This document shows positions 1 through 64,000 of a stretch of DNA of 64,000 nucleotides, piece after piece; within the stretch, counting starts at the first letter, position 1, and the number at the start of each line of letters is the position of its first letter. Made by a program: the position numbers and the translations under genes. Origin of the DNA: Candidatus Phycocordibacter aenigmaticus (GTDB taxonomy: Bacteria; Patescibacteriota; Minisyncoccia; Phycocordibacterales; Phycocordibacteraceae); assembly GCA_045401115.1 (NCBI GenBank), contig CP174359.1, positions 291,247-355,246 of the forward strand, written 5' to 3'. Below the pieces are notes generated by a model, which made no database searches, was not told where the DNA came from, and saw only the letters and a list, made by a program, of their open reading frames with translations.

Positions 1-258
1 GAGTAGCCCGCAACACATGTTATTCCCCGATACGAGAGTATCGGGGTTTCTACATGTGTCGGAGGCGTGGGATTCGAAAGACGGAGGCGGTATACAAGAC
101 GAGCGGAGCGAGTGCTTGTCGCCGAGTCCGGGCAGGAGCCACACACTAGAATTGGAGCGGAGCGAACAATTATAGTGCTGTGAGCTGACGCCGAATCCCT
201 CACTCTCCGCATCTAACAGCTATCACGAGACATTGTTGTTTCGTGATAGCTTTATTAT
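1..258. other. GC-rich, hairpin-dense non-coding segment (9-bp GC stem with GAGA loop at 25-46 followed by TTTC; long-range complementary arms about 61-76 and 196-212; 11-bp stem hairpin 222-251 just before the ORF at 259). Possible structured RNA, leader or riboswitch-like element; identity unknown
   Basis: No ORF of 60 aa or more in the track. The composition is visibly more GC-rich than its surroundings. The listed inverted repeats were read directly from the sequence. Confidence 0.3.
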
Positions 259-792
259 GTGAGAAATTTTCTAAGAAGATTTATTGGGTGGATTGATAAA
301 ATCATCATCTACCATTACCTAAGTAGTATTTTGGTAAAACTTAGTGAAATAGAAATTTGGATTTTTTCACCGCTCTGCCAAGATATATTTACTGGAGGTA
401 GTGCAGACATGCAGGATGATTTTAATAGAGGTTTATCTAGAGCACCTTGGGGTTTAAAAATAAAGTATTTGAGAGGTGAAAATCTAGACTCTGTTAAGCA
501 TTCAGATGAAAGCTTACAAAGATTAGATGCTGTCAGGCAATTCAATGAATTTGAGGTGCTATTTTCTATGCTTGAAGAGGTGCTGGAAGAAAGAAACCCA
601 TTTATTCATGGAAAATATTTTATGGGATATGGTAATGCAAATGGTATGCGCCTGACTTTTAAAAGTTCGTATCTAAGAGGTAACGGAGTGTGTGAAAATA
701 TTCAGCTTACCCCTAAGACAATAAGAGAACGATATTTAAATTTGAATGAAAATTACAAAGAAATGTTACGACTTTATTTAAGTATTACCTAA
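259..792 (+). CDS. hypothetical protein, AT-rich orphan ORF (177 aa)
   Basis: Intact ORF in the track. Its composition is markedly more AT-rich than neighbouring genes. I recognise no family. Confidence 0.4.
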   Translation: MRNFLRRFIGWIDKIIIYHYLSSILVKLSEIEIWIFSPLCQDIFTGGSADMQDDFNRGLSRAPWGLKIKYLRGENLDSVKHSDESLQRLDAVRQFNEFEVLFSMLEEVLEERNPFIHGKYFMGYGNANGMRLTFKSSYLRGNGVCENIQLTPKTIRERYLNLNENYKEMLRLYLSIT

Positions 793-938
793 CAGTGTTT
801 AATAGTACAAGAGAACCATCAGTTCCACCCTGAGATAGCCTGCACAAAACTCTATTGCGCAACACAATCAGTCTGCTAGTCTTAGAGAATATATAACAAA
901 AATAAACAGCACTTTAATCAAGTTGCACACATCAATAT

Positions 939-1610
939 ATGCAAAAAATAATATTTATTATTATCGGGGTAATCATAATCGCAGCGGGAGTGTGGTACTT
1001 CATGTCTTCGGACACGCCCAACATAACTAATCAGGAAGATGCAGGAAGCACAGTCGCTACCGTAAACGGAGAGGAGATATCGCGTGGTGAGTTTGAAGAA
1101 TTTAAAACACAGATAGCAGCGCAGCAAGGAATTGATTTCGCTTCATTAGATGCGGACACACGCGCTCAGTTTGAACAGCAAATTCTCAACGAACTCGTCA
1201 ACCAAACACTATTGCAACAAATTGTTGCGGAAGCAGAGGTTACAGCGTCATCAGATGACGTTGATGCGCAGATCACCGCGATTATAACCCAGGTAGGTGG
1301 CGAAGAGGCGTTTAGAGAGGCGCTCGCTGATCAAGAATTATCAGAAGAAGAATTCCGTACACAAATTAGTGGTGACCTTGCAGTTCAGGCGTACTTTGAA
1401 GAACAATTAAACCTTTCTACTTTCACCGCAACCGATGCAGAGATTGAGGAAACGTATACTCAGGTAGCTGCTCAGAACGAAGACCTCCCACCACTTGATG
1501 AGGTACGTGACCAGGTTGAACAAGCAGTCATTCAACAAAAACAACAAGCGGCACTTGCTGAATTTGTAGCAGAGTTACGTCAAGAAGCAGACGTAGAAAT
1601 CTTGTTATAA
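939..1610 (+). CDS. SurA N-terminal-domain-like periplasmic chaperone protein (N-terminal TM anchor, acidic and Q-rich)
   Basis: N-terminal hydrophobic helix, then an NGEEISRGEF...ELVNQTLLQQ segment typical of the SurA/PpiD N-terminal chaperone domain. No PPIase domain is present. Confidence 0.45.
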   Translation: MQKIIFIIIGVIIIAAGVWYFMSSDTPNITNQEDAGSTVATVNGEEISRGEFEEFKTQIAAQQGIDFASLDADTRAQFEQQILNELVNQTLLQQIVAEAEVTASSDDVDAQITAIITQVGGEEAFREALADQELSEEEFRTQISGDLAVQAYFEEQLNLSTFTATDAEIEETYTQVAAQNEDLPPLDEVRDQVEQAVIQQKQQAALAEFVAELRQEADVEILL

Positions 1611-1685
1611 AAAGAAGCATATTTTTTAAAAAAGCAGCGACCGAAAGCGGTACGCTGCTTTTTTAAATTAAAGAGAGTAGGGGAT

Positions 1686-2339
1686 CTACTGCGCCAGCGC
1701 GATACCGGCGACGTGGCGTACTCCCGCAGCTTTGAGTGCACGCATCGCGTCTTTCATGGTGGCGCCACTTTCAATCACGTCATCAATAAGGAGTACTGAA
1801 GCACCAGTGAGTTCTCCACTGCGCGCGATAGGGTTCGGTACGTAAAAACTATTTTTGATATTTTCTTTTCTTTCACGGCGTGTAAGCCAGGACTGACTTT
1901 CGCGATTGTCGCGTTTTAATATATCTGGTCGGTACGAACACTCCGCAAGAACATCAGGTGGTAGTGCCTGCATAATGTGAACCACTTGGTTATACCCACG
2001 CTCACGTTTGCGTTTTGGCGCGGCAGGTAGGGGAGTAATAATCGGATGATTCCACTGAAGGGTGAGTGCGTTCTCTTCAAAGAATATAAATAACGCTTCT
2101 TCAAGTACGGCGCCGAGTATAGTGGATGCGTGTATGCTCCCATAAAATTTATTTGCTCGGATAACCGCTTGAACACGTGCATCGTGGTAAGGAAGGCAGG
2201 TAAATGTAGTTTTCCCGACGGCTGTACGGTATTGCATCAGGTCAAGTAGTTGCGCGCGACTTACCTCATGGGCTTTTGCGACATCCGGATGAGGTGGAAA
2301 AATCAAGTTGAGAATACTATTTAAGAATTGCTTCCGCAT
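1686..2339 (-). CDS. comFC: ComF family competence protein (phosphoribosyltransferase domain)
   Basis: C-terminal PRTase motif VLLIDDVIESGATMKDAMRALKAAG, matching the ComFC/amidophosphoribosyltransferase-like family. It sits beside the pilus locus. Confidence 0.75.
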   Translation of the reverse strand: MRKQFLNSILNLIFPPHPDVAKAHEVSRAQLLDLMQYRTAVGKTTFTCLPYHDARVQAVIRANKFYGSIHASTILGAVLEEALFIFFEENALTLQWNHPIITPLPAAPKRKRERGYNQVVHIMQALPPDVLAECSYRPDILKRDNRESQSWLTRRERKENIKNSFYVPNPIARSGELTGASVLLIDDVIESGATMKDAMRALKAAGVRHVAGIALAQ

Positions 2340-2363
2340 GATATTCTAATAGTATTCTATATT

Positions 2364-3469
2364 ATGGCATCACCTCTGTCTGGCGCATCTCAAGCGCTCC
2401 AAAATTTTTTCCGCGATTTTCGTAAACAAGACGGCGAAAGTGTTATTGGTGTTGATATTGGCACCTCGAGTATTAAGATTGTGCAGCTTGCCGAAAAAAA
2501 GGCGCCGCTGTGCTTGAAACCTATGGCGAGATTGCTGTCGGTCCCTATGCAGAAGGTGAGGTAGGACAGTCGGTAAATCCACCGGCTGCCAAAGTAGCTG
2601 AAGCGCTTGTTGACCTTATGAGGGAAGCAAATGTTACATCAAAAGTGGGTGGTTTTTCAGTACCCCTGTCAGCGAGCCTTATTTCACTCATCTCACTACC
2701 AACTAAGAAAACCGCTGATTTGGCGGCAATGATTCCTATCGAAGCGCGGAAATATATTCCTGTGCCTATTAGTGAAGTAACACTCGACTGGTTTGTTATT
2801 CCCGAAGAGGAGGCAGAATTTCTCGGTGGCGCCAATCGTGAAAAGAATAAAAACAATACAGACGTGCTTTTAGTTGCTATTCATAACGCGACACTTAATC
2901 GGCTTAGTGCAGTCACTGAGGGAGCGTCAATCGCGCCACGTTTTTATGAAATCGAACCGTTCAGCATATCGCGCAGTGCATATGAACATGACACCGCACC
3001 AACAATGATAATTGACCTCGGCGCATCCGGTACCCGAGTCTATATTATTGAATTTGGCATCGTTGATGTGTCACACACCATTAACCGGGGAGGGCAGGAT
3101 ATTACACTTGCGCTTTCAAAGTCACAAGGACTTTCGTTTGCTGAAGCAGAGAAACTAAAACGTTCCGAAGGTCTTGAGGGAAGTGAGACAGGGAAAACCA
3201 GTATGCATTATATTTTTTCAGAAGCACGTCGTATTTTTCTTTCCTATCAACGCAAAGAAGGAAAAGCTATCTCTGGTGTTGTGTTAACTGGTGGTGGCGC
3301 ACAAATGAAAGGAATAGATGCTATTGCCGCTGAATATTTTGATGCGCCGATTAGTTTTGCTACTGCTTTTGATCGTGTAGCGGCACCCGCTTTTATTGGT
3401 GATGTATTACGCAGCGCCGGACCATCGTTTGCGTCAGCAGTCGGTCTTGCACTTCGCGCGATTAAATAA
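2364..3469 (+). CDS. pilM: type IV pilus assembly protein PilM, reading frame interrupted by a -1 shift in an A7 homopolymer (about 2494-2500)
   Basis: Track ORF 2328-2564 (VIGVDIGTSSIKIVQLAEKK, the PilM N-terminus) continues in ORF 2510-3469 in another frame (GAAVLETYGEIAVGPY... actin-like fold). The junction lies in the aaaaaaa run. Confidence 0.75.
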
Positions 3470-3566
3470 AATAAAAACGTATGACGCACACGTTTCGTGC
3501 CATGCATATTCAATTCACATGTTCACATAACAGAGTGCATGCAAGGGGGTTGCTGCATGCTATGCT

Positions 3567-4286
3567 TTGAGTATGCCTGAACGTGTGACCACGTCATTTA
3601 TACCGAAAGCGTCTCTTAAAACAGAGAAGCGTCGGCCACGAAGCCAATCATCATTGGGTATTATCAATGTGATTGCGAGTATTATCTTACTCGCTGCAAT
3701 TATTGCAGCAGGAGGTGTTTTTCTTTTTGAACAATACACCACACAAAACATCGCGCGCAAAGGAGAGTCACTGGACCGAGCGCGTGCTGCTTTTGAGCCT
3801 GCAACTATTAAAGAATTGTCACGTTTGGATACGCGCTTAGGTGCGGCAACTGCACTTCTTGATGGACATATTGCTCCGTCACGTTTGTTCAATGAAATTG
3901 AACGTGAGACATTAAACACCGTCCGATTTAATGATTTTACTATGGCAGAAAGTGGTCCTGGTCGGCTCATGATCACAATGGCAGGGGAGGCTGCAAGTTT
4001 CAACGCTCTTGCACTGCAATCTGATACGTTTGGCGCAAGTCCATTTTTTTCTGAACCTCTCTTTTCTGACTTTAATATCGATGAGCGTGGTAATGTAGTG
4101 TTTTCTTTCTCTGCGGTAGTTAACCTCGGAGAAATTGCGTACCAAGCAAATCGGTCACCGTCTTCTCAACCGTTAGATACCGCTCCGGAAAGCGCAGAAG
4201 TAAATACTGAATTAGAAACACTTCCTGGCGATGCTTCTGGTGGGGCACCAGACTCCGGTACGATTAATCAAGAACCAACACTATGA
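3567..4286 (+). CDS. pilN: type IV pilus assembly protein PilN
   Basis: Single N-terminal TM segment plus a periplasmic domain. Position between pilM and pilO fits the PilN family. Confidence 0.65.
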   Translation: MSMPERVTTSFIPKASLKTEKRRPRSQSSLGIINVIASIILLAAIIAAGGVFLFEQYTTQNIARKGESLDRARAAFEPATIKELSRLDTRLGAATALLDGHIAPSRLFNEIERETLNTVRFNDFTMAESGPGRLMITMAGEAASFNALALQSDTFGASPFFSEPLFSDFNIDERGNVVFSFSAVVNLGEIAYQANRSPSSQPLDTAPESAEVNTELETLPGDASGGAPDSGTINQEPTL

Positions 4287-4825
4287 GGTCATTACTCCCT
4301 GTTTTCTTTGTTCTAATAGCACTCGGTATCTTTTTCGGGTTTATTGACCCGGCGTATGATCGTATTAAAGAGTTACGTGTTGAAGAAGGTCGATTCAATG
4401 ATGCGTTGGATCGTTCAAAAGAACTACAACAAGCCCGCGATCAATTGTTGTCACAGTACAATACATTTTCACAAACGAATTTAACGCGGCTTGAGAAAAT
4501 GTTGCCGGACAATGTTGATAACGTACGACTCATCCTTGATTTCGATTCGATCGCTGCTCGTTACGGTATGCGTCTGCGCAATATTGCATTGGACACCAGC
4601 GATGATCGCGCGGCGCGCGGGCAAGTGGGGTTGAACGGCGACGACTATGAATCAATAGTGCTATCGTTTGCGGTCACAGGAGACTATAATTCATTCCGTT
4701 CCTTTTTGGAGGATCTTGAACAGAGTCTTCGTCTAGTAGATATTTCTGCTATTTCGTTCTCTGCTGACGAATCCGGAGTGTATGATTATTCAGTTTCAAT
4801 TAAAACCTATTGGCTAAAACCATGA
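4283..4825 (+). CDS. pilO: type IV pilus assembly protein PilO
   Basis: N-terminal TM segment and a coiled-coil region. The start overlaps the pilN stop. Position is canonical. Confidence 0.65.
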   Translation: MRSLLPVFFVLIALGIFFGFIDPAYDRIKELRVEEGRFNDALDRSKELQQARDQLLSQYNTFSQTNLTRLEKMLPDNVDNVRLILDFDSIAARYGMRLRNIALDTSDDRAARGQVGLNGDDYESIVLSFAVTGDYNSFRSFLEDLEQSLRLVDISAISFSADESGVYDYSVSIKTYWLKP

Positions 4826-5130
4826 GTGATTTTCTAAAACAATATCAAAATATTTTCATTATCGTGGCGCTTATCGTCATTGCGTTTATTGGCTACACAT
4901 TCTTTTTTGCTGGGGAAGATAATGATGCATCGCTCACAGTAGAACAAGCAGAAGAGGCGCCTACAGAAGTGGGTCAAGAGCTCATTGGTTTATTGCTTGA
5001 ACTTCGCTCTATTCAACTTGATACGTCACTTTTTTCAGATGAACGTTTCCAAAGCCTTCAAGATTTTGGTCAACAAATTATTTCTGAACCGGTTGGTCGT
5101 CCAAATCCGTTTGCACCACTCGGACAGTAA
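4810..5130 (+). CDS. small membrane-anchored protein in the pilus operon (PilP-like position)
   Basis: One TM helix followed by an acidic region. It overlaps the pilO end. The PilP assignment is by position only. Confidence 0.35.
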   Translation: MAKTMSDFLKQYQNIFIIVALIVIAFIGYTFFFAGEDNDASLTVEQAEEAPTEVGQELIGLLLELRSIQLDTSLFSDERFQSLQDFGQQIISEPVGRPNPFAPLGQ

Positions 5131-5158
5131 CAATTTTCAACTGAAATATATATCACAT

Positions 5159-5184
5159 AAACGGCTCACATAAGTGAGCCGTTT
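5159..5184 (+). terminator. rho-independent terminator hairpin AAACGGCTCA-N6-TGAGCCGTTT (member of a 3-copy hairpin family)
   Basis: Perfect 10-bp stem flanked by A-rich and T-rich sequence, read from the sequence. Confidence 0.6.
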
Positions 5185-5285
5185 AACAAAAAAGAATAGT
5201 CTATAAAAGTATTGTTATTTATACTCAATAATTTTTCTTTTCACACGGTATATAGAAAATTGTAGGTTACCATAAAGGAAGCGCG

Positions 5286-7055
5286 GTGCGCACTCGCATT
5301 TCTATGGAAGTACTCAATGTATTAAAAGAAAAAGGAATTATTGATGATGCTACTATTGCATCAATTCAAGAAGAAATAGATCGTGGCGGTAAGACTGTTG
5401 AGGCAGCATTATTGGAGCGTGGTGTTTCTTCTGGTGATTTACTTGAAGCGCAAGGAGACTATTATCAGGTACCCACACGCCGGCTAGGCCCTAACGAGAC
5501 CGTACCGTTTGAAGTACTTAACCATGTCCCTGAAGAGTCAGCAAAACATTATCACTTTGTGCCGTTAGGTGTGGTTGATGGTGTACTTGAAGTGGGGACG
5601 ACTGATCCGGACAATCTTGAAGCGATTGAGGCACTTAATTTTATTACCGGACGCACGAATATCCCTTATAAATTATTTTTAATCTCAGAAGAAGATTTTG
5701 CTCGTGTTATTGAGATGTATAAAGGGCTGACTGGTGAAGTAGGACAGGCATTAACAGAGTTGCAAACTACTATTTCACTCGATGACCAAGAAACTGGCGC
5801 TGCTGAAACAAATATTAAAGAGAAGAGTAATTCAACAGAGCCGGGTTTGATTAAAGAAGATGCTCCGGTTACTAAAATTGTGGCAACGGTACTCCGTTAT
5901 GCTGTTGACGGTAAAGCTTCCGATATTCATATAGAACCCACTCAAGACGGGTTACAAGTGCGTTTCCGTGTGGACGGAGTTATGCACACTTCGTTGAAGT
6001 TACCAAAAAAAGTTGAACGGGCAGTTGTGGCGCGTATTAAAGTGTTAGCGACGCTGAAACTTGACGAGCGCCGTAAACCGCAAGACGGCCGATTCTCAGC
6101 AACCGTTGATGAACGAGTAATTGATTTCCGTGTCTCTACATTTCCGACATACCATGGTGAAAAAGTGGTAATGCGTATTTTAGATAGAAGCCAAGAAAAC
6201 CTGACACTTGAAGCACTCGGTCTTTCACCGCAGAATATCAATACCTTACGCCAAGCACTACGTCGTCCATACGGCATCATCATCATTTCCGGTCCTACCG
6301 GATCTGGTAAGTCAACAACGCTGTACGGAATGTTGCAGGAAATTGACCGCGAAAAAAAGAATGTAGTTTCACTGGAAGACCCAGTTGAATATGACGTACA
6401 AGGTGTTGCGCAGTCTCAGGTGCGACCGGAAATCGGGTATACGTTTGCTAACGGTCTACGCTCTATTTTGCGTCAAGACCCGGACATTATCATGGTCGGT
6501 GAGATACGCGACAGGGAAACCGCACAGCTTGCTATTCAGGCGGCGCTCACTGGTCACTTAGTATTCACCACACTCCATACCAATAACGCTATCGGCGTGG
6601 TTCCTCGTCTTGTGGATATGGGTATCGACCCGTACCTTATCGCACCAACGCTTGCGCTTTCGGTTGCTCAGCGTTTGGTGCGCAAGCGTTGTGACGGAGC
6701 TGGTAAAAAGATGCCGTATGAAGGCGCGATAGAGCAGATGATCAAGAAAGAGTTTGAAGGAGTCCCTGAATCAATTATGAAACAAGTACCGCGCCCTGAC
6801 TCGGTGTACGGTATTGAGTCAACCCCCGATTGTCCAAACGGAACTCGTGGGCGTGTCGCTGTGTTCGAAATGCTCCCTACTTCTACAGAACTTGAAAAGG
6901 TTATTTTGGAAAATCCGACGGAAGATGCCATTTTTAATGTTGCCCGCACGCAAGGCATGTTAACTATGAAAGAGGATGCTATCATTAAAATGCTTGAAGG
7001 TACCGTACCGTTTGAGGAGGTGAACACACTTGGTACCGATATTATCGTTGAATAG
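5286..7055 (+). CDS. pilB: type IV pilus assembly ATPase PilB (GspE family)
   Basis: N-terminal T2SS-E N domain, Walker A GPTGSGKSTT, a His box and a tetracysteine-like C-terminal region. GTG start with AAAGGAAG six nt upstream. Confidence 0.9.
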   Translation: MRTRISMEVLNVLKEKGIIDDATIASIQEEIDRGGKTVEAALLERGVSSGDLLEAQGDYYQVPTRRLGPNETVPFEVLNHVPEESAKHYHFVPLGVVDGVLEVGTTDPDNLEAIEALNFITGRTNIPYKLFLISEEDFARVIEMYKGLTGEVGQALTELQTTISLDDQETGAAETNIKEKSNSTEPGLIKEDAPVTKIVATVLRYAVDGKASDIHIEPTQDGLQVRFRVDGVMHTSLKLPKKVERAVVARIKVLATLKLDERRKPQDGRFSATVDERVIDFRVSTFPTYHGEKVVMRILDRSQENLTLEALGLSPQNINTLRQALRRPYGIIIISGPTGSGKSTTLYGMLQEIDREKKNVVSLEDPVEYDVQGVAQSQVRPEIGYTFANGLRSILRQDPDIIMVGEIRDRETAQLAIQAALTGHLVFTTLHTNNAIGVVPRLVDMGIDPYLIAPTLALSVAQRLVRKRCDGAGKKMPYEGAIEQMIKKEFEGVPESIMKQVPRPDSVYGIESTPDCPNGTRGRVAVFEMLPTSTELEKVILENPTEDAIFNVARTQGMLTMKEDAIIKMLEGTVPFEEVNTLGTDIIVE

Positions 7056-7058
7056 ACT

Positions 7059-7463
7059 ATGACAGAAAACTCAAAAAATAACGGCACTATTTTTCTCGTT
7101 GACGACGATAGATTTTTACTCGACATATACTCAGTCAAGTTTAAGGAGTCGGGTTTTTCGGTCATTGCCAATGTTGACCCACAGGACGCGTTAAAGAAAT
7201 TACGCGAAGGCACAAAGCCGGATATTATATTACTTGACGTTATTATGCCGAACATGACCGGTTTTGAGTTGTTAGAGACCGCCCGAAATGAAAAATTAAT
7301 CGAAGACGCGACGGTAATTATTCTTTCAAACCAAGGTCATGACGATGATATACAAAAGGCAAACGAACTTGGTGCCGATGGGTACATCATCAAGGCGAGT
7401 GCCATACCTTCAGAGGTACTCACTAAAACACTCGAGTTCGTCAACCAAAAGAAAAGTGGGTAG
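7059..7463 (+). CDS. CheY-like response regulator receiver domain protein (PilH/PilG-like, no output domain)
   Basis: Receiver motifs (LVDDD, DxxxLDVxMP, K near the C-terminus). It lies between pilB and pilT. Confidence 0.8.
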   Translation: MTENSKNNGTIFLVDDDRFLLDIYSVKFKESGFSVIANVDPQDALKKLREGTKPDIILLDVIMPNMTGFELLETARNEKLIEDATVIILSNQGHDDDIQKANELGADGYIIKASAIPSEVLTKTLEFVNQKKSG

Positions 7464-7490
7464 TGTCGGTAACTTATTCACTACCCACTA
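7448..7490 (+). terminator. hairpin (GTGGGTAGTG...CACTACCCAC) after the response regulator gene
   Basis: Inverted repeat read from the sequence. Confidence 0.35.
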
Positions 7491-7528
7491 CTCGGTGGAT
7501 GTCTGGTAAGAGGGTATACTACATATAA

Positions 7529-8590
7529 ATGCAGTACGAACAAGAACTCACCACGCTTTTAGAAACAGTCATCACTGAAGGTGCTTCTGATTTACATCTC
7601 ACCGCAGATTCGCAGCCGATTATTCGTGTATCTGGTTCGTTACTTCCACTGGTAAAGCATGAAAAATATTCCGACGAAACAGTGCGAAAGTTTCTTGAGA
7701 TACTCGTTGAGCCAGAGAAAGCGCAAGCGTTTTATGACGAGCAAGAACTCGATTTTTCATATCAGTATAAAGATCAAGGTCGGTTCCGCGGTAACGCGTT
7801 TTTTGAACGAGGGAATATTTCTATCGCGCTGCGTCTCATCCCGCGCGAGGTAAAAACTTTCGATGAATTAAATTTACCGCCAGTGTTAGAAACATTTGCA
7901 CAACTTCAACAAGGTTTCTTTTTAGTGGTAGGTCCGGTTGGGCAGGGTAAGTCTACGACACTTGCCTCAATGATTGAATATATTAATCAAAATCGCACCG
8001 AACATATCGTCACTATTGAGAATCCGATTGAATATATTTACGAATCCAAACAGTCAATTATTAATCAACGTGAAGTGCGTATTGATACACAAAGTTTCCA
8101 TTCAGCCCTCAAATCAGCATTTCGTCAGGATATTGATGTGTTGATGGTCGGTGAGATGCGTGGCCCTGACACTATGGCGGCCGCGGTGACCGCTGCTGAA
8201 ACTGGCCATCTTGTACTCTCTACATTACATACCAATAATGCAGCACAAACCATTGACCGTATTATTGACTCTTTCCCAGCAGGACAACAAGATCAAATCC
8301 GCCTGCAGCTTGCATCCAGTCTTGCAGGTATATTTTCACAGCGTTTAGTCCCACGCATTTCCGGTGGTTTAATACCTGCGTATGAATTACTTATCAACAA
8401 TGAAGCGGTATCCAATTTGATCCGCGAGCGACGTACTCATGAAATTAATGCGGTAATCGAAACCGGACTTGAGTCCGGTATGGTTGATATGAACCGCTCT
8501 CTTGCCGACTTAGTACGCCGCGGGGAAGTGACACAAGAAAATGCCCGTTCACGCGCGCTTGATCCAAAAGCGTTCTCTCGATTAATGTAA
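7529..8590 (+). CDS. pilT: twitching motility ATPase PilT
   Basis: Walker A GPVGQGKSTT, a PilT-type Asp box and His box, about 350 aa. Confidence 0.9.
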   Translation: MQYEQELTTLLETVITEGASDLHLTADSQPIIRVSGSLLPLVKHEKYSDETVRKFLEILVEPEKAQAFYDEQELDFSYQYKDQGRFRGNAFFERGNISIALRLIPREVKTFDELNLPPVLETFAQLQQGFFLVVGPVGQGKSTTLASMIEYINQNRTEHIVTIENPIEYIYESKQSIINQREVRIDTQSFHSALKSAFRQDIDVLMVGEMRGPDTMAAAVTAAETGHLVLSTLHTNNAAQTIDRIIDSFPAGQQDQIRLQLASSLAGIFSQRLVPRISGGLIPAYELLINNEAVSNLIRERRTHEINAVIETGLESGMVDMNRSLADLVRRGEVTQENARSRALDPKAFSRLM

Positions 8591-8595
8591 CGCAT

Positions 8596-9798
8596 ATGAT
8601 TTTTGAATATAAAGCAGTTGATCAAAGTGGGGCAGAGCAAACAGGAACTATTGATGCGGTATCGCGCGAAGTCGCAATTAGCTCACTCCAGCGTCGTGGT
8701 CTTTCGATAACTTCAATAGAAGAAAAGAAGACTGAAGGGGGTGGTTTAAATATCACCTTGTTTGAAACAGTATCTATTAAGGATGTTGTATTGCTTTCAC
8801 GACAAATATCCACTCTATTTGAAGCTCAAGTTTCAGCACTTCGGGTGTTCCGCCTTCTTGCATCAGAGTCTGATAAACCTATTTTACAACGCACGCTCAC
8901 TGCGGTGGCTGACGACTTACAGGCAGGTACTCCTATCTCAAAAGCTTTAAGCAAGCATCCAAAGGTATTTGGCGATTTTTATGTAAACATGGTGAAAAGT
9001 GGTGAAGAATCTGGACGACTTGATGAAACATTTCTTTATCTTGCTGACTATCTTGATCGAAACTACGCTATTGTTTCAAAAGCACGTAATGCGTTAATTT
9101 ATCCGGCATTTGTTATCTCTACGTTTGTTATCGTGATGATTCTTATGATGACTATGGTCATCCCTCGTATCTCGACCATTCTTACTGATTCAGGGCAAGA
9201 AATTCCTGTATATACACAAGTGGTCATTGCACTTTCGAACTTCTTTGTTGACTACGGTATTCTTCTCTTGATTTTAGCGGTGGTCGGTGGTTTCTTTTTG
9301 GTTCGCTACGGTATTACCAAGGGAGGAAAGGCACAGTTCGATCGTCTACAAGTAAACACGCCATACATTGGTAATTTGTATCAAAAACTATATCTCTCAC
9401 GTATTGCTGATAACCTTGCAACTATGTTGGGAAGCGGTATCTCAGTGGTACAAGCAACAGAAGTGACCGCTTCGGTGGTAGGTAATTCTGTATATTCAGA
9501 AATTCTAAAAGATGTTACTACGTCAGTAAAAGGTGGGGGTTCAGTATCCGCCGCGCTTTCTCAGTATCGCGAGATACCGGGTATTATGACTGCCATGATT
9601 AAAGTGGGTGAGGAAACTGGTGAACTCGGAAATATCCTTAAAACCCTTGCTCGTTTCTATGAACGTGAGGTAAATAATGCCGTCGACACTTTGGTTGATT
9701 TAATTGAACCATTTATGATTGTGGTGCTCGGACTTGGTGTTGGTATTCTTCTTGCATCAGTATTGATTCCTATTTACAACATCTCCTCAGCTATCTAA
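8596..9798 (+). CDS. pilC: type IV pilus platform protein PilC (GspF family)
   Basis: Two GspF repeats with three or four TM helices, about 400 aa. Confidence 0.9.
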   Translation: MIFEYKAVDQSGAEQTGTIDAVSREVAISSLQRRGLSITSIEEKKTEGGGLNITLFETVSIKDVVLLSRQISTLFEAQVSALRVFRLLASESDKPILQRTLTAVADDLQAGTPISKALSKHPKVFGDFYVNMVKSGEESGRLDETFLYLADYLDRNYAIVSKARNALIYPAFVISTFVIVMILMMTMVIPRISTILTDSGQEIPVYTQVVIALSNFFVDYGILLLILAVVGGFFLVRYGITKGGKAQFDRLQVNTPYIGNLYQKLYLSRIADNLATMLGSGISVVQATEVTASVVGNSVYSEILKDVTTSVKGGGSVSAALSQYREIPGIMTAMIKVGEETGELGNILKTLARFYEREVNNAVDTLVDLIEPFMIVVLGLGVGILLASVLIPIYNISSAI

Positions 9799-9920
9799 CC
9801 GCGCAGAGTTTGTGGTGTGTTATCCACACCACACTGTACTCTTTATCTTAGTCTTAGCTACAATGAAAGGGACCACTTCAAACTTAGGTCTTTATTACTT
9901 ATTCAATAGATAGAAACATT

Positions 9921-10361
<441 letters not shown>

Positions 10362-10392
10362 CTCTTTCTTAAGAGAAACGCAGTACGCATAT

Positions 10393-10417
10393 AAAAACTC
10401 CCCTCAGGGGAGTTTTT
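10393..10417 (+). terminator. rho-independent terminator AAAAACTCCCCTCAGGGGAGTTTTT
   Basis: Perfect GC-rich stem followed by a T-run, read from the sequence. Confidence 0.7.
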
Positions 10418-10435
10418 ATATGCGATACTTGAGTA

Positions 10436-11302
10436 ATGGAAGCGATTGGTATCATTTTTTTCTTTATATTTGGTCTTTTGATTGGCAGTTTTATAAATGT
10501 TCTTATACTTCGTTTTGGTTTTAAAGAAACGCCACGTCACCGATCTGCCTGTCAGGCATGCCAGAGTAGTTTGGCATGGTATGAGCTATTCCCCGTACTT
10601 TCTTATGTATTACTGCGAGGGAAGTGCCGCGCGTGTGGTAGCCGTATCGCGCTACAATACCCAGCGGTTGAACTCAGCACAGGAGTTCTGTTTGCGTTCT
10701 CTTTTAGCGTAGCTTTTCCTATCATTACCTTTGGTGGAGTGGTATCGTTCATCGCTCTGCTTATTTTTTGGGCGAGTTTTGTTGCGTTGGTGATATACGA
10801 CTTACGTCATACATTAGTCCCCACCATATTTGTATTTCCACTTTTAGGTGCAGCACTGCTTCTTCGTGTCGGAGAAATATTGTTTCTTGGAAGTATAACG
10901 CCAATATATGATGCTTTTTTAGGCGCAGCACTACTTGGCGGAATTATTGGCGTGCTGGTACTGGTAACACGCGGCAGAGGAATGGGCGTTGGTGATATTT
11001 ATATTGCACTTGCGTTAGGGCTTATGTTTGGCGTCGCACGGGGTATTGAAGTACTAACCATGGCATTTTGGATAGGTGCAGTAGTAGGACTTACTCTGAT
11101 TACTGTAGGGGCACTACGACGCCATATACGCTTATCCTCACTCCGTCTTGCTCATCAAGCTCAGACCGATCAAAAACAGTTTAGAATGAAGAGTGAAGTG
11201 CCTTTCATTCCGTTTCTTTTTGCTGCGGCATTGATTGGTGCCTATACGTGGTTCTCTCCATTTATGTGGATTGGTACATTCACAAATTTACTATTGCCAT
11301 GA
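10436..11302 (+). CDS. pilD: prepilin peptidase PilD (A24 family)
   Basis: N-terminal CxxC...CxxC zinc-binding segment, multiple TM helices and a conserved Asp-containing GVGDIY-like motif. Confidence 0.85.
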   Translation: MEAIGIIFFFIFGLLIGSFINVLILRFGFKETPRHRSACQACQSSLAWYELFPVLSYVLLRGKCRACGSRIALQYPAVELSTGVLFAFSFSVAFPIITFGGVVSFIALLIFWASFVALVIYDLRHTLVPTIFVFPLLGAALLLRVGEILFLGSITPIYDAFLGAALLGGIIGVLVLVTRGRGMGVGDIYIALALGLMFGVARGIEVLTMAFWIGAVVGLTLITVGALRRHIRLSSLRLAHQAQTDQKQFRMKSEVPFIPFLFAAALIGAYTWFSPFMWIGTFTNLLLP

Positions 11303-11901
11303 TGATAAAAAAACATATTAAACACTCGTTTTTCGTCTCCACTACGAAAGGGTTTACCATTATTGAATTATTGGTTTCTGTAGGGATTCTTGCGGTTATT
11401 TCAAGCGTGGTGCTCGCGAACCATACGCGTTTCAATGGTTCTGTGCTCCTTGAGTCACTTGCGTATGACATTGGTCTTTCAATCCGCGAAGCACAAGTGT
11501 TTGGGGTTTCAGTACGTCAATATAATAGTCAGTTTCAAATCGGGTACGGGGTACGTTTTGCTGATAGTCAGTCATATAGCTTGTTTGCAGACGTCAACCA
11601 AAACAAAAGGTATGACGATGAAGATGAGATTATCCAAAACTATGCGCTGCAAAATGGATTCCGTATTCAAAAATTTTGTGGGGTGTTAGCAAATGGTCAT
11701 GTCGATTGCTCTACTGATACTTCGTCACCAATAACGCATTTATCAGTGGTGTTCCTGCGTCCCGATCCGGATGCGTCTATGACCTCAAACGAACTTGGAG
11801 TATCGTACTCACAAGGGAAGGTAACAGTTATTTCGCCAGGCGGTGATACACGTGAAGTTGAAATTGCCTCTACAGGACAAATATCGATAAAAAATCAATG
11901 A
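11299..11901 (+). CDS. minor pilin/pseudopilin with prepilin-type N-terminal cleavage/methylation domain
   Basis: TKGFTIIELLVSVGILAV leader. ATGA overlap with the pilD stop. Confidence 0.6.
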   Translation: MMIKKHIKHSFFVSTTKGFTIIELLVSVGILAVISSVVLANHTRFNGSVLLESLAYDIGLSIREAQVFGVSVRQYNSQFQIGYGVRFADSQSYSLFADVNQNKRYDDEDEIIQNYALQNGFRIQKFCGVLANGHVDCSTDTSSPITHLSVVFLRPDPDASMTSNELGVSYSQGKVTVISPGGDTREVEIASTGQISIKNQ

Positions 11902-12503
11902 ATACTCAACGACAACATAGTATGAAAAAAAATAATCGTGCATTCACGCTTATTGAAATGATGGTTGCAGTGAGTATTTTTGCAATGGTCATGATGATTG
12001 GCGTCGGTGCACTTCTCTCGCTTGTTGAAGCAAATCGTCGTGCACAAGCTATTAACTCGGTTATGAATAACTTGAACGCGGCACTTGAAAGTATGACGCG
12101 TTCCACGCGCGTTGGTACCACATACTACTGTCAGTCTTCTGCAGTGCCACCATCTAAGGGGACATTAAGTCAACCAAGAGGGTGTACTGCCGGGGCTCTC
12201 CTCGCATTTGAATCTTCTCAAGGTAATCATAACGATAACAATGATCAAGTTGTGTATCGGCTCAATGGTACTCAAATTGAACGCTCTCTTGATTCAGGTG
12301 ACACGTGGGTTGCGCTCACCGCACCGGAAGTAACCATTGAAACACTGCAGTTTTATGTCGTGGGAGCTGAGTCGTTTTCAGATGCCGGAGACCGTATACA
12401 ACCACGCGTGCTTATGCGTATAAAAGGGTCAGCACCAATACCTGGCGGTACGACACAGTTTAATGTGCAGGCAAGTGTGGTGCAGCGAATCTTAGATATA
12501 TGA
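11898..12503 (+). CDS. minor pilin/pseudopilin (prepilin-type N-terminal domain)
   Basis: NRAFTLIEMMVAVSIFAMV leader. ATGA overlap with the upstream gene. Confidence 0.65.
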   Translation: MNTQRQHSMKKNNRAFTLIEMMVAVSIFAMVMMIGVGALLSLVEANRRAQAINSVMNNLNAALESMTRSTRVGTTYYCQSSAVPPSKGTLSQPRGCTAGALLAFESSQGNHNDNNDQVVYRLNGTQIERSLDSGDTWVALTAPEVTIETLQFYVVGAESFSDAGDRIQPRVLMRIKGSAPIPGGTTQFNVQASVVQRILDI

Positions 12504-13013
12504 GTATAGAAAAAACAAACACATCGAAGAAGGTGAGGGGATTCACATTGATTGAAACGCTTGTTGCTGTTTCTGTGCTTCTTATTTCACTTACTGGTCC
12601 ACTGTCTATTGCTACACAGTCGCTTAATTCAGCATATTATGCGCGTGATCAAATTACCGCTTTTTATCTTGCGCAAGAAGCGGTTGAATATGTCCGCGCG
12701 GTGCGTGATGAAAACTATTTACGTAATCGAGGATGGCTGACCGGGTTGAATAATTGTGTTGATACAAAATGTACTATCAATTTCCCTGATTTTAATCACA
12801 ATCCATGTGGAAGTACCTGTGGTCCGGTGCTCATTAACAGAAATAATGAATTATTTGGAGACAATGTCGGCGACCCAACTATATATACTCGCTCTATGCT
12901 ACTTGAAACTATTCCAGGGTATCCTGATGAGATAACGATTCGGGTTGTTGTGTCATGGAAAACAGGTGGATTAAACCGACAATTTACTATTTCCGAGCAA
13001 CTGTTAAATTGGC

Positions 13014-13024
<11 letters not shown>
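12500..13024 (+). CDS. minor pilin/pseudopilin (prepilin-type N-terminal domain)
   Basis: VRGFTLIETLVAVSVLLI leader. ATGA overlap. Confidence 0.65.
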
Positions 13025-15541
<2,517 letters not shown>

Positions 15542-15589
15542 GGTAGTGCTCACTTTTTAGTTTTTCACTAATACTGGTATTATTACTTC

Positions 15590-15886
15590 ATGTCAGTCTC
15601 AAAAGACGAAGTTATCAAATATGCTGAATTGTCTCGCATCGCGCTTTCCGATGAAGAGGTTTCCAATTTACAAAAAGATCTTGATGCAATCGTTGACTAT
15701 ATTGATGTAATTAAAAATATTGATATTCCTGATGGTGTTGCTGCTTCACCTCATCTCGATGTGGAGAATGCGATGCGCGCTGATGATGAACCTTATGAAG
15801 AGGGAATCTTTACTGAAAAAATACTCAACCAGGTGCCACAGAAGGAGGGTGAATACGTTAAAGTAAAAAATATCTTAGACAGATAA
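15590..15886 (+). CDS. gatC: Asp-tRNA(Asn)/Glu-tRNA(Gln) amidotransferase subunit C
   Basis: About 98 aa with a GatC-like pattern. It is immediately upstream of gatA. Confidence 0.8.
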   Translation: MSVSKDEVIKYAELSRIALSDEEVSNLQKDLDAIVDYIDVIKNIDIPDGVAASPHLDVENAMRADDEPYEEGIFTEKILNQVPQKEGEYVKVKNILDR

Positions 15887-15887
15887 T

Positions 15888-17303
15888 ATGGATGTAACCA
15901 CACTCAATGCTGTTGAATTAGCAAAAGGATACCGGAAAGGTGATTTCACTGTGCGTTCTGTGGTGCAAGCGTATCTTGATAAAATCGAAAAAGAAAATCA
16001 TAAATTCAATGTATATCTCGAAGTATTTAATGATGTCCTGGAAGCTGCTGACCGTGCAGATGCAATACTGCAAAAAGAAGGAGCAAATGCTCACGTGCTT
16101 TGTGGTGTCCCTATTGCAGTTAAAGACAATATTCTAATCGAAGGAAAAATTGCTTCAGCGGCTTCAAAAATGCTTGAAAATCATGTTGCAACGTACGATG
16201 CGACAGCGATAGACCGTTTAAAAAAAACAGGCGCTGTTTTTCTTGGGAGGACTAATATGGATGAATTTGCTATGGGTACTTCTACTGAGCATTCTGCGTT
16301 TGGTCCCACTAAGAACCCTATTGACCCAACTCGTGTCCCTGGCGGCAGTTCAGGTGGTTCAGCAGCGGCAGTCAGCGCATTATTGGCACCGATCGCACTC
16401 GGTACTGATACTGGTGGATCAGTGCGTCAGCCGGCGAGCCTCTGTGGGGTATATGGGTTCAAACCTACGTATGGCGGTATCTCTCGTTTCGGTTTAATTG
16501 CTATGGGGTCTTCACTTGATCAACTTGGTGTTATTACACGTAACGTGAGTGATATTGAGGAAGTGTTCTCAGTCGTCAAAGGTCATGATAAAAATGATGC
16601 CACCAGCTTGCCATCAGTAGGCGATATGCCGGTAAAAAATAAAAAAATAGGCGTACCGAGAGCATTTATTGCCGATGCTGAACCTGATGTAGTGGAAGAG
16701 TTTGAAAAGAGTCTTGAAGTGCTCAAAGAAAAAGGGTATGAAATTGTAGATATCGAGCTACCTATTATTGGTCATGCGTTGGCAGCGTACTACATTATTA
16801 TGCCTGCTGAAGTTTCCACCAACCTCACTCGTTTTGATGGTGTACGTTATGGTCTGCATCTTGAAGGAGATAACTTACTTGATGAATATAAGAAAACTCG
16901 TGCTGCGGGGTTTGGTGCAGAGACACGTCGACGTATCGTGCTTGGTACATACCTGCTTTCTTCAGGATATGCTGAAGCGTACTATCACCGTGCAACAGCA
17001 TTGCGCAGTACACTCGTAAAAGATTTAGACGCTATTTTTGAAGATGTTGCATATATTGCCACTCCTACTGCGCCTCGTCCCGCGTTTAAGGTTGGTGAAA
17101 AACAAGACCCCGTATCACTTTATTTAGAAGATGTGTTTACTGTATCGGCAAATTTAGCGGGAATACCTGCCATCTCAGTTCCACACGCTCAGGTTGCGCG
17201 CGACGGTGTACAACTACCGGTTGGTATACAGTTCATGAGTCAAAAACGAACTGAACAAGCACTTTTTTCTATCGCCCGTGACCTAATGGGAGAGGAGGCA
17301 TAA
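15888..17303 (+). CDS. gatA: Asp-tRNA(Asn)/Glu-tRNA(Gln) amidotransferase subunit A (amidase)
   Basis: Amidase signature GGSSGGSAAAV and a Ser-cisSer-Lys triad context. Confidence 0.9.
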   Translation: MDVTTLNAVELAKGYRKGDFTVRSVVQAYLDKIEKENHKFNVYLEVFNDVLEAADRADAILQKEGANAHVLCGVPIAVKDNILIEGKIASAASKMLENHVATYDATAIDRLKKTGAVFLGRTNMDEFAMGTSTEHSAFGPTKNPIDPTRVPGGSSGGSAAAVSALLAPIALGTDTGGSVRQPASLCGVYGFKPTYGGISRFGLIAMGSSLDQLGVITRNVSDIEEVFSVVKGHDKNDATSLPSVGDMPVKNKKIGVPRAFIADAEPDVVEEFEKSLEVLKEKGYEIVDIELPIIGHALAAYYIIMPAEVSTNLTRFDGVRYGLHLEGDNLLDEYKKTRAAGFGAETRRRIVLGTYLLSSGYAEAYYHRATALRSTLVKDLDAIFEDVAYIATPTAPRPAFKVGEKQDPVSLYLEDVFTVSANLAGIPAISVPHAQVARDGVQLPVGIQFMSQKRTEQALFSIARDLMGEEA

Positions 17304-17325
17304 GTTTCCCTGATATTATAGGAGT

Positions 17326-18024
17326 ATGGATTGGCTCCATTTTTTAAACCTTCAGTATATCTATTGCGTTATATACTCGTTCTTTGGTAACGAGTGTAAC
17401 GATGTGGGCGGTTTTGGTAATGACGGCAGTTTCGGCAATGGTGGTAGTATCGCATCTACAACACCAAGCGCCGGTGGAGGTGTGTTGGACCAAATAGGCG
17501 AGGTATTTTTTTCAGTATTTAGTACGTTAGGAAATTTCTTCTCGCCATTGATAAAGTCGATCTGGGGTTTTTACAGTGGTCTGGCGTGGGGTATTTCTTT
17601 CTTTCTTTTTTTAGTGATGATATTTGCACTCGGGAGTCTGTTGTTTATTCGGCTGCGTGAAATTAACAAATATGGCACCTTACCGCCTGAAACCGAAAAG
17701 GAATCAATCCGCACGGCGCGGTGGGAAGAGTTGCTTGAAGAAACAATGGTCACCGATCCAAAGCGATGGCGCCACGCTATTCTTGAAGCCGACAGCATGT
17801 TGGGTGAATTATTAGAGCGTCTTGGGTATGCTGGCGCGACCACTACGGATAAAATGCGCTCTCTACCGGAAGACGCGTTCGTGACGGTACCGGTTGCTTG
17901 GGAAGCACATCGTATTCGAAACTTTATTTCCGCAGGTTCCAGCGATTTTATTTTGACCCAACGCGAGGCGTTCCGCGTGATGAAACTGTACGAACAAGTA
18001 TTTGAAGAATTTCACTTTATATAG
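17326..18024 (+). CDS. hypothetical membrane protein (Gly-rich N-terminus, one TM, conserved C-terminal helical domain)
   Basis: Intact ORF. The hydrophobic segment is followed by a charged domain. No family recognised. Confidence 0.35.
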   Translation: MDWLHFLNLQYIYCVIYSFFGNECNDVGGFGNDGSFGNGGSIASTTPSAGGGVLDQIGEVFFSVFSTLGNFFSPLIKSIWGFYSGLAWGISFFLFLVMIFALGSLLFIRLREINKYGTLPPETEKESIRTARWEELLEETMVTDPKRWRHAILEADSMLGELLERLGYAGATTTDKMRSLPEDAFVTVPVAWEAHRIRNFISAGSSDFILTQREAFRVMKLYEQVFEEFHFI

Positions 18025-18108
18025 GTCTTATAAAAATTGCGCGGAGGTGAGGTAAGAAGGGTGGTTATTGAAATTGATTAAAAACCGCGATATGATACTG
18101 TCTACCGT

Positions 18109-18182
18109 AGCGGGGTGGAGGAGAGGTACCTCGGGAGGCTCATAACCTCCAGGCCCTGGTTCGATTCCAGGCCCCGCAACCA
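18109..18182 (+). tRNA. tRNA-Met/Ile2 (anticodon CAT), CCA encoded, 1:72 mismatch (A:A), short D-loop
   Basis: Manual fold: acceptor GCGGGG/CCCCGC, D-stem GAGG/CCTC, anticodon stem GGAGG/CCTCC with loop CTCATAA, T-arm CCTGG-TTCGATT-CCAGG, then A-CCA. Confidence 0.6.
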
Positions 18183-18664
18183 CGAAAAGAAATTACATAG
18201 TAATTTCCTCGTGGCGAGCCATTGGGCGAGCTACGAGTAAAAATCCCTGCTGTGCAGGGATTTTTATATTTTTGTGAGCCCCGTGATTCGCTTAGCGAAT
18301 TCTACGAGGCACATAGTTCGTATACAATAAAACTATGTCTTTTTATTATGTATATGTTTTAGAAAATGAAAATGATAAAAGTTGGTATATTGGATACACA
18401 CCAGACTTAAAGCGTAGAGTAAAAGAACATCAAAATGGGAAAGGTGGACGAACCACAAGCCTTAAAAGTGGTTGGCAACTTATGTACTATGAGTCCTATC
18501 GCAACAAGAAAGATGCGGTAGGACGTGAACAGTTTCTCAAAAGTGGTTCAGGTAGGCGATTTTTGAAAAAGCAATTAGCGCACTATCTTGGTTCACAAAA
18601 GTAACAGAGTTCTCCTGTAACAGGAGAATTTTTGTGGCGCTTCCAAAAAGTGAGATAGCGAAGC
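18183..18664 (+). mobile_element. about 480-bp insertion at the 3-prime end of tRNA-Met carrying a GIY-YIG nuclease gene, bounded by a 19-bp direct repeat of the tRNA 3-prime end (TCCAGGCCCCGCAACCACG)
   Basis: The tRNA 3-prime end plus 2 nt is duplicated at 18665-18684. A terminator hairpin follows immediately, as expected for the original tRNA terminator. Internal hairpins are at about 18240-18268 and 18609-18633. Confidence 0.45.
18335..18604 (+). CDS. GIY-YIG nuclease family protein (small, YhbQ/UPF0213-like)
   Basis: YVYVLE...WYIGYT (GIY-YIG), a conserved Arg (KRRVKEH), Glu (REQF) and Asn. 89 aa. Confidence 0.7.
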   Translation: MSFYYVYVLENENDKSWYIGYTPDLKRRVKEHQNGKGGRTTSLKSGWQLMYYESYRNKKDAVGREQFLKSGSGRRFLKKQLAHYLGSQK

Positions 18665-18684
18665 GTCCAGGCCCCGCAACCACG
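18665..18684 (+). repeat. direct repeat of tRNA-Met 3-prime end (attR-like copy)
   Basis: Exact 19-20 nt match to 18164-18184. Confidence 0.6.
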
Positions 18685-18688
18685 TTAT

Positions 18689-18720
18689 AAAAACACCGGA
18701 CATATATCCGGTGTTTTTTA
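18689..18720 (+). terminator. rho-independent terminator AAAAACACCGGA-CATATAT-CCGGTGTTTTTT
   Basis: Perfect stem followed by a T6 run, read from the sequence. Confidence 0.7.
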
Positions 18721-18744
18721 AATAACGAAGTCGAGTGAATATCT

Positions 18745-19131
18745 CTACGCAATAAACCCTACATACGTTAAGAACGCTCCCAGAACAATAGCGAGCACAC
18801 TCCATCCCATAGTCACTTCTCGTGAGGAGAATATTTTTGCGAAACCAACAATAGTGTTATGAGGAAGAAGGAATAGTGCAGCGCCTTCTATGATGGCGAT
18901 CCATCCTATAAGAGAGATTATTATCTCTGTGAATGTGCCCCATACGTTGTGGCTGATTACTATCAAAAGTCCGATAATCAGCGCCAATGCGCCGTCAAAA
19001 TAAGGGAGAAGGTAACTTCGTGTCGCCTCAGAAAGCGCCTTTTGCATACGTGCCGGGTAGAGTAGGCCGGACAGGCCACCAACAAGCGCATAAACGCCAA
19101 ATATTTTAGCGATAAGTAGTGTTATATCCAT
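18745..19131 (-). CDS. hypothetical small membrane protein (4 TM)
   Basis: Hydrophobic 128-aa ORF with no overlapping alternative. Confidence 0.4.
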   Translation of the reverse strand: MDITLLIAKIFGVYALVGGLSGLLYPARMQKALSEATRSYLLPYFDGALALIIGLLIVISHNVWGTFTEIIISLIGWIAIIEGAALFLLPHNTIVGFAKIFSSREVTMGWSVLAIVLGAFLTYVGFIA

Positions 19132-19280
19132 AGAATTATGTTAAAGGTAGTTACAATAATACCTTTCTATTCATGGTAGCAGGAAAATATGTATGCACGT
19201 GTGGGGGTGTTAGTAGTGATGGCTGTGTCGAATGTTTATTATTTTATTTCTATACCAGTGATATAATGATATTAATACTT

Positions 19281-19973
19281 ATGTCTAAACCCAGCGAAAA
19301 AAAACATGCAATTGCATTGCGGAGGAAAGGTTTCAGTATTAAGGATATTGCTGAAAAAGTTGGTGTTTCTCGAGGGTCGGTAAGTGTTTGGGTCCGTGAT
19401 ATTTCACTGTCAGGAAAACAACGCGCGCGTTTAAAACAAAAAATGATTGATGGCGGTCATGCGGGGAGACTTGCTGGAGCTGCTTGGAATAAACAGCAGC
19501 GCCTTATTAGGCTCGCAAAACATAAAGAAAATGCTCTACAGAAAATTAAAAAAGTTTCCACTCAAGATTTATTTTTTCTTGGTCTCGGTCTTTATTGGGG
19601 CGAAGGTTTTAAGTCCGAAAAGGCTTCGGCAGGCTTTTCGAATTCAGACCCGCGAGTTATTAATGTGATGGTTGTATGGCTTGAGCAATGTATGAATATT
19701 CCACGTGATAGATTGCGGATGCAAATATTCATTAGTGATACTCACCGAGGGCGAGCTCAGGTGATTGAAAGGTATTGGTTAGAGGTTACAGGTCTCCCAA
19801 AGAGTCAATGTGCTAAAATTATTTTTTTACCTAAAACTAAGAAATTTTATGAAAATAAGGATTCATACTATGGTGTGTGTACAATACGAATTCTCAAAGG
19901 GACTGAAATTAGGGATAGAATTAATAGCTTAATTCAACGCACTTTTGATGTGCATGGACAATATAGGAGGTAA
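19281..19973 (+). CDS. HTH domain protein with a LAGLIDADG-like motif (LGLGLYWGEGFK); possible homing-endonuclease-derived protein
   Basis: N-terminal HTH (GFSIKDIAEKVGVSRGSVSVWVR). About 60 aa later GLGLYWGEG aligns to LAGLIDADG, with Glu at the catalytic acidic position. It sits directly upstream of a tRNA-Met gene. Confidence 0.4.
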   Translation: MSKPSEKKHAIALRRKGFSIKDIAEKVGVSRGSVSVWVRDISLSGKQRARLKQKMIDGGHAGRLAGAAWNKQQRLIRLAKHKENALQKIKKVSTQDLFFLGLGLYWGEGFKSEKASAGFSNSDPRVINVMVVWLEQCMNIPRDRLRMQIFISDTHRGRAQVIERYWLEVTGLPKSQCAKIIFLPKTKKFYENKDSYYGVCTIRILKGTEIRDRINSLIQRTFDVHGQYRR

Positions 19974-19996
19974 TGTAGTACTCTCTACAATATATT

Positions 19997-20069
19997 GCCG
20001 GTGTAGTTCAACGGTTAGAACGAGGGACTCATAAACCCTAGACGGAAGTTCGACTCTTCCCATCGGCAC
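19997..20069 (+). tRNA. tRNA-Met-type (anticodon CAT; could be initiator, elongator or Ile2-lysidine), CCA not encoded
   Basis: Acceptor GCCGGTG/CATCGGC, D-arm GTTC-AACGGTTA-GAAC, anticodon loop CTCATAA, T-arm GGAAG-TTCGACT-CTTCC. Confidence 0.6.
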
Positions 20070-20076
20070 AGATCAT

Positions 20077-20259
20077 ATGTCAGAGAAATATAATAGAGAA
20101 AAGGACTCAACTGTTTGTACTGAGTGTGGTGGTACCGGTGAAAAAGATGTAAATGATCACACATTCGTTGGTGGTTTTTTTGGAATGATAAAAAGAGGGG
20201 TTGAAAAATGTGAAGGCTGCCGCGGTCACGGCACCACAAAAGGGCCGAGACAAAAGTGA
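20077..20259 (+). CDS. small zinc-ribbon protein (two CxxCxGxG motifs, DnaJ-type zinc-finger-like)
   Basis: CTECGGTGE...CEGCRGHG in a 60-aa ORF. Confidence 0.3.
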   Translation: MSEKYNREKDSTVCTECGGTGEKDVNDHTFVGGFFGMIKRGVEKCEGCRGHGTTKGPRQK

Positions 20260-20274
20260 TACACTAAGTAGTAT

Positions 20275-20538
20275 ATGGATCCCATAACGATACTTGGTGT
20301 ATGTGGTGCGAGTATTATTTTAATCTTCTTTCTACTCAATCAACTCAAAGTGCTTTCTGTTGAAAGTATTTGGTACGATAGTGCAAATCTCCTTGGTTCC
20401 GGCATGCTCATTATTTATGCATACCTTATTGGGTCATTACCGTTTATTATTTTAAATGTCGTATGGTTTCTTTTTTCATTCAAAGATGTGGTTGCTTATT
20501 GGACACGAAAAGAGTCCCCACTGAGTGTTGATAAATAA
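20275..20538 (+). CDS. hypothetical small membrane protein
   Basis: Two predicted TM helices. 87 aa. Confidence 0.3.
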   Translation: MDPITILGVCGASIILIFFLLNQLKVLSVESIWYDSANLLGSGMLIIYAYLIGSLPFIILNVVWFLFSFKDVVAYWTRKESPLSVDK

Positions 20539-20557
20539 ATGCTAAACTGACCGTTAT

Positions 20558-21514
20558 ATGGAAATTTTGATTTGGGGAGGGGTTTTTGTGGTTTCTCTTG
20601 TCGCTCTTGTTAAAGGAGCAGACTGGGTTCTTGATAATTCAAAGAAAATTGGACTCGCGCTCGGCCTCTCTCCGTTTATTATTGGTGTGGTAATTCTTGG
20701 TTTTGGTACATCCGCTCCAGAATTAGTCTCTTCTATTTTCGCGGTGTTACAAAAGGCGACAGAAATTCCAGTTGCGAACGCAATTGGCTCTAATATCGCC
20801 AATATCCTCTTAGTCGTCGGTTTATCGGCAGTAGTGGCACGAGGAAGGTTTGAAGCCACTAAGAGCCTCATTGATCTTGAGATCCCGTTACTAATACTCG
20901 CCACCTCCTATTTCTTTGGTGTTGCTTATGATGGTGTGGTAACTCCTGTAGAAGGTATATTTTTATTGGCTGGTTTCGTAGTATATATTCTCTATACATT
21001 GCTTTCAGGAAATGGGGAGTCAGCGGTTGCTGCACTTGAAACTGAAGAAGAAAAAGCAGGTAAACGAATTACGCTTTCTGATATTTTCTTTCTTGTTGTC
21101 GGTTTTGCACTGTTAATCTTTGGTGCTCAATACCTTGTTGAATCAGTATTAGTACTTTCTCAATCACTTGGCATTTCAGTCGGCGTTATTACATTATTAG
21201 CGGTAGCACTTGGTACATCACTCCCGGAATTGGTGGTGTCAATTAAAGCAGCGCTCAGTGGTAACGCCGAAGTATCTATTGGAAACATCTTTGGCTCCAA
21301 CATTTTCAACCTCCTTTTGGTAGTAGGTGTTCCGGCGTTGATTACACCGCTTGCGATTGATACAGTAACGCTTACTGTGGCGTTGCCAGCGATGCTAGTA
21401 GCAACTATCCTCTTTGTTATCTCAGGCCTCTCTCAACGTATTCATTCCTGGGAAGGCATGTTCTACCTCCTCCTCTATGCGTTGTTTGTCGCTAAGATAT
21501 TTGGTTGGGCGTAG
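20558..21514 (+). CDS. CaCA family sodium/calcium exchanger (YrbG-like)
   Basis: Two alpha-repeat signatures, GTSAPEL and GTSLPEL, and about ten TM helices. Confidence 0.85.
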   Translation: MEILIWGGVFVVSLVALVKGADWVLDNSKKIGLALGLSPFIIGVVILGFGTSAPELVSSIFAVLQKATEIPVANAIGSNIANILLVVGLSAVVARGRFEATKSLIDLEIPLLILATSYFFGVAYDGVVTPVEGIFLLAGFVVYILYTLLSGNGESAVAALETEEEKAGKRITLSDIFFLVVGFALLIFGAQYLVESVLVLSQSLGISVGVITLLAVALGTSLPELVVSIKAALSGNAEVSIGNIFGSNIFNLLLVVGVPALITPLAIDTVTLTVALPAMLVATILFVISGLSQRIHSWEGMFYLLLYALFVAKIFGWA

Positions 21515-21638
21515 ATTGTTCTCAATTCGGTATATATTGAAAAGAAGTCGTTTTTAGGGTATCTTTTGGGAACTGCCGAAAGGTGGTAGTGACTGTTTGT
21601 GGGTGTAAGCGTTGGTTTGCACCTACAGGTATTTATTT

Positions 21639-21665
21639 GCGGGTGTAAGGAAACCTTGCGCCCGC
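21639..21665 (+). repeat. hairpin GCGGGTG-N14-GCCCGC that mimics the tRNA-Asp 5-prime end (copy 1)
   Basis: TTGCGGGTGTAAG recurs at 21637, 21783 and, as GGGTGTAAGCG, at 21601. The true tRNA begins TTGCGGGTGTAGCTC at 21847. Confidence 0.4.
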
Positions 21666-21784
21666 GGCGAGTTGAGAGAATACACTTCCTTTTTTCCGGC
21701 GCGGCAGTGAGAATGTAAACAAGCTTCCATTCTCACTTTGCTTGGAAAAACCGCGTATTCTCGTTAAACACTTGCGGGTGTAAG

Positions 21785-21810
21785 TAAATCTTTCACCCGC
21801 TGCATTCGGA
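21785..21810 (+). repeat. hairpin GCGGGTG-N12-CACCCGC that mimics the tRNA-Asp 5-prime end (copy 2)
   Basis: Perfect 7-bp inverted repeat, read from the sequence. Confidence 0.4.
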
Positions 21811-21849
21811 AATAATGTGAAAACAAGTTTTCCCGTTATATTCCTCATT

Positions 21850-21923
21850 TGCGGGTGTAGCTCAGATGGTTAGAGCGTCCGCCTGTCACGCGGAAGGTCG
21901 TGGGTTCAAGTCCCATCACTCGC
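21850..21923 (+). tRNA. tRNA-Asp (anticodon GTC)
   Basis: Acceptor GCGGGTG/CACTCGC (with a G-U pair), D-arm GCTCAGATGGTTAGAGC, anticodon stem TCCGC/GCGGA with loop CTGTCAC, T-arm GTGGG-TTCAAGT-CCCAT. Confidence 0.8.
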
Positions 21924-21927
21924 GCAT

Positions 21928-21954
21928 AGAAAAAACCGCCGTTATGGCGGTTTT
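21928..21954 (+). terminator. rho-independent terminator AAAAAACCGCCGTTATGGCGGTTTTT
   Basis: Read from the sequence. Confidence 0.7.
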
Positions 21955-21955
21955 T

Positions 21956-22099
21956 GTGCGAGTGATGGGACTTGAACCAGAAAGGGGGTCGGGGGAACTG
22001 GGTGTTCCCCCGTGGAGGAGTTAGGCCGCAGGCCGTCATAGAACCGTGGGTTCTATGAGCGCAGCGAAGCAAGCAGTGAAACTCCCATCACTCGCGCAT
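21956..22099. repeat. about 145-bp palindromic element bounded by inverted copies of the tRNA-Asp 3-prime end (GCGAGTGATGGGA...TCCCATCACTCGC), with internal hairpins; MITE-like or att-scar
   Basis: The left arm is the reverse complement of the last about 22 nt of tRNA-Asp. The right arm is a direct copy of the last 16 nt. Internal hairpins GGGGGAACTGGGTGTTCCCCC and ATAGAACCGTGGGTTCTAT. Confidence 0.45.
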
Positions 22100-22101
22100 T
22101 A

Positions 22102-22143
22102 AATAATACAACCCGGATACGAAAGTATTCGGGTTGTATTATT
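22102..22143. repeat. exceptionally long perfect hairpin (19-bp stem, GAAA loop)
   Basis: AATAATACAACCCGGATAC-GAAA-GTATTCGGGTTGTATTATT, read from the sequence. A further inverted, diverged copy of the tRNA-Asp 3-prime end follows at 22147-22175. Confidence 0.6.
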
Positions 22144-22215
22144 TAACAGTGATGGGGGACTTGAACCCGTAGGGGATACAAAACGGTTTTATGTGTAGTG
22201 TGTAGACGACGGCAC

Positions 22216-22806
22216 TCAAAAAGTGTAATTATGTTTTTCAGTTGGTAAAACAGGTGGGGTAGGGCTATGAATATTCTCCATAGCACCAAAAGGTACACGG
22301 AACACAATACGTGCGGTCTCGAACATTGCAACAAGGCCGGTCGTATAAAGCACGTCTCCAATTAACATATTACGAAAAAATGGAAGACCAAGTTCATATG
22401 CGTAAAAAAGACCAGTGACACTTTTTTCATACCACGGCGAGAGTGCCCACACTGCGCCGTTAGTCACTATGAAGAAAATCACTGACGAGGCAAAAAGTGA
22501 AAGTCCAACTGGGACAACATTGCGATGCGTCCGTGTTATCCAACTTATACACGCAATGAGTGCGAATGATCCATACACCGATGCCATTATTTTCCAATCA
22601 TAAAAACCAATAAGTAAATCTGAGGCAAGTAGCGCGAGAAGAGGGAGCGCTATTGCCCAGCGTCGCCCAAGATACATAGCGCCAACAAACGCAATCGCCG
22701 TTATAGGTGTCATGTTTGGCATATGTGGCGCGAGGCGTAACAAGACGCCTAAGATAAGAAGCGTGCCGGCGATGAGTATAATGTGTTTTTGTGTAAGGTG
22801 TGGCAT
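22216..22806 (-). CDS. hypothetical integral membrane protein (5-6 TM, about 196 aa), possible small-substrate transporter component
   Basis: Hydrophobic ORF. It lies beside the DUF4430, PduO and NrdJ cobalamin module. Functional link is inference only. Confidence 0.35.
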   Translation of the reverse strand: MPHLTQKHIILIAGTLLILGVLLRLAPHMPNMTPITAIAFVGAMYLGRRWAIALPLLALLASDLLIGFYDWKIMASVYGSFALIACISWITRTHRNVVPVGLSLFASSVIFFIVTNGAVWALSPWYEKSVTGLFYAYELGLPFFRNMLIGDVLYTTGLVAMFETARIVFRVPFGAMENIHSPTPPVLPTEKHNYTF

Positions 22807-22820
22807 AGATATATTGGTGT

Positions 22821-23258
22821 TTAGAATTCGGACAGTTTAAATTCCCACTGAATATGATCACCTTCAGTAACGATGAGTGCATCAGCTCCTATTTGAGGCA
22901 TGATTCCGTTCACGGTGTACTGCCAATATCTCTTTCTGTCTCCATTTTTTTTATCACCTATCTGGGTAACAAGTGTACCGAGTCCATCGTATGTCTCAGT
23001 AGTAACCTTTAGTTGGTCGTTCTCTTTATCAAGTGTGAGGAGTACGTCGAGTATAGTCGCATCACCTTTAACACGTATTGATTCATCTTGATACATACCT
23101 TCAATAGAGATAGAGATGGTCTGCTGTTCTGTGGTTATTTCCTGTTGTTCCGTGTCACGAGGTAACTCTATCCATCCTGCGAAGAGCCAGATACCCAGTA
23201 GAGCAACAGCGAATGCAAGGGTGATGTTACGTAATAGTGTTTTTTGTTTCTTTTTCAT
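22821..23258 (-). CDS. DUF4430 domain protein (transcobalamin beta-domain-like, putative corrinoid-binding), N-terminal signal/TM
   Basis: C-terminal ...RYWQYTVNG...GADALIVTEGDHIQWEF pattern characteristic of DUF4430. The likely start is MKKKQ (upstream in-frame residues look non-coding). Confidence 0.5.
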   Translation of the reverse strand: MKKKQKTLLRNITLAFAVALLGIWLFAGWIELPRDTEQQEITTEQQTISISIEGMYQDESIRVKGDATILDVLLTLDKENDQLKVTTETYDGLGTLVTQIGDKKNGDRKRYWQYTVNGIMPQIGADALIVTEGDHIQWEFKLSEF

Positions 23259-23268
23259 ATATGTATTG

Positions 23269-23808
23269 TTATGAGTATGTCGGTGATGACTCTTGTACGT
23301 CATCTTTATGTGCGGTATATCGCGCAAGTGCATAGAGTAGACTAGAAAGTCTGTTGAGATATATTTTCGATGTTTGGTTGATATCGCATTGCATACGTGC
23401 TCGTAATACATTACGCTCCACACGTCTTGCTACAGCACGCGCGTAGTCAAGAAACGCTGATGATGCAGTTGAGCCAGGTATGACAAAGGAGTTTGGGTTT
23501 TTCACAATACCCTCTACTGTCTCAATAACATATTCTATGTAGGTCACATGTTCATGAGTCACTTCTTTGTACGCCCCGGCAATCTCAGCTTGGATGATGA
23601 ATAAGTGTTCTTGGACATTTTTTAGTACGTCTGCGGTGTTAATAGGTGTTTCAGTACTCTCGCCGTGAGATGCGCGGTACAATCCCAAAAGTGAATTTAA
23701 TTCATCAACACTGCCAAGTGCTTCGTACAGCACATCATCTTTAGCGAGACGTTTTTTAACCCCAAAGAGTCCTGATGTGCCATTGTCTCCAGTCTTGGTG
23801 TAAAACAT
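23269..23808 (-). CDS. PduO-type ATP:cob(I)alamin adenosyltransferase
   Basis: N-terminal MFYTKTGDNGTSGLF, about 180 aa, helical-bundle family. Confidence 0.75.
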   Translation of the reverse strand: MFYTKTGDNGTSGLFGVKKRLAKDDVLYEALGSVDELNSLLGLYRASHGESTETPINTADVLKNVQEHLFIIQAEIAGAYKEVTHEHVTYIEYVIETVEGIVKNPNSFVIPGSTASSAFLDYARAVARRVERNVLRARMQCDINQTSKIYLNRLSSLLYALARYTAHKDDVQESSPTYS

Positions 23809-23813
23809 ACTAG

Positions 23814-26132
23814 TTATTTTTCTTGAGGAATAACATCATCGATATCACAAGTACCACCGGCACAGGCGAGCTCTTGTTTTTGCTCTGTCTCATCAGTATG
23901 TTCGTATAAGACAAGTTTTGAGTAATCAATTGTTGGGAATGTTTTCATACGTTGTTCATACTCCTCTTTCGTTATCGCTTCATATGGCGCGAGTTGATAC
24001 ACGTGATCGAAGCGGGGGAGGAACGAGAGTCCGCCAACGATTCCCCAATTTTTTTGTATCCAATCAACAACGCTGACCCATTCATGCGCACTTATCGAAA
24101 CAGTCGCTGAGGGGTTATGTTCCGTATAATGTTCTTTTACTCGTTTCCAATACTCAAGCTGTTCAAGTGCGGTGAAGTCGTCTTTACACCGTGCCCCTTC
24201 CGGCGCACGTACGGGAAATTCAAGAACATACGTGTGTGCAGTATCTTTCGATTGCCCAACTTCTGGGTGGTAGGGCACTCCCTGTGCTTTAAGCATTTTA
24301 AAGAGTGAGTCTGTTGCAGATATTCTCACGCGCCGTACGTAGTACGGTGCGTGTCGTGGGTGAATACCGGAAGAACAGTCGAATGTTTGTGAGACGGTTC
24401 CTGAGGGTTTCACTGCAGTAACTGCCATAGATGGTTGTATACCGAATCGTTGCGCGTATTCAGCATTTGTCTTGACCGCAACATCACGTATCGCACGCAT
24501 CGTCTCTGGTTCGCGTGCTACCGGACTATCCCACTGGCCGGTCACCGATACGCCTAGAAGTCGCTCCTCCGTACAGTGTGTTTCCCATTCTTTTGAGATG
24601 TACTTGAATGTAGTGAGTGTTGATTGGTATGTGCCGAGCAGGGCCGCAATACGTGCTTTGCGAATTAGGTCTTCCTGTGAGTCGTGAGCGCGCGCAATAA
24701 CTTCTGATAGGTTACAAAATTGTTTTGATTGCAAGATTATTTCACCACATGGGTTTGTGCCAATAGGTCCTCGCACCACTCCGTCTGTGCCGATAAAGCC
24801 GACCCGAGAGAAATATTGTTTACGTCGCTCAGGGAGGCTGTTATTGAGGGATCCGCGGTTGAAAATACCGCGCTCACCAGATCCAGATTTCATCAGCGCA
24901 ATCCACTCTTCTAATAACTCTTCATTTGTTGGTGTTGTTTCATACACCGCAGAGTTATTTGCCACAGTTCGCTGTGGCTCATTGAGATAAAATTGCCCCT
25001 TCTTGGCGTCACGCATATCAGTGTCATCTAAATCTGAAAGACTTATCATTGCCGTACGCCGTACTCCACCGGAGACAACACATTCACCGATTTTGCAGAT
25101 AATGTCGTGTACATCAATTGATCGAAGTCGACGTCCTTGGCGTTTGAGTATGTGGTCACGCGCAAAGGAGAGTAGGGCGCGCAAGGGTTCTGGACCTGAC
25201 GCCTTACCTCCCATTGTTTTTAATCGTGCCCCCGCAGGGCGAATGAGTGAATAATCAAAAGAAATATCAGCACCGTTGTACCATGCAGTGAGTCCTGCGG
25301 TGAGTGCATCACACCATCCTTCTTTTGAATCGGCGACTGTATGCACGGAAGGTTTGTGTCCGGTCTGTTTTTTTATTTGAGGGAGACGCTCAACATTGTC
25401 ACTTTCAACTGAAAATCCAACCCCGCACCCTTGCATCGAGAGATACATTATCTCAGCGAAGTCAGTGAGCGCAGCGGGGGCAATAAACGTGCAGTTGTAT
25501 GCGCATGTATTACATCGGCGCGCAGGATCACCGGCAAATTGCATAAGGCGCATTGACGGCATGACTTCTTGGGTAAGAATGGCTTCTTGAACCTCAGTGT
25601 ACTCTTTGTTTGTTAACAGTGTGCCGAGGTTTTCATGCATAAAGTCCATATAGCGTGCAACCGTTTCAACCCACGTTTCGCGACGACCTTCTGACTCAAT
25701 CCACCGAGCATAGGTGCGCAGATAAATAAATTCTCCGAGTGGATTATGGGCAAAGTGTTTTTTGCTCTCTTTATGTAGAGCGCGCACATGTTCAGGGACG
25801 GTGCCATTTTTTTCTCGCGTTTCAGCGCGTTCAGACCGATAGAGAATATACGCTTTTGCTGTTTTAAGGGCCCCTGCTTTCATAAGTTCAAGCTCTACGG
25901 CGTCTTGTATATCTTCGACGGTGGGGATGGCACGCTTTGTTCTTGTGTAACGAGCGCATAGCCGTGCTTCCACTGCAGTGGCAATTTGTGTTGCGTTGGC
26001 AATAGCCTGTTCACCGGACGCCTCCATAGCTCGCTGTATAGCAGAGATAATTTTTTCTTGTTGGAAAGGTGCTTTTGCACCACTTCGCTTAATAATGGTG
26101 GTGAGTGAAGCTGTGGATTGTATTGATGACAT
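23814..26132 (-). CDS. nrdJ: adenosylcobalamin-dependent (class II) ribonucleoside-diphosphate/triphosphate reductase
   Basis: 772 aa. Active-site NPCGEI loop, multiple conserved Cys, a C-terminal Cys pair (CAGGTCDID). No adjacent nrdB. B12 enzymes are adjacent. Confidence 0.85.
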   Translation of the reverse strand: MSSIQSTASLTTIIKRSGAKAPFQQEKIISAIQRAMEASGEQAIANATQIATAVEARLCARYTRTKRAIPTVEDIQDAVELELMKAGALKTAKAYILYRSERAETREKNGTVPEHVRALHKESKKHFAHNPLGEFIYLRTYARWIESEGRRETWVETVARYMDFMHENLGTLLTNKEYTEVQEAILTQEVMPSMRLMQFAGDPARRCNTCAYNCTFIAPAALTDFAEIMYLSMQGCGVGFSVESDNVERLPQIKKQTGHKPSVHTVADSKEGWCDALTAGLTAWYNGADISFDYSLIRPAGARLKTMGGKASGPEPLRALLSFARDHILKRQGRRLRSIDVHDIICKIGECVVSGGVRRTAMISLSDLDDTDMRDAKKGQFYLNEPQRTVANNSAVYETTPTNEELLEEWIALMKSGSGERGIFNRGSLNNSLPERRKQYFSRVGFIGTDGVVRGPIGTNPCGEIILQSKQFCNLSEVIARAHDSQEDLIRKARIAALLGTYQSTLTTFKYISKEWETHCTEERLLGVSVTGQWDSPVAREPETMRAIRDVAVKTNAEYAQRFGIQPSMAVTAVKPSGTVSQTFDCSSGIHPRHAPYYVRRVRISATDSLFKMLKAQGVPYHPEVGQSKDTAHTYVLEFPVRAPEGARCKDDFTALEQLEYWKRVKEHYTEHNPSATVSISAHEWVSVVDWIQKNWGIVGGLSFLPRFDHVYQLAPYEAITKEEYEQRMKTFPTIDYSKLVLYEHTDETEQKQELACAGGTCDIDDVIPQEK

Positions 26133-26161
26133 AGTGTGGGAATGGGTTATATTGACAATGG

Positions 26162-26181
26162 TCTATATATCGTAATATAGA
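26162..26181. promoter_or_regulatory. AT-rich palindrome TCTATATATCGTAATATAGA in the divergent nrdJ/arsR intergenic region (candidate operator, NrdR-box-like character)
   Basis: 7-bp perfect arms, read from the sequence. The NrdR assignment is speculative. Confidence 0.3.
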
Positions 26182-26214
26182 TGGGTATCTATAAAACAAA
26201 AAAATCAATATACT

Positions 26215-26577
26215 ATGGGGACAACTAATCGTCGGAACACAAAAAAAACGTCATCGCAACCAATATTTAAACGTCCAAAGTGGGTGCCTAAAAGCGTGAC
26301 CACAGAAGAGGATCTTTGTCCGGATTGTTTTAAGGTAGTGGGTGACCGAAGTCGCTACACACTTGTGGGACTCCTCGGAAAAACGTCTTCAGGAATGACC
26401 GTTGGACAGCTCACTGATGTGTTGCAATTACGGCAACCAACAGTGACTCATCACCTAAAAATACTTGCCTCAGTTGATGCGGTAACGAGTGAAGCACGAG
26501 GACGTGAGCGTGTATATCGATTAAATCGTGATGCTCATTGTTTTGAAGAATGCCAGATTCCATACTCAACTAAATAA
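26215..26577 (+). CDS. ArsR/SmtB family metalloregulatory transcription factor
   Basis: Winged-HTH pattern LTDVLQLRQPTVTHHLKILASVDAV...RERVYRL with Cys residues at both ends. Confidence 0.7.
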   Translation: MGTTNRRNTKKTSSQPIFKRPKWVPKSVTTEEDLCPDCFKVVGDRSRYTLVGLLGKTSSGMTVGQLTDVLQLRQPTVTHHLKILASVDAVTSEARGRERVYRLNRDAHCFEECQIPYSTK

Positions 26578-26585
26578 TTATCTCT

Positions 26586-27818
26586 ATGATTGAAACATTT
26601 CTTCTCATACGCTACTTCTTTTTTGATTGGATTGCGTGGTTCCTTGCGCTACTCGCACTCGGTATTATTCTTTTTATTAGTGCACGTAAGGTGTGTTCGA
26701 CAAAAATGGAACTCTTTTTGCTCGGGTTATTTGCAGCAAGTTCTTTGTTTTGGCTTGCCTCAGTTGGACTTCCGTCGTCTTTAACATATCCATGGAACCT
26801 GCACACCTTTGGTCCGTCTGCAGGACCTGAGTTACCTCTAAAAAACGCACTTACCTTTTTTAAGCATTTTGAAACTATAGAACGTACTGATGAAATCGCA
26901 CGTGATCCACGTAATCTACCACAACCACTAGAACGAGAGGAGGTTGCGGACGTATCAGTAACATTGGAAGCGGTTGAAGTTATTGGTGAAATGGCGCCTG
27001 AGGTAACGTTTAATTACTGGACGTTTGATGGTCAAGTGCCTGGCCCATTTTTACGGGTACGGGAAGGCGACACTGTGCACCTTACGCTTAAAAATCGCGC
27101 ATCAAATATTCACCAACATTCTATTGATCTGCACGCGGTCACTGGTCCTGGTGGTGGTCACGCAGTCACACGGGTAAACCCAGGAGAAGAGAAAACTATG
27201 ACTTTTAAGGCGTTGAATCCTGGTCTTTTTGTGTATCACTGCGCAACACCAAATGTTGCCAACCACATGGCACACGGTATGTATGGACTTATTCTTGTTG
27301 AGCCGGAAAATGGACTCTCAGAAGTTGATCACGAGTTCTACATCATGCAAGGTGAATTCTACAGTCTTGGTCGGCTTGGTCGAAAAGGGCTTCAACTTTT
27401 TGATGGGCAGGCAATGCTCGATAGTCGACCATCTTATGTTGTATTTAATGGTCGCACTGGCGCGCTTACCGATCAGATGACCGTAGGAACAGGGGAGTCG
27501 GTTCGTTTGTATGTGGGTAATGGTGGAGTAAACCTTGTGTCTTCATTCCACCTCATTGGTGAGATATTTAACCGTGTGTATCCTGAAGCGGCAATGGGAC
27601 CAAATACACCAGTGCACGAAAATGTGCAAACAACATTAATACCCGCCGGTGGCGCCACCATTGTTGAATTTAAAACAGAAGTACCAGGCACTTATATTCT
27701 TGTTGATCATGCGTTGGCGCGACTTGACCGTGGTGCATGGGGGACACTTATTGTTGAGGGAGAGGAAGATCCCACAATATTCCATGGAGACTCTTCAGCG
27801 AGTGAGCATAGTCACTAA
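26586..27818 (+). CDS. nirK: copper-containing nitrite reductase (NirK-type two-domain multicopper oxidase) with N-terminal membrane anchor
   Basis: Type-1/type-2 copper ligand motifs: HxH (HQHSIDLHAVTGPGGG), C-x-H-x4-M (HCATPNVANHMAHGMYG). About 340-aa cupredoxin core after two TM helices. Confidence 0.75.
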   Translation: MIETFLLIRYFFFDWIAWFLALLALGIILFISARKVCSTKMELFLLGLFAASSLFWLASVGLPSSLTYPWNLHTFGPSAGPELPLKNALTFFKHFETIERTDEIARDPRNLPQPLEREEVADVSVTLEAVEVIGEMAPEVTFNYWTFDGQVPGPFLRVREGDTVHLTLKNRASNIHQHSIDLHAVTGPGGGHAVTRVNPGEEKTMTFKALNPGLFVYHCATPNVANHMAHGMYGLILVEPENGLSEVDHEFYIMQGEFYSLGRLGRKGLQLFDGQAMLDSRPSYVVFNGRTGALTDQMTVGTGESVRLYVGNGGVNLVSSFHLIGEIFNRVYPEAAMGPNTPVHENVQTTLIPAGGATIVEFKTEVPGTYILVDHALARLDRGAWGTLIVEGEEDPTIFHGDSSASEHSH

Positions 27819-27842
27819 TCAGTAAATGTGGTGCATGTACAT

Positions 27843-27868
27843 AAACGGCTCACTCAGGTGAGCCGTTT
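27843..27868 (+). terminator. terminator hairpin AAACGGCTCA-N6-TGAGCCGTTT (family copy 2)
   Basis: Read from the sequence. Confidence 0.6.
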
Positions 27869-27892
27869 ATGTACATGCTATGCTTTTTGTAT

Positions 27893-28426
27893 ATGAAAAT
27901 CCTCGCAGAACTCACAGAAAAAAGCCTAGGTATTGAACCAGCAGAAGAGATATTGGAAAAAGAATACCGCCTACGGAAATCAGCACGCGCGGTACTGGTA
28001 AACGATAAAGGAGAAGTGTCACTTCAAAATGTCAGCCGTCTTGGTTTTTATAAACTACCCGGCGGCGGTGTCGAGTTGGGAGAGACCGAAGAAGATGCAT
28101 TACGTCGCGAGGTACATGAAGAAGTCGGGTGCGCTATTACCGATATTCACGAGCTTGGTGTGGTGATGCAATATTTTACCCGCCCACGACTTTTGCATAT
28201 TGCCTATGGATATCTAGCGCAGGTAGATGGTGCAGTGGGAGAGCCATCTTTTGAAGAAGGAGAAATTGCCGACGGCATGAAGCCGCTGTGGTGTTCTTTT
28301 GAAGAAGCACGCACTTATATTGATCCTACACAACCACTCGACCACTATGAAGGACAGTTTATTCGAAAACGCGAGCGAATATTTCTTGATGAAGCTGCGC
28401 GACAGCTTGGGATGGGATTAGTTTAG
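27893..28426 (+). CDS. NUDIX hydrolase
   Basis: Nudix box GGVELGETEEDALRREVHEEVG. The start is uncertain, with several in-frame ATGs at 27869-27893. Confidence 0.7.
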   Translation: MKILAELTEKSLGIEPAEEILEKEYRLRKSARAVLVNDKGEVSLQNVSRLGFYKLPGGGVELGETEEDALRREVHEEVGCAITDIHELGVVMQYFTRPRLLHIAYGYLAQVDGAVGEPSFEEGEIADGMKPLWCSFEEARTYIDPTQPLDHYEGQFIRKRERIFLDEAARQLGMGLV

Positions 28427-28435
28427 GGATTTAAA

Positions 28436-28466
28436 AATCACTCGCAATTGCGAGTGATTTTTTGGA
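28436..28466. terminator. bidirectional terminator hairpin AAAAATCACTCGCAATTGCGAGTGATTTTTT
   Basis: Perfect palindrome flanked by A-runs and T-runs on both sides. Confidence 0.6.
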
Positions 28467-28538
28467 GCCACCTCCCGGGATTGAACCGGGGACCTTGTCG
28501 TTACGAGTGACACGCTCTACCAACTGAGCTAAGGTGGC
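28463..28538 (-). tRNA. tRNA-Thr (anticodon CGT), CCA encoded
   Basis: Reverse complement folds as GCCACCT/AGGTGGC acceptor, D-arm GCTCAGTTGGTAGAGC, loop CTCGTAA, T-arm CCCGG-TTCAATC-CCGGG, T-CCA. Confidence 0.75.
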
Positions 28539-28550
28539 AGGTCCTCTGAG

Positions 28551-28830
28551 TGAGGAAACCTGGAGCCGTTGCCCGGGCTTGAACCGGGGACCTCATCCTT
28601 CGCTTACACCTCTCCTTTATGTATACGAGAGGGCTAGACTGTATCTTCATCCAATCTAAGGATTGGATGCCCTTGTCAGTCGTTCGGGCCTGAAAGTAAA
28701 ATTTCATGCCACGGTCTGAGCCCCTCAAGGCCTTTAACCGTTATTCGGGATTCATCTCAACATTACTATTGAGATGGGCAGGGGTGTGCGACCCACCATG
28801 GATGCGCTCTACCGACTGAGCTACAACGGC
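28551..28830 (-). tRNA. tRNA-Thr (anticodon GGT) interrupted by a 204-nt intron between anticodon-loop positions 36 and 37; exons 28795-28830 and 28551-28590
   Basis: Exon 1 is GCCGTTG-TA-GCTCAGTCGGTAGAGC-G-CATCC-ATGGT. Exon 2 is AA-GGATG-AGGTC-CCCGG-TTCAAGC-CCGGG-CAACGGC-T-CCA. Acceptor and anticodon stems pair perfectly and the loop reconstitutes as AUGGUAA. Confidence 0.6.
28591..28794 (-). ncRNA. putative self-splicing group I intron within tRNA-Thr(GGT)
   Basis: Follows exon U36 and ends in G (omega-G). Contains the S-element-like AAGAUACAGUCU (consensus AAGAUAUAGUCY). Size is comparable to the about 205-nt Azoarcus tRNA-Ile intron. No ORF inside. Confidence 0.45.
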
Positions 28831-28940
28831 GAGAGACTAATGAGCATACGCGACTTTTGCAAGCAAGATGAAAATGGAAGCTCGCTTACATTTTCATTGC
28901 TGCGTAGCAAAAGAATGAGTGTATGCTCTCGGCTTGAAGA

Positions 28941-29073
28941 CGTTGCAAGACGACCAAGAGGGAGTCTTACAACGGCTTTCTCTCAGTTCGATGCCGTTGC
29001 AAGGCGACGTTTAGGAGCCTTACAACGAGCAGCATTTTCAACAGGACGGCGTTGCAAGCTTTGCTTACAACAG
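28941..29073 (+). repeat. three tandem imperfect palindromes GTTGCAAG-N(7-19)-CTTACAAC in the prfB leader
   Basis: Units at 28941-28975, 28994-29029 and 29049-29073, read from the sequence. A separate hairpin GATGAAAATG...CATTTTCATTGC lies at 28876-28910. Confidence 0.5.
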
Positions 29074-29165
29074 TCTCTACTCACTGCTACTCTTATTTTT
29101 TAAAGCAGCTCTGCTATAGTACCGAAAAACTCCCATTTTGCCAAAGGTGCGATACACTAGTACCA

Positions 29166-30044
29166 ATGAACAAAGACGAAGCACAACGAAGAATTCAAGA
29201 AATCGAAGCGGCTATGGTCCAGCCTGATTTTTGGAATGACTCAGCAAAAGCACAGGAACTCATTAAAGAAATGAAAAATCTCCAGGCAGTTGCTGAGGGC
29301 GGTTCAAAGTATGACGGCGGTGGCGCCACACTGACCATCCTTGGCGGCGCCGGCGGTACCGATGCAGAAGACTTCGCAGCGATATTGTTTCGTATGTACC
29401 AAAGCTATGCCGAAAACAAAGGGTGGGATGTTATGGTGCTTCACGAAAACGCAAATGAGCACGGTGGTTATCGCAACATTACATTTGATGTATTAGGAAA
29501 GAAGGTATATGGCAATTTAAAATATGAATCTGGCGTGCATCGTTTGGTGCGTATCTCTCCGTTTAATTCGAATGCAAAACGACACACGGCGTTCGCGATG
29601 GTTGAAGTGCTTCCAAAAATTGTAGGTGATGAAGAAATTGAACTTAAAGAAGATGAACTTGATGTGCAATTTAGTAAGTCGGGTGGGGCTGGTGGGCAGA
29701 ATGTGAACAAACGCGAAACAGCAGTTCGTGTCGTACATATCCCCACCAATATGTCCGTCAGTGTTTCAAGTGAACGCAGTCAACAAGCAAACCGTGAACA
29801 AGCTATGGAGCTCCTTAAAGCAAAGTTGGTAGCGCGTGAAGAAGAAAAACAAGAAAAAGAAATGCGTGGACACTCGGTGGCCGCCACAACGTCCGCAGAG
29901 TGGGGTAGTCAGATTCGCTCATACGTACTACATCCATATAAGATGGTAAAAGATCATCGCACTGGTGTTGAAGAACGCGATATTGACTCTGTATTAGAAG
30001 GGGACTTGGATAGCTTTATAGACGCAATGCGTTCAGTAGAGTAA
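29166..30044 (+). CDS. prfB: peptide chain release factor 2, no programmed +1 frameshift site detected, domain 1 about 45-50 aa shorter than E. coli RF2
   Basis: SPF tripeptide (RISPFNSNAKRHT), GGQ (SGGAGGQNVNK) and the C-terminal WGSQIRSYV motif. The N-terminus aligns to E. coli RF2 from about residue 27 onward. No upstream CUU-UGA-C in the correct frame. Confidence 0.8.
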   Translation: MNKDEAQRRIQEIEAAMVQPDFWNDSAKAQELIKEMKNLQAVAEGGSKYDGGGATLTILGGAGGTDAEDFAAILFRMYQSYAENKGWDVMVLHENANEHGGYRNITFDVLGKKVYGNLKYESGVHRLVRISPFNSNAKRHTAFAMVEVLPKIVGDEEIELKEDELDVQFSKSGGAGGQNVNKRETAVRVVHIPTNMSVSVSSERSQQANREQAMELLKAKLVAREEEKQEKEMRGHSVAATTSAEWGSQIRSYVLHPYKMVKDHRTGVEERDIDSVLEGDLDSFIDAMRSVE

Positions 30045-30049
30045 CATTA

Positions 30050-30745
30050 GTGTACATAACACATATGATTTATTTCGATGACATCTGCAAGAAGTACACT
30101 GACAACTCTGTTGCTCTTGAAAACGTAACACTCTCTATTGAACCGGAAGAGTTTGTCTCTATTGTCGGTCACGCCGGTGCGGGGAAAACTACAATTCTTA
30201 AAATGATTCTTGCGGAAGAGAAACCTTCATCAGGAGCGGTATTTTTTGAATCAGTAAACATTCATAATATTCCTCGTTCCAAACTCCACACCCTTCGCCG
30301 GAAGATGGGTACAGTGTTTCAGGATTTCAGACTCATACCGCACATGACCGCATATGAGAATATTGCTTTTGCTATGGAGGCAGCCGGTCGTTCTGATGAA
30401 GAGATTGCCGCAGATGTGCCACACGTACTCGACCTTGTTGATCTTTCTAATAAAGCGTGGAATTTTCCGTATGAACTCTCCGGAGGTGAACGCCAGCGTG
30501 TTGCTATTGGTCGCGCTATCGTGAATCAGCCCGATGTGCTCTTAGCTGATGAGCCAACTGGTAATTTAGATCCAATAAACACCTATCAAGTTGTAGAGAT
30601 TCTTAAACGCATTAACGAACTCGGTACTACCGTGATTCTCACAAGTCATAACAAAGGAGTCATCGATTCCCTTGGGCATCGTGTTATTACTATGGATAAT
30701 GGTCGTGTAGTACGTGACGATAAAGAAGGACGATACGTCTTATAA
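30050..30745 (+). CDS. ftsE: cell division ATP-binding protein FtsE
   Basis: ABC ATPase with Walker A GHAGAGKTT, signature LSGGERQRVAIGRA and Walker B LLADEPTGNLD. About 225 aa. Followed by ftsX. Confidence 0.85.
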   Translation: MYITHMIYFDDICKKYTDNSVALENVTLSIEPEEFVSIVGHAGAGKTTILKMILAEEKPSSGAVFFESVNIHNIPRSKLHTLRRKMGTVFQDFRLIPHMTAYENIAFAMEAAGRSDEEIAADVPHVLDLVDLSNKAWNFPYELSGGERQRVAIGRAIVNQPDVLLADEPTGNLDPINTYQVVEILKRINELGTTVILTSHNKGVIDSLGHRVITMDNGRVVRDDKEGRYVL

Positions 30746-30763
30746 GGTATAATCAAATCAACT

Positions 30764-31681
30764 ATGTGGGTGAGTATTAAAAGAATATTGCGAAGCGGGT
30801 TTGTCAGTTTCTGGCGCAACGGGTTTGTTTCACTTGCAAGTGTCTTTGTTATGACTATGACATTGACCATTATCGGTTCACTCATGTTCCTCAACGGGAT
30901 TGTCGGTCAGTTTGTTGTATATGTGCAAGACAAAGTTGATATTAATGTCTATTTTGTTCCCGCAGCTGAAGAAGAGGCTATTAGCGGTATTACTGAGACG
31001 ATACGTAACTTACCGGAAGTCTCATATGTCGAATATACAACTCGTGATGAGGTGTTAGAGAATTTCCGTGAACGGCATCGTGACGATCAACTCACATTAC
31101 AGGCGATCGATGAGCTGGGAGATAACCCATTTGGTGCCACGCTTTCTATTAAAGCAAAAGACCCTTCACAATATGCTGGGATTGCTCAATTTCTGGAGGA
31201 GCGCATGGAAAGTTCCGAGAGCGAAACATTTATCGATACGATCAATTACGCTCAAAATAAAGTAGTTATTGACCAACTTCAGGCACTCACTAATTATGTC
31301 GAACGTTTTGGGTACGTCATTATTATTTTATTCTCTTTAGCGTCAATATTAATTACATTTAACACGCTTCGTCTTGCTATTTATACAGCGAGAGAAGAAA
31401 TCAGCGTCATGCGTCTTATGGGTGCCTCAAACGGATATATTCGCGGTCCGTTCCTTGTTGAAGGAACACTCTATGGGGTAATTTCTGGGTTGGTATCTCT
31501 TATATTATTTGTACCAATTACACTCTTTTTACGTGACGCCACCATTGCGGCATTTGGTACGGATATATTCAATTACTACGTGATGAACCTTCCGGTATTC
31601 ATTGTCACGCTTATTGGTATTGGTGTGGTATTAGGTGCGCTTTCAAGTTTCTTAGCGGTACGAAAATACCTCTCAGTATAA
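30764..31681 (+). CDS. ftsX: cell division permease-like protein FtsX
   Basis: TM1, a large periplasmic domain and three C-terminal TM helices. Position is canonical after ftsE. Confidence 0.8.
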   Translation: MWVSIKRILRSGFVSFWRNGFVSLASVFVMTMTLTIIGSLMFLNGIVGQFVVYVQDKVDINVYFVPAAEEEAISGITETIRNLPEVSYVEYTTRDEVLENFRERHRDDQLTLQAIDELGDNPFGATLSIKAKDPSQYAGIAQFLEERMESSESETFIDTINYAQNKVVIDQLQALTNYVERFGYVIIILFSLASILITFNTLRLAIYTAREEISVMRLMGASNGYIRGPFLVEGTLYGVISGLVSLILFVPITLFLRDATIAAFGTDIFNYYVMNLPVFIVTLIGIGVVLGALSSFLAVRKYLSV

Positions 31682-31746
31682 AAAGGCGGCAGTCATCGTG
31701 TTGAGATGATTTTCATACTGCGTCTGATGCGGTATACTAATGCGAT

Positions 31747-33483
31747 ATGACAGACTCCCGATCACGAAAAAAACGGTCGGGCACTGCTCCCTCTAAAAAA
31801 CAATCTCCTGGCAAAAAACCGCATAAATACCTTTTTGTTATTGGCGGTGTCATGAGTGGTGTGGGGAAGGGTATCGCTACCTCTTCTATAGCGCTGATCC
31901 TGCAATCAAAAGGATACCGTGTGAACACGGTGAAAGTAGACCCCTACTTAAATGTTGACGCCGGTACGATGAACCCAACCGAACACGGTGAAGTGTTTGT
32001 ATTGGAAAGTGGTCTTGAGACCGATCAAGACATGGGGAATTATGAGCGTTTCCTCAATAAACCACTTGGCGCACACGACTACATGACTAGTGGCATGGTG
32101 TACAGCTCAGTTATCGAACGAGAGCGTAACCTTGAGTACGGCGGCAAGTGTGTTGAAGCTATTCCCCATGTGCGCGATGAGATTATGGAGCGGTATCGCG
32201 CAGCAGGTGAAAAAAACGGTTCAGATATTTCAGTTATTGAAGTGGGTGGTACTGTAGGGGATTTTCAAAATGAATTATTTATTGAAGCCGCACGTGCGTT
32301 GAAAGTTGCGCATCCAGAAGATGTGGGCTTTATGCTCGTCTCATATTTACCGATACCAGGCACACTCGGCGAGATGAAAACGCGTCCTACACAAAACGCC
32401 GTGCACCAACTCAACTCATACGGCGTACAAGCAGATGCAATCATCGCGCGTTCAAATTTGCCCCTTGATGCACGACGTAAACAAAAAATTGCCGCAAGTT
32501 CAAATGTGCCGGTAGATCACATCATCTCTGCTCCAGATATCAAAAGTATTTACGAGGTGCCAGTTAATTTTGAAAAAGAAAAAGTAGGTTCTGTAGTGCT
32601 CGATATTTTAAATCTCAAAAGTCGGAAACCTGCAGATCTTACTGAGTGGAAGAAATTTGTTCGTAAGGTAAAAGAGGCTCCTACTGAAGTACGTATTGGT
32701 ATTATTGGTAAATATTTTGATACTGGTGACTTTGTATTATCTGACGCGTACCTCTCAGTTATTGAAGCGTTAAAATTTTCTGCTGCAGCAACAGGCGCAA
32801 AACTCACTATTGATTGGTTGAATGCCAAAGAGTTTGAACAAAAGGGGAAACGACTAACCTCATTAAACCGTTACGATGGATTGTTAGTGCCTGGTGGTTT
32901 TGGTAAGACAGGTATTGAAGGAAAACTGCGTGCCATTAAATATGCGCGCGAAAACAATATTCCATACTTCGGTCTCTGCTACGGTATGCAATTATTAGTT
33001 ATTGAGTATGCACGTAACGTGCTTGGTTTACGCGACGCACATTCCGTCGAGGTAGATCCAAAAACACCACATCCTGTGGTGGATGTCATGCCTGAACAGA
33101 AAGAATTGCTCCAGAAAAAGCATTACGGCGGCACCATGCGCCTCGGTTCATACCCGGCAAAGATAAAGGAAAACACCATCGCGTCGAACGCCTACTTTGA
33201 AAAATCAAAAACTAAAAATAAGAAATCAGAAATTACCGAGCGTCACCGTCACCGCTATGAAGTAAACCCAGAATATGTGACGCAGCTTGAAAAAGCAGGG
33301 TTGGTTTTCTCGGGGACTTCACCCGACGGGGTACTGATGGAAATTGCTGAACTTTCAAAAAAAGATCATCCATTTATGCTTGGTGCCCAGTTCCACCCCG
33401 AGTTTCAGGCGCGTCCGCTTAGCCCACATCCACTGTTTACCGCGTTTCTCAAAGCGGCACTCACACAAAAGAAAGGTACATAG
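31747..33483 (+). CDS. pyrG: CTP synthase (Lys-rich N-terminal extension)
   Basis: Synthetase domain GGVMSGVGKGI. Glutamine amidotransferase GLCYGMQ and H...E. Confidence 0.9.
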   Translation: MTDSRSRKKRSGTAPSKKQSPGKKPHKYLFVIGGVMSGVGKGIATSSIALILQSKGYRVNTVKVDPYLNVDAGTMNPTEHGEVFVLESGLETDQDMGNYERFLNKPLGAHDYMTSGMVYSSVIERERNLEYGGKCVEAIPHVRDEIMERYRAAGEKNGSDISVIEVGGTVGDFQNELFIEAARALKVAHPEDVGFMLVSYLPIPGTLGEMKTRPTQNAVHQLNSYGVQADAIIARSNLPLDARRKQKIAASSNVPVDHIISAPDIKSIYEVPVNFEKEKVGSVVLDILNLKSRKPADLTEWKKFVRKVKEAPTEVRIGIIGKYFDTGDFVLSDAYLSVIEALKFSAAATGAKLTIDWLNAKEFEQKGKRLTSLNRYDGLLVPGGFGKTGIEGKLRAIKYARENNIPYFGLCYGMQLLVIEYARNVLGLRDAHSVEVDPKTPHPVVDVMPEQKELLQKKHYGGTMRLGSYPAKIKENTIASNAYFEKSKTKNKKSEITERHRHRYEVNPEYVTQLEKAGLVFSGTSPDGVLMEIAELSKKDHPFMLGAQFHPEFQARPLSPHPLFTAFLKAALTQKKGT

Positions 33484-33513
33484 GTTACATAGAGGCGGTG
33501 GTATCATAAAGAC

Positions 33514-33963
33514 ATGATTTTTATACACCTCGGTGCTCTACTTGTCTTATTCGTCACCGTACTTGTTGCTGATCACTATGTGTTTTCATGGATTCGTGGC
33601 AAGAAGGAAACGCTTTCAGAGAAAAAACTACACATATTGCACACACTTGTGTGGGTAGGGCTTGTCAGCATGATGGTTTCAGGTGTTTGGATGGCGTGGC
33701 CGTTAAAAGATTACTTTGCCACCTCGCTCGCGTTTTACATTAAAATGGCGTTTGTTCTTGCTCTCGTTATAAACGGGTTGGTTATTGGTAAGTTGTTGTC
33801 TGTCACCACGCGCACCCCATTTGCCGAACTGACACCAAAAGAACGACTTCCTATTTTAATCAGTGGTGCTGTATCGACCACTAGTTGGGTTGGGGCGTTT
33901 ATCGCCGCATTGTTTATGACCACATCCGGCTGGTTAGTTTACTTCTTTTCACTCATCTTTTAA
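33514..33963 (+). CDS. hypothetical membrane protein (4 TM)
   Basis: Hydrophobic ORF with no recognised family. Confidence 0.35.
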   Translation: MIFIHLGALLVLFVTVLVADHYVFSWIRGKKETLSEKKLHILHTLVWVGLVSMMVSGVWMAWPLKDYFATSLAFYIKMAFVLALVINGLVIGKLLSVTTRTPFAELTPKERLPILISGAVSTTSWVGAFIAALFMTTSGWLVYFFSLIF

Positions 33964-34037
33964 TTTTAAATATTTTGCTACTATCAACAAAAAACACCCC
34001 GTAAATCGGGGTGTTTTTAAAAGAACAAGCGTTCTTA

Positions 34038-34526
34038 CTATTCAGAGATAGTAATAGTACCCACCATGCCTTGTTCTCGGTGATTACCCACTGAACAGTA
34101 GTAGGTAAACTCACCAGCTTCAGAAGCGGTAAATTGTATAACAGTTTGACCGCCAGCCTCAATGCGTTCACTTGCTACCCCAAGCTCGTCGATAACAAAG
34201 TCATGGGTTCCTTCACTACTCGTCAAAACAAGACGCACCACATCACCGCGGCTTACGTTCATGTCCTTCACTGAGTACGCAAAGTTAGTGCCGTCAATGG
34301 CAAACTCTTGCAGTTGGCCACCTTCAGGAATTTCAAGATTAGCCTCACCATTCACTGCAGCATCGCCGCCAATGAGTCCATTGTCAGGTTGTTCGCTTCC
34401 CTCAGGCATAGTACCTGCCGGAGAACCGTTATTATTTCCTTCTGGGTTCATAGTTTCAGGAGCGAAATAGTAATACGCGGCACCGAGCACCACTACCGCA
34501 ATAATAATTCCAATAAATGCTTTCAT
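34038..34526 (-). CDS. secreted/anchored type-1 copper cupredoxin (plastocyanin/azurin family)
   Basis: C-terminal ligand set H...YYCSVGNHREQGM (Cys-x2-His-x4-Met) after an N-terminal TM/signal and a Gly/Pro-rich linker. Confidence 0.65.
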   Translation of the reverse strand: MKAFIGIIIAVVVLGAAYYYFAPETMNPEGNNNGSPAGTMPEGSEQPDNGLIGGDAAVNGEANLEIPEGGQLQEFAIDGTNFAYSVKDMNVSRGDVVRLVLTSSEGTHDFVIDELGVASERIEAGGQTVIQFTASEAGEFTYYCSVGNHREQGMVGTITISE

Positions 34527-34625
34527 ATAATCTATATTATTAATCTGTAATAGTTACAGTATACCGTACACCTTTAGTATGCCTGTAGTTGAAATAAACC
34601 CTTTTTTCAGCTACTCTGCCTTTAT

Positions 34626-34651
34626 TGCCGGATTGTCTAATGGTGGGAATG
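34626..34651 (+). repeat. truncated 5-prime pseudo-copy of tRNA-Gln (first about 25 nt) running into a hairpin
   Basis: TGCCGGATTGTCTAATGGTGGGAATG versus the intact gene TGCCGGATCGTCTAATGGCAGGACG. Confidence 0.5.
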
Positions 34652-34716
34652 AAAAAGAATCTGCTTTCTTTTTCATCCGGTTCCATTAGGAAATCGCGGT
34701 TGTTTGTGAGTTTAGT

Positions 34717-34787
34717 TGCCGGATCGTCTAATGGCAGGACGCTTGGTTCTGGTCCAAGAAATCGGGGTTCGAGTCCCTGTCCGGCAA
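34717..34787 (+). tRNA. tRNA-Gln (anticodon CTG), U1:A72, 3-bp D-stem
   Basis: TGCCGGA-TC-GTC-TAATGGCAG-GAC-G-CTTGG-TTCTGGT-CCAAG-AAAT-CGGGG-TTCGAGT-CCCTG-TCCGGCA-A. Confidence 0.75.
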
Positions 34788-34811
34788 CTAAGGCCACAAA
34801 CCCGCGATAGG

Positions 34812-34856
34812 GGTTCTGGTCCAAGAAATCGGGGTTCGAGTCCCTGTCCGGCAACT
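34812..34856 (+). repeat. direct duplicate of the 3-prime 45 nt of tRNA-Gln (anticodon loop to acceptor end), att-like
   Basis: GGTTCTGGTCCAAGAAATCGGGGTTCGAGTCCCTGTCCGGCAACT is repeated 22 nt downstream of the intact gene. Confidence 0.6.
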
Positions 34857-34860
34857 AGAG

Positions 34861-34886
34861 AAAAAGCCGCTTTAGCGGCTTTTTTG
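34861..34886 (+). terminator. rho-independent terminator AAAAAGCCGCTTTAGCGGCTTTTTT
   Basis: Read from the sequence. Confidence 0.7.
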
Positions 34887-35201
34887 TTGCCGTACAAGAA
34901 CAGTGCCTGCGCACTGTTCGAGGGACTCGAACCGCCGGAGGCATGTCGCGCGCAGCGGAGCGAGCACGAAGCCGAGGCGTGGCCCGCGGTCGTTATGAAT
35001 TTTCTTACCTTTAGGTAATAAAATGAATTACGAACCGTCAGGCTCTAGCCCTGTCCGGCAGCATCTTAGGGCACCGTGACCGAAGAGGGTCATTGCCCAA
35101 GAACCTATTCTGAAATTGCATACCTGTTGAGTGCAGTAACCAGACAAAAAACCACCCAAATGGGTGGTTTTTTGTTTTTGTCTCTTAAGTTAATTAGCGC
35201 T

Positions 35202-36524
35202 TCACTTAATGTACTTGTTCCTCGACAAAAACAGTTTCTCACCCAAGAAGATTAGAACTATCGCAATGACTGACACATAAATAACCAATATGTCCGTGCG
35301 AGCTTTTATAATCAAAAACGCTCCAAGTACAACAACGTCAAGAACAATGGCAGTAAGTACGATAAAAGCGTTTGCTTTAATTTTGTGTCGCAGGTGACGG
35401 AATACACCCCAGTGCACTGCGATATCCATGATGAGATAGAAAATTGCGCCTAATGAAGCTATCCTACTCAAATCAAAGAAAACGGTAAGAAGCATGGCGA
35501 GCACGATAGTGTAGACCAGTGTGTGTTTTTGAATATCGCCAGGCATGCCAAAGTGTTTGTGCGGCACAAGCTTCATGTCGGTGAGCATGGCAAGCATTCT
35601 TGAAACAGCAAATGCACTCGCAATAACACCAGAGACGGTTGCAATTATTGCCAACACAACGGTAAACCAAACTCCAAAATTCCCAAGCACAGGCCGTGCG
35701 GTTTCAGCGAGGACAAAGTCTTTATATTGGATTATTTCAGAAGGTGTAAGGTTGAGGGCAACTGCAAGCGCTACGAGAAAATAGACAAACACACAGATGC
35801 CTATAGAAATTATGATGGCACGACCCACATTACGATGTGGTTCTCGTATTTCGGAGCCACTATTGGTAATGGTTGTAAAACCCTTGTATGCAAGTATTGC
35901 AAGCGCAACACCAGCTAAAAAGCCAATAGCATCTGTATTGCTCGCGGTGTTTGTACTGAAAATTTCAAAAGAAAAACCAGAAAGCCATAACCCAACCAGA
36001 CCAAAAAGGGCAATACCACTGATTTTTAGAAACGACATAATGATCGAAAACTTTCCGATCACTCGATTCCCGGAGATGTTTATGATGAACGCGAAAAGAA
36101 GCAGTCCAACACCAAGTGCTGGCACCAACAAGGAGTGTGGATCCACATCAAACAGTCGAAGGACGTACGTTCCAAATGTGCGCGCTACCAAACTTTCATT
36201 GATAACCATAGAAAAGTACATGAGAAGCGCGCCGACTGCTGTGACTGTACCAAGGCCGTATGCTTCTTTGAGAAACATAGCAATACCACCTGCGCTTGGA
36301 AACGCGTTCGACAACTTTATATATGAATACGCACTGAAGGCTGTTACAAATGCGGCAACAATAAACGCAAGCGGGAATAAAGGTCCCGCTAATTCTGCAA
36401 TTTGGCCGGTGAGAGCAAAAATACCAGCACCGATAATTACTGCCGTGCCCATTGAAACCGCACCGATGAGCGACAGGCTGCCCGCCCTATAGTTTGTTTT
36501 TCGTTCACTATGTTCTGGGTGCAT
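35202..36524 (-). CDS. APC superfamily amino acid permease
   Basis: 440 aa, about 12 TM, APC-family glycine-rich TM1 and consensus features. Confidence 0.8.
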   Translation of the reverse strand: MHPEHSERKTNYRAGSLSLIGAVSMGTAVIIGAGIFALTGQIAELAGPLFPLAFIVAAFVTAFSAYSYIKLSNAFPSAGGIAMFLKEAYGLGTVTAVGALLMYFSMVINESLVARTFGTYVLRLFDVDPHSLLVPALGVGLLLFAFIINISGNRVIGKFSIIMSFLKISGIALFGLVGLWLSGFSFEIFSTNTASNTDAIGFLAGVALAILAYKGFTTITNSGSEIREPHRNVGRAIIISIGICVFVYFLVALAVALNLTPSEIIQYKDFVLAETARPVLGNFGVWFTVVLAIIATVSGVIASAFAVSRMLAMLTDMKLVPHKHFGMPGDIQKHTLVYTIVLAMLLTVFFDLSRIASLGAIFYLIMDIAVHWGVFRHLRHKIKANAFIVLTAIVLDVVVLGAFLIIKARTDILVIYVSVIAIVLIFLGEKLFLSRNKYIK

Positions 36525-36580
36525 GAGGTAAAGTATACCCCTTTTGGCGTTGCTTTCTATTTTCCGTTATAATTAGGTTC

Positions 36581-37012
36581 ATGAAATTTTTTGCGTTAGC
36601 AAAAAACAATTTACGACTCTTCGGAATTTTTGTGTTCGGACTGTTTTTGTTAATTGGTTGTGTTGGTCTTCCACATTCAGTGCTCAGTGAGCATGTAAAC
36701 GGAGAAATGGCGCCAGGTTGCCCAGTGATGCCTGGAGCACACTCGCTGTGTCAGATGGATGCTCTTGAACATATTGCTGCTTGGCAAGATACGGTGACCG
36801 CACTCCCATCGCAGTTCGCGAGTGTACTATTAACATTGCTACTTGCTCTCGCTTCAGTTTTTGTTGCCCGTTCATTGGCACTCAATATATATTCGTTCTT
36901 CGAACCCTTTAATGCATCACCCCCGCCTCTTTATGCAGGTATCTTTATACCCATAGCAAATCCTCTCCAGGAAGCATTTTCAAACGGTATTCTTCACCCA
37001 AAGATTTTCTAA
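36581..37012 (+). CDS. hypothetical membrane protein with conserved Cys/His (first gene of the copper/redox cluster)
   Basis: N-terminal TM, then GCPVMPGAHSLCQMD, then a C-terminal TM. Confidence 0.3.
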   Translation: MKFFALAKNNLRLFGIFVFGLFLLIGCVGLPHSVLSEHVNGEMAPGCPVMPGAHSLCQMDALEHIAAWQDTVTALPSQFASVLLTLLLALASVFVARSLALNIYSFFEPFNASPPPLYAGIFIPIANPLQEAFSNGILHPKIF

Positions 37013-37090
37013 TTTTTTGTATATCCACCTCTTGAATCCAGATATTGGTGGTTTTTTTATTTACCCTTAACAGAAAAGTAATACTTAATT

Positions 37091-37822
37091 ATGGAACAAT
37101 TAAAAACAACAAATAGCTTAGCAATCCCCATAGCCATTGTCATAGCAGGAGTTTTGGTTGCAGCGGCTCTATTCTTTAGTGGTGGACAAAGCGCTGCACC
37201 AACAGCAGGAAACCAACAAGTGGACCAACAACCACAACAGCAAACTGGGTCAACCGATCAAGTTAGTCCAGTGACATCAGAAGACCACATTCGTGGGAAT
37301 CCTGATGCTCCCGTTAAAATTGTTGAATACTCTGATTTTGAGTGTCCGTTCTGTAAGCGATTTCACGAGACCATGAATCAGGTCATGGATGAGTACGGTG
37401 CAAGCGGTGAGGTTGCATGGATATATCGGCATTTCCCCTTGGAACAACTTCACCCAGTAAAAGCGGTGCGTGAAGCAGTGGTTTCTGAGTGTGTTGCTGA
37501 ACTTGGCGGAAATGATGCGTTCTGGAAATTTACCGATCGTTTCTTTGAGCTCACGCCATCGAACAATCAAACTAATCTCGAAACAGTTCTTCCGCAAATT
37601 ATTGGAGAGCTCGGACTTTCTCAATCAGCGGTGGACGAATGTGTCGCAAGCGGTAGGTATGATCAGCATGTACAGGATGACTTCACTAACGCAGTTGCAA
37701 CTGGCGGTCAGGGAACACCCTGGAGCATTATTGTCACTCAAAATGGTGATACCTTTCCGCTCTCTGGCGCACAACCATACAGTGCGATAAAACAGCTTAT
37801 TGACCTAGCACTTCAGAATTAA
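37091..37822 (+). CDS. DsbA-family thiol:disulfide oxidoreductase (thioredoxin fold, CPFC)
   Basis: Signal/TM segment, a Gln-rich linker and the FECPFCKRFH active site. Confidence 0.7.
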   Translation: MEQLKTTNSLAIPIAIVIAGVLVAAALFFSGGQSAAPTAGNQQVDQQPQQQTGSTDQVSPVTSEDHIRGNPDAPVKIVEYSDFECPFCKRFHETMNQVMDEYGASGEVAWIYRHFPLEQLHPVKAVREAVVSECVAELGGNDAFWKFTDRFFELTPSNNQTNLETVLPQIIGELGLSQSAVDECVASGRYDQHVQDDFTNAVATGGQGTPWSIIVTQNGDTFPLSGAQPYSAIKQLIDLALQN

Positions 37823-37832
37823 CCAACCTTCT

Positions 37833-38366
37833 ATGGTGCTGTTACAAACCTTCACAAGAAAACCACTCCTTGCGTTGCTCGCAATCTTTGTGGCATGGGT
37901 CGTGTTCACTATTGCTGTGTGGCTTCCTAACTGGCGTTTGGTATTCCAAATGCTCTCAGCTGAAAACATTGCAGTTGCAGACAAAGTCGGTGTTCTCCTC
38001 AGTCTCTACGGCTCTATTGGGACAAACTTCACCGCACTTTCTGCAAGCTACACGGTCGCTATCGCACTCTTGTTCGGTGTGAACGTGGCACTTCTCTACC
38101 ATTACATAAAAACGCGGAAGGGAAGTATGTCAAACAACGCCGCAATGAGTGTGGGTGGTTTTGTGAGCGGTATCTTTGGGGTTGGCTGTGCAGCATGCGG
38201 AACATTTATCCTGAGTTCTATTCTCGGACTCGTGGGAGGGGCTGGAGTTATTGCATTTCTCCCACTCGGTGGAGAGGAGTTTGGCCTCCTTGGTGTTGCA
38301 CTGCTCGGGTACTCCGTGTATAGCATCTCAAAGAAGATCGGAGAGCCGCTTGTTTGTGAGACTTAG
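37833..38366 (+). CDS. membrane protein with CAAC motif (possible DsbA redox partner)
   Basis: Four TM. GCAACGTF lies within a TM helix. Partner role is inference. Confidence 0.3.
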   Translation: MVLLQTFTRKPLLALLAIFVAWVVFTIAVWLPNWRLVFQMLSAENIAVADKVGVLLSLYGSIGTNFTALSASYTVAIALLFGVNVALLYHYIKTRKGSMSNNAAMSVGGFVSGIFGVGCAACGTFILSSILGLVGGAGVIAFLPLGGEEFGLLGVALLGYSVYSISKKIGEPLVCET

Positions 38367-38388
38367 TAATTAATTGTAGAAGAAACAT

Positions 38389-38781
38389 ATGAACAACAAT
38401 ACACAACTGACTGTCGCAGCATCGATTATCGCAGGAGGTCTTATTGTCGCAGCAGTGTTGTTTACCGGAAGCGATGGTCCAAGCACAAAAACATTCAACA
38501 TCGTGATGGAAAATAATCGTTACAATCCATCAGAAATCGTTGCTAGTGTTGGCGATCGAGTAGTCATTAACTTCACTAATCGTGATCCAGTAAGTCACGG
38601 CGTTGCGCTACCTCAGTTCAATGCAACAGTTCCTGGTGGGCATATCCCTGCAGGTGGTAAAGCGCGTATGGAATTTGTTGCTGATAGGAAAGTGAACACT
38701 GACGCTGCGGTGTGTGGTGGTCCGAATCCGAGTGACAAGACTGATAATCACGGTGAAGAGCTTATCGTAAAAGTGATATGA
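38389..38781 (+). CDS. cupredoxin-like domain protein
   Basis: Beta-rich 130-aa protein with His...Cys...His spacing unlike classic T1 copper. Assignment is by fold-like pattern only. Confidence 0.3.
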   Translation: MNNNTQLTVAASIIAGGLIVAAVLFTGSDGPSTKTFNIVMENNRYNPSEIVASVGDRVVINFTNRDPVSHGVALPQFNATVPGGHIPAGGKARMEFVADRKVNTDAAVCGGPNPSDKTDNHGEELIVKVI

Positions 38782-39563
38782 AAAAAGTTCTTGCAGTCAT
38801 TCTTATGGTAGTCATTGGTGGCGCACTGGCTACACTACTGAACAACGGAGCAGAACAACAGAACGTATCAGTGCGTAGCATTGATGAGGTGTTTTTCCTT
38901 TCAGAGCAGGTTGGCACTGAAGACACTATCCTGATTGACCGGGTGATTATGGAACAACCAGGGTTTGTGGTACTTCGCGAGGTAGTGAACGAAAAACCAG
39001 GACAAGTTATTGAAGCGAGCCGGTATCTTGAAAGAGGAGAACACGCCAATATCCTCATTGAACTCACGAAGCCACTTCCTGCCGTGGGTGTTGACATCAG
39101 CGGTGAGTTTCCACTCACACGAAATGCTGTTGCTGTTGTGTACACAGATGATGGCGACAAAGGCTTTAATCCGTTTCTTGATTCGCCAGCGTACTACAAC
39201 GGGGCAGTGCTTGCACGCTTTGTCAGAACAGGAGCTGTTGCACCAGAGCACGTAGCAGTGCCGAACACAGGAATTGGTACAAACGTTATCGCACAAACAG
39301 TGACATACACCGATAGTGGATTCTCGCCACAAACTGTTGAAGTGCGTCGCGGCGACACTGTTCAGTTCGTAAACAAAAGTAGTCGCCCAATGTGGGTTGC
39401 TTCAAATGAACATCCTGCGCATACTGTTTTGCCAACATTCGATCAATTCAGTGTGTCGGCGTTTGGTGAGAGTTATGAGTACACGTTCGAACAAGAAGGT
39501 ACATGGGAGTATCATGATCACGTAAACGCAAGTGAACTTGGAACTGTTATTGTTCGTAATTAG
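38778..39563 (+). CDS. secreted protein with C-terminal cupredoxin-like domain
   Basis: C-terminal RGDTVQFVNKSSRPMWVASNEHPAH...EYHDHVN...GTVIV resembles the plastocyanin-like fold but lacks Cys. Confidence 0.3.
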   Translation: MKKVLAVILMVVIGGALATLLNNGAEQQNVSVRSIDEVFFLSEQVGTEDTILIDRVIMEQPGFVVLREVVNEKPGQVIEASRYLERGEHANILIELTKPLPAVGVDISGEFPLTRNAVAVVYTDDGDKGFNPFLDSPAYYNGAVLARFVRTGAVAPEHVAVPNTGIGTNVIAQTVTYTDSGFSPQTVEVRRGDTVQFVNKSSRPMWVASNEHPAHTVLPTFDQFSVSAFGESYEYTFEQEGTWEYHDHVNASELGTVIVRN

Positions 39564-39592
39564 TAATAAACTAAAATTGTTATAGGAATTAT

Positions 39593-40381
39593 ATGAAAAA
39601 TAAAAAGATAGTTTGGTGGCTTATTGGAATTATTGCAGTCCTAGGACTTCTATTTTGGGCTGGTTCTGCAACCCGCACACCATCAGGAGGAGGGGACATT
39701 GTAGCAACAAACGGCATTCACTGGCATCCAGAATTAACCATTTATGTCGACGGTGATAAACAAGAAATACCAGCCAATATTGGCTTGGCAGGTGGGCACC
39801 AGCCGATGCACACGCACGTTGAAGATGCTCCTCAAGGAGTTCTTCACTTTGAGTTTGGCGGCGCGGTTCGCACTGGCGACCTTCGCCTTGGCAATTTCTT
39901 TAGAATTTGGGGGAATAAAGATATTCAAACCGCTTTTGGTACGTTAGAGCGTATGACGGTGAATGGAGAAGAGAACATGGAGTACGGTGATTATGAGGTT
40001 CAAAGTGAGGATAAAATTGAACTTTACTACACAACTTCTCTCACGAATGAAACTCACACCGCAAGGTATCAAACAATATCAGTAAATGAACTGAAAGAGT
40101 CTCTAGCAAGTAAAGACTTTACGTTGGTGAACGTCCATATTCCGTACACAGCTGAAATTGAAGGAACTGATGCGTTTGTTCCGTACAACGAGATTGCACA
40201 AAATCTCGATCAACTACCAACAGATAAAAATGAAAAGATAGTGTTGTATTGTCAGAGCGGCAACATGAGCGCTATTGCAGCACAAACACTTGTTGATCTT
40301 GGATACACTAACGTCATTGATGTGCCTGGCGGTATGATTGAATGGGACAGGGAAGGGTTTCCACTCATCAGTTCACAGTAG
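39593..40381 (+). CDS. membrane-anchored protein with His-rich N-domain and C-terminal rhodanese domain
   Basis: Rhodanese active-site loop LYCQSGNMS. The N-domain is rich in His (HWHP, HQPMHTH). Confidence 0.6.
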   Translation: MKNKKIVWWLIGIIAVLGLLFWAGSATRTPSGGGDIVATNGIHWHPELTIYVDGDKQEIPANIGLAGGHQPMHTHVEDAPQGVLHFEFGGAVRTGDLRLGNFFRIWGNKDIQTAFGTLERMTVNGEENMEYGDYEVQSEDKIELYYTTSLTNETHTARYQTISVNELKESLASKDFTLVNVHIPYTAEIEGTDAFVPYNEIAQNLDQLPTDKNEKIVLYCQSGNMSAIAAQTLVDLGYTNVIDVPGGMIEWDREGFPLISSQ

Positions 40382-40421
40382 AGAGTTTTTACACAAAAAT
40401 CTCTACATACTCTTGACTCAG

Positions 40422-40441
40422 TATACCCCCGGGGGGTATAC
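40422..40441. promoter_or_regulatory. CsoR-type operator palindrome TATACCCCCCGGGGGGTATA overlapping a TTGACT-N17-TATACT-like promoter
   Basis: Perfect 20-bp palindrome 4 nt upstream of the CsoR-family gene. GC-tract palindromes of this form are known CsoR operators. Confidence 0.65.
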
Positions 40442-40444
40442 TGG

Positions 40445-40720
40445 TTGTACATGAGAGGCGACATACAAAAGCAGGTGCAGAACAGACTAAAACGTATCGA
40501 GGGACAAGTACGTGGCTTGCAGAAGATGGTGGAAGAGGAAAAATATTGTGTCGACATTATTACTCAAACATCTGCAGTGCGGAAAGCACTCTCTGCCGTG
40601 GAGGACTCCATGCTTGAGAACCATCTCTCGACGCATGTTGTGGAGCAGATGAAATCAGGAAATTCTAAGAAGGCGATTGAAGAAATTCTTTCTGTGTATA
40701 AGCTTTCAAAAAGAAAATAA
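40445..40720 (+). CDS. CsoR/RcnR family metal-sensing transcriptional repressor (one Cys, two His: x-C-H-H fingerprint)
   Basis: RLKRIEGQVRGLQKM... helix-bundle pattern of DUF156. Cys35, His60 and His64. Confidence 0.75.
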   Translation: MYMRGDIQKQVQNRLKRIEGQVRGLQKMVEEEKYCVDIITQTSAVRKALSAVEDSMLENHLSTHVVEQMKSGNSKKAIEEILSVYKLSKRK

Positions 40721-40724
40721 CACT

Positions 40725-41111
40725 ATGAACTACGGATATAAAAAGCAAGTCGCATTACCTTTCAGTGAAGCTGTGCAAAAGGTACGAGATGAACTTGAAA
40801 AAGGAGGATTTGGCGTGCTTACTGAGATTGACGTTAAGGTGACTATGAAAAAGAAACTTGCCGTTGAGTACGACAACTACGTTATTCTGGGCGCATGCAA
40901 TCCTCCCTTTGCGCACGAAGCTCTGCAGGCGGAGAAAGACGTCGGACTTCTCTTGCCGTGCAATGTCATTGTCTATGAAGACGGCAGCACCGTATTTGTG
41001 TCCGCCATTCTTCCTACAGTAGCCATGAATATGGTTGAAAATCAAACACTCGGCGCAATCGCACAAAGGATTGAAGAAAAATTAAAAAAAGTCATTAATC
41101 AAATAACATAA
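40725..41111 (+). CDS. DUF302 domain protein
   Basis: About 128 aa with pattern VTMKKKLAVEYDNYVILGACNP...LLLPCNVIVYE. Confidence 0.55.
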   Translation: MNYGYKKQVALPFSEAVQKVRDELEKGGFGVLTEIDVKVTMKKKLAVEYDNYVILGACNPPFAHEALQAEKDVGLLLPCNVIVYEDGSTVFVSAILPTVAMNMVENQTLGAIAQRIEEKLKKVINQIT

Positions 41112-41121
41112 CCAAAAATAT

Positions 41122-41373
41122 ATGAATCATCTACGTATTACGCAAACAGGAACCATTGTAGGCATTTTGTCAGTAGTATTTTTCTTCCTTTGTATGGCAT
41201 GGGGGCTTATGCTCACTGATCCTATTTTGAAAGAACTTCACGTTAACTTACTTCGCATCGCGCTGCCCGGCTTTAGCATGAGCCTTGTAGGATTTATCAT
41301 TGGTGCAATTGAGTCGTTCATTTATGGTTGGGTTTTCGGTGCACTATTCTCTTTCCTCCACAAGAAAATGTAA
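41122..41373 (+). CDS. small membrane protein
   Basis: Two TM. 83 aa. Confidence 0.3.
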   Translation: MNHLRITQTGTIVGILSVVFFFLCMAWGLMLTDPILKELHVNLLRIALPGFSMSLVGFIIGAIESFIYGWVFGALFSFLHKKM

Positions 41374-41395
41374 CATCCGTAATTAAATTGAACGT

Positions 41396-43396
41396 ATGGA
41401 TCATTCACATAATCACAATACCCATGCGCCGGGCATGAGCCATGGCTCGGCACAAGATTTCTTACGCAGGTTTTGGATTGTCACATTCCTCTTAATTCCT
41501 CTCATCTTTACCAATGAGATGCTTACCGGACTTTTTGGTATTGGCACGCTTCCGTTTGCTAAATGGGTAGGGCTTGGCATCGCGACTGTAATCTTTAGTT
41601 TCTCACTCGTATTTTTCCAGCACGCGTGGCATGAAATAAAGGCGCGAAAGTACGGAATGATGACGCTCGTTGCTATTGCGGTGGGGAGCGGGTATCTTTT
41701 TTCGGTTGCCTCAACCTTTATATCCGCGCTTGAAGTAGAGTTTTATTTAGAAATCTCAACTTTGATTTGGGTACTCTTGTTCGGTCATTACCTTGAGGCA
41801 CGCTCAAGCTCAGCAGCAGGGAATGCATTACAGGAAGTAGCGAAGCTCTTGCCGAAACAAGCACATAAGTTAGTGAATGGAGTAGAAGAAGATGTAGACG
41901 TTGCCGAACTGAAAGAAAACGATGTGGTGTTGGTAAAGCCAGGAGAGAAAATACCCGCAGACGGCATAGTACAGAGTGGCTCGGCCAACGTGGATGAGTC
42001 GCTCATCTCCGGTGAGTCAAAGCCAATTGAGAAAAATGAGGGAGATGAAGTGGTTGCTGGTTCAATCTGCTTGGATGGTTCGCTTACGATCACGCTCTCG
42101 CGGGTCGGTGAACACTCAACCATCGGCCAGATTCAAAAACTCATTGCTGAAGCCCAAGGTACTAAGCCGCGTTCGCAAAGAATTGCAGATAAAGCATCTG
42201 CCGTGCTCACGTTTGTGGCGGGAATTACTGCGCTTCTCACCATTCTCATATGGTCAGTGTTTTTGGGTGAGTCATTTGTATTTGCGATAACACTTGCCAT
42301 TACCGTCTTAGTGATTGCGTGTCCGCATGCACTTGGGCTCGCGATTCCTACCGTTACCACAATTACTACATCGCTTGCAGTAAAAAATGGTGTGTTCATT
42401 AAAAATCTTGCCAAAATTGAAGTTATCAAGAAAGCAGACTATGTCGTATTTGATAAAACAGGAACACTTACTCTCGGGGAGTTCGGAGTAACCGATGTCG
42501 TTCCATTTGGCAGTCACTCTGAAGAACAGGTACTTGCAATCGCTGCGTCACTTGAACAACACTCGTCCCACATTATTGGACAATCAATTGTCCGTTTTGC
42601 AAAAGAAAAGAAATTAACACTTAAAGAGCCAGAGCAATTCAAAAATGTTGCTGGAAAGGGAATTAGTGGACTGGTCGATGGTCTTCAATACTCCATTGGA
42701 AATGAGGCGTTCCTGAAAGAATTGGGTGTGTTAAACACCCATGCTCACAACCGCTTTGCCAATCTTTCTTCCCAAGGAAAGACGACTATCTTTATAGTAT
42801 TGGAAAAAGAAATTATAGGGCTCATTGCACTTTCGGATGCTATCAAAGAGGAATCATACACGGCAATTGAAAAGCTCCATGATATGGGAGTAAAAGTTGC
42901 CATGCTCACTGGGGATAATGAGAAAGTTTCGCATGGTGTGGCACAGGAGCTTGGTATCGACACGTACTTTGCAGAAGTTTTGCCAGAAGATAAGTACACC
43001 CATATCAAGAAACTGCAGGAAGACGGCAATGTCGTTATTATGGTGGGTGATGGCGTAAATGATGCACCGGCACTTACCCAAGCAGATGCAGGCATTGCTA
43101 TTGGTGCGGGAACTGATGTAGCGGTTGAAGCAGGGGACGTGGTTCTCACACGAAATAATCCGCTCGATGTTGTGCGGCTCTTAAAACTGTCACGCGCTGT
43201 ATACACTAAAATGATTCAGAATCTTGTGTGGGCACTTGGGTACAACATCATTGCCATACCTGCGGCGGCTGGCGCGTTTGCGGTGTGGGGATTCTTCTTA
43301 CGCCCGGAAATTGGCGCTTTACTCATGAGTCTCTCGACAGTCATTGTGGTGGTAAACGCAATGACGCTGAAGAGAGTTAACTTAGAAATTGTGTAA
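41396..43396 (+). CDS. copB: copper-translocating P1B-type ATPase (CPH motif, His-rich N-terminus; CopB-like)
   Basis: N-terminal MDHSHNHNTHAPGMSHGS, TM6 CPH (IACPHALGLA), DKTGTLT, GDGVNDAPAL and the TGES actuator equivalent. Confidence 0.85.
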   Translation: MDHSHNHNTHAPGMSHGSAQDFLRRFWIVTFLLIPLIFTNEMLTGLFGIGTLPFAKWVGLGIATVIFSFSLVFFQHAWHEIKARKYGMMTLVAIAVGSGYLFSVASTFISALEVEFYLEISTLIWVLLFGHYLEARSSSAAGNALQEVAKLLPKQAHKLVNGVEEDVDVAELKENDVVLVKPGEKIPADGIVQSGSANVDESLISGESKPIEKNEGDEVVAGSICLDGSLTITLSRVGEHSTIGQIQKLIAEAQGTKPRSQRIADKASAVLTFVAGITALLTILIWSVFLGESFVFAITLAITVLVIACPHALGLAIPTVTTITTSLAVKNGVFIKNLAKIEVIKKADYVVFDKTGTLTLGEFGVTDVVPFGSHSEEQVLAIAASLEQHSSHIIGQSIVRFAKEKKLTLKEPEQFKNVAGKGISGLVDGLQYSIGNEAFLKELGVLNTHAHNRFANLSSQGKTTIFIVLEKEIIGLIALSDAIKEESYTAIEKLHDMGVKVAMLTGDNEKVSHGVAQELGIDTYFAEVLPEDKYTHIKKLQEDGNVVIMVGDGVNDAPALTQADAGIAIGAGTDVAVEAGDVVLTRNNPLDVVRLLKLSRAVYTKMIQNLVWALGYNIIAIPAAAGAFAVWGFFLRPEIGALLMSLSTVIVVVNAMTLKRVNLEIV

Positions 43397-43405
43397 TAAA
43401 AATAT

Positions 43406-44014
43406 ATGAATAACAACATACTTTACGGTGTAATACTTCTTCTCGCAGGGATCATTATTGGTGTATTTATCGCACCATCAGTAAATCCTCAAGGGCCTGG
43501 TTACATGGGAATGATGCAAGGAAATGGAGGAGGGTTTATGTCGAGCGAGATAGATGAACATTTTATCGAACAAATGATTCCTCACCATGAAGGGGCAATT
43601 GCAATGGCAGAGCTTGCGCTTGAGCGCTCTAGTCGTTCAGAGATTCGTTCACTTGCAGAGGACATCATTGCTGCTCAAACCAGGGAGATTGTACAAATGA
43701 AAACTTGGTACAAGGATTGGTTTGGCTCTGATGTGCCTGAATATAGTGAATTCGGTATGGGTATGATGATGGGTGGCGATCATATGATGGCATTCGAAGG
43801 TGATCTTGATGAGCTTGCAGCCGCAGAGGACTTTGATCTTGAATTTATTCGTCAAATGATTCCGCATCATGAAATGGCAATCATGATGGCTTCTATGCTC
43901 GCATTTTCAAGTGAGCGCAAAGAAATGCAAGAACTCGCTAACCAAATTATTACCTCACAATCAGGTGAGATTGATATGATGCGAAGCTGGTATGCCGCTT
44001 GGTCTAGTCGTTAA
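43406..44014 (+). CDS. DUF305 domain protein (duplicated MIPHHE motif; copper-resistance associated)
   Basis: Two repeats of FIxQMIPHHExAI. Confidence 0.7.
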   Translation: MNNNILYGVILLLAGIIIGVFIAPSVNPQGPGYMGMMQGNGGGFMSSEIDEHFIEQMIPHHEGAIAMAELALERSSRSEIRSLAEDIIAAQTREIVQMKTWYKDWFGSDVPEYSEFGMGMMMGGDHMMAFEGDLDELAAAEDFDLEFIRQMIPHHEMAIMMASMLAFSSERKEMQELANQIITSQSGEIDMMRSWYAAWSSR

Positions 44015-44201
44015 CGATACTGATTATTTTCTTTTAAGACAAAATCACTAAATTCTCTAACAACTCTCTTTTCTCAACAATAGTCCCTTCTCCAAGTAGA
44101 TACTTTGCATAATTTTTGATATCCATCTCTTCTTTTTTATCTATCTTTTACACCCCAAAACACCCCCACACAACTCCAACCCAAATATTTTTTCAACCTT
44201 G

Positions 44202-44219
44202 TATACCCCCTGGGGTATA
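44202..44219. promoter_or_regulatory. second CsoR-family operator TATACCCCCTGGGGTATA
   Basis: Near-identical GC-tract palindrome 15 nt upstream of the second CsoR-family gene. Confidence 0.6.
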
Positions 44220-44234
44220 TGATAGGATGTACCT

Positions 44235-44501
44235 ATGGCGAAAAAAACAAAAGAGTATCAAGATATTACTAACCACATTAGTCGTCTTGAGGGACAGATT
44301 GCTTCTGTAAAACGTGAATTAGGAAAGACGGACCCTGATTGCGCGAAGGCGAGTCGAACACTTGCCGCCGCGTCACGTTCGTTCGCTTCGTTGCGACGTT
44401 CGTTCGTTGAGTGCTTTCTCGGTAAAAAATATATAAAACCTGTTTCCTCTAAAAAACAGGTGAGCGAATACGAAACACTCCTTAATATTATAAATAGCTA
44501 A
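44235..44501 (+). CDS. CsoR-family repressor, two-Cys (CstR-like persulfide-sensor type)
   Basis: ISRLEGQIASVKREL pattern. Cys in DPDC and VEC. No His at the Y/Z positions. Followed by rhodanese and MBL genes. Confidence 0.55.
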   Translation: MAKKTKEYQDITNHISRLEGQIASVKRELGKTDPDCAKASRTLAAASRSFASLRRSFVECFLGKKYIKPVSSKKQVSEYETLLNIINS

Positions 44502-44512
44502 TAAAAAACACT

Positions 44513-44842
44513 ATGAAACATATAACTGTCGAAGAATTTAAACACTTAGTCGAAACAGAACATGGTAATACTGCGTTTGATTTTATAAATGTCTGTACCC
44601 CTGAAGAATATGCAGCGCAACACGTTGAGGGAGTGCGCAGTGTACCGCTTGATGAAATTGACACCCATATTGATGAATTCAAAGGAAAACAAGCGGTCTA
44701 CATTCATTGCCGTTCCGGCAACCGGGGTCGTATTGCTATGGCACGCCTCAAAGAATTGGGTGTAGAGGCAGAACTTATTAATGTTGAAGGAGGGCTTTTA
44801 GCGTGGGATCAGGCAGGTTATAAAACTAATTCGCATAAGTAG
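44513..44842 (+). CDS. single-domain rhodanese (sulfurtransferase)
   Basis: Active-site loop HCRSGNRG. Confidence 0.75.
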   Translation: MKHITVEEFKHLVETEHGNTAFDFINVCTPEEYAAQHVEGVRSVPLDEIDTHIDEFKGKQAVYIHCRSGNRGRIAMARLKELGVEAELINVEGGLLAWDQAGYKTNSHK

Positions 44843-44846
44843 GTTT

Positions 44847-45779
44847 ATGGGTTCTAAAGATATACAACACGTTGATTTTACTGACTATGTGGCACACCTG
44901 CCTGAGGTTAAAGGGTTTTTTGACGGTGCAACACACACTATCAGCTACGTTGTTGCTGATGTGGAAAGCAAAAAATGCGCCATCGTTGATAGTGTGATGG
45001 ATTACGAACCGGCGAGCGGAACGATTTCGTTTGAAAACGCGGATGCAATTATTTCATACGTACGCGAGAAGGGGTGCACCGTGGAGTGGATTCTTGAAAC
45101 ACATGTGCATGCGGACCACCTTTCTGCGGCGCCATATATAAAAGAAAAACTTGGCGGAAAGATGGCAATCGGTGAATATATTACCGATGTGCAAGAGCAG
45201 TTTGGTAAAGTCTTCAATGCTGGCACAGAATTTGAGCGCGATGGCAGCCAGTTCGACCATTTATTTATCGACGGCGAAGAATTCTCTGTAGGGAATATCC
45301 CAGCGCGTGCATTGCACACACCAGGTCACACGCCGGCAGACATGACGCTTGTTATTGGTGATGCGGCGTTTGTAGGCGATACACTTTTTATGCCCGATTA
45401 TGGAACGGCCCGTGTTGATTTTCCTGGTGGAAGCGCAACAACACTGTTTGAATCAGTACAGAAACTGTTCGTGCTTCCCGACGAAATGCGTATGTTCATG
45501 TGTCACGACTATTTACCCGAAGGGCGCACTGAATACCAATGGGAAACAACGGTGGGCGAGGAGAAAAAACATAACGTGCACCTCAACAAAAAGACAGCGC
45601 TTGGCACTTTCACAGAAGCACGAGAAGAAAAAGATAAAACACTTGGCATGCCACGCCTTATTATTCCTTCCTTGCAAGTGAATATGCGAGCAGGTCACCT
45701 ACCGCAGGCTGAGGACGATGAGAACATCTTTCTAAGGATTCCAGTGAATAGTGTTTTCTCAAAACGAAAAGGGGTATAA
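44847..45779 (+). CDS. MBL-fold metallo-hydrolase, persulfide dioxygenase (ETHE1/CstB)-like
   Basis: THVHADH metal-binding motif and additional His/Asp ligands. Genomic context with rhodanese and the CstR-like repressor. Confidence 0.6.
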   Translation: MGSKDIQHVDFTDYVAHLPEVKGFFDGATHTISYVVADVESKKCAIVDSVMDYEPASGTISFENADAIISYVREKGCTVEWILETHVHADHLSAAPYIKEKLGGKMAIGEYITDVQEQFGKVFNAGTEFERDGSQFDHLFIDGEEFSVGNIPARALHTPGHTPADMTLVIGDAAFVGDTLFMPDYGTARVDFPGGSATTLFESVQKLFVLPDEMRMFMCHDYLPEGRTEYQWETTVGEEKKHNVHLNKKTALGTFTEAREEKDKTLGMPRLIIPSLQVNMRAGHLPQAEDDENIFLRIPVNSVFSKRKGV

Positions 45780-45851
45780 CAAAGTTTTAACATTACTTGT
45801 CTATAGGCAGATCCCCGGCAGTCAGCCAGAAAAATTTGGTATGATTAACAT

Positions 45852-45977
45852 ATGAATACATTAGGATTTTTAGGTCTTTTTGGTTTATTAGGTTTTCTTG
45901 GATATTTTACGGAAAACGTTGGTCTCTATGGTCTGTTCGGATTGTTTGCGCTCTTTGCTTTGTTTCGTCAGAAATAG
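45852..45977 (+). CDS. possible small hydrophobic peptide (41 aa, GLF-repeat)
   Basis: MNTLGFLGLFGLLGFLGYFTENVGLYGLFGLFALFALFRQK. Below the ORF-track cut-off. Highly speculative. Confidence 0.15.
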   Translation: MNTLGFLGLFGLLGFLGYFTENVGLYGLFGLFALFALFRQK

Positions 45978-45987
45978 TGTGTAATAA

Positions 45988-46419
45988 ATGCATGTCACAA
46001 TGAACTCTCATAATTTTTACACACGACATGCAATAGGGTTCGTAGTACTCTTCGCTATTGTTGGGCTATTTGCCGTTTTTCAATTATTGGGTAATTTCAT
46101 GTATCAAGAAAAACAAAACGATAGTTTTGAGCCATATCGCGCATCGCTATCGGGTGAGTATATATGTCTTCCATATAAAGATGCATCAGAAACTCAAACA
46201 TCCGAATGTGTGTTCGGTATTAAAACAAACACAGGGGAGTACTATGCCATAAATTTTTTCTTGATGTCACAAACACATGATCCAGTTGACATTGGACAGA
46301 GAATTTCAGCTAACGGTTCTGTAGTTCCGGTGGAGCGATTAAGTGCCGCACATTGGCAACAGTATCCTATAGAAGGTATTTTCTCTGTCACTGATTCATT
46401 AAAGATTGAAAAGGAATAA
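45988..46419 (+). CDS. hypothetical protein (N-terminal TM)
   Basis: ORF only. Confidence 0.3.
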   Translation: MHVTMNSHNFYTRHAIGFVVLFAIVGLFAVFQLLGNFMYQEKQNDSFEPYRASLSGEYICLPYKDASETQTSECVFGIKTNTGEYYAINFFLMSQTHDPVDIGQRISANGSVVPVERLSAAHWQQYPIEGIFSVTDSLKIEKE

Positions 46420-46422
46420 TAT

Positions 46423-47487
46423 ATGAAAGTATTAATTGTAGGGGCAGGACCCACTGGACTTACCACCGCACTCGAGTTGGCGCGGCAAGGTATCGTACCG
46501 GAAATTGTTGATGCAAAAGACGAACCGTCGTGGAAATCACGAGCGGTTGTTGTACTCCCACGAAGTATTGAGATTCTCGACAGAACTGGCGTCGGTGAAC
46601 GCCTCATTTCCGAAGGAATTCGTATGAAGAAAGTACACATTTATCGGGGGCAGAAACAGCTTATTGATATAACACTACCAAGTGACGAGATCACTATTAT
46701 TGGAATTGCGCAGGATAGGACAGAGAGTCTTATGATTGAGCAGTTAGAACACATGGGTGTGTCGGTGCGTTTTGGCACAAAAGTGGATTTGGTCACTACA
46801 TCTGATACGTCTGCGGAGGTTACATTTGAAAGTGGAGAAAAGAAAACATACGACTGGGTTGTTGGCGCTGATGGTGTTGGATCAGCTGTTCGAAGCTCTT
46901 TAAAGATTCCTTATGAAGGATACGAACTTGAAGAGGAGTGGTCGATAGCTGATGTTGAGCTTACCGCTGAACATGAATACGATTCTCTAAACGCCTGGCT
47001 TCTAAAAGGAGAACATAAAGAAAGAGATGGAATGGTGATGGTGCCAATTGAGCGAAATCGTGTACGCCTTATTTCTTCTACACCCGATAGCCTGGAAACG
47101 TCACCGGTTACACTTGATGTAAAAAAAGTACGTCGTACGGGCACGTTTAAAATAACAGTGCGACAAGCGCAAGAGTATGTGCGCGGTAGAGTAGTGTTGG
47201 CAGGTGACGCGGCACATGCGCATTCACCAATTGGGGGTCGTGGTATGAATCTTGGCATTGAAGATGGTCAAGCTCTCGCGTCCGCATTAATACACAATAC
47301 GGTTCAAGAGTACGCACGAGAAAGAAAACAAAAAGCAACCCGTACTATTCGAATCACCGAACACATACGTACATTTATTGCTTCAAACAATCCTTTTGTT
47401 GTTATGGGGATTTATATAGTGACATGGTGTATTCAAAATATTGGTTTTGTTCAGAAAAAATTTATTAAAAACGTTTCATCGTTGTGA
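46423..47487 (+). CDS. FAD-dependent monooxygenase (UbiH/salicylate hydroxylase-type)
   Basis: N-terminal GxGxxG (VGAGPTGLTTA). GD fingerprint GDAAHAHSPIGGRGMNLGIEDG. Confidence 0.75.
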   Translation: MKVLIVGAGPTGLTTALELARQGIVPEIVDAKDEPSWKSRAVVVLPRSIEILDRTGVGERLISEGIRMKKVHIYRGQKQLIDITLPSDEITIIGIAQDRTESLMIEQLEHMGVSVRFGTKVDLVTTSDTSAEVTFESGEKKTYDWVVGADGVGSAVRSSLKIPYEGYELEEEWSIADVELTAEHEYDSLNAWLLKGEHKERDGMVMVPIERNRVRLISSTPDSLETSPVTLDVKKVRRTGTFKITVRQAQEYVRGRVVLAGDAAHAHSPIGGRGMNLGIEDGQALASALIHNTVQEYARERKQKATRTIRITEHIRTFIASNNPFVVMGIYIVTWCIQNIGFVQKKFIKNVSSL

Positions 47488-47763
47488 TGTATTTAGTTGT
47501 CCATCATCTTTTTTGAAATCGCCGGTTTAATATTTTAGATGGTCTCTAGAATGTTTGCATCCAGATTTTTATTATATACTTAGTTACGTACCGTTATTCA
47601 TAATGTAATTTTATATGGACACACTATTATATGTTGTTAATTGGGGTTCACCACTTGGATTAGGATTGTTTTTCTTTTTGTCAGCAGCTGGCGTCGGTGT
47701 CTTGTTTTGGGGAATCTCTTGTTTTAATAAAAAATAGAGATAGAAGTTAATTTTTTGTAAAAG

Positions 47764-48387
47764 ATGAATCAAAGAACACTTTCTATTATTGCCGGAGTTA
47801 GTTATCTTGTTATTTTCTTTTTAGCTATATACGCAAACTTTTTCGTGCTCGATGCTATTCTCCAGGATCCATTAGGAACGATTGAACAAAATAGTATGCA
47901 CGTGCGCTTTGGTGCACTCGCGTTTCTTGTTGCAGCGGTTTTTGATGTAATTGTTGCGTGGGCTTTATATGAATTATATAAAGGGAATATTCTCTCACGG
48001 CTCAGTACTTATTTTAGAATCATACATGCAGTGATTATGGGAGTCGCTGTGTTTGCACTTCCTCTTACACTTACGTTGACTGCCGATGAGGCAATCCTCA
48101 ACCAGGTGACCATTTTCAATACAATGTGGCTTATTGGACTTTTCTTTTTCGGTGTCCACCTCATTTTATTAGGACGTATCGTAAAGCATATTCGGATTAT
48201 TCCATGGATATTAATGCTTGCTGGGGTTATGTATATTGTTGATACTGGTGCGCATTTCCTCCTTCCGCATTATGAGACGTATGCTGACTTATTTTTAATG
48301 GCAGTAGCAATACCTGCCATATTTGGCGAAATGTCATTCTCACTTTGGTTGTTATTTAAAGGAGAAAAATCAACTGCATCTAATTAA
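47764..48387 (+). CDS. hypothetical membrane protein (5-6 TM)
   Basis: ORF only. Confidence 0.35.
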   Translation: MNQRTLSIIAGVSYLVIFFLAIYANFFVLDAILQDPLGTIEQNSMHVRFGALAFLVAAVFDVIVAWALYELYKGNILSRLSTYFRIIHAVIMGVAVFALPLTLTLTADEAILNQVTIFNTMWLIGLFFFGVHLILLGRIVKHIRIIPWILMLAGVMYIVDTGAHFLLPHYETYADLFLMAVAIPAIFGEMSFSLWLLFKGEKSTASN

Positions 48388-48457
48388 AAAACGAGTGCCA
48401 TAAATGGTTTTTTATCAGCACCTTCCTTAAGAGGGTGTGTTAATGATGAATATTTAT

Positions 48458-48481
48458 CCACTAAGAGAAATGTAAAGTATT
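48458..48481. promoter_or_regulatory. palindrome AAATGTAAAG-TATT-CTTTACATTT upstream of the thioredoxin/msrAB genes
   Basis: Perfect 10-bp inverted repeat, read from the sequence. Confidence 0.35.
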
Positions 48482-48542
48482 CTTTACATTTCGTGAGTAT
48501 CCATTACACTTACCGTATATAGAAAACTTAAAAAATATTTTT

Positions 48543-49064
48543 ATGAACAACATCACAGGAATTATTATTGGAATCATTGTTATTGGAGTGGTTGGTATTA
48601 CCTATGTGTCTCTGAACCAAAATACTAATGACACGGGAAATTCTCAGATAAACGAATCTTCATCTGAAACAGATACAGATATGAACGGGGAAGACGATCT
48701 TGCTACCCACGATGATATGACTGACATGGATGATATGGCTGATATGGATAAAGGGTCAGGAGTGTACGAAGAATATGCACCGGAAAAACTCGCATATGCT
48801 GAAATAGGCGATGTTGTTTTGTTTTTCCATGCGTCATGGTGCCCGTCGTGTCGTGGTCTAAATGCTGATATTGAGAAAAACCTAGACGCCATCCCGTCTG
48901 AGGTGAGTATCTTAAAACTTGATTATGACAAGGAATCAGAATTAAGAAAGAAATACTCCGTGACATACCAACATACACTTGTGCAGGTTGATGCAGACGG
49001 CACTCTGATTAAAAAATGGAGCGGTAGTCCCACGCTAAACGCGCTCGTGTCGGAGATTAATTAA
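48543..49064 (+). CDS. membrane-anchored thioredoxin-family protein (WCPSC)
   Basis: TM helix, an acidic linker, then a thioredoxin fold with active site WCPSCRG. Confidence 0.65.
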   Translation: MNNITGIIIGIIVIGVVGITYVSLNQNTNDTGNSQINESSSETDTDMNGEDDLATHDDMTDMDDMADMDKGSGVYEEYAPEKLAYAEIGDVVLFFHASWCPSCRGLNADIEKNLDAIPSEVSILKLDYDKESELRKKYSVTYQHTLVQVDADGTLIKKWSGSPTLNALVSEIN

Positions 49065-49066
49065 TT

Positions 49067-50872
49067 ATGATTTTTCTCGGCATTTCGATTTTGGCTGGGG
49101 TACTCACTGTTCTTGCGCCATGTATACTCCCGTTACTTCCTGTGGTGATTGGCGCGTCAGAAAGTGATAAGCGGTATATCTCAAAGCGTGCATTGGTGGT
49201 GATTGGTTCGCTTTCAGTATCGGTCATACTCTTTACGTTGCTTTTAAAAGCGACAACACTGTTTATTGATATACCGCAGGTATTTTGGAATTGGTTTTCA
49301 GGCGTCGTCATTATTGTTGTTGGGCTTGCCATAGTGTTCCCATCTTTCTGGGCACGAGTTCCGTATATTAATAAAATTAGTGTCGCAAGTAATAAAGCAG
49401 TGGGGGCTGGATATCAGAAAAAAAGTTATATCGGCGATATGTTGGTTGGCTTTGCGCTTGGTCCGGTTTTCACTACCTGTTCGCCAACATACCTCTTTAT
49501 TATCGCCACCGTACTACCGGCGGCGTTTGCACCGGGCATTCTCTACCTTCTCGGGTTTACATTTGGTCTCGCGCTCTCGCTGCTTCTTATTGCGTATTTC
49601 GGACAACGTATTATTACTGCAATAAGTAACCGTATGGGTACTGCCGGACGAGTAAAACAAATTTTGGGCGTACTTATTATTCTGGTTGGAGTTGCTATCC
49701 TGACTGGTTTTGATAAGAAACTTGAAACATTTATTCTTGACTCAGGATATGGCGCCACTATTCAATTAGAAAATAATCTCATCGAGCGCTTTGCGCCAGA
49801 CACATCTATGAACGATAACGTTAATCAGCAAAATCATAAAACAATTATTTTAGCAGGGGGATGTTTCTGGTGTACTGAGGCATATTTTCAAGAGCAACCG
49901 GGTGTTGTGGATGCGGTTTCAGGTTATGTTGGAGGAAGTGAAGAAAATGCGTCGTATGTAAAAGTTGCAGACGGAAAAACAAAACACCGCGAAGCAGTAC
50001 GCATCACATATGATCCTCAAATTATTTCCACTGAAGAGATACTTGATATCTATTGGTCGCATATTGACCCAACTGATACAGAAGGACAATTTGCCGATAA
50101 AGGGTTCCAGTATACATCCGCTATTTTTTATCAAGACGATGAACAAAAAGAGGTGGCGCTTGACTCAAAGACACGTTTAGAACAGAGCAATCTTTTTGAC
50201 AAACCAATCGCAACTGAAATTTTACCGGCTACTGATTTCTTTAAAGCGGAAGAGTACCATCAAGATTATTATAAGAAAGCAGCAAATCACTATGAGCGCT
50301 ATAAGAAAGCGTCAGGCAGGGAAGGGTTCGTAGAGGAAACGTGGGCGAAAGATGCCGCTATTCAGTTTCTTGAATCTCAACAAGAGAATACTACAAATTC
50401 AAGCAATGAATCTCAGAAAGAGAGTTATCGGTACACTGATGAAGAGATTGCAGAGAAACTAAAAAATCTCGATCCGTTGGCATACCATGTGGTTGCCGAA
50501 AATGGCACTGAATCACCCTTTAACAATGCGTATTGGGATAATAAAGCGGACGGTATTTATGTTGATGTGGTGACGGGAAAACCTCTTTTTTCAAGCACGC
50601 ATAAATATGACTCGGGAACCGGCTGGCCTAGTTTTTGGAGAACTATTGATGATGAGTCGGTAACGATGCATGAAGATAATTCACTCTCAACCACACGTAC
50701 GGAAATACGAAGTGATGCGGGCCATGTCGGGCATGTATTTGATGATGGTCCCCAAGAACAAGGAGGGAGGCGATTCTGCACCAATTCAGCATCGCTCCGG
50801 TTTGTTCCAAAAGAAGAGATGGCTAACGAAGGGTATGGTGACTACCTCTATTTGTTTGAGGAGTCCATATAA
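49067..50872 (+). CDS. msrAB: CcdA/DsbD-like membrane domain fused to methionine sulfoxide reductases MsrA and MsrB
   Basis: N-terminal 6-TM domain with Cys pairs. MsrA GGCFWC motif. MsrB RFCxNS and HxGHVF with CxxC zinc site. Confidence 0.8.
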   Translation: MIFLGISILAGVLTVLAPCILPLLPVVIGASESDKRYISKRALVVIGSLSVSVILFTLLLKATTLFIDIPQVFWNWFSGVVIIVVGLAIVFPSFWARVPYINKISVASNKAVGAGYQKKSYIGDMLVGFALGPVFTTCSPTYLFIIATVLPAAFAPGILYLLGFTFGLALSLLLIAYFGQRIITAISNRMGTAGRVKQILGVLIILVGVAILTGFDKKLETFILDSGYGATIQLENNLIERFAPDTSMNDNVNQQNHKTIILAGGCFWCTEAYFQEQPGVVDAVSGYVGGSEENASYVKVADGKTKHREAVRITYDPQIISTEEILDIYWSHIDPTDTEGQFADKGFQYTSAIFYQDDEQKEVALDSKTRLEQSNLFDKPIATEILPATDFFKAEEYHQDYYKKAANHYERYKKASGREGFVEETWAKDAAIQFLESQQENTTNSSNESQKESYRYTDEEIAEKLKNLDPLAYHVVAENGTESPFNNAYWDNKADGIYVDVVTGKPLFSSTHKYDSGTGWPSFWRTIDDESVTMHEDNSLSTTRTEIRSDAGHVGHVFDDGPQEQGGRRFCTNSASLRFVPKEEMANEGYGDYLYLFEESI

Positions 50873-50976
50873 CACAATTGAAAAGATATATAGACGCATC
50901 GGCCCATGGTCTGTATAACTATCTTTTTTAAAAGAGTCATTCTATAATTTATAGAGTTATATACTAAAAATGCTCT

Positions 50977-51396
50977 ATGGAAATTGAAATCAACTATCTC
51001 GCTATAGCCCTTGCTACGTTAGCTTCGCTTATTATCGGCGCTTTTTGGTACTCAAAAATTGCATTCGGTGAGCGCTGGATGAGCCTTGTTGGACTTACTG
51101 AAGAAAAAGCTAAACCAAAAATGGCTTCAGCAACCGCTGGTATGCTGGTGTTGTCATTAGTAATGGCGTACATGCTTTCTCACGTTACGTATATGTCAAT
51201 ACATACATTTGGTTACGGCGCACAACTCGCCGGCATTACCAGCGGGTTTATGATGTGGTTAGGCTTCGTTCTCCCAGTAGTACTTGGGACGGGGCTTTTT
51301 GAGCAACGGTCGAAATATCTCCTCCTTATTAATTTAGGAAATTGGCTCGTCACACTTGTAGTGATGGGAACAATTATCGGCTTCTTTGGTTTTTAA
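50977..51396 (+). CDS. hypothetical membrane protein (4 TM)
   Basis: ORF only. Confidence 0.3.
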   Translation: MEIEINYLAIALATLASLIIGAFWYSKIAFGERWMSLVGLTEEKAKPKMASATAGMLVLSLVMAYMLSHVTYMSIHTFGYGAQLAGITSGFMMWLGFVLPVVLGTGLFEQRSKYLLLINLGNWLVTLVVMGTIIGFFGF

Positions 51397-51426
51397 TATC
51401 TATAAAAATTAAACATAAAATCTAGT

Positions 51427-52167
51427 ATGAAAAACAAATTGATAATCATTGTCGTTCTGCTTGCGGTACTTGCGTTGATGCTTATCTTCTTTACGCCGTA
51501 CGTTAAAGAAGATACTCCTACAGATGGTGGCGCAGTGTTCTGTACTATGGACGCTCTGGTCTGTCCGAACGGAGACGGGGTTGGTCGTTCCGGTCCGGAG
51601 TGTACATTTGAATCGTGCGCCGGCTCTACGTTTACCGGTGTATTCCAGCAGGTTGGTGAAGGGTATCAATTAGTGGTCGCTACGCCCGAAGAGATTGTCG
51701 GTGGGGTAACGTATACAATACCTCTTGAACTCACTGACTCTATTTCTGTTGAAGCATTGCTTGGTGAGCAGGTACACGCAAATGGTTCGTTCCTTGAAGG
51801 CAACCTGTTTCGTGTAGAGAGTATGGAAAAGGTAAACCCTCAGTACGACGCGCCGGTGGCACAGATTGGCGTGGGCGAGTCGGCGCTTGTCGGGTATGTG
51901 CGCGTAACACTTAACAGCGTTGTACAGGACAGTCGCTGTCCGGTGGATGTGCAGTGTATCCAAGCCGGAAACATTGTGGTAAATGTCACACTTGAAAGCG
52001 ATACTGATACACTCACCACTACTATCGCGTCTGACGCGGCACCGATCACTTTTGACGCATTCCGCATTTCTATCGCTGATGTCGCTCCGGAGTCGCACTC
52101 AACCAAAGAGATAGAGGAGAGTCAGTACCGTATTGTATTTAAAGTAGAGTCTATTGATACCAATTAG
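51427..52167 (+). CDS. hypothetical secreted protein (Cys-rich N-terminal region)
   Basis: Signal/TM, then CTMDALVCPNGDG...CTFESC. Confidence 0.3.
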   Translation: MKNKLIIIVVLLAVLALMLIFFTPYVKEDTPTDGGAVFCTMDALVCPNGDGVGRSGPECTFESCAGSTFTGVFQQVGEGYQLVVATPEEIVGGVTYTIPLELTDSISVEALLGEQVHANGSFLEGNLFRVESMEKVNPQYDAPVAQIGVGESALVGYVRVTLNSVVQDSRCPVDVQCIQAGNIVVNVTLESDTDTLTTTIASDAAPITFDAFRISIADVAPESHSTKEIEESQYRIVFKVESIDTN

Positions 52168-52194
52168 ATTTCTATAGCCTGGATCGTATACATT

Positions 52195-52220
52195 AAACGG
52201 CTCAATGCATTGAGCCGTTT
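52195..52220 (+). terminator. terminator hairpin AAACGGCTCA-N6-TGAGCCGTTT (family copy 3)
   Basis: Read from the sequence. Confidence 0.6.
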
Positions 52221-52251
52221 AATGTATAGATGTGTGGCGTATAATAAAAGT

Positions 52252-53016
52252 ATGAATAGTCCGTTAAAAAATAAACCACTTCATTTACCGGGGCAATCTC
52301 TTGATGAAGAGTTGAATAATCTCATTGATGAAAAGATTATGACTTTTATCACGATTATCATGGTAGCCATTGCTTTTATTATTTACGAGTGGGTGAGATT
52401 TTATTGGAGTATTGATCCTCGTCCAGTCACTGTCACTGTGGCTTGTAGTGTGGCTATTTTTTTTAGTTTGTATAGGATAAAAAAAGATTTAAAAAAAGTA
52501 CACAATCTAAAACAGGGGAGAGAGGGTGAACGAATAGTTGGACAAATGCTTGAGGAACTACGGTCAAGTAAATGCTCAATTTTTCACGATATCCCAGCAC
52601 AAGGTTTTAATATCGACCACGTAATAGTTTCATCACATGGAATATTTACAATTGAAACAAAAACGTGGAGTAAACGAAGCGGTAAAGAGGTGGTGAGGTT
52701 TAATGGAGACCATCTTTTTGTTAACAGTAAAAAACCAACTAAAGATGTTGTAACTCAGAGCTTAGCGGGAGCTGATTGGATGAGGAGTGTACTTAAAGAG
52801 AGCACAGGAAAAGATTTTCCTGTATGGCCAGTTCTTGTATTCCCAGGTTGGTTTATCGAGCCAGAGAGCACTAAGCAAGCTGAGAAGAAAGGATTTTGGT
52901 TACTTAATCCCAAAGCTTTGTCGTCATATATAAATAATCAACCTGAACTTATTAACAATGAAGACCTAAATTTAGTCCGTTTCCATTTGTCTAGATATAT
53001 ACAGACCACTCCATAA
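52252..53016 (+). CDS. NERD (nuclease-related domain) protein with N-terminal TM helices
   Basis: GREGERIVGQML...DHVIVSSHGIFTIETKTW pattern of the NERD domain. The start is set after the terminator hairpin. Confidence 0.55.
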   Translation: MNSPLKNKPLHLPGQSLDEELNNLIDEKIMTFITIIMVAIAFIIYEWVRFYWSIDPRPVTVTVACSVAIFFSLYRIKKDLKKVHNLKQGREGERIVGQMLEELRSSKCSIFHDIPAQGFNIDHVIVSSHGIFTIETKTWSKRSGKEVVRFNGDHLFVNSKKPTKDVVTQSLAGADWMRSVLKESTGKDFPVWPVLVFPGWFIEPESTKQAEKKGFWLLNPKALSSYINNQPELINNEDLNLVRFHLSRYIQTTP

Positions 53017-53186
53017 CAAATTCTTTTTAACTCAAGCGAAAGTGAATTAAATAAAATTATCCTCACCCACACTGCTGAGAATAATCATTTCAAAGCCGGT
53101 CTTTCAGACTTAAAGAAGAAATATCCAGTCACTTAGTAAATATTAAACAGCTTTCACAAAGTACTCTTTGGTAGTAGTGTGGGGGC

Positions 53187-54434
53187 GTGAAAGGAGTAAA
53201 ACAGACATATGACGTTATTGTGATTGGCGGCGGTGCTGCTGGGATGATGGCTGCAGCCATCGCTGGCGCGCGAGGAAAGCGGGTGCTGCTTTTGGAAAAA
53301 AACAAAAAGCTGGGCGAAAAGCTTCGTATCACCGGCGGCGGACGATGCAATATTTTAAATACTGAAGCAGATACGCGAAAGCTTCTCTCTCACTTTGGGG
53401 ATGCGGCGAAGTTTCTTTTCTCACCATTCTCTCAATTTGGTGTAAAAGAAACACGAGCATTCTTTGAGTCACACGGGCTTGAAATAAAAGAAGAAGCAAA
53501 CAACCGGGCATTCCCCGTATCAGAGAACGCGGAGGACGTGTGTATATTTTTTGAGCGACTACTCCACGAATACAAAGTAGATGTGCGGACCAACATGCCG
53601 ATTACTGAGATGGTGAAGCGAGGTGAGAAGATAGAATATATCATTGCTGGCAATGAAACATTTAAAGCAGAAGCATATATCCTTGCGACAGGGGGAGTCT
53701 CGCACCCTGAGACCGGCTCAAACGGAGACGGCTTTACGTGGCTTGCTCAATTGGGACACGAAGTACTTCCACCAAAACCAACTATTGTGCCGTTGCGGGT
53801 AGAGGAGACATGGATACGAGATCTCTCCGGCACCACACTCCCTGATACCAAGATAACGTTTGCACTGCAAAATGAACGTAAGTTTTCGGTACGGGGGAAT
53901 ATATTAGTGACACACTTTGGGCTTTCCGGGCCGATTATTTTAAATAATGCGGCCAAGGTGGATGACTTACTGCACGAGGGTGTCGTATCCGCCTATATCG
54001 ACCTTTTCCCAGATCTTGATGACGGTGCCTTCGATGCACTACTTCGGCAAACATTTGATACACACAAAAACAAGGCTATACGTAATGCATGTAAAGAAAT
54101 TCTCCCGCCGGGTACCGGCAATATACTTGCGAGTCGGTTTCCAGGCATTGATCCTGAAACTCCTGTGCATTCAGTTACCAAGGAGCAACGAAAGAACTTG
54201 GTGGTGTTTCTTAAAAATATCCCTCTTACCATCTCTGGGCTCATGGGAATGGAGCGCGCGGTGGTGGCCGACGGTGGTGTTTCTCTTTCCGAAATTGATA
54301 CAAAGACCATGCGTTCACTCGTCTGCAGGAATTTGTTTGTCGTAGGAGACCTACTTAACATTACCCGTCCATCCGGAGGGTATTCACTTCAATTATGTTG
54401 GACGACGGGCTATGTCGCCGGGTCGAGTGTGTAA
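53187..54434 (+). CDS. HI0933-family NAD(P)/FAD-dependent flavoprotein (BaiN/aminoacetone oxidase family)
   Basis: YDVIVIGGGAAGMMAA...LLLEKNKKLGEKLRITGGGRCN and a C-terminal GGxxxxE. Confidence 0.8.
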   Translation: MKGVKQTYDVIVIGGGAAGMMAAAIAGARGKRVLLLEKNKKLGEKLRITGGGRCNILNTEADTRKLLSHFGDAAKFLFSPFSQFGVKETRAFFESHGLEIKEEANNRAFPVSENAEDVCIFFERLLHEYKVDVRTNMPITEMVKRGEKIEYIIAGNETFKAEAYILATGGVSHPETGSNGDGFTWLAQLGHEVLPPKPTIVPLRVEETWIRDLSGTTLPDTKITFALQNERKFSVRGNILVTHFGLSGPIILNNAAKVDDLLHEGVVSAYIDLFPDLDDGAFDALLRQTFDTHKNKAIRNACKEILPPGTGNILASRFPGIDPETPVHSVTKEQRKNLVVFLKNIPLTISGLMGMERAVVADGGVSLSEIDTKTMRSLVCRNLFVVGDLLNITRPSGGYSLQLCWTTGYVAGSSV

Positions 54435-54543
54435 ATGGGTTCCATCAAGTTTTTTGTCGCTGGTAAACGAAAGAATGAATTTTTACTCTGGCAGGAGAAC
54501 GCTCATTGATAGGAACGCCTAGGTAGTGTAGGCTTCAGTACTT

Positions 54544-56025
54544 ATGGCAAAAAACGCGGGGATACTCTCGTTCAACAATGTTTCATACGAGCACAGCGCA
54601 AATAAACCGATACTTATCGATGCCTCTTTTTCGTTGCGCACAGGAGCAAAGTTTACTTTGATGGGACAGAATGGCGCCGGGAAAACCACACTCTTCGGTC
54701 TTATTGCCGGCGAGCATCAACCTGAAGAAGGAAAAATAAATATCACACCACGCACAAGTATTGCGGTATCTCGACAAGTAATTCCTCGAAACGAACTTAA
54801 CCATACGGTGCGAGAATTCTTTCAGAAGTGTTTTGATGAGAAAGTGTACGATATCGACCCGCGCATTGATGCAGTGCTTGAAGTGGTGAACCTTTCTCCA
54901 AAAAGCACAGCGGTGGCTGAAACATTTAAAGAAAGAACTATTGGGAGCTTCTCTGGAGGGCAGCAGGCGCGACTTTTACTTGCTTCAGCGCTTATTCAAA
55001 ACCCCGATATACTCCTCCTTGATGAACCGACAAACAATCTAGATACGGAGGGTATTGAACACCTTACCGATTTTCTTAAATCGTACAAAAAGACGGTTAT
55101 CGTTATTTCCCATGACGCAGAATTCCTCAACGCATTTACGGAAGGGGTGTTGTATTTAAATACACAAACGCGGAATATCGAACAGTACACCGGTGACTAT
55201 AACGATGTAGTGGAAGAAATCGCTGTTCGCGTAGAGAAAGAGAAGCGAAAGAACGCACAACTTGCCAAAGAGATACAGGCAAACAAAGATAAAGCAAACT
55301 TCTTTGCTCATAAAGGAGGCAACATGCGTATGGTGGCAAAGCGGATGCGCGACAAAGTGGAAGAGGCAGAAGAAAATAAAGTAGACGTACGCAAAGAAGA
55401 CAAAACGATCCGGAATTTTACGATAGAACCACAGAAGGATATTCCTCTTGAGATAATGAAGCTTACATCCTACACCGTGGTGCGCGACCATAAACCCACT
55501 AATGTATCTTGTGAAGTTGAATTAAAACGGGGGAGCCATCTTCAGATTGTCGGCCCAAACGGCATTGGCAAAACCACACTTCTTGAGTCACTTGCGTCAG
55601 GACATGCCGAAGGAGAACAGGTGGCAGAGGGAGTAAAGATTGGTTACTATCGTCAGGATTTTTCGAACCTAGATTTTGATCAAACGGTATTCGACTGCCT
55701 TATGGATGCTATGGGAAAGAAAGTGCAAGAAGAGATGCGGTCAATCGCTGCGGGCTTTCTACTGGACGGAGAAATTATGAAAACAAAAATCGGCGTACTT
55801 TCAGAAGGACAGAAAGGGTTAGTGGCTTTCGCTCGTTTGAAAATTATGGAACCGGGACTACTTATTCTAGATGAGCCGACGAATCATATTAACTTCCGAC
55901 ATATCCCCGTCATTGCCGCAGCGCTTGATCAATACAAAGGAGCGATGATTCTCGTGTCACATGTTCCGGAGTTTGTTTCTCAAATTCGTATTGATGACAT
56001 TCTTGATCTCAATAAGAAGAAATAG
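54544..56025 (+). CDS. ABC-F family ATPase (tandem ABC domains; EttA-like translation factor type)
   Basis: Two Walker A sites (GQNGAGKTT, GPNGIGKTT), two signature motifs and an inter-domain linker. Confidence 0.8.
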   Translation: MAKNAGILSFNNVSYEHSANKPILIDASFSLRTGAKFTLMGQNGAGKTTLFGLIAGEHQPEEGKINITPRTSIAVSRQVIPRNELNHTVREFFQKCFDEKVYDIDPRIDAVLEVVNLSPKSTAVAETFKERTIGSFSGGQQARLLLASALIQNPDILLLDEPTNNLDTEGIEHLTDFLKSYKKTVIVISHDAEFLNAFTEGVLYLNTQTRNIEQYTGDYNDVVEEIAVRVEKEKRKNAQLAKEIQANKDKANFFAHKGGNMRMVAKRMRDKVEEAEENKVDVRKEDKTIRNFTIEPQKDIPLEIMKLTSYTVVRDHKPTNVSCEVELKRGSHLQIVGPNGIGKTTLLESLASGHAEGEQVAEGVKIGYYRQDFSNLDFDQTVFDCLMDAMGKKVQEEMRSIAAGFLLDGEIMKTKIGVLSEGQKGLVAFARLKIMEPGLLILDEPTNHINFRHIPVIAAALDQYKGAMILVSHVPEFVSQIRIDDILDLNKKK

Positions 56026-56052
56026 CATAAAACTCAGGTAGAATGTTTTGTA

Positions 56053-56298
56053 ATGAGCACCTACGCCGTATATATAGTGTCGTGTAAAGACAATACACTC
56101 TATACCGGATATACAAATAATCTCGAACAGCGAATTAAAGCGCATAACGAAGGCGTGGGTGCAAAATACACACGCGGTAGAGCTCCGGTGACACTCGTGT
56201 ATAGTGAGACTTTTACAAAAAAAGGCGATGCCATGCGTAGAGAAATAGAAATTAAAAATCTCTCTCGACAAGAAAAACTTTTACTTATGCGTCCTTAG
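56053..56298 (+). CDS. GIY-YIG nuclease family protein (second small copy)
   Basis: YAVYIV...LYTGYT, Arg and Glu motifs. 81 aa. Confidence 0.7.
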   Translation: MSTYAVYIVSCKDNTLYTGYTNNLEQRIKAHNEGVGAKYTRGRAPVTLVYSETFTKKGDAMRREIEIKNLSRQEKLLLMRP

Positions 56299-56326
56299 TT
56301 TTTTCTTGGTACGATAGAATAAAATT

Positions 56327-57106
56327 ATGAAAATAATATCTCTTAATACATGGGGCGGTCGCGCGGGGAAAGAAAAACTGCTTGGATTTTTTAGGAAACA
56401 TGCCGATAAAGTCGATGTATTTTGTTTGCAGGAAATTTGGTCAGCACCATACGAAGACTTAGATGGACAGAATGCCGGAAGTTTAAAAATTGACCATGAA
56501 AAGATTATGGTACACGGACTGCAAGAAATAGCAGCAGTATTGCCTCAGTATGATGTGTATTTTCATCCGCACCATCAAGATAATTATGGACTCATGATGG
56601 CGGTGAAGAAGAGTTTAGATGTATTTGATGTGGGTGATATATTTGTCCATAAACATAGAGGCTATATACCAGAAGGTAATATAGGTGAACATGCGCGCAA
56701 TATTCAATACGTATCTTTCAATAGTGACCATGGACCACTCACAGTTATTAATTTTCATGGCTTATGGACGAGTAATCCGCAAGGGACAGGGAAGCAGGAT
56801 ATTCCCGACCGGCTTGAACAGTCTGATAATATAGTGAAATTTATACGCACTATCGAACACCCGATCGTTTTTTGTGGTGATTTTAATTTATTACCAACCA
56901 CTGAGAGTATAAAGAAATTTGAAGACGCGGGCCTGAAGAATCTTATTAAAGAGTATGGTATAACCTCAACACGAACGAGTTACTACCCAAGATCAGAACA
57001 ATATGCTGATTATGCATTTGTTTCTCCTGAACTTGAGGTAAACGATTTCAACGTATTACCGGACGAAGTATCAGATCACGCACCACTCCTTATTGATATT
57101 GCTTAA
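56327..57106 (+). CDS. endonuclease/exonuclease/phosphatase (EEP) family protein
   Basis: LNTWGG, FCLQE, and a C-terminal SDHAPL catalytic His. Confidence 0.75.
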   Translation: MKIISLNTWGGRAGKEKLLGFFRKHADKVDVFCLQEIWSAPYEDLDGQNAGSLKIDHEKIMVHGLQEIAAVLPQYDVYFHPHHQDNYGLMMAVKKSLDVFDVGDIFVHKHRGYIPEGNIGEHARNIQYVSFNSDHGPLTVINFHGLWTSNPQGTGKQDIPDRLEQSDNIVKFIRTIEHPIVFCGDFNLLPTTESIKKFEDAGLKNLIKEYGITSTRTSYYPRSEQYADYAFVSPELEVNDFNVLPDEVSDHAPLLIDIA

Positions 57107-57135
57107 ATAAGTCACTCAGTTATTTTTATAGCTTT

Positions 57136-57939
57136 TTAATGTTCGTTATGGATTTCTTCTTCGTAATGGTCATCGTCGTGTTCATGTGAGTGGGCAGGTG
57201 CGGTGAGTGTAAGTACTAAGAACATAATCAGCACACCAGCAGCTATAGCAAGCATATGGTTTGGTCCGCAACCTTTTTTAGCTGCCCATTTAATTGAGTG
57301 GGGAATGAGGTCTTGTGTGAGAAGAGCAAATAATGCACCAGTTGCAAGACCAAGTGCCGGTATTTCAAATGCACTGAAACTCTCTAAGAAAAAGTATCCT
57401 CCAATAGAACCAATAAGTAGGGTGGAGGAAGTAAGAAAGTTAATTTGAAGTGCGCCGCGAGTAGTATAACCAGATTTTTTCAGTACAAAAAATTCTGCAA
57501 TTTCTTGTATGACTTCATGAAATAAAATACTTACTGCGGTAATGAATCCAAGGAATGGACTTGTGGTAAAAGCAATAGCAAGGAGGATGCCGTCACCAAT
57601 ATTATGGAATGAGTCACCAATAATTAATCGTTGCGCTGCGTGTGTATCACCCTTTACGCTTGCGTGATGGCTGTGTCCTTCCGGAAACATTTTCACTAAT
57701 ATAAACGCAAGAATAAAGCCGCCAATGATCCATAAAGCGCCCTGGAGAAGTGTTGACGCTTCCATAAGCACCTCCTCGGTCAGTTTAAGGAATAGTATTA
57801 AAAATACACCCGCTGCAAAGCTTACAAAGTAATTAAGGTTTCTTTCTAAAAAAGCGCCCGCCTGTGTCCATACAGTGATAATCCCTATAAGTGAGACGGC
57901 CATTATAGAGAGTGACGCAAATAAAATTTGAAGTATCAT
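57136..57939 (-). CDS. ZIP family zinc/metal transporter (ZupT-like) with His-rich C-terminus
   Basis: HNIGDGILLA and HEVIQEIAEF motifs, 8 TM, and a C-terminal HSHEHDDDHYEEEIHNEH. Confidence 0.8.
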   Translation of the reverse strand: MILQILFASLSIMAVSLIGIITVWTQAGAFLERNLNYFVSFAAGVFLILFLKLTEEVLMEASTLLQGALWIIGGFILAFILVKMFPEGHSHHASVKGDTHAAQRLIIGDSFHNIGDGILLAIAFTTSPFLGFITAVSILFHEVIQEIAEFFVLKKSGYTTRGALQINFLTSSTLLIGSIGGYFFLESFSAFEIPALGLATGALFALLTQDLIPHSIKWAAKKGCGPNHMLAIAAGVLIMFLVLTLTAPAHSHEHDDDHYEEEIHNEH

Positions 57940-57988
57940 GGAATATAAAGGGATTAGCTTGCGGAATACATATACGGTATACTATAAA

Positions 57989-58003
57989 TGCAAATGATTT
58001 GCA
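57989..58003. promoter_or_regulatory. candidate Zur/Fur box TGCAAAT-G-ATTTGCA in the divergent zupT/fur intergenic region
   Basis: 7-1-7 perfect palindrome immediately upstream of the Fur-family gene start. Confidence 0.5.
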
Positions 58004-58006
58004 AAT

Positions 58007-58354
58007 ATGCGATTAACACAAAAACGAAAACAAGTACTTAAGGCGCTCACACAAAAAGGCGGTATGTTTACTGCGCAGGAGATTAGCGCGCGTATCCCTG
58101 ACATTGATCTTACAACGGTGTATAGGAGTTTAGAGTTGTTTCAACAAGAAGGGATTGTGCGAGAAGTTATTCTTCCTTCAAAAGAATCTGCATATGAATA
58201 CATATCGGACAAACATCATCACGTGGTGTGTAACACATGTGATCAAGTGCAGCACATTAAATTAAAAGAAGAGGAGTTGCAACGCATTCCGGCGCTTAAA
58301 CACCTTGATCCAAACTCCATAGAAATTACCGTTCGAGGTAACTGTAAGACATAG
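58007..58354 (+). CDS. Fur family transcriptional regulator (likely Zur, from context)
   Basis: DNA-binding helix TVYRSLELF. C-terminal HHHVVCNTCDQV metal site. Confidence 0.8.
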   Translation: MRLTQKRKQVLKALTQKGGMFTAQEISARIPDIDLTTVYRSLELFQQEGIVREVILPSKESAYEYISDKHHHVVCNTCDQVQHIKLKEEELQRIPALKHLDPNSIEITVRGNCKT

Positions 58355-58357
58355 TGT

Positions 58358-59473
58358 ATGCGTTTTATTTTTTCTATCGTATTAGTCGGACTCTCTTTAT
58401 TAAGCGGAAGTAGTGTTCTTGCCGCAGAAACAGAAAACGATTTTAAAGAACGTATCCTGCATGGAAAGGTCCTCGAAGTACTCAAAGAGGATGTAAGAGA
58501 AGTTCCTGGAACGCAAACAGAGTATCTCTATCAAGAAATCAATGCAGAAATTTTAGAGGGTCCTCGGAAAGGGGAACAGATCCTTATTGAAAATGATTAT
58601 TTTGAGTTACAAAAAGGCGATAAATTTTATTTCAATAATTTTATTGACATCAACGGGCAAGAAGTCTCAGGAGTCATTAGTATCGATAGAAAAGATTCTC
58701 TCATATTATTGGTGTTAATTTTTGTAGCAGTAGTGGTAGCGTTCGGGGGATGGCAAGGTGTTCGGTCACTTGTTGCGCTTGCTGCAAGTTTCATTGCTAT
58801 TTTTTATATTCTTATGCCGGGGATACTTGAAGGGTGGAATCCTCTCTTCGCGAGTATTGCTGTTGCCACTGGTATCCTGTTCGCGGCGATTTTCTTTACA
58901 CATGGCTTTAACCGCGAGTCAGTGGTGGCATACACTGGAACTATGATTTCGGTGGTATTAACCGGTTTTTTTGCTGTTTTTGCGGTAGGACTTACCAGCC
59001 TATCGGGATTTGCTGCCGAAGAATCAGTATATTTAAACTTTGGCACTCAAGGCACGCTTGATTTCACGGCACTTTTGCTCGGCGCAATTATTATCGGTGC
59101 GTTAGGAGTGCTTGATGATATTGCGGTTACACAAGCAGCAGTAGTAACAGAGCTTTTTAATAGTAATGATAGTTTAACTAGAAGGGAAGTGTATATGAAA
59201 GCAATTCGTGTAGGGCGTGAACATGTAGGAGCGCTTGTTAATACGTTGGTGCTTGCCTACACCGGTGCGGCGCTTCCACTGCTTTTGTATTTCTACCTTT
59301 CTCCCGCCGGGTTTGGCGCATCAATAAATTCAGAACTGTTCGCTACCGAGATCGTGCGCACCATCGTCGGCAGTATCGGCCTTATTCTGGCGGTGCCTAT
59401 TGTGACCTTACTCGCGGTGTTCTTTTTGAAGGGGTATACAAAAAACCAATCTCATACACATTCTCATATATAA
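58358..59473 (+). CDS. polytopic membrane protein, YibE/F-like
   Basis: Signal, a periplasmic domain and seven or eight TM with a Gly-rich pattern. Family call is tentative. Confidence 0.35.
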   Translation: MRFIFSIVLVGLSLLSGSSVLAAETENDFKERILHGKVLEVLKEDVREVPGTQTEYLYQEINAEILEGPRKGEQILIENDYFELQKGDKFYFNNFIDINGQEVSGVISIDRKDSLILLVLIFVAVVVAFGGWQGVRSLVALAASFIAIFYILMPGILEGWNPLFASIAVATGILFAAIFFTHGFNRESVVAYTGTMISVVLTGFFAVFAVGLTSLSGFAAEESVYLNFGTQGTLDFTALLLGAIIIGALGVLDDIAVTQAAVVTELFNSNDSLTRREVYMKAIRVGREHVGALVNTLVLAYTGAALPLLLYFYLSPAGFGASINSELFATEIVRTIVGSIGLILAVPIVTLLAVFFLKGYTKNQSHTHSHI

Positions 59474-59537
59474 AAATATAGTACGGTAACTACAGTGGGT
59501 TTTTGAGTAGCATATCTATTGTTATAATAATGTATAT

Positions 59538-60479
59538 ATGAATAAAAATGTATTGAGCGCCCTTGTTGTGCTTTTAGTTGTTTTAATTGGAGGTTTTTTC
59601 CTTTTTAACCATTATGTATATACCGAAAAACAAGCAAGCGGAAACGAAGCTCTTGCTGTTTATTTTTCTGAAGAAATTTTTGAAAGAGCAACGAGTGACG
59701 GGATGATACCGATTGAAGGCTACGATGCTGGGTTGTTATTGGCGGAATTCCCCAGTCTTGTTGTAGAAGACTTCGATGGCGTGGAAACATTTGAAGGGGT
59801 ATATCATATTGAAAACGGTGAACTCGTTTTCAATCGTCAGTTCGAACAACCTGTTTCAAGCGCCGAACGTACTATTTCTCAAGATGGATATAGTATGTTA
59901 CTGACAAATGTGTCTGAGCGATTGAATATGCCGATACAAACACAAGAGGAAATTAATACTGTTATTGATGTTCTGGAAAAGGCTACCTTTCAAAAAAAGA
60001 CAGACGAAGAGGTGGCTATCGCTTTTTCATATCGGACCAATCCAAACGGTTACCGACTTGAAGAATTAGAATTTGATGCTGCGCCTTCATTACCGGACCC
60101 CGGTTTTGTAAAAGGATGGAACCTTATCTTAGAACAAGATTATCAAGAGCTACAAGAAAGTGATGTTCCACGAGAAGGACCACCAACAATAAACGTTATC
60201 GTTTTTAAAAATCCACAACAACAATCGCCTCAAGTCTGGGTACAAGAACATGCATCATTCTCTAATATAGGAATTATAAATGGGGAACTGGAAGAGTTTA
60301 CTCTCAATGGACAGGAAGCGGTACGTTATATGTATGACGGTCTTTATATGAATGATACAATCGTGGTTACCTATGGGGAGTATGTCTATATGATCTCAGG
60401 TGCGTATGTTAATCCACAACAAACGATTCGTCAGGATTTCCACCCGTTTATCGATTCTATTGAATTCCTTTCGGAATAA
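59538..60479 (+). CDS. hypothetical secreted/anchored protein
   Basis: N-terminal TM. No family recognised. Confidence 0.3.
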   Translation: MNKNVLSALVVLLVVLIGGFFLFNHYVYTEKQASGNEALAVYFSEEIFERATSDGMIPIEGYDAGLLLAEFPSLVVEDFDGVETFEGVYHIENGELVFNRQFEQPVSSAERTISQDGYSMLLTNVSERLNMPIQTQEEINTVIDVLEKATFQKKTDEEVAIAFSYRTNPNGYRLEELEFDAAPSLPDPGFVKGWNLILEQDYQELQESDVPREGPPTINVIVFKNPQQQSPQVWVQEHASFSNIGIINGELEEFTLNGQEAVRYMYDGLYMNDTIVVTYGEYVYMISGAYVNPQQTIRQDFHPFIDSIEFLSE

Positions 60480-60499
60480 GAAATATTAAGAGTAATACT

Positions 60500-60805
60500 A
60501 TGAAAATTAAAGATGAATTTATAACGTTTCTCAGCGATTACAATATCGTGGCGCTTTCCGTAGCATTTGTGATGGGGGTTGCCAGTACATCGTTAGTGCA
60601 ATCGTTGGTGAAAGATATTTTTATGCCTCTGTTTAGTCTACTTCTTCCAAGTGACTCTTGGCGTGAAGCTGCTATTGCGATTGGCCCGGCATCGGTGCGT
60701 TACGGTGCGTTTATTGCTGAATTAATCAATTTCCTGCTCCTTTCGTTCGTTGTATTCATTATTATAAAAAAACTCATTCGGTTTAATAAAGAACCTAAAA
60801 ATTAA
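60500..60805 (+). CDS. mscL: large-conductance mechanosensitive channel MscL
   Basis: 101 aa, two TM. FLSDYNIVALSVAFVMGVA...FIAELINFLLLSFVVFIIIKKL matches MscL architecture. Confidence 0.65.
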   Translation: MKIKDEFITFLSDYNIVALSVAFVMGVASTSLVQSLVKDIFMPLFSLLLPSDSWREAAIAIGPASVRYGAFIAELINFLLLSFVVFIIIKKLIRFNKEPKN

Positions 60806-60815
60806 TTATTGTTAT

Positions 60816-61382
60816 ATGAAAAAAATCTGGATATTTATCGTTGTAGCACTGATTGCAGCCGCAGTAGCGTGGCTGGGATTTTCTCGTGATACGGAACCCA
60901 CACCAACAACAGCTGAGTCATTTGAAGAGTGTGTTGCACAGGGGAATCCTGTTATGGAAAGCTATCCTCGTCAATGTAGAGATCAAGCAGGGGCTCTTTT
61001 TGTTGAAGATGTCACTCGCGACTGGGAAGCGGCGTATACCAATGCGTCTGAAGATCTTATCGTAGTTAATTCTCCCGAAGTTGGCGACTCTGTCTCTTCT
61101 CCACTTACTATTTCCGGCGAGGCTCGCGGTTACTGGTTCTTTGAGGCTACGTTCCCAATAGTTATCGTTGATTGGGACGGACGTATTATTGCTGAGCATT
61201 ACGCAGAAGCTGAAGGCGACTGGATGACAGAAGAATTCGTACCGTTTACGGCTACACTTGAGTTTGATACCCCTACAGCAGGTGCACTTATAAATAGAGG
61301 CGCAATCATTCTACAGCGATCCAATGCTTCAGGGTTACCTGAAAATGATGCGGCACTTGAAATTCCAATCGTGTTCGAATAA
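60816..61382 (+). CDS. hypothetical secreted protein (Gmad2-like Ig domain possible)
   Basis: Signal/TM. The C-terminal half is beta-rich. Confidence 0.3.
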   Translation: MKKIWIFIVVALIAAAVAWLGFSRDTEPTPTTAESFEECVAQGNPVMESYPRQCRDQAGALFVEDVTRDWEAAYTNASEDLIVVNSPEVGDSVSSPLTISGEARGYWFFEATFPIVIVDWDGRIIAEHYAEAEGDWMTEEFVPFTATLEFDTPTAGALINRGAIILQRSNASGLPENDAALEIPIVFE

Positions 61383-61417
61383 TCTCTATTCCTCTATATG
61401 TAATACATATTGAGTTT

Positions 61418-63076
61418 CTACAACTCGCAGGATTTTGTGGTGCTTCTATCAGTAAACTGAAATAGTGTTTTACATAATGTTTCGAAACTCATCGGCTTTT
61501 TAAAAACATGGTCTTCGCCCGGCATAGTCACTAGGTTAACTGGAACACCGGTGTAGGAGAGGAAGGTAGCGAGCCCCCGAGATTGTTCATAAGGAATTGT
61601 AGTGTCATTTTCACCGTGTACCAGCACTACTTTTTGGTCGGTGATATTGTCTGCATAATTGTATATCGAGGCGGTTCGATACAGTTCACGATTAGTGTCA
61701 TTTGCTGTGCCGTGGAATTGCACATTAAAAATAGAATTCCCTAGATTTTCAAGAAGTGTCATCCAGTCCATGACACCGTTTATGGAAAGCGCTCCGTCAA
61801 TAAGGTTAGGGTTATCAACTAATAGTTTAAGTGATAAGTAACCACCATAACTGTTTCCTACGACATACACTTTTTCGTAGTTGTTTCGTGCAGCAAAGTT
61901 GGCAATCGCAGCCGCACTTTTTTCAGCGTCGATAGTACCAATACCACCAGTTATCGATTCAGCAAAGAGTCGTCCAAAACCAAATGAGCCGGGGTAGTCG
62001 AGTTTCAGTATTCCCACATCTGCTCTACGTAACTTTTCAAGCATCCAGTCATACCCGCCGTAACTCCAATACGGGTGGTATTCTTCAGCGGCTTGTCGAT
62101 AGGGTCCACCGTGAAGCCAGATGACTAACGTATCTGATTGTCCGCTTTCTTCAAGTAAGAATATTCCCGTGAGTCCTTCGGTAAGTGTTTCAACCACCTG
62201 TCCCTGCGTGGTTACCGTATCCCACTTAGGTAATTGAAAGTACTCAAGTGTTTCTGTTCGAGTATTGTACAGCGCCGGTCTAAGTCCTTGTGCATCGTTC
62301 TGTGCGAACAAGAGTTTTTCTCCTTTCAGCCAGAGATTATCGGCGTACGAAACGTTATCTGCTATTTTCCGCAGATTGTATGTTGAGAGAGTAAGTTCAT
62401 AAAGTGCCCACGCATATGGATTGTCGCGGTTGGCGATATAAAAAATAGTATCGTTATCTTTCCATACAAGATCAACAACTGAGTATTCACGAGAGAATAG
62501 TCTTGTGCTTGGCAGTTCAGTTCCTTTTAACCCAAGCTGTGTCATATTTACTTCGTAGAGTGTTGAGTGATCTTTTGTGTCGCTTAAATAGAGAAGTGTT
62601 TTCGAGTCAGGTGAAAAGTGATAATAACGCAGTAAACCTTCTGAGAGTAAGTCCCAATACGCAACAGGTTCAGTCTTAGTATAGATAGACAAATCAGTCG
62701 TATCCATTACTCCAAACGTGTGCGCTCCGCGTGCTTGTGTTGCTGGGATATAAAAAGCAATGTATCGCCCATCTGGGGAGCGGTGCAAACTTGACGCGCC
62801 GCGCGGTAGCAATGCGCGATACGCGTTCATAAATATCGGTGTTTCTTTCGCTCCAGGCGAGAGAATGGACGTACCCTCATCAGTTTCATTGCACTTCAGG
62901 GTTATAAAAGAACACCGATAGGAAGTTTCTTTAGTGAAGGCAGTTCGCTGTATTAACACTTCAGTTTCCGAGTGTTGCTGCACTCGCGCATAGTCGATCT
63001 CGAGAGCGGCATACGTAGACATCGGGTTTACGAGAACTAAAAACGTCACGATAGGTATATAGAAAAGGAGGTGCAT
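61418..63076 (-). CDS. S9 family serine peptidase (prolyl oligopeptidase/acylaminoacyl-peptidase type) with N-terminal beta-propeller
   Basis: Nucleophile elbow GNSYGGY. Catalytic Asp/His in the C-terminal alpha/beta hydrolase domain. Signal peptide. Confidence 0.75.
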   Translation of the reverse strand: MHLLFYIPIVTFLVLVNPMSTYAALEIDYARVQQHSETEVLIQRTAFTKETSYRCSFITLKCNETDEGTSILSPGAKETPIFMNAYRALLPRGASSLHRSPDGRYIAFYIPATQARGAHTFGVMDTTDLSIYTKTEPVAYWDLLSEGLLRYYHFSPDSKTLLYLSDTKDHSTLYEVNMTQLGLKGTELPSTRLFSREYSVVDLVWKDNDTIFYIANRDNPYAWALYELTLSTYNLRKIADNVSYADNLWLKGEKLLFAQNDAQGLRPALYNTRTETLEYFQLPKWDTVTTQGQVVETLTEGLTGIFLLEESGQSDTLVIWLHGGPYRQAAEEYHPYWSYGGYDWMLEKLRRADVGILKLDYPGSFGFGRLFAESITGGIGTIDAEKSAAAIANFAARNNYEKVYVVGNSYGGYLSLKLLVDNPNLIDGALSINGVMDWMTLLENLGNSIFNVQFHGTANDTNRELYRTASIYNYADNITDQKVVLVHGENDTTIPYEQSRGLATFLSYTGVPVNLVTMPGEDHVFKKPMSFETLCKTLFQFTDRSTTKSCEL

Positions 63077-63164
63077 ATAAAGAATGAAGATGCTCTCTCA
63101 ATAGTATCATCGCTTTGAGTCGCTTTTGCCATTATAATGAACGTATTATAGAATAACGAGTATT

Positions 63165-63716
63165 ATGCAACACACATCACTTTTCCATCGAATTCAACAA
63201 GCAGAAGCCCCCGACACACTCTCACTGGTCGTAGAAATTAGTGAAGGTGACTATACCAAATATGAGTACAATCACGAGCTTGACGTACTTGAAGTCGATC
63301 GCGTTCTCTATGGTCCTATGTTTTATCCGGTTAATTATTGTGACGTTCCTGGTACATGGAACGAACACGATAAAGACCCGCTTGATGCGATGGTATTTAG
63401 TAGTACCCCAATTATTCCTGGCGCCATGGTTACCGGTCGCGTTATTGGTGGTATGGAAATGATTGATAATGGAGAGATTGATCACAAAATTATTTGTGTG
63501 AATGCTAAAGATCCACGTTTTGATCACGTACAAAAAATAGAAAACCTCACTCCATACCAGCGAAAAGATATCGTCACTTTTTTTGAACTCTACAAGATTC
63601 CACAAACAGGGAAGGATACAACAGAAGTCGGTAAGTTTATGGATAAAAAAGAGGCGGGAGTATTTATTAATGAGTGCATTGAGATGTATAAGAAAAAGTT
63701 CGCGGACATACTCTAA
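63165..63716 (+). CDS. ppa: inorganic pyrophosphatase (family I)
   Basis: DxDPxD-type motif DKDPLDAMV, about 180 aa, conserved Lys/Arg/Tyr pattern. Confidence 0.85.
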   Translation: MQHTSLFHRIQQAEAPDTLSLVVEISEGDYTKYEYNHELDVLEVDRVLYGPMFYPVNYCDVPGTWNEHDKDPLDAMVFSSTPIIPGAMVTGRVIGGMEMIDNGEIDHKIICVNAKDPRFDHVQKIENLTPYQRKDIVTFFELYKIPQTGKDTTEVGKFMDKKEAGVFINECIEMYKKKFADIL

Positions 63717-63735
63717 CTCCTTTGAAGTTCTTTTG

Positions 63736-64000
63736 ATGAATCAAGAATTCGACTCCCCTATCTCGATTTATTTTGAAAAACGTGTTCATGAATATGAAGA
63801 CGTTTTTTCATATTATTTCAGTGTTGCAGATGATTTCACTTTTAAGGCGGGACAGAATGTGCGCGTCGTAGTACCTCAGCTTGAGGGTGATGCGGCACGG
63901 AGAAGTCTCTCCATTGCTTCGTCGCCGACTGAATCACTATTGCAGTTCACACTTCATGTTGGTTCACACAGCGCATATAAAAAAGCGTTTATGAATCTAC
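63736..64000 (+). CDS. FNR-like FAD-binding oxidoreductase, N-terminal fragment (runs off window end)
   Basis: RxxS FAD-binding motif RSLSIASSP. No stop codon before the window end. Confidence 0.45.
   Translation, partial: MNQEFDSPISIYFEKRVHEYEDVFSYYFSVADDFTFKAGQNVRVVVPQLEGDAARRSLSIASSPTESLLQFTLHVGSHSAYKKAFMNL

Follow-up and report, generated by a model that had tools for sequence, protein, structure and literature searches.

[quoted passage not shown] Very probably, this is a Patescibacteria (CPR, Paceibacteria-like) tRNA-Thr(GGU) gene that is interrupted between nt 36 and 37 by a compact, ORF-less group I intron of 194 nt. A family of introns at exactly this site has already been described in Patescibacteria; the find is real, is not new in kind and will not surprise a specialist. 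It provides one more case of a published pattern, in which essential tRNA genes of genome-reduced Patescibacteria still carry group I introns without an ORF.

The split gene and its relatives

A preliminary description of this DNA held that two segments of the minus strand together make a canonical tRNA-Thr with intact stems and the loop AUGGUAA, and this is borne out when the exons (Table 1) are joined: ARAGORN then calls a 76-nt tRNA-Thr(ggt) with acceptor, D, anticodon and T stems of 7, 4, 5 and 5 bp, a discriminator U (U73) and an encoded CCA. The intron follows U36 and its final base is G, as first described, both by direct reading and at the same junction in the family copies considered below. 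Two figures needed correction. The insert measures 194 nt (28794-28601) rather than 204 nt, and the gene ends at 28561, so that the limit of 28551 first given was 10 nt too far. Read on the minus strand, the intron begins with GGGUCGC and ends with AAGCG, and its fold energy is well under that of shuffled controls (z = -4.8). The insert holds no ORF longer than 37 aa, in agreement with the earlier view that it carries no homing endonuclease ORF.

Table 1. Features of the split tRNA-Thr(GGU) gene, its intron and its immediate surroundings, in window positions
Feature	Position	Strand	Evidence or remark
tRNA-Thr(GGU) 5' exon, nt 1-36, with anticodon GGU at its end; U36 is the splice-site U	28795..28830	-	Direct read, GCCGUUGUAGCUCAGUCGGUAGAGCGCAUCCAUGGU
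Group I intron, 194 nt, from G+1 (28794) to terminal omega-G (28601)	28601..28794	-	RF00028, 19.5 bits; family model R1, 206.8 bits
P1, exon GGU (28797-28795) and intron GGG (28794-28792) with CCUGCC (28782-28777)	28777..28797	-	
P2 hairpin, 10 bp, GUAA tetraloop (28766-28763)	28753..28776	-	10/10 pairs with compensatory changes
P3 5' strand, CCC	28747..28749	-	Pairs with 28672-28670; 98-99% of cells paired
P4 (28741-28736 with 28716-28711) around P5 hairpin (28732-28719)	28711..28741	-	Covariation; RNAalifold
P6 hairpin, GGC/GCC base and variable extension	28687..28710	-	Pair counting; RNAalifold
P7 5' strand, GACUG	28677..28681	-	Invariant, 93/93; RNAalifold pairs it with 28641-28637
P3 3' strand, GGG, pseudoknot with P7	28670..28672	-	Pair counting
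P8 hairpin, 9 bp, tandem C-G pairs (CC:GG)	28648..28669	-	6/6 modelled pairs covary
J8/7 AAGAUA (28647-28642) and P7 3' strand CAGUC (28641-28637), the 'S element'	28637..28647	-	Invariant in the family
P9.0 (GC 28634-28633 with GC 28603-28602, just before omega-G) around P9 (28632-28609)	28602..28634	-	
tRNA-Thr(GGU) 3' exon, nt 37-73 and encoded CCA (28563-28561), 40 nt	28561..28600	-	Direct read, AAGGAUGAGGUCCCCGGUUCAAGCCCGGGCAACGGCUCCA
tRNA-Thr(CGU), intron-less, 22 nt downstream	28463..28538	-	Thr(GGU)-Thr(CGU) pair conserved in relatives
A-tract/13-bp hairpin/U-tract	28433..28462	-	-18.1 kcal/mol; z = -10

The same junction is defined without any folding argument by syntenic intron-less alleles. 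The RF2 protein encoded in the window is at most 64% identical to its best relatives, of which the top match comes from Ca. Kaiserbacteria. Nearly all of the best 80 RF2 matches carry CPR labels (Kaiserbacteria, Parcubacteria, Paceibacteria) or are unclassified MAGs, with one from a Bacteriovorax sp., and among these 80 loci a Thr(GGU) gene followed by a Thr(CGU) gene close to prfB is a recurring arrangement. A Thr(GGU) gene was called near prfB in 42 related GTDB loci; 36 of these genes are intact and six (in L015, L024, L052, L056, L069 and L080) are split by a homologous insert, with nhmmer E-values from 8e-11 to 5e-21. The locus with the closest RF2 (L003, Ca. Kaiserbacteria), which is the closest relative found, has an intron-less Thr(GGU) gene within a Thr(GGU)-Thr(CGU)-prfB neighbourhood, and the spliced tRNA of the window is 90% identical to it.

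The window intron and the six relatives all contain the 17-mer GCCCGAACGACUGACAA, and a scan for this 17-mer was used to collect the family, giving at least 120 loci on metagenome contigs and 14 loci on viral contigs. Among the matches listed, there were 112 in which intron-aware ARAGORN called a split tRNA about the 17-mer; it named 53 of them Thr(ggt), 41 Arg(gcg), 10 His(gtg) and the remainder otherwise. When a single junction rule is applied, by which a U must precede the 5' splice site and the intron must end in G, every one of these 112 listed copies becomes a tRNA-Thr(GGU) with its intron, ending in G, between U36 and A37. The anticodon stem has 5 bp in 110 of the 112, and the spliced products were called Thr(ggt) in all 105 cases tested. 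The copies comprise 107 unique introns of 170-230 nt, and the terminal G is present in 107/107. Twenty-nine pattern matches drew no ARAGORN call. Three of the seven of these that were inspected (L203, L117 and L137) have no intron core and look like chance matches to the 17-mer; others include phage introns and matches at the ends of contigs.

The neighbouring tRNA-Thr(CGU) gene is intact, as the preliminary description had it. Its 22-nt spacing on the same strand, together with the hairpin at 28462-28433, makes co-transcription of the two Thr tRNAs likely. The hairpin itself is likely to be a (bidirectional) intrinsic terminator that closes the two-tRNA unit. A scan for sigma-70 and terminator consensus sequences gave nothing useful for the tRNA unit and did not flag this hairpin, and a hairpin repeat upstream of the tRNA-Thr(GGU) gene was absent from all 216 loci examined. 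The genes nearby encode a class II ribonucleotide reductase, an ArsR-type regulator, a multicopper oxidase, a NUDIX hydrolase, RF2 (prfB), FtsE, FtsX and CTP synthase, a neighbourhood that indicates a cellular genome. A programmed +1 frameshift in prfB, joining the ORFs at 28774-29103 and 29052-30044, was considered and rejected: there is no CUU UGA site, and similarity to RF2 begins near the ATG at 29166.

Fold of the intron

The insert had been described as group-I-like, with a P1-P9 fold proposed as a check, and all of the group I core helices can indeed be modelled, the P3/P7 pseudoknot included. The core is complete, comprising the U.G pair of P1, the terminal G, the P3/P7 pseudoknot, P4-P6, P8 and P9.0, and is backed by covariation.

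Helices P1-P9 were annotated on the window sequence in a MAFFT alignment of 16 members (A1) to give a covariance model, R1, which was then used to align 97 matches (A2, 93 distinct rows), with P3 written as a pseudoknot. Compensatory changes are seen in 40 of the 55 modelled pairs of A2. Standard pairs fill 91.8% of cells in A2, compared with 74.1% after shuffling and 34-46% with slid partners, and the covariation score is 0.471, compared with 0.151 and 0.05-0.09; these pairing values are somewhat inflated because A2 is fitted to its own model, an effect that the slid-partner control and the unfitted RNAalifold analysis answer in part. None of 500 shuffles equalled the observed value on any measure. 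Applied to the unfitted MAFFT alignment, RNAalifold recovers P1, P2, P4, P5, P6, P7, P8 and P9, and not the pseudoknotted P3; it also closes the tRNA anticodon stem, itself covarying, across the whole intron.

Both splice sites are pinned by pairings that covary. In P1, U36 and G 28779 form the wobble pair at the splice site, with GCC serving as the internal guide sequence; the U.G wobble is found in 91/91 sequences, as is G-C pairing (91/91). The base 5' of the guide G is the partner of intron position +1 in 89 of 90 sequences (GU in 41, AU in 32, GC in 11 and UA in 5) and position +2 is paired in 81 of 89, and this covarying continuation of the helix into the intron fixes the 5' splice site. 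An alternative P1 extension with a 2-nt bulge gave only 69% pairing, and the continuous register fits much better. P9.0 is formed by the two bases after CAGUCUA, in J7/9, and the two bases before the terminal G, and is 98.9% paired (GC 54, AU 30, UA 4 and CG 2 for one pair; CG 48, UA 35 and UG 8 for the other). Since P9.0 covaries and lies next to the terminal G, the 3' splice site is fixed as well. P10 is weak, with at most 1-2 bp: a U complementary to A37 lies 5' of the guide G in 74 of 90 sequences, and UU occurs in 33 of 90.

P3 has only 3 bp yet covaries, with CG changing to UA in five and two sequences and to UG in five. P4 is 100% paired, with U.G replaced by C-G in nine sequences, whilst compensatory changes occur in four of the five pairs of P5 and all six pairs of P9 covary. 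The S-element-like sequence noticed at the outset is present, as AAGAUACAGUCU at 28647-28636. The pair G 28681-C 28637 is invariant and lies where it would be expected; the 5' strand of P7 is fixed by the collection pattern, and the invariance of J6/7-P7 is uninformative because the 17-mer used for collection forces it. G 28681, paired with C 28637, is the predicted guanosine-binding G, on the basis of its position and of analogy with the G264-C311 pair of Tetrahymena. The core is atypical in that P3 has 3 bp and P7 is without the bulged nucleotide of many group I introns. P7.1 and P7.2 helices are absent from the window intron, and we take its J6/7-P7 sequence AACGACU to resemble that of phage T4 td.

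A tertiary contact probably clamps the two domains of this fold together. A GNRA tetraloop closes P2. When it is GAAA, P8 usually has a motif like the 11-nt receptor (GCUAAG...UAUGC), whereas members with GUAA, GCAA or GCGA never have that receptor motif and have a plain P8 helix with tandem C-G pairs instead. The receptor-like motif accompanies GAAA in 33 of 51 cases and other loops in 3 of 39 (Fisher p = 2e-8, kinship ignored). This pairing of L2 and P8 types matches the rules of tetraloop and receptor preference that Costa and Michel reportedly set out in 1995. The window copy belongs to the GUAA / CC:GG type, and from its sequence the L2 GUAA is likely to dock with the tandem C-G pairs in P8, in a manner that would be like the docking in the Azoarcus intron. 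The 112-copy set yields a covariation-supported structure for the Thr family, including P9.0 and the L2-P8 tetraloop/receptor switch, and this structure could guide a splicing assay.

The check with Infernal and the Rfam group I model RF00028 that had been suggested gave, in E-value mode, an alignment of model positions 1-253 to 28781-28613, which is full-length and at the right place; its score of 19.5 bits (E 0.011 in a 501-nt search) is far below the gathering threshold of 50 bits. The relatives in the family score 21.6-23.9 bits. J8/7-P7 of the window intron (GAUGAAGAUACAGUCU) agrees with the RF00028 consensus AAGAUAUAGUC, and P7 differs from that consensus by a compensated change of A-U to G-C. 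The low score is attributable to the limits of the model rather than to the absence of a fold, since the same is reported for this family: RF00028 overlooks the Patescibacteria introns at site 36/37 of tRNA-Thr(GGU), which tFind alone recovers (PMC13011429).

Relation to known group I introns

Introns at position 36/37 of tRNA-Thr(GGU) have been reported in three complete Patescibacteria genomes, GCA_001029635.1, GCA_016700375.1 and GCA_030583745.1, of which at least the first and the third belong to the class Paceibacteria (Nakagawa et al. 2026, PMC13011429). That paper equates them with what Castelle et al. 2018 called "divergent group I introns". The tRNA introns of Patescibacteria are assigned there to subgroup IA and are mostly without a homing endonuclease, and the Thr(GGU) introns lie on long branches within the IA clade (PMC13011429). 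The window intron resembles the published Thr(GGU) introns in phylum, tRNA, 36/37 site and lack of a homing endonuclease. The behaviour with the search tools is also alike: such introns are missed by RF00028, and ARAGORN places them either in Arg(GCG) at 34/35 or in Thr(GGU) at 36/37. There is therefore a strong inference, by comparison of site, host and tool behaviour, that it belongs to this published divergent family.

The closest well-studied analogue, in architecture and not in sequence, is the Azoarcus tRNA-Ile intron. Presumably the two are also alike in the 3-bp exon part of P1 and in the docking of the L2 tetraloop on P8. They have the same set of helices, P1-P9 with P9.0, and both are ORF-less. 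The likeness in size drawn in the preliminary description is a fair one, at 194 nt for the window intron and 205 nt for the intron in the anticodon loop of tRNA-Ile(CAU) of Azoarcus sp. BH72, which is of subgroup IC3 and consists of P2-P9 and P9.0 without large peripheral domains or an ORF (PMC13168695). The cores are unrelated, the window core GAAUAACGGUUAAAG / GAACGACUGACAAGGG / AAGAUACAGUCUAG being unlike the Azoarcus or IC3 type, which in the seed alignment reads AAAUUCGGCGAAA / GGUGUAGAGACUAGAC GGCACC / AAGGCAUAGUCC for Azoarcus, and P3 has 6 bp in Azoarcus and 3 bp in the window intron.

[quoted passage not shown] The Thr.5Ug class is like the window intron in following the third anticodon base of tRNA-Thr, with P1 formed as ggU/Gcc. 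The Rba53 seed has an IC3-type core, unlike that of the window intron, so at least two unrelated group I lineages occupy this site. None of the IC3 core motifs (AAAUUCGGGGAAA, GGUGUAGAGACUAGAC and AAGGGAUAGUCC) of the Williams seed alignment occurs in the window intron and, conversely, the window motifs ACUGACAA and CGAAUAACGG have no matches among the Williams seeds.

[quoted passage not shown] They form the clade nearest to the Thr introns, are of subgroup IA and self-splice in vitro (PMC13011429). They differ in lying at site 35/36 and in having a conventional core, AAUUGCGGGAAA ... UCAGAGACUA ... GAGAUAGUCC, which RF00028 detects.

A different kind of relative is found on phage-like contigs. 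Introns on IMG/VR contigs (L209, L205/L215, L212, L210 and L204) also contain the 17-mer GCCCGAACGACUGACAA, and the family model R1 gives them 44-102 bits. They are not in tRNA genes; that of L209 interrupts a protein-coding ORF, probably for a capsid protein. A 24-base gapped pattern found no match on viral contigs, nor did the intron find one by blastn in distant mode against 50,697 annotated phage genomes. It is conceivable, though decidedly unlikely, that the Thr(GGU) introns are a separate and unusually minimal group I lineage (3-bp P3, no P7 bulge, 170-230 nt) that became fixed in many Patescibacteria at a single tRNA site, had no homing endonuclease to help it and has a recent ancestry in common with introns of phage structural genes. 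If this were so, the family might provide a record of intron transfer from phage to CPR; or it might act as a guanosine-sensing gate for the one tRNA able to read ACC and ACU, rather than as a passive parasite.

Splicing and alternative readings

The window intron is probably self-splicing, to judge from its sequence and fold, and a two-step group I pathway can be proposed for it. The pre-tRNA would be transcribed jointly with the downstream tRNA-Thr(CGU), and the intron would fold into P1-P9, with the last exon bases, the GGU of the anticodon, paired with the guide GCC to form the U36.G wobble. The first attack, after U36, would come from an exogenous guanosine bound in P7 at the invariant pair G28681-C28637. 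The 2-bp P9.0 would then place the terminal G (28601) into the same guanosine site, and the free 3'-OH of U36 would attack after this G, joining U36 to A37. This would release the intron and leave an ordinary tRNA-Thr(GGU). The guide sequence is matched to the anticodon GGU itself, and this would confine the family to one tRNA.

The only live alternative is a minimal core that needs a cofactor or is regulatory. The fold would then be a genuine group I fold that is not autonomous in the cell, either because it needs a host protein or special conditions or because it regulates the supply of tRNA-Thr(GGU). This is improbable, though it deserves consideration. P3 is short and P10 is weak; the splicing tests in PMC13011429 (section 7) covered the Asn and Asp introns only, and the same paper speculates on regulatory roles. 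Against this, the Azoarcus intron, which has a similar size and helix set, self-splices robustly (PMC13168695), all of the catalytic-core elements are conserved over 107 unique copies, and no candidate cofactor gene is linked to the locus. On the favoured reading, the intron would splice autonomously in vivo, by its own catalysis.

Alternatively, the gene could be a dead tRNA-Thr(GGU) pseudogene, in which a decayed intron or other insertion is no longer removed. This is very unlikely. The exons are canonical with their stems intact, and compensatory changes keep the intron helices in more than 100 lineages, which implies selection on the RNA fold. The preliminary description had raised the prospect of an intact tRNA-Thr(GGU) elsewhere, and the search for one found no second Thr(GGU) gene in the 64-kb window or in the ~6-kb loci of the six intron-bearing relatives. 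In the published table, the row for GCA_001029635.1, a complete genome with such an intron, reads as two Thr genes only from tRNAscan-SE and one extra 'Arg' from ARAGORN.

A further possibility is that the gene is one for tRNA-Arg(GCG) with an intron between nt 34 and 35. With the -i option, ARAGORN calls positions 28561-28830 as tRNA-Arg(gcg) i(35,194), and 41 of the 112 family members are likewise called Arg(gcg). This reading is more doubtful still. Under it, the base ahead of the 5' splice site is G instead of U, and both the conserved GGU/GCC P1 and the P9.0 register are lost. The tRNA body averages 79% identity to 36 Thr(GGU) genes (70% to 60 CGU genes), its D and T arms and U73 are in common with the neighbouring tRNA-Thr, and the slot holds an intact Thr(GGU) gene in relatives. 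The miscall is also a documented one, since ARAGORN labels two of the three published Thr(GGU) introns as Arg(GCG) 34/35 (PMC13011429, Table 1 of that paper). Finally, the chance that the two tRNA halves and the hairpins are a coincidence, in favour of which there is the sub-threshold Rfam score and nothing else, is negligible: the split gene has 112 homologues, its genomic position is conserved and the covariation is strong.

The interrupted tRNA-Thr(GGU) gene is easily lost to annotation. Default ARAGORN does not call it, Rfam at gathering thresholds gives no intron match at the locus, and intron-aware ARAGORN mislabels it as Arg(GCG). Genomes that carry such a missed or mislabelled gene seem to be without a tRNA-Thr(GGU), and estimates of CPR genome completeness are thereby distorted.

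Possible relatives of the tRNA-Thr intron on viral contigs

The core 17-mer of the family of Patescibacteria tRNA-Thr(GGU) introns also occurs in group I introns of the IMG/VR viral contigs L209, L205/L215, L212, L210 and L204. These introns score 44–102 bits with the family covariance model and lie outside tRNA genes, which suggests that phages carry and spread introns related to the one in CPR tRNA-Thr. In L209, the intron interrupts a capsid-like ORF, the parts of which lie at 8429-9397 and 8173-8334. In L204, a match to the Rfam group I model RF00028 adjoins the family-related intron, so that at least two predicted introns lie near each other on this contig. On L212, a group I intron match is followed directly downstream by an ORF of 463 aa (1070-2461, minus strand) in which there is a YMDD motif like that of reverse transcriptases.

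On a metagenome contig, L128, the family model matches strongly at the tRNA-Thr intron and again, weakly, about 100 nt away (7081-7291, minus strand; 27 bits, E 2e-5); the weak match may be another divergent intron. Across the 64-kb window, the family model found no intron besides that of tRNA-Thr(GGU).

Features of the window and of two viral contigs
Feature	Location	Positions	Strand	Remark
tRNA-Met	window	18109-18182		intron-less
tRNA-Met	window	19997-20069		intron-less
tRNA-Asp	window	21851-21925		intron-less
tRNA-Gln	window	34717-34788		intron-less
Hairpin repeat 1	window	28942-28973		intergenic, tRNA-Thr unit/prfB
Hairpin repeat 2	window	28996-29026		intergenic, tRNA-Thr unit/prfB
Hairpin repeat 3	window	29051-29071		intergenic, tRNA-Thr unit/prfB
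prfB ORF	window	29052-30044	+	release factor 2 homologue
Intron	L209	8332-8532	-	IMG/VR viral contig
Further group I intron	L204	1061-1330	-	RF00028, 42.5 bits, just below cut-off of 50

Hairpin repeats upstream of the tRNA-Thr genes

The three hairpin repeats share the arms GTTGCAAG-N(5-16)-CTTACAAC (plus strand), against a chance expectation of 0.01; no further copy is present anywhere in the 64-kb window, and the motif was found in none of the 216 compared loci. If the repeats are read as RNA, the minus strand would be favoured, on which they lie upstream of tRNA-Thr(GGU), because there the arms pair perfectly, including one G.U, where the plus strand has C.A. The fold z is -4.2 for the minus strand, against -3.2.

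The start of prfB

An upstream ORF at 28774-29103 was rejected as a gene: it overlaps the tRNA gene, which lies on the opposite strand, and is a mechanical artefact. A search of prfB for the classical +1 frameshift site found no trace of one, and the PCRF domain is matched in the C-terminal half only. The apparent start codon of the RF2 homologue is ATG 29166 (MNKDEAQ...), giving a product of about 292 aa.
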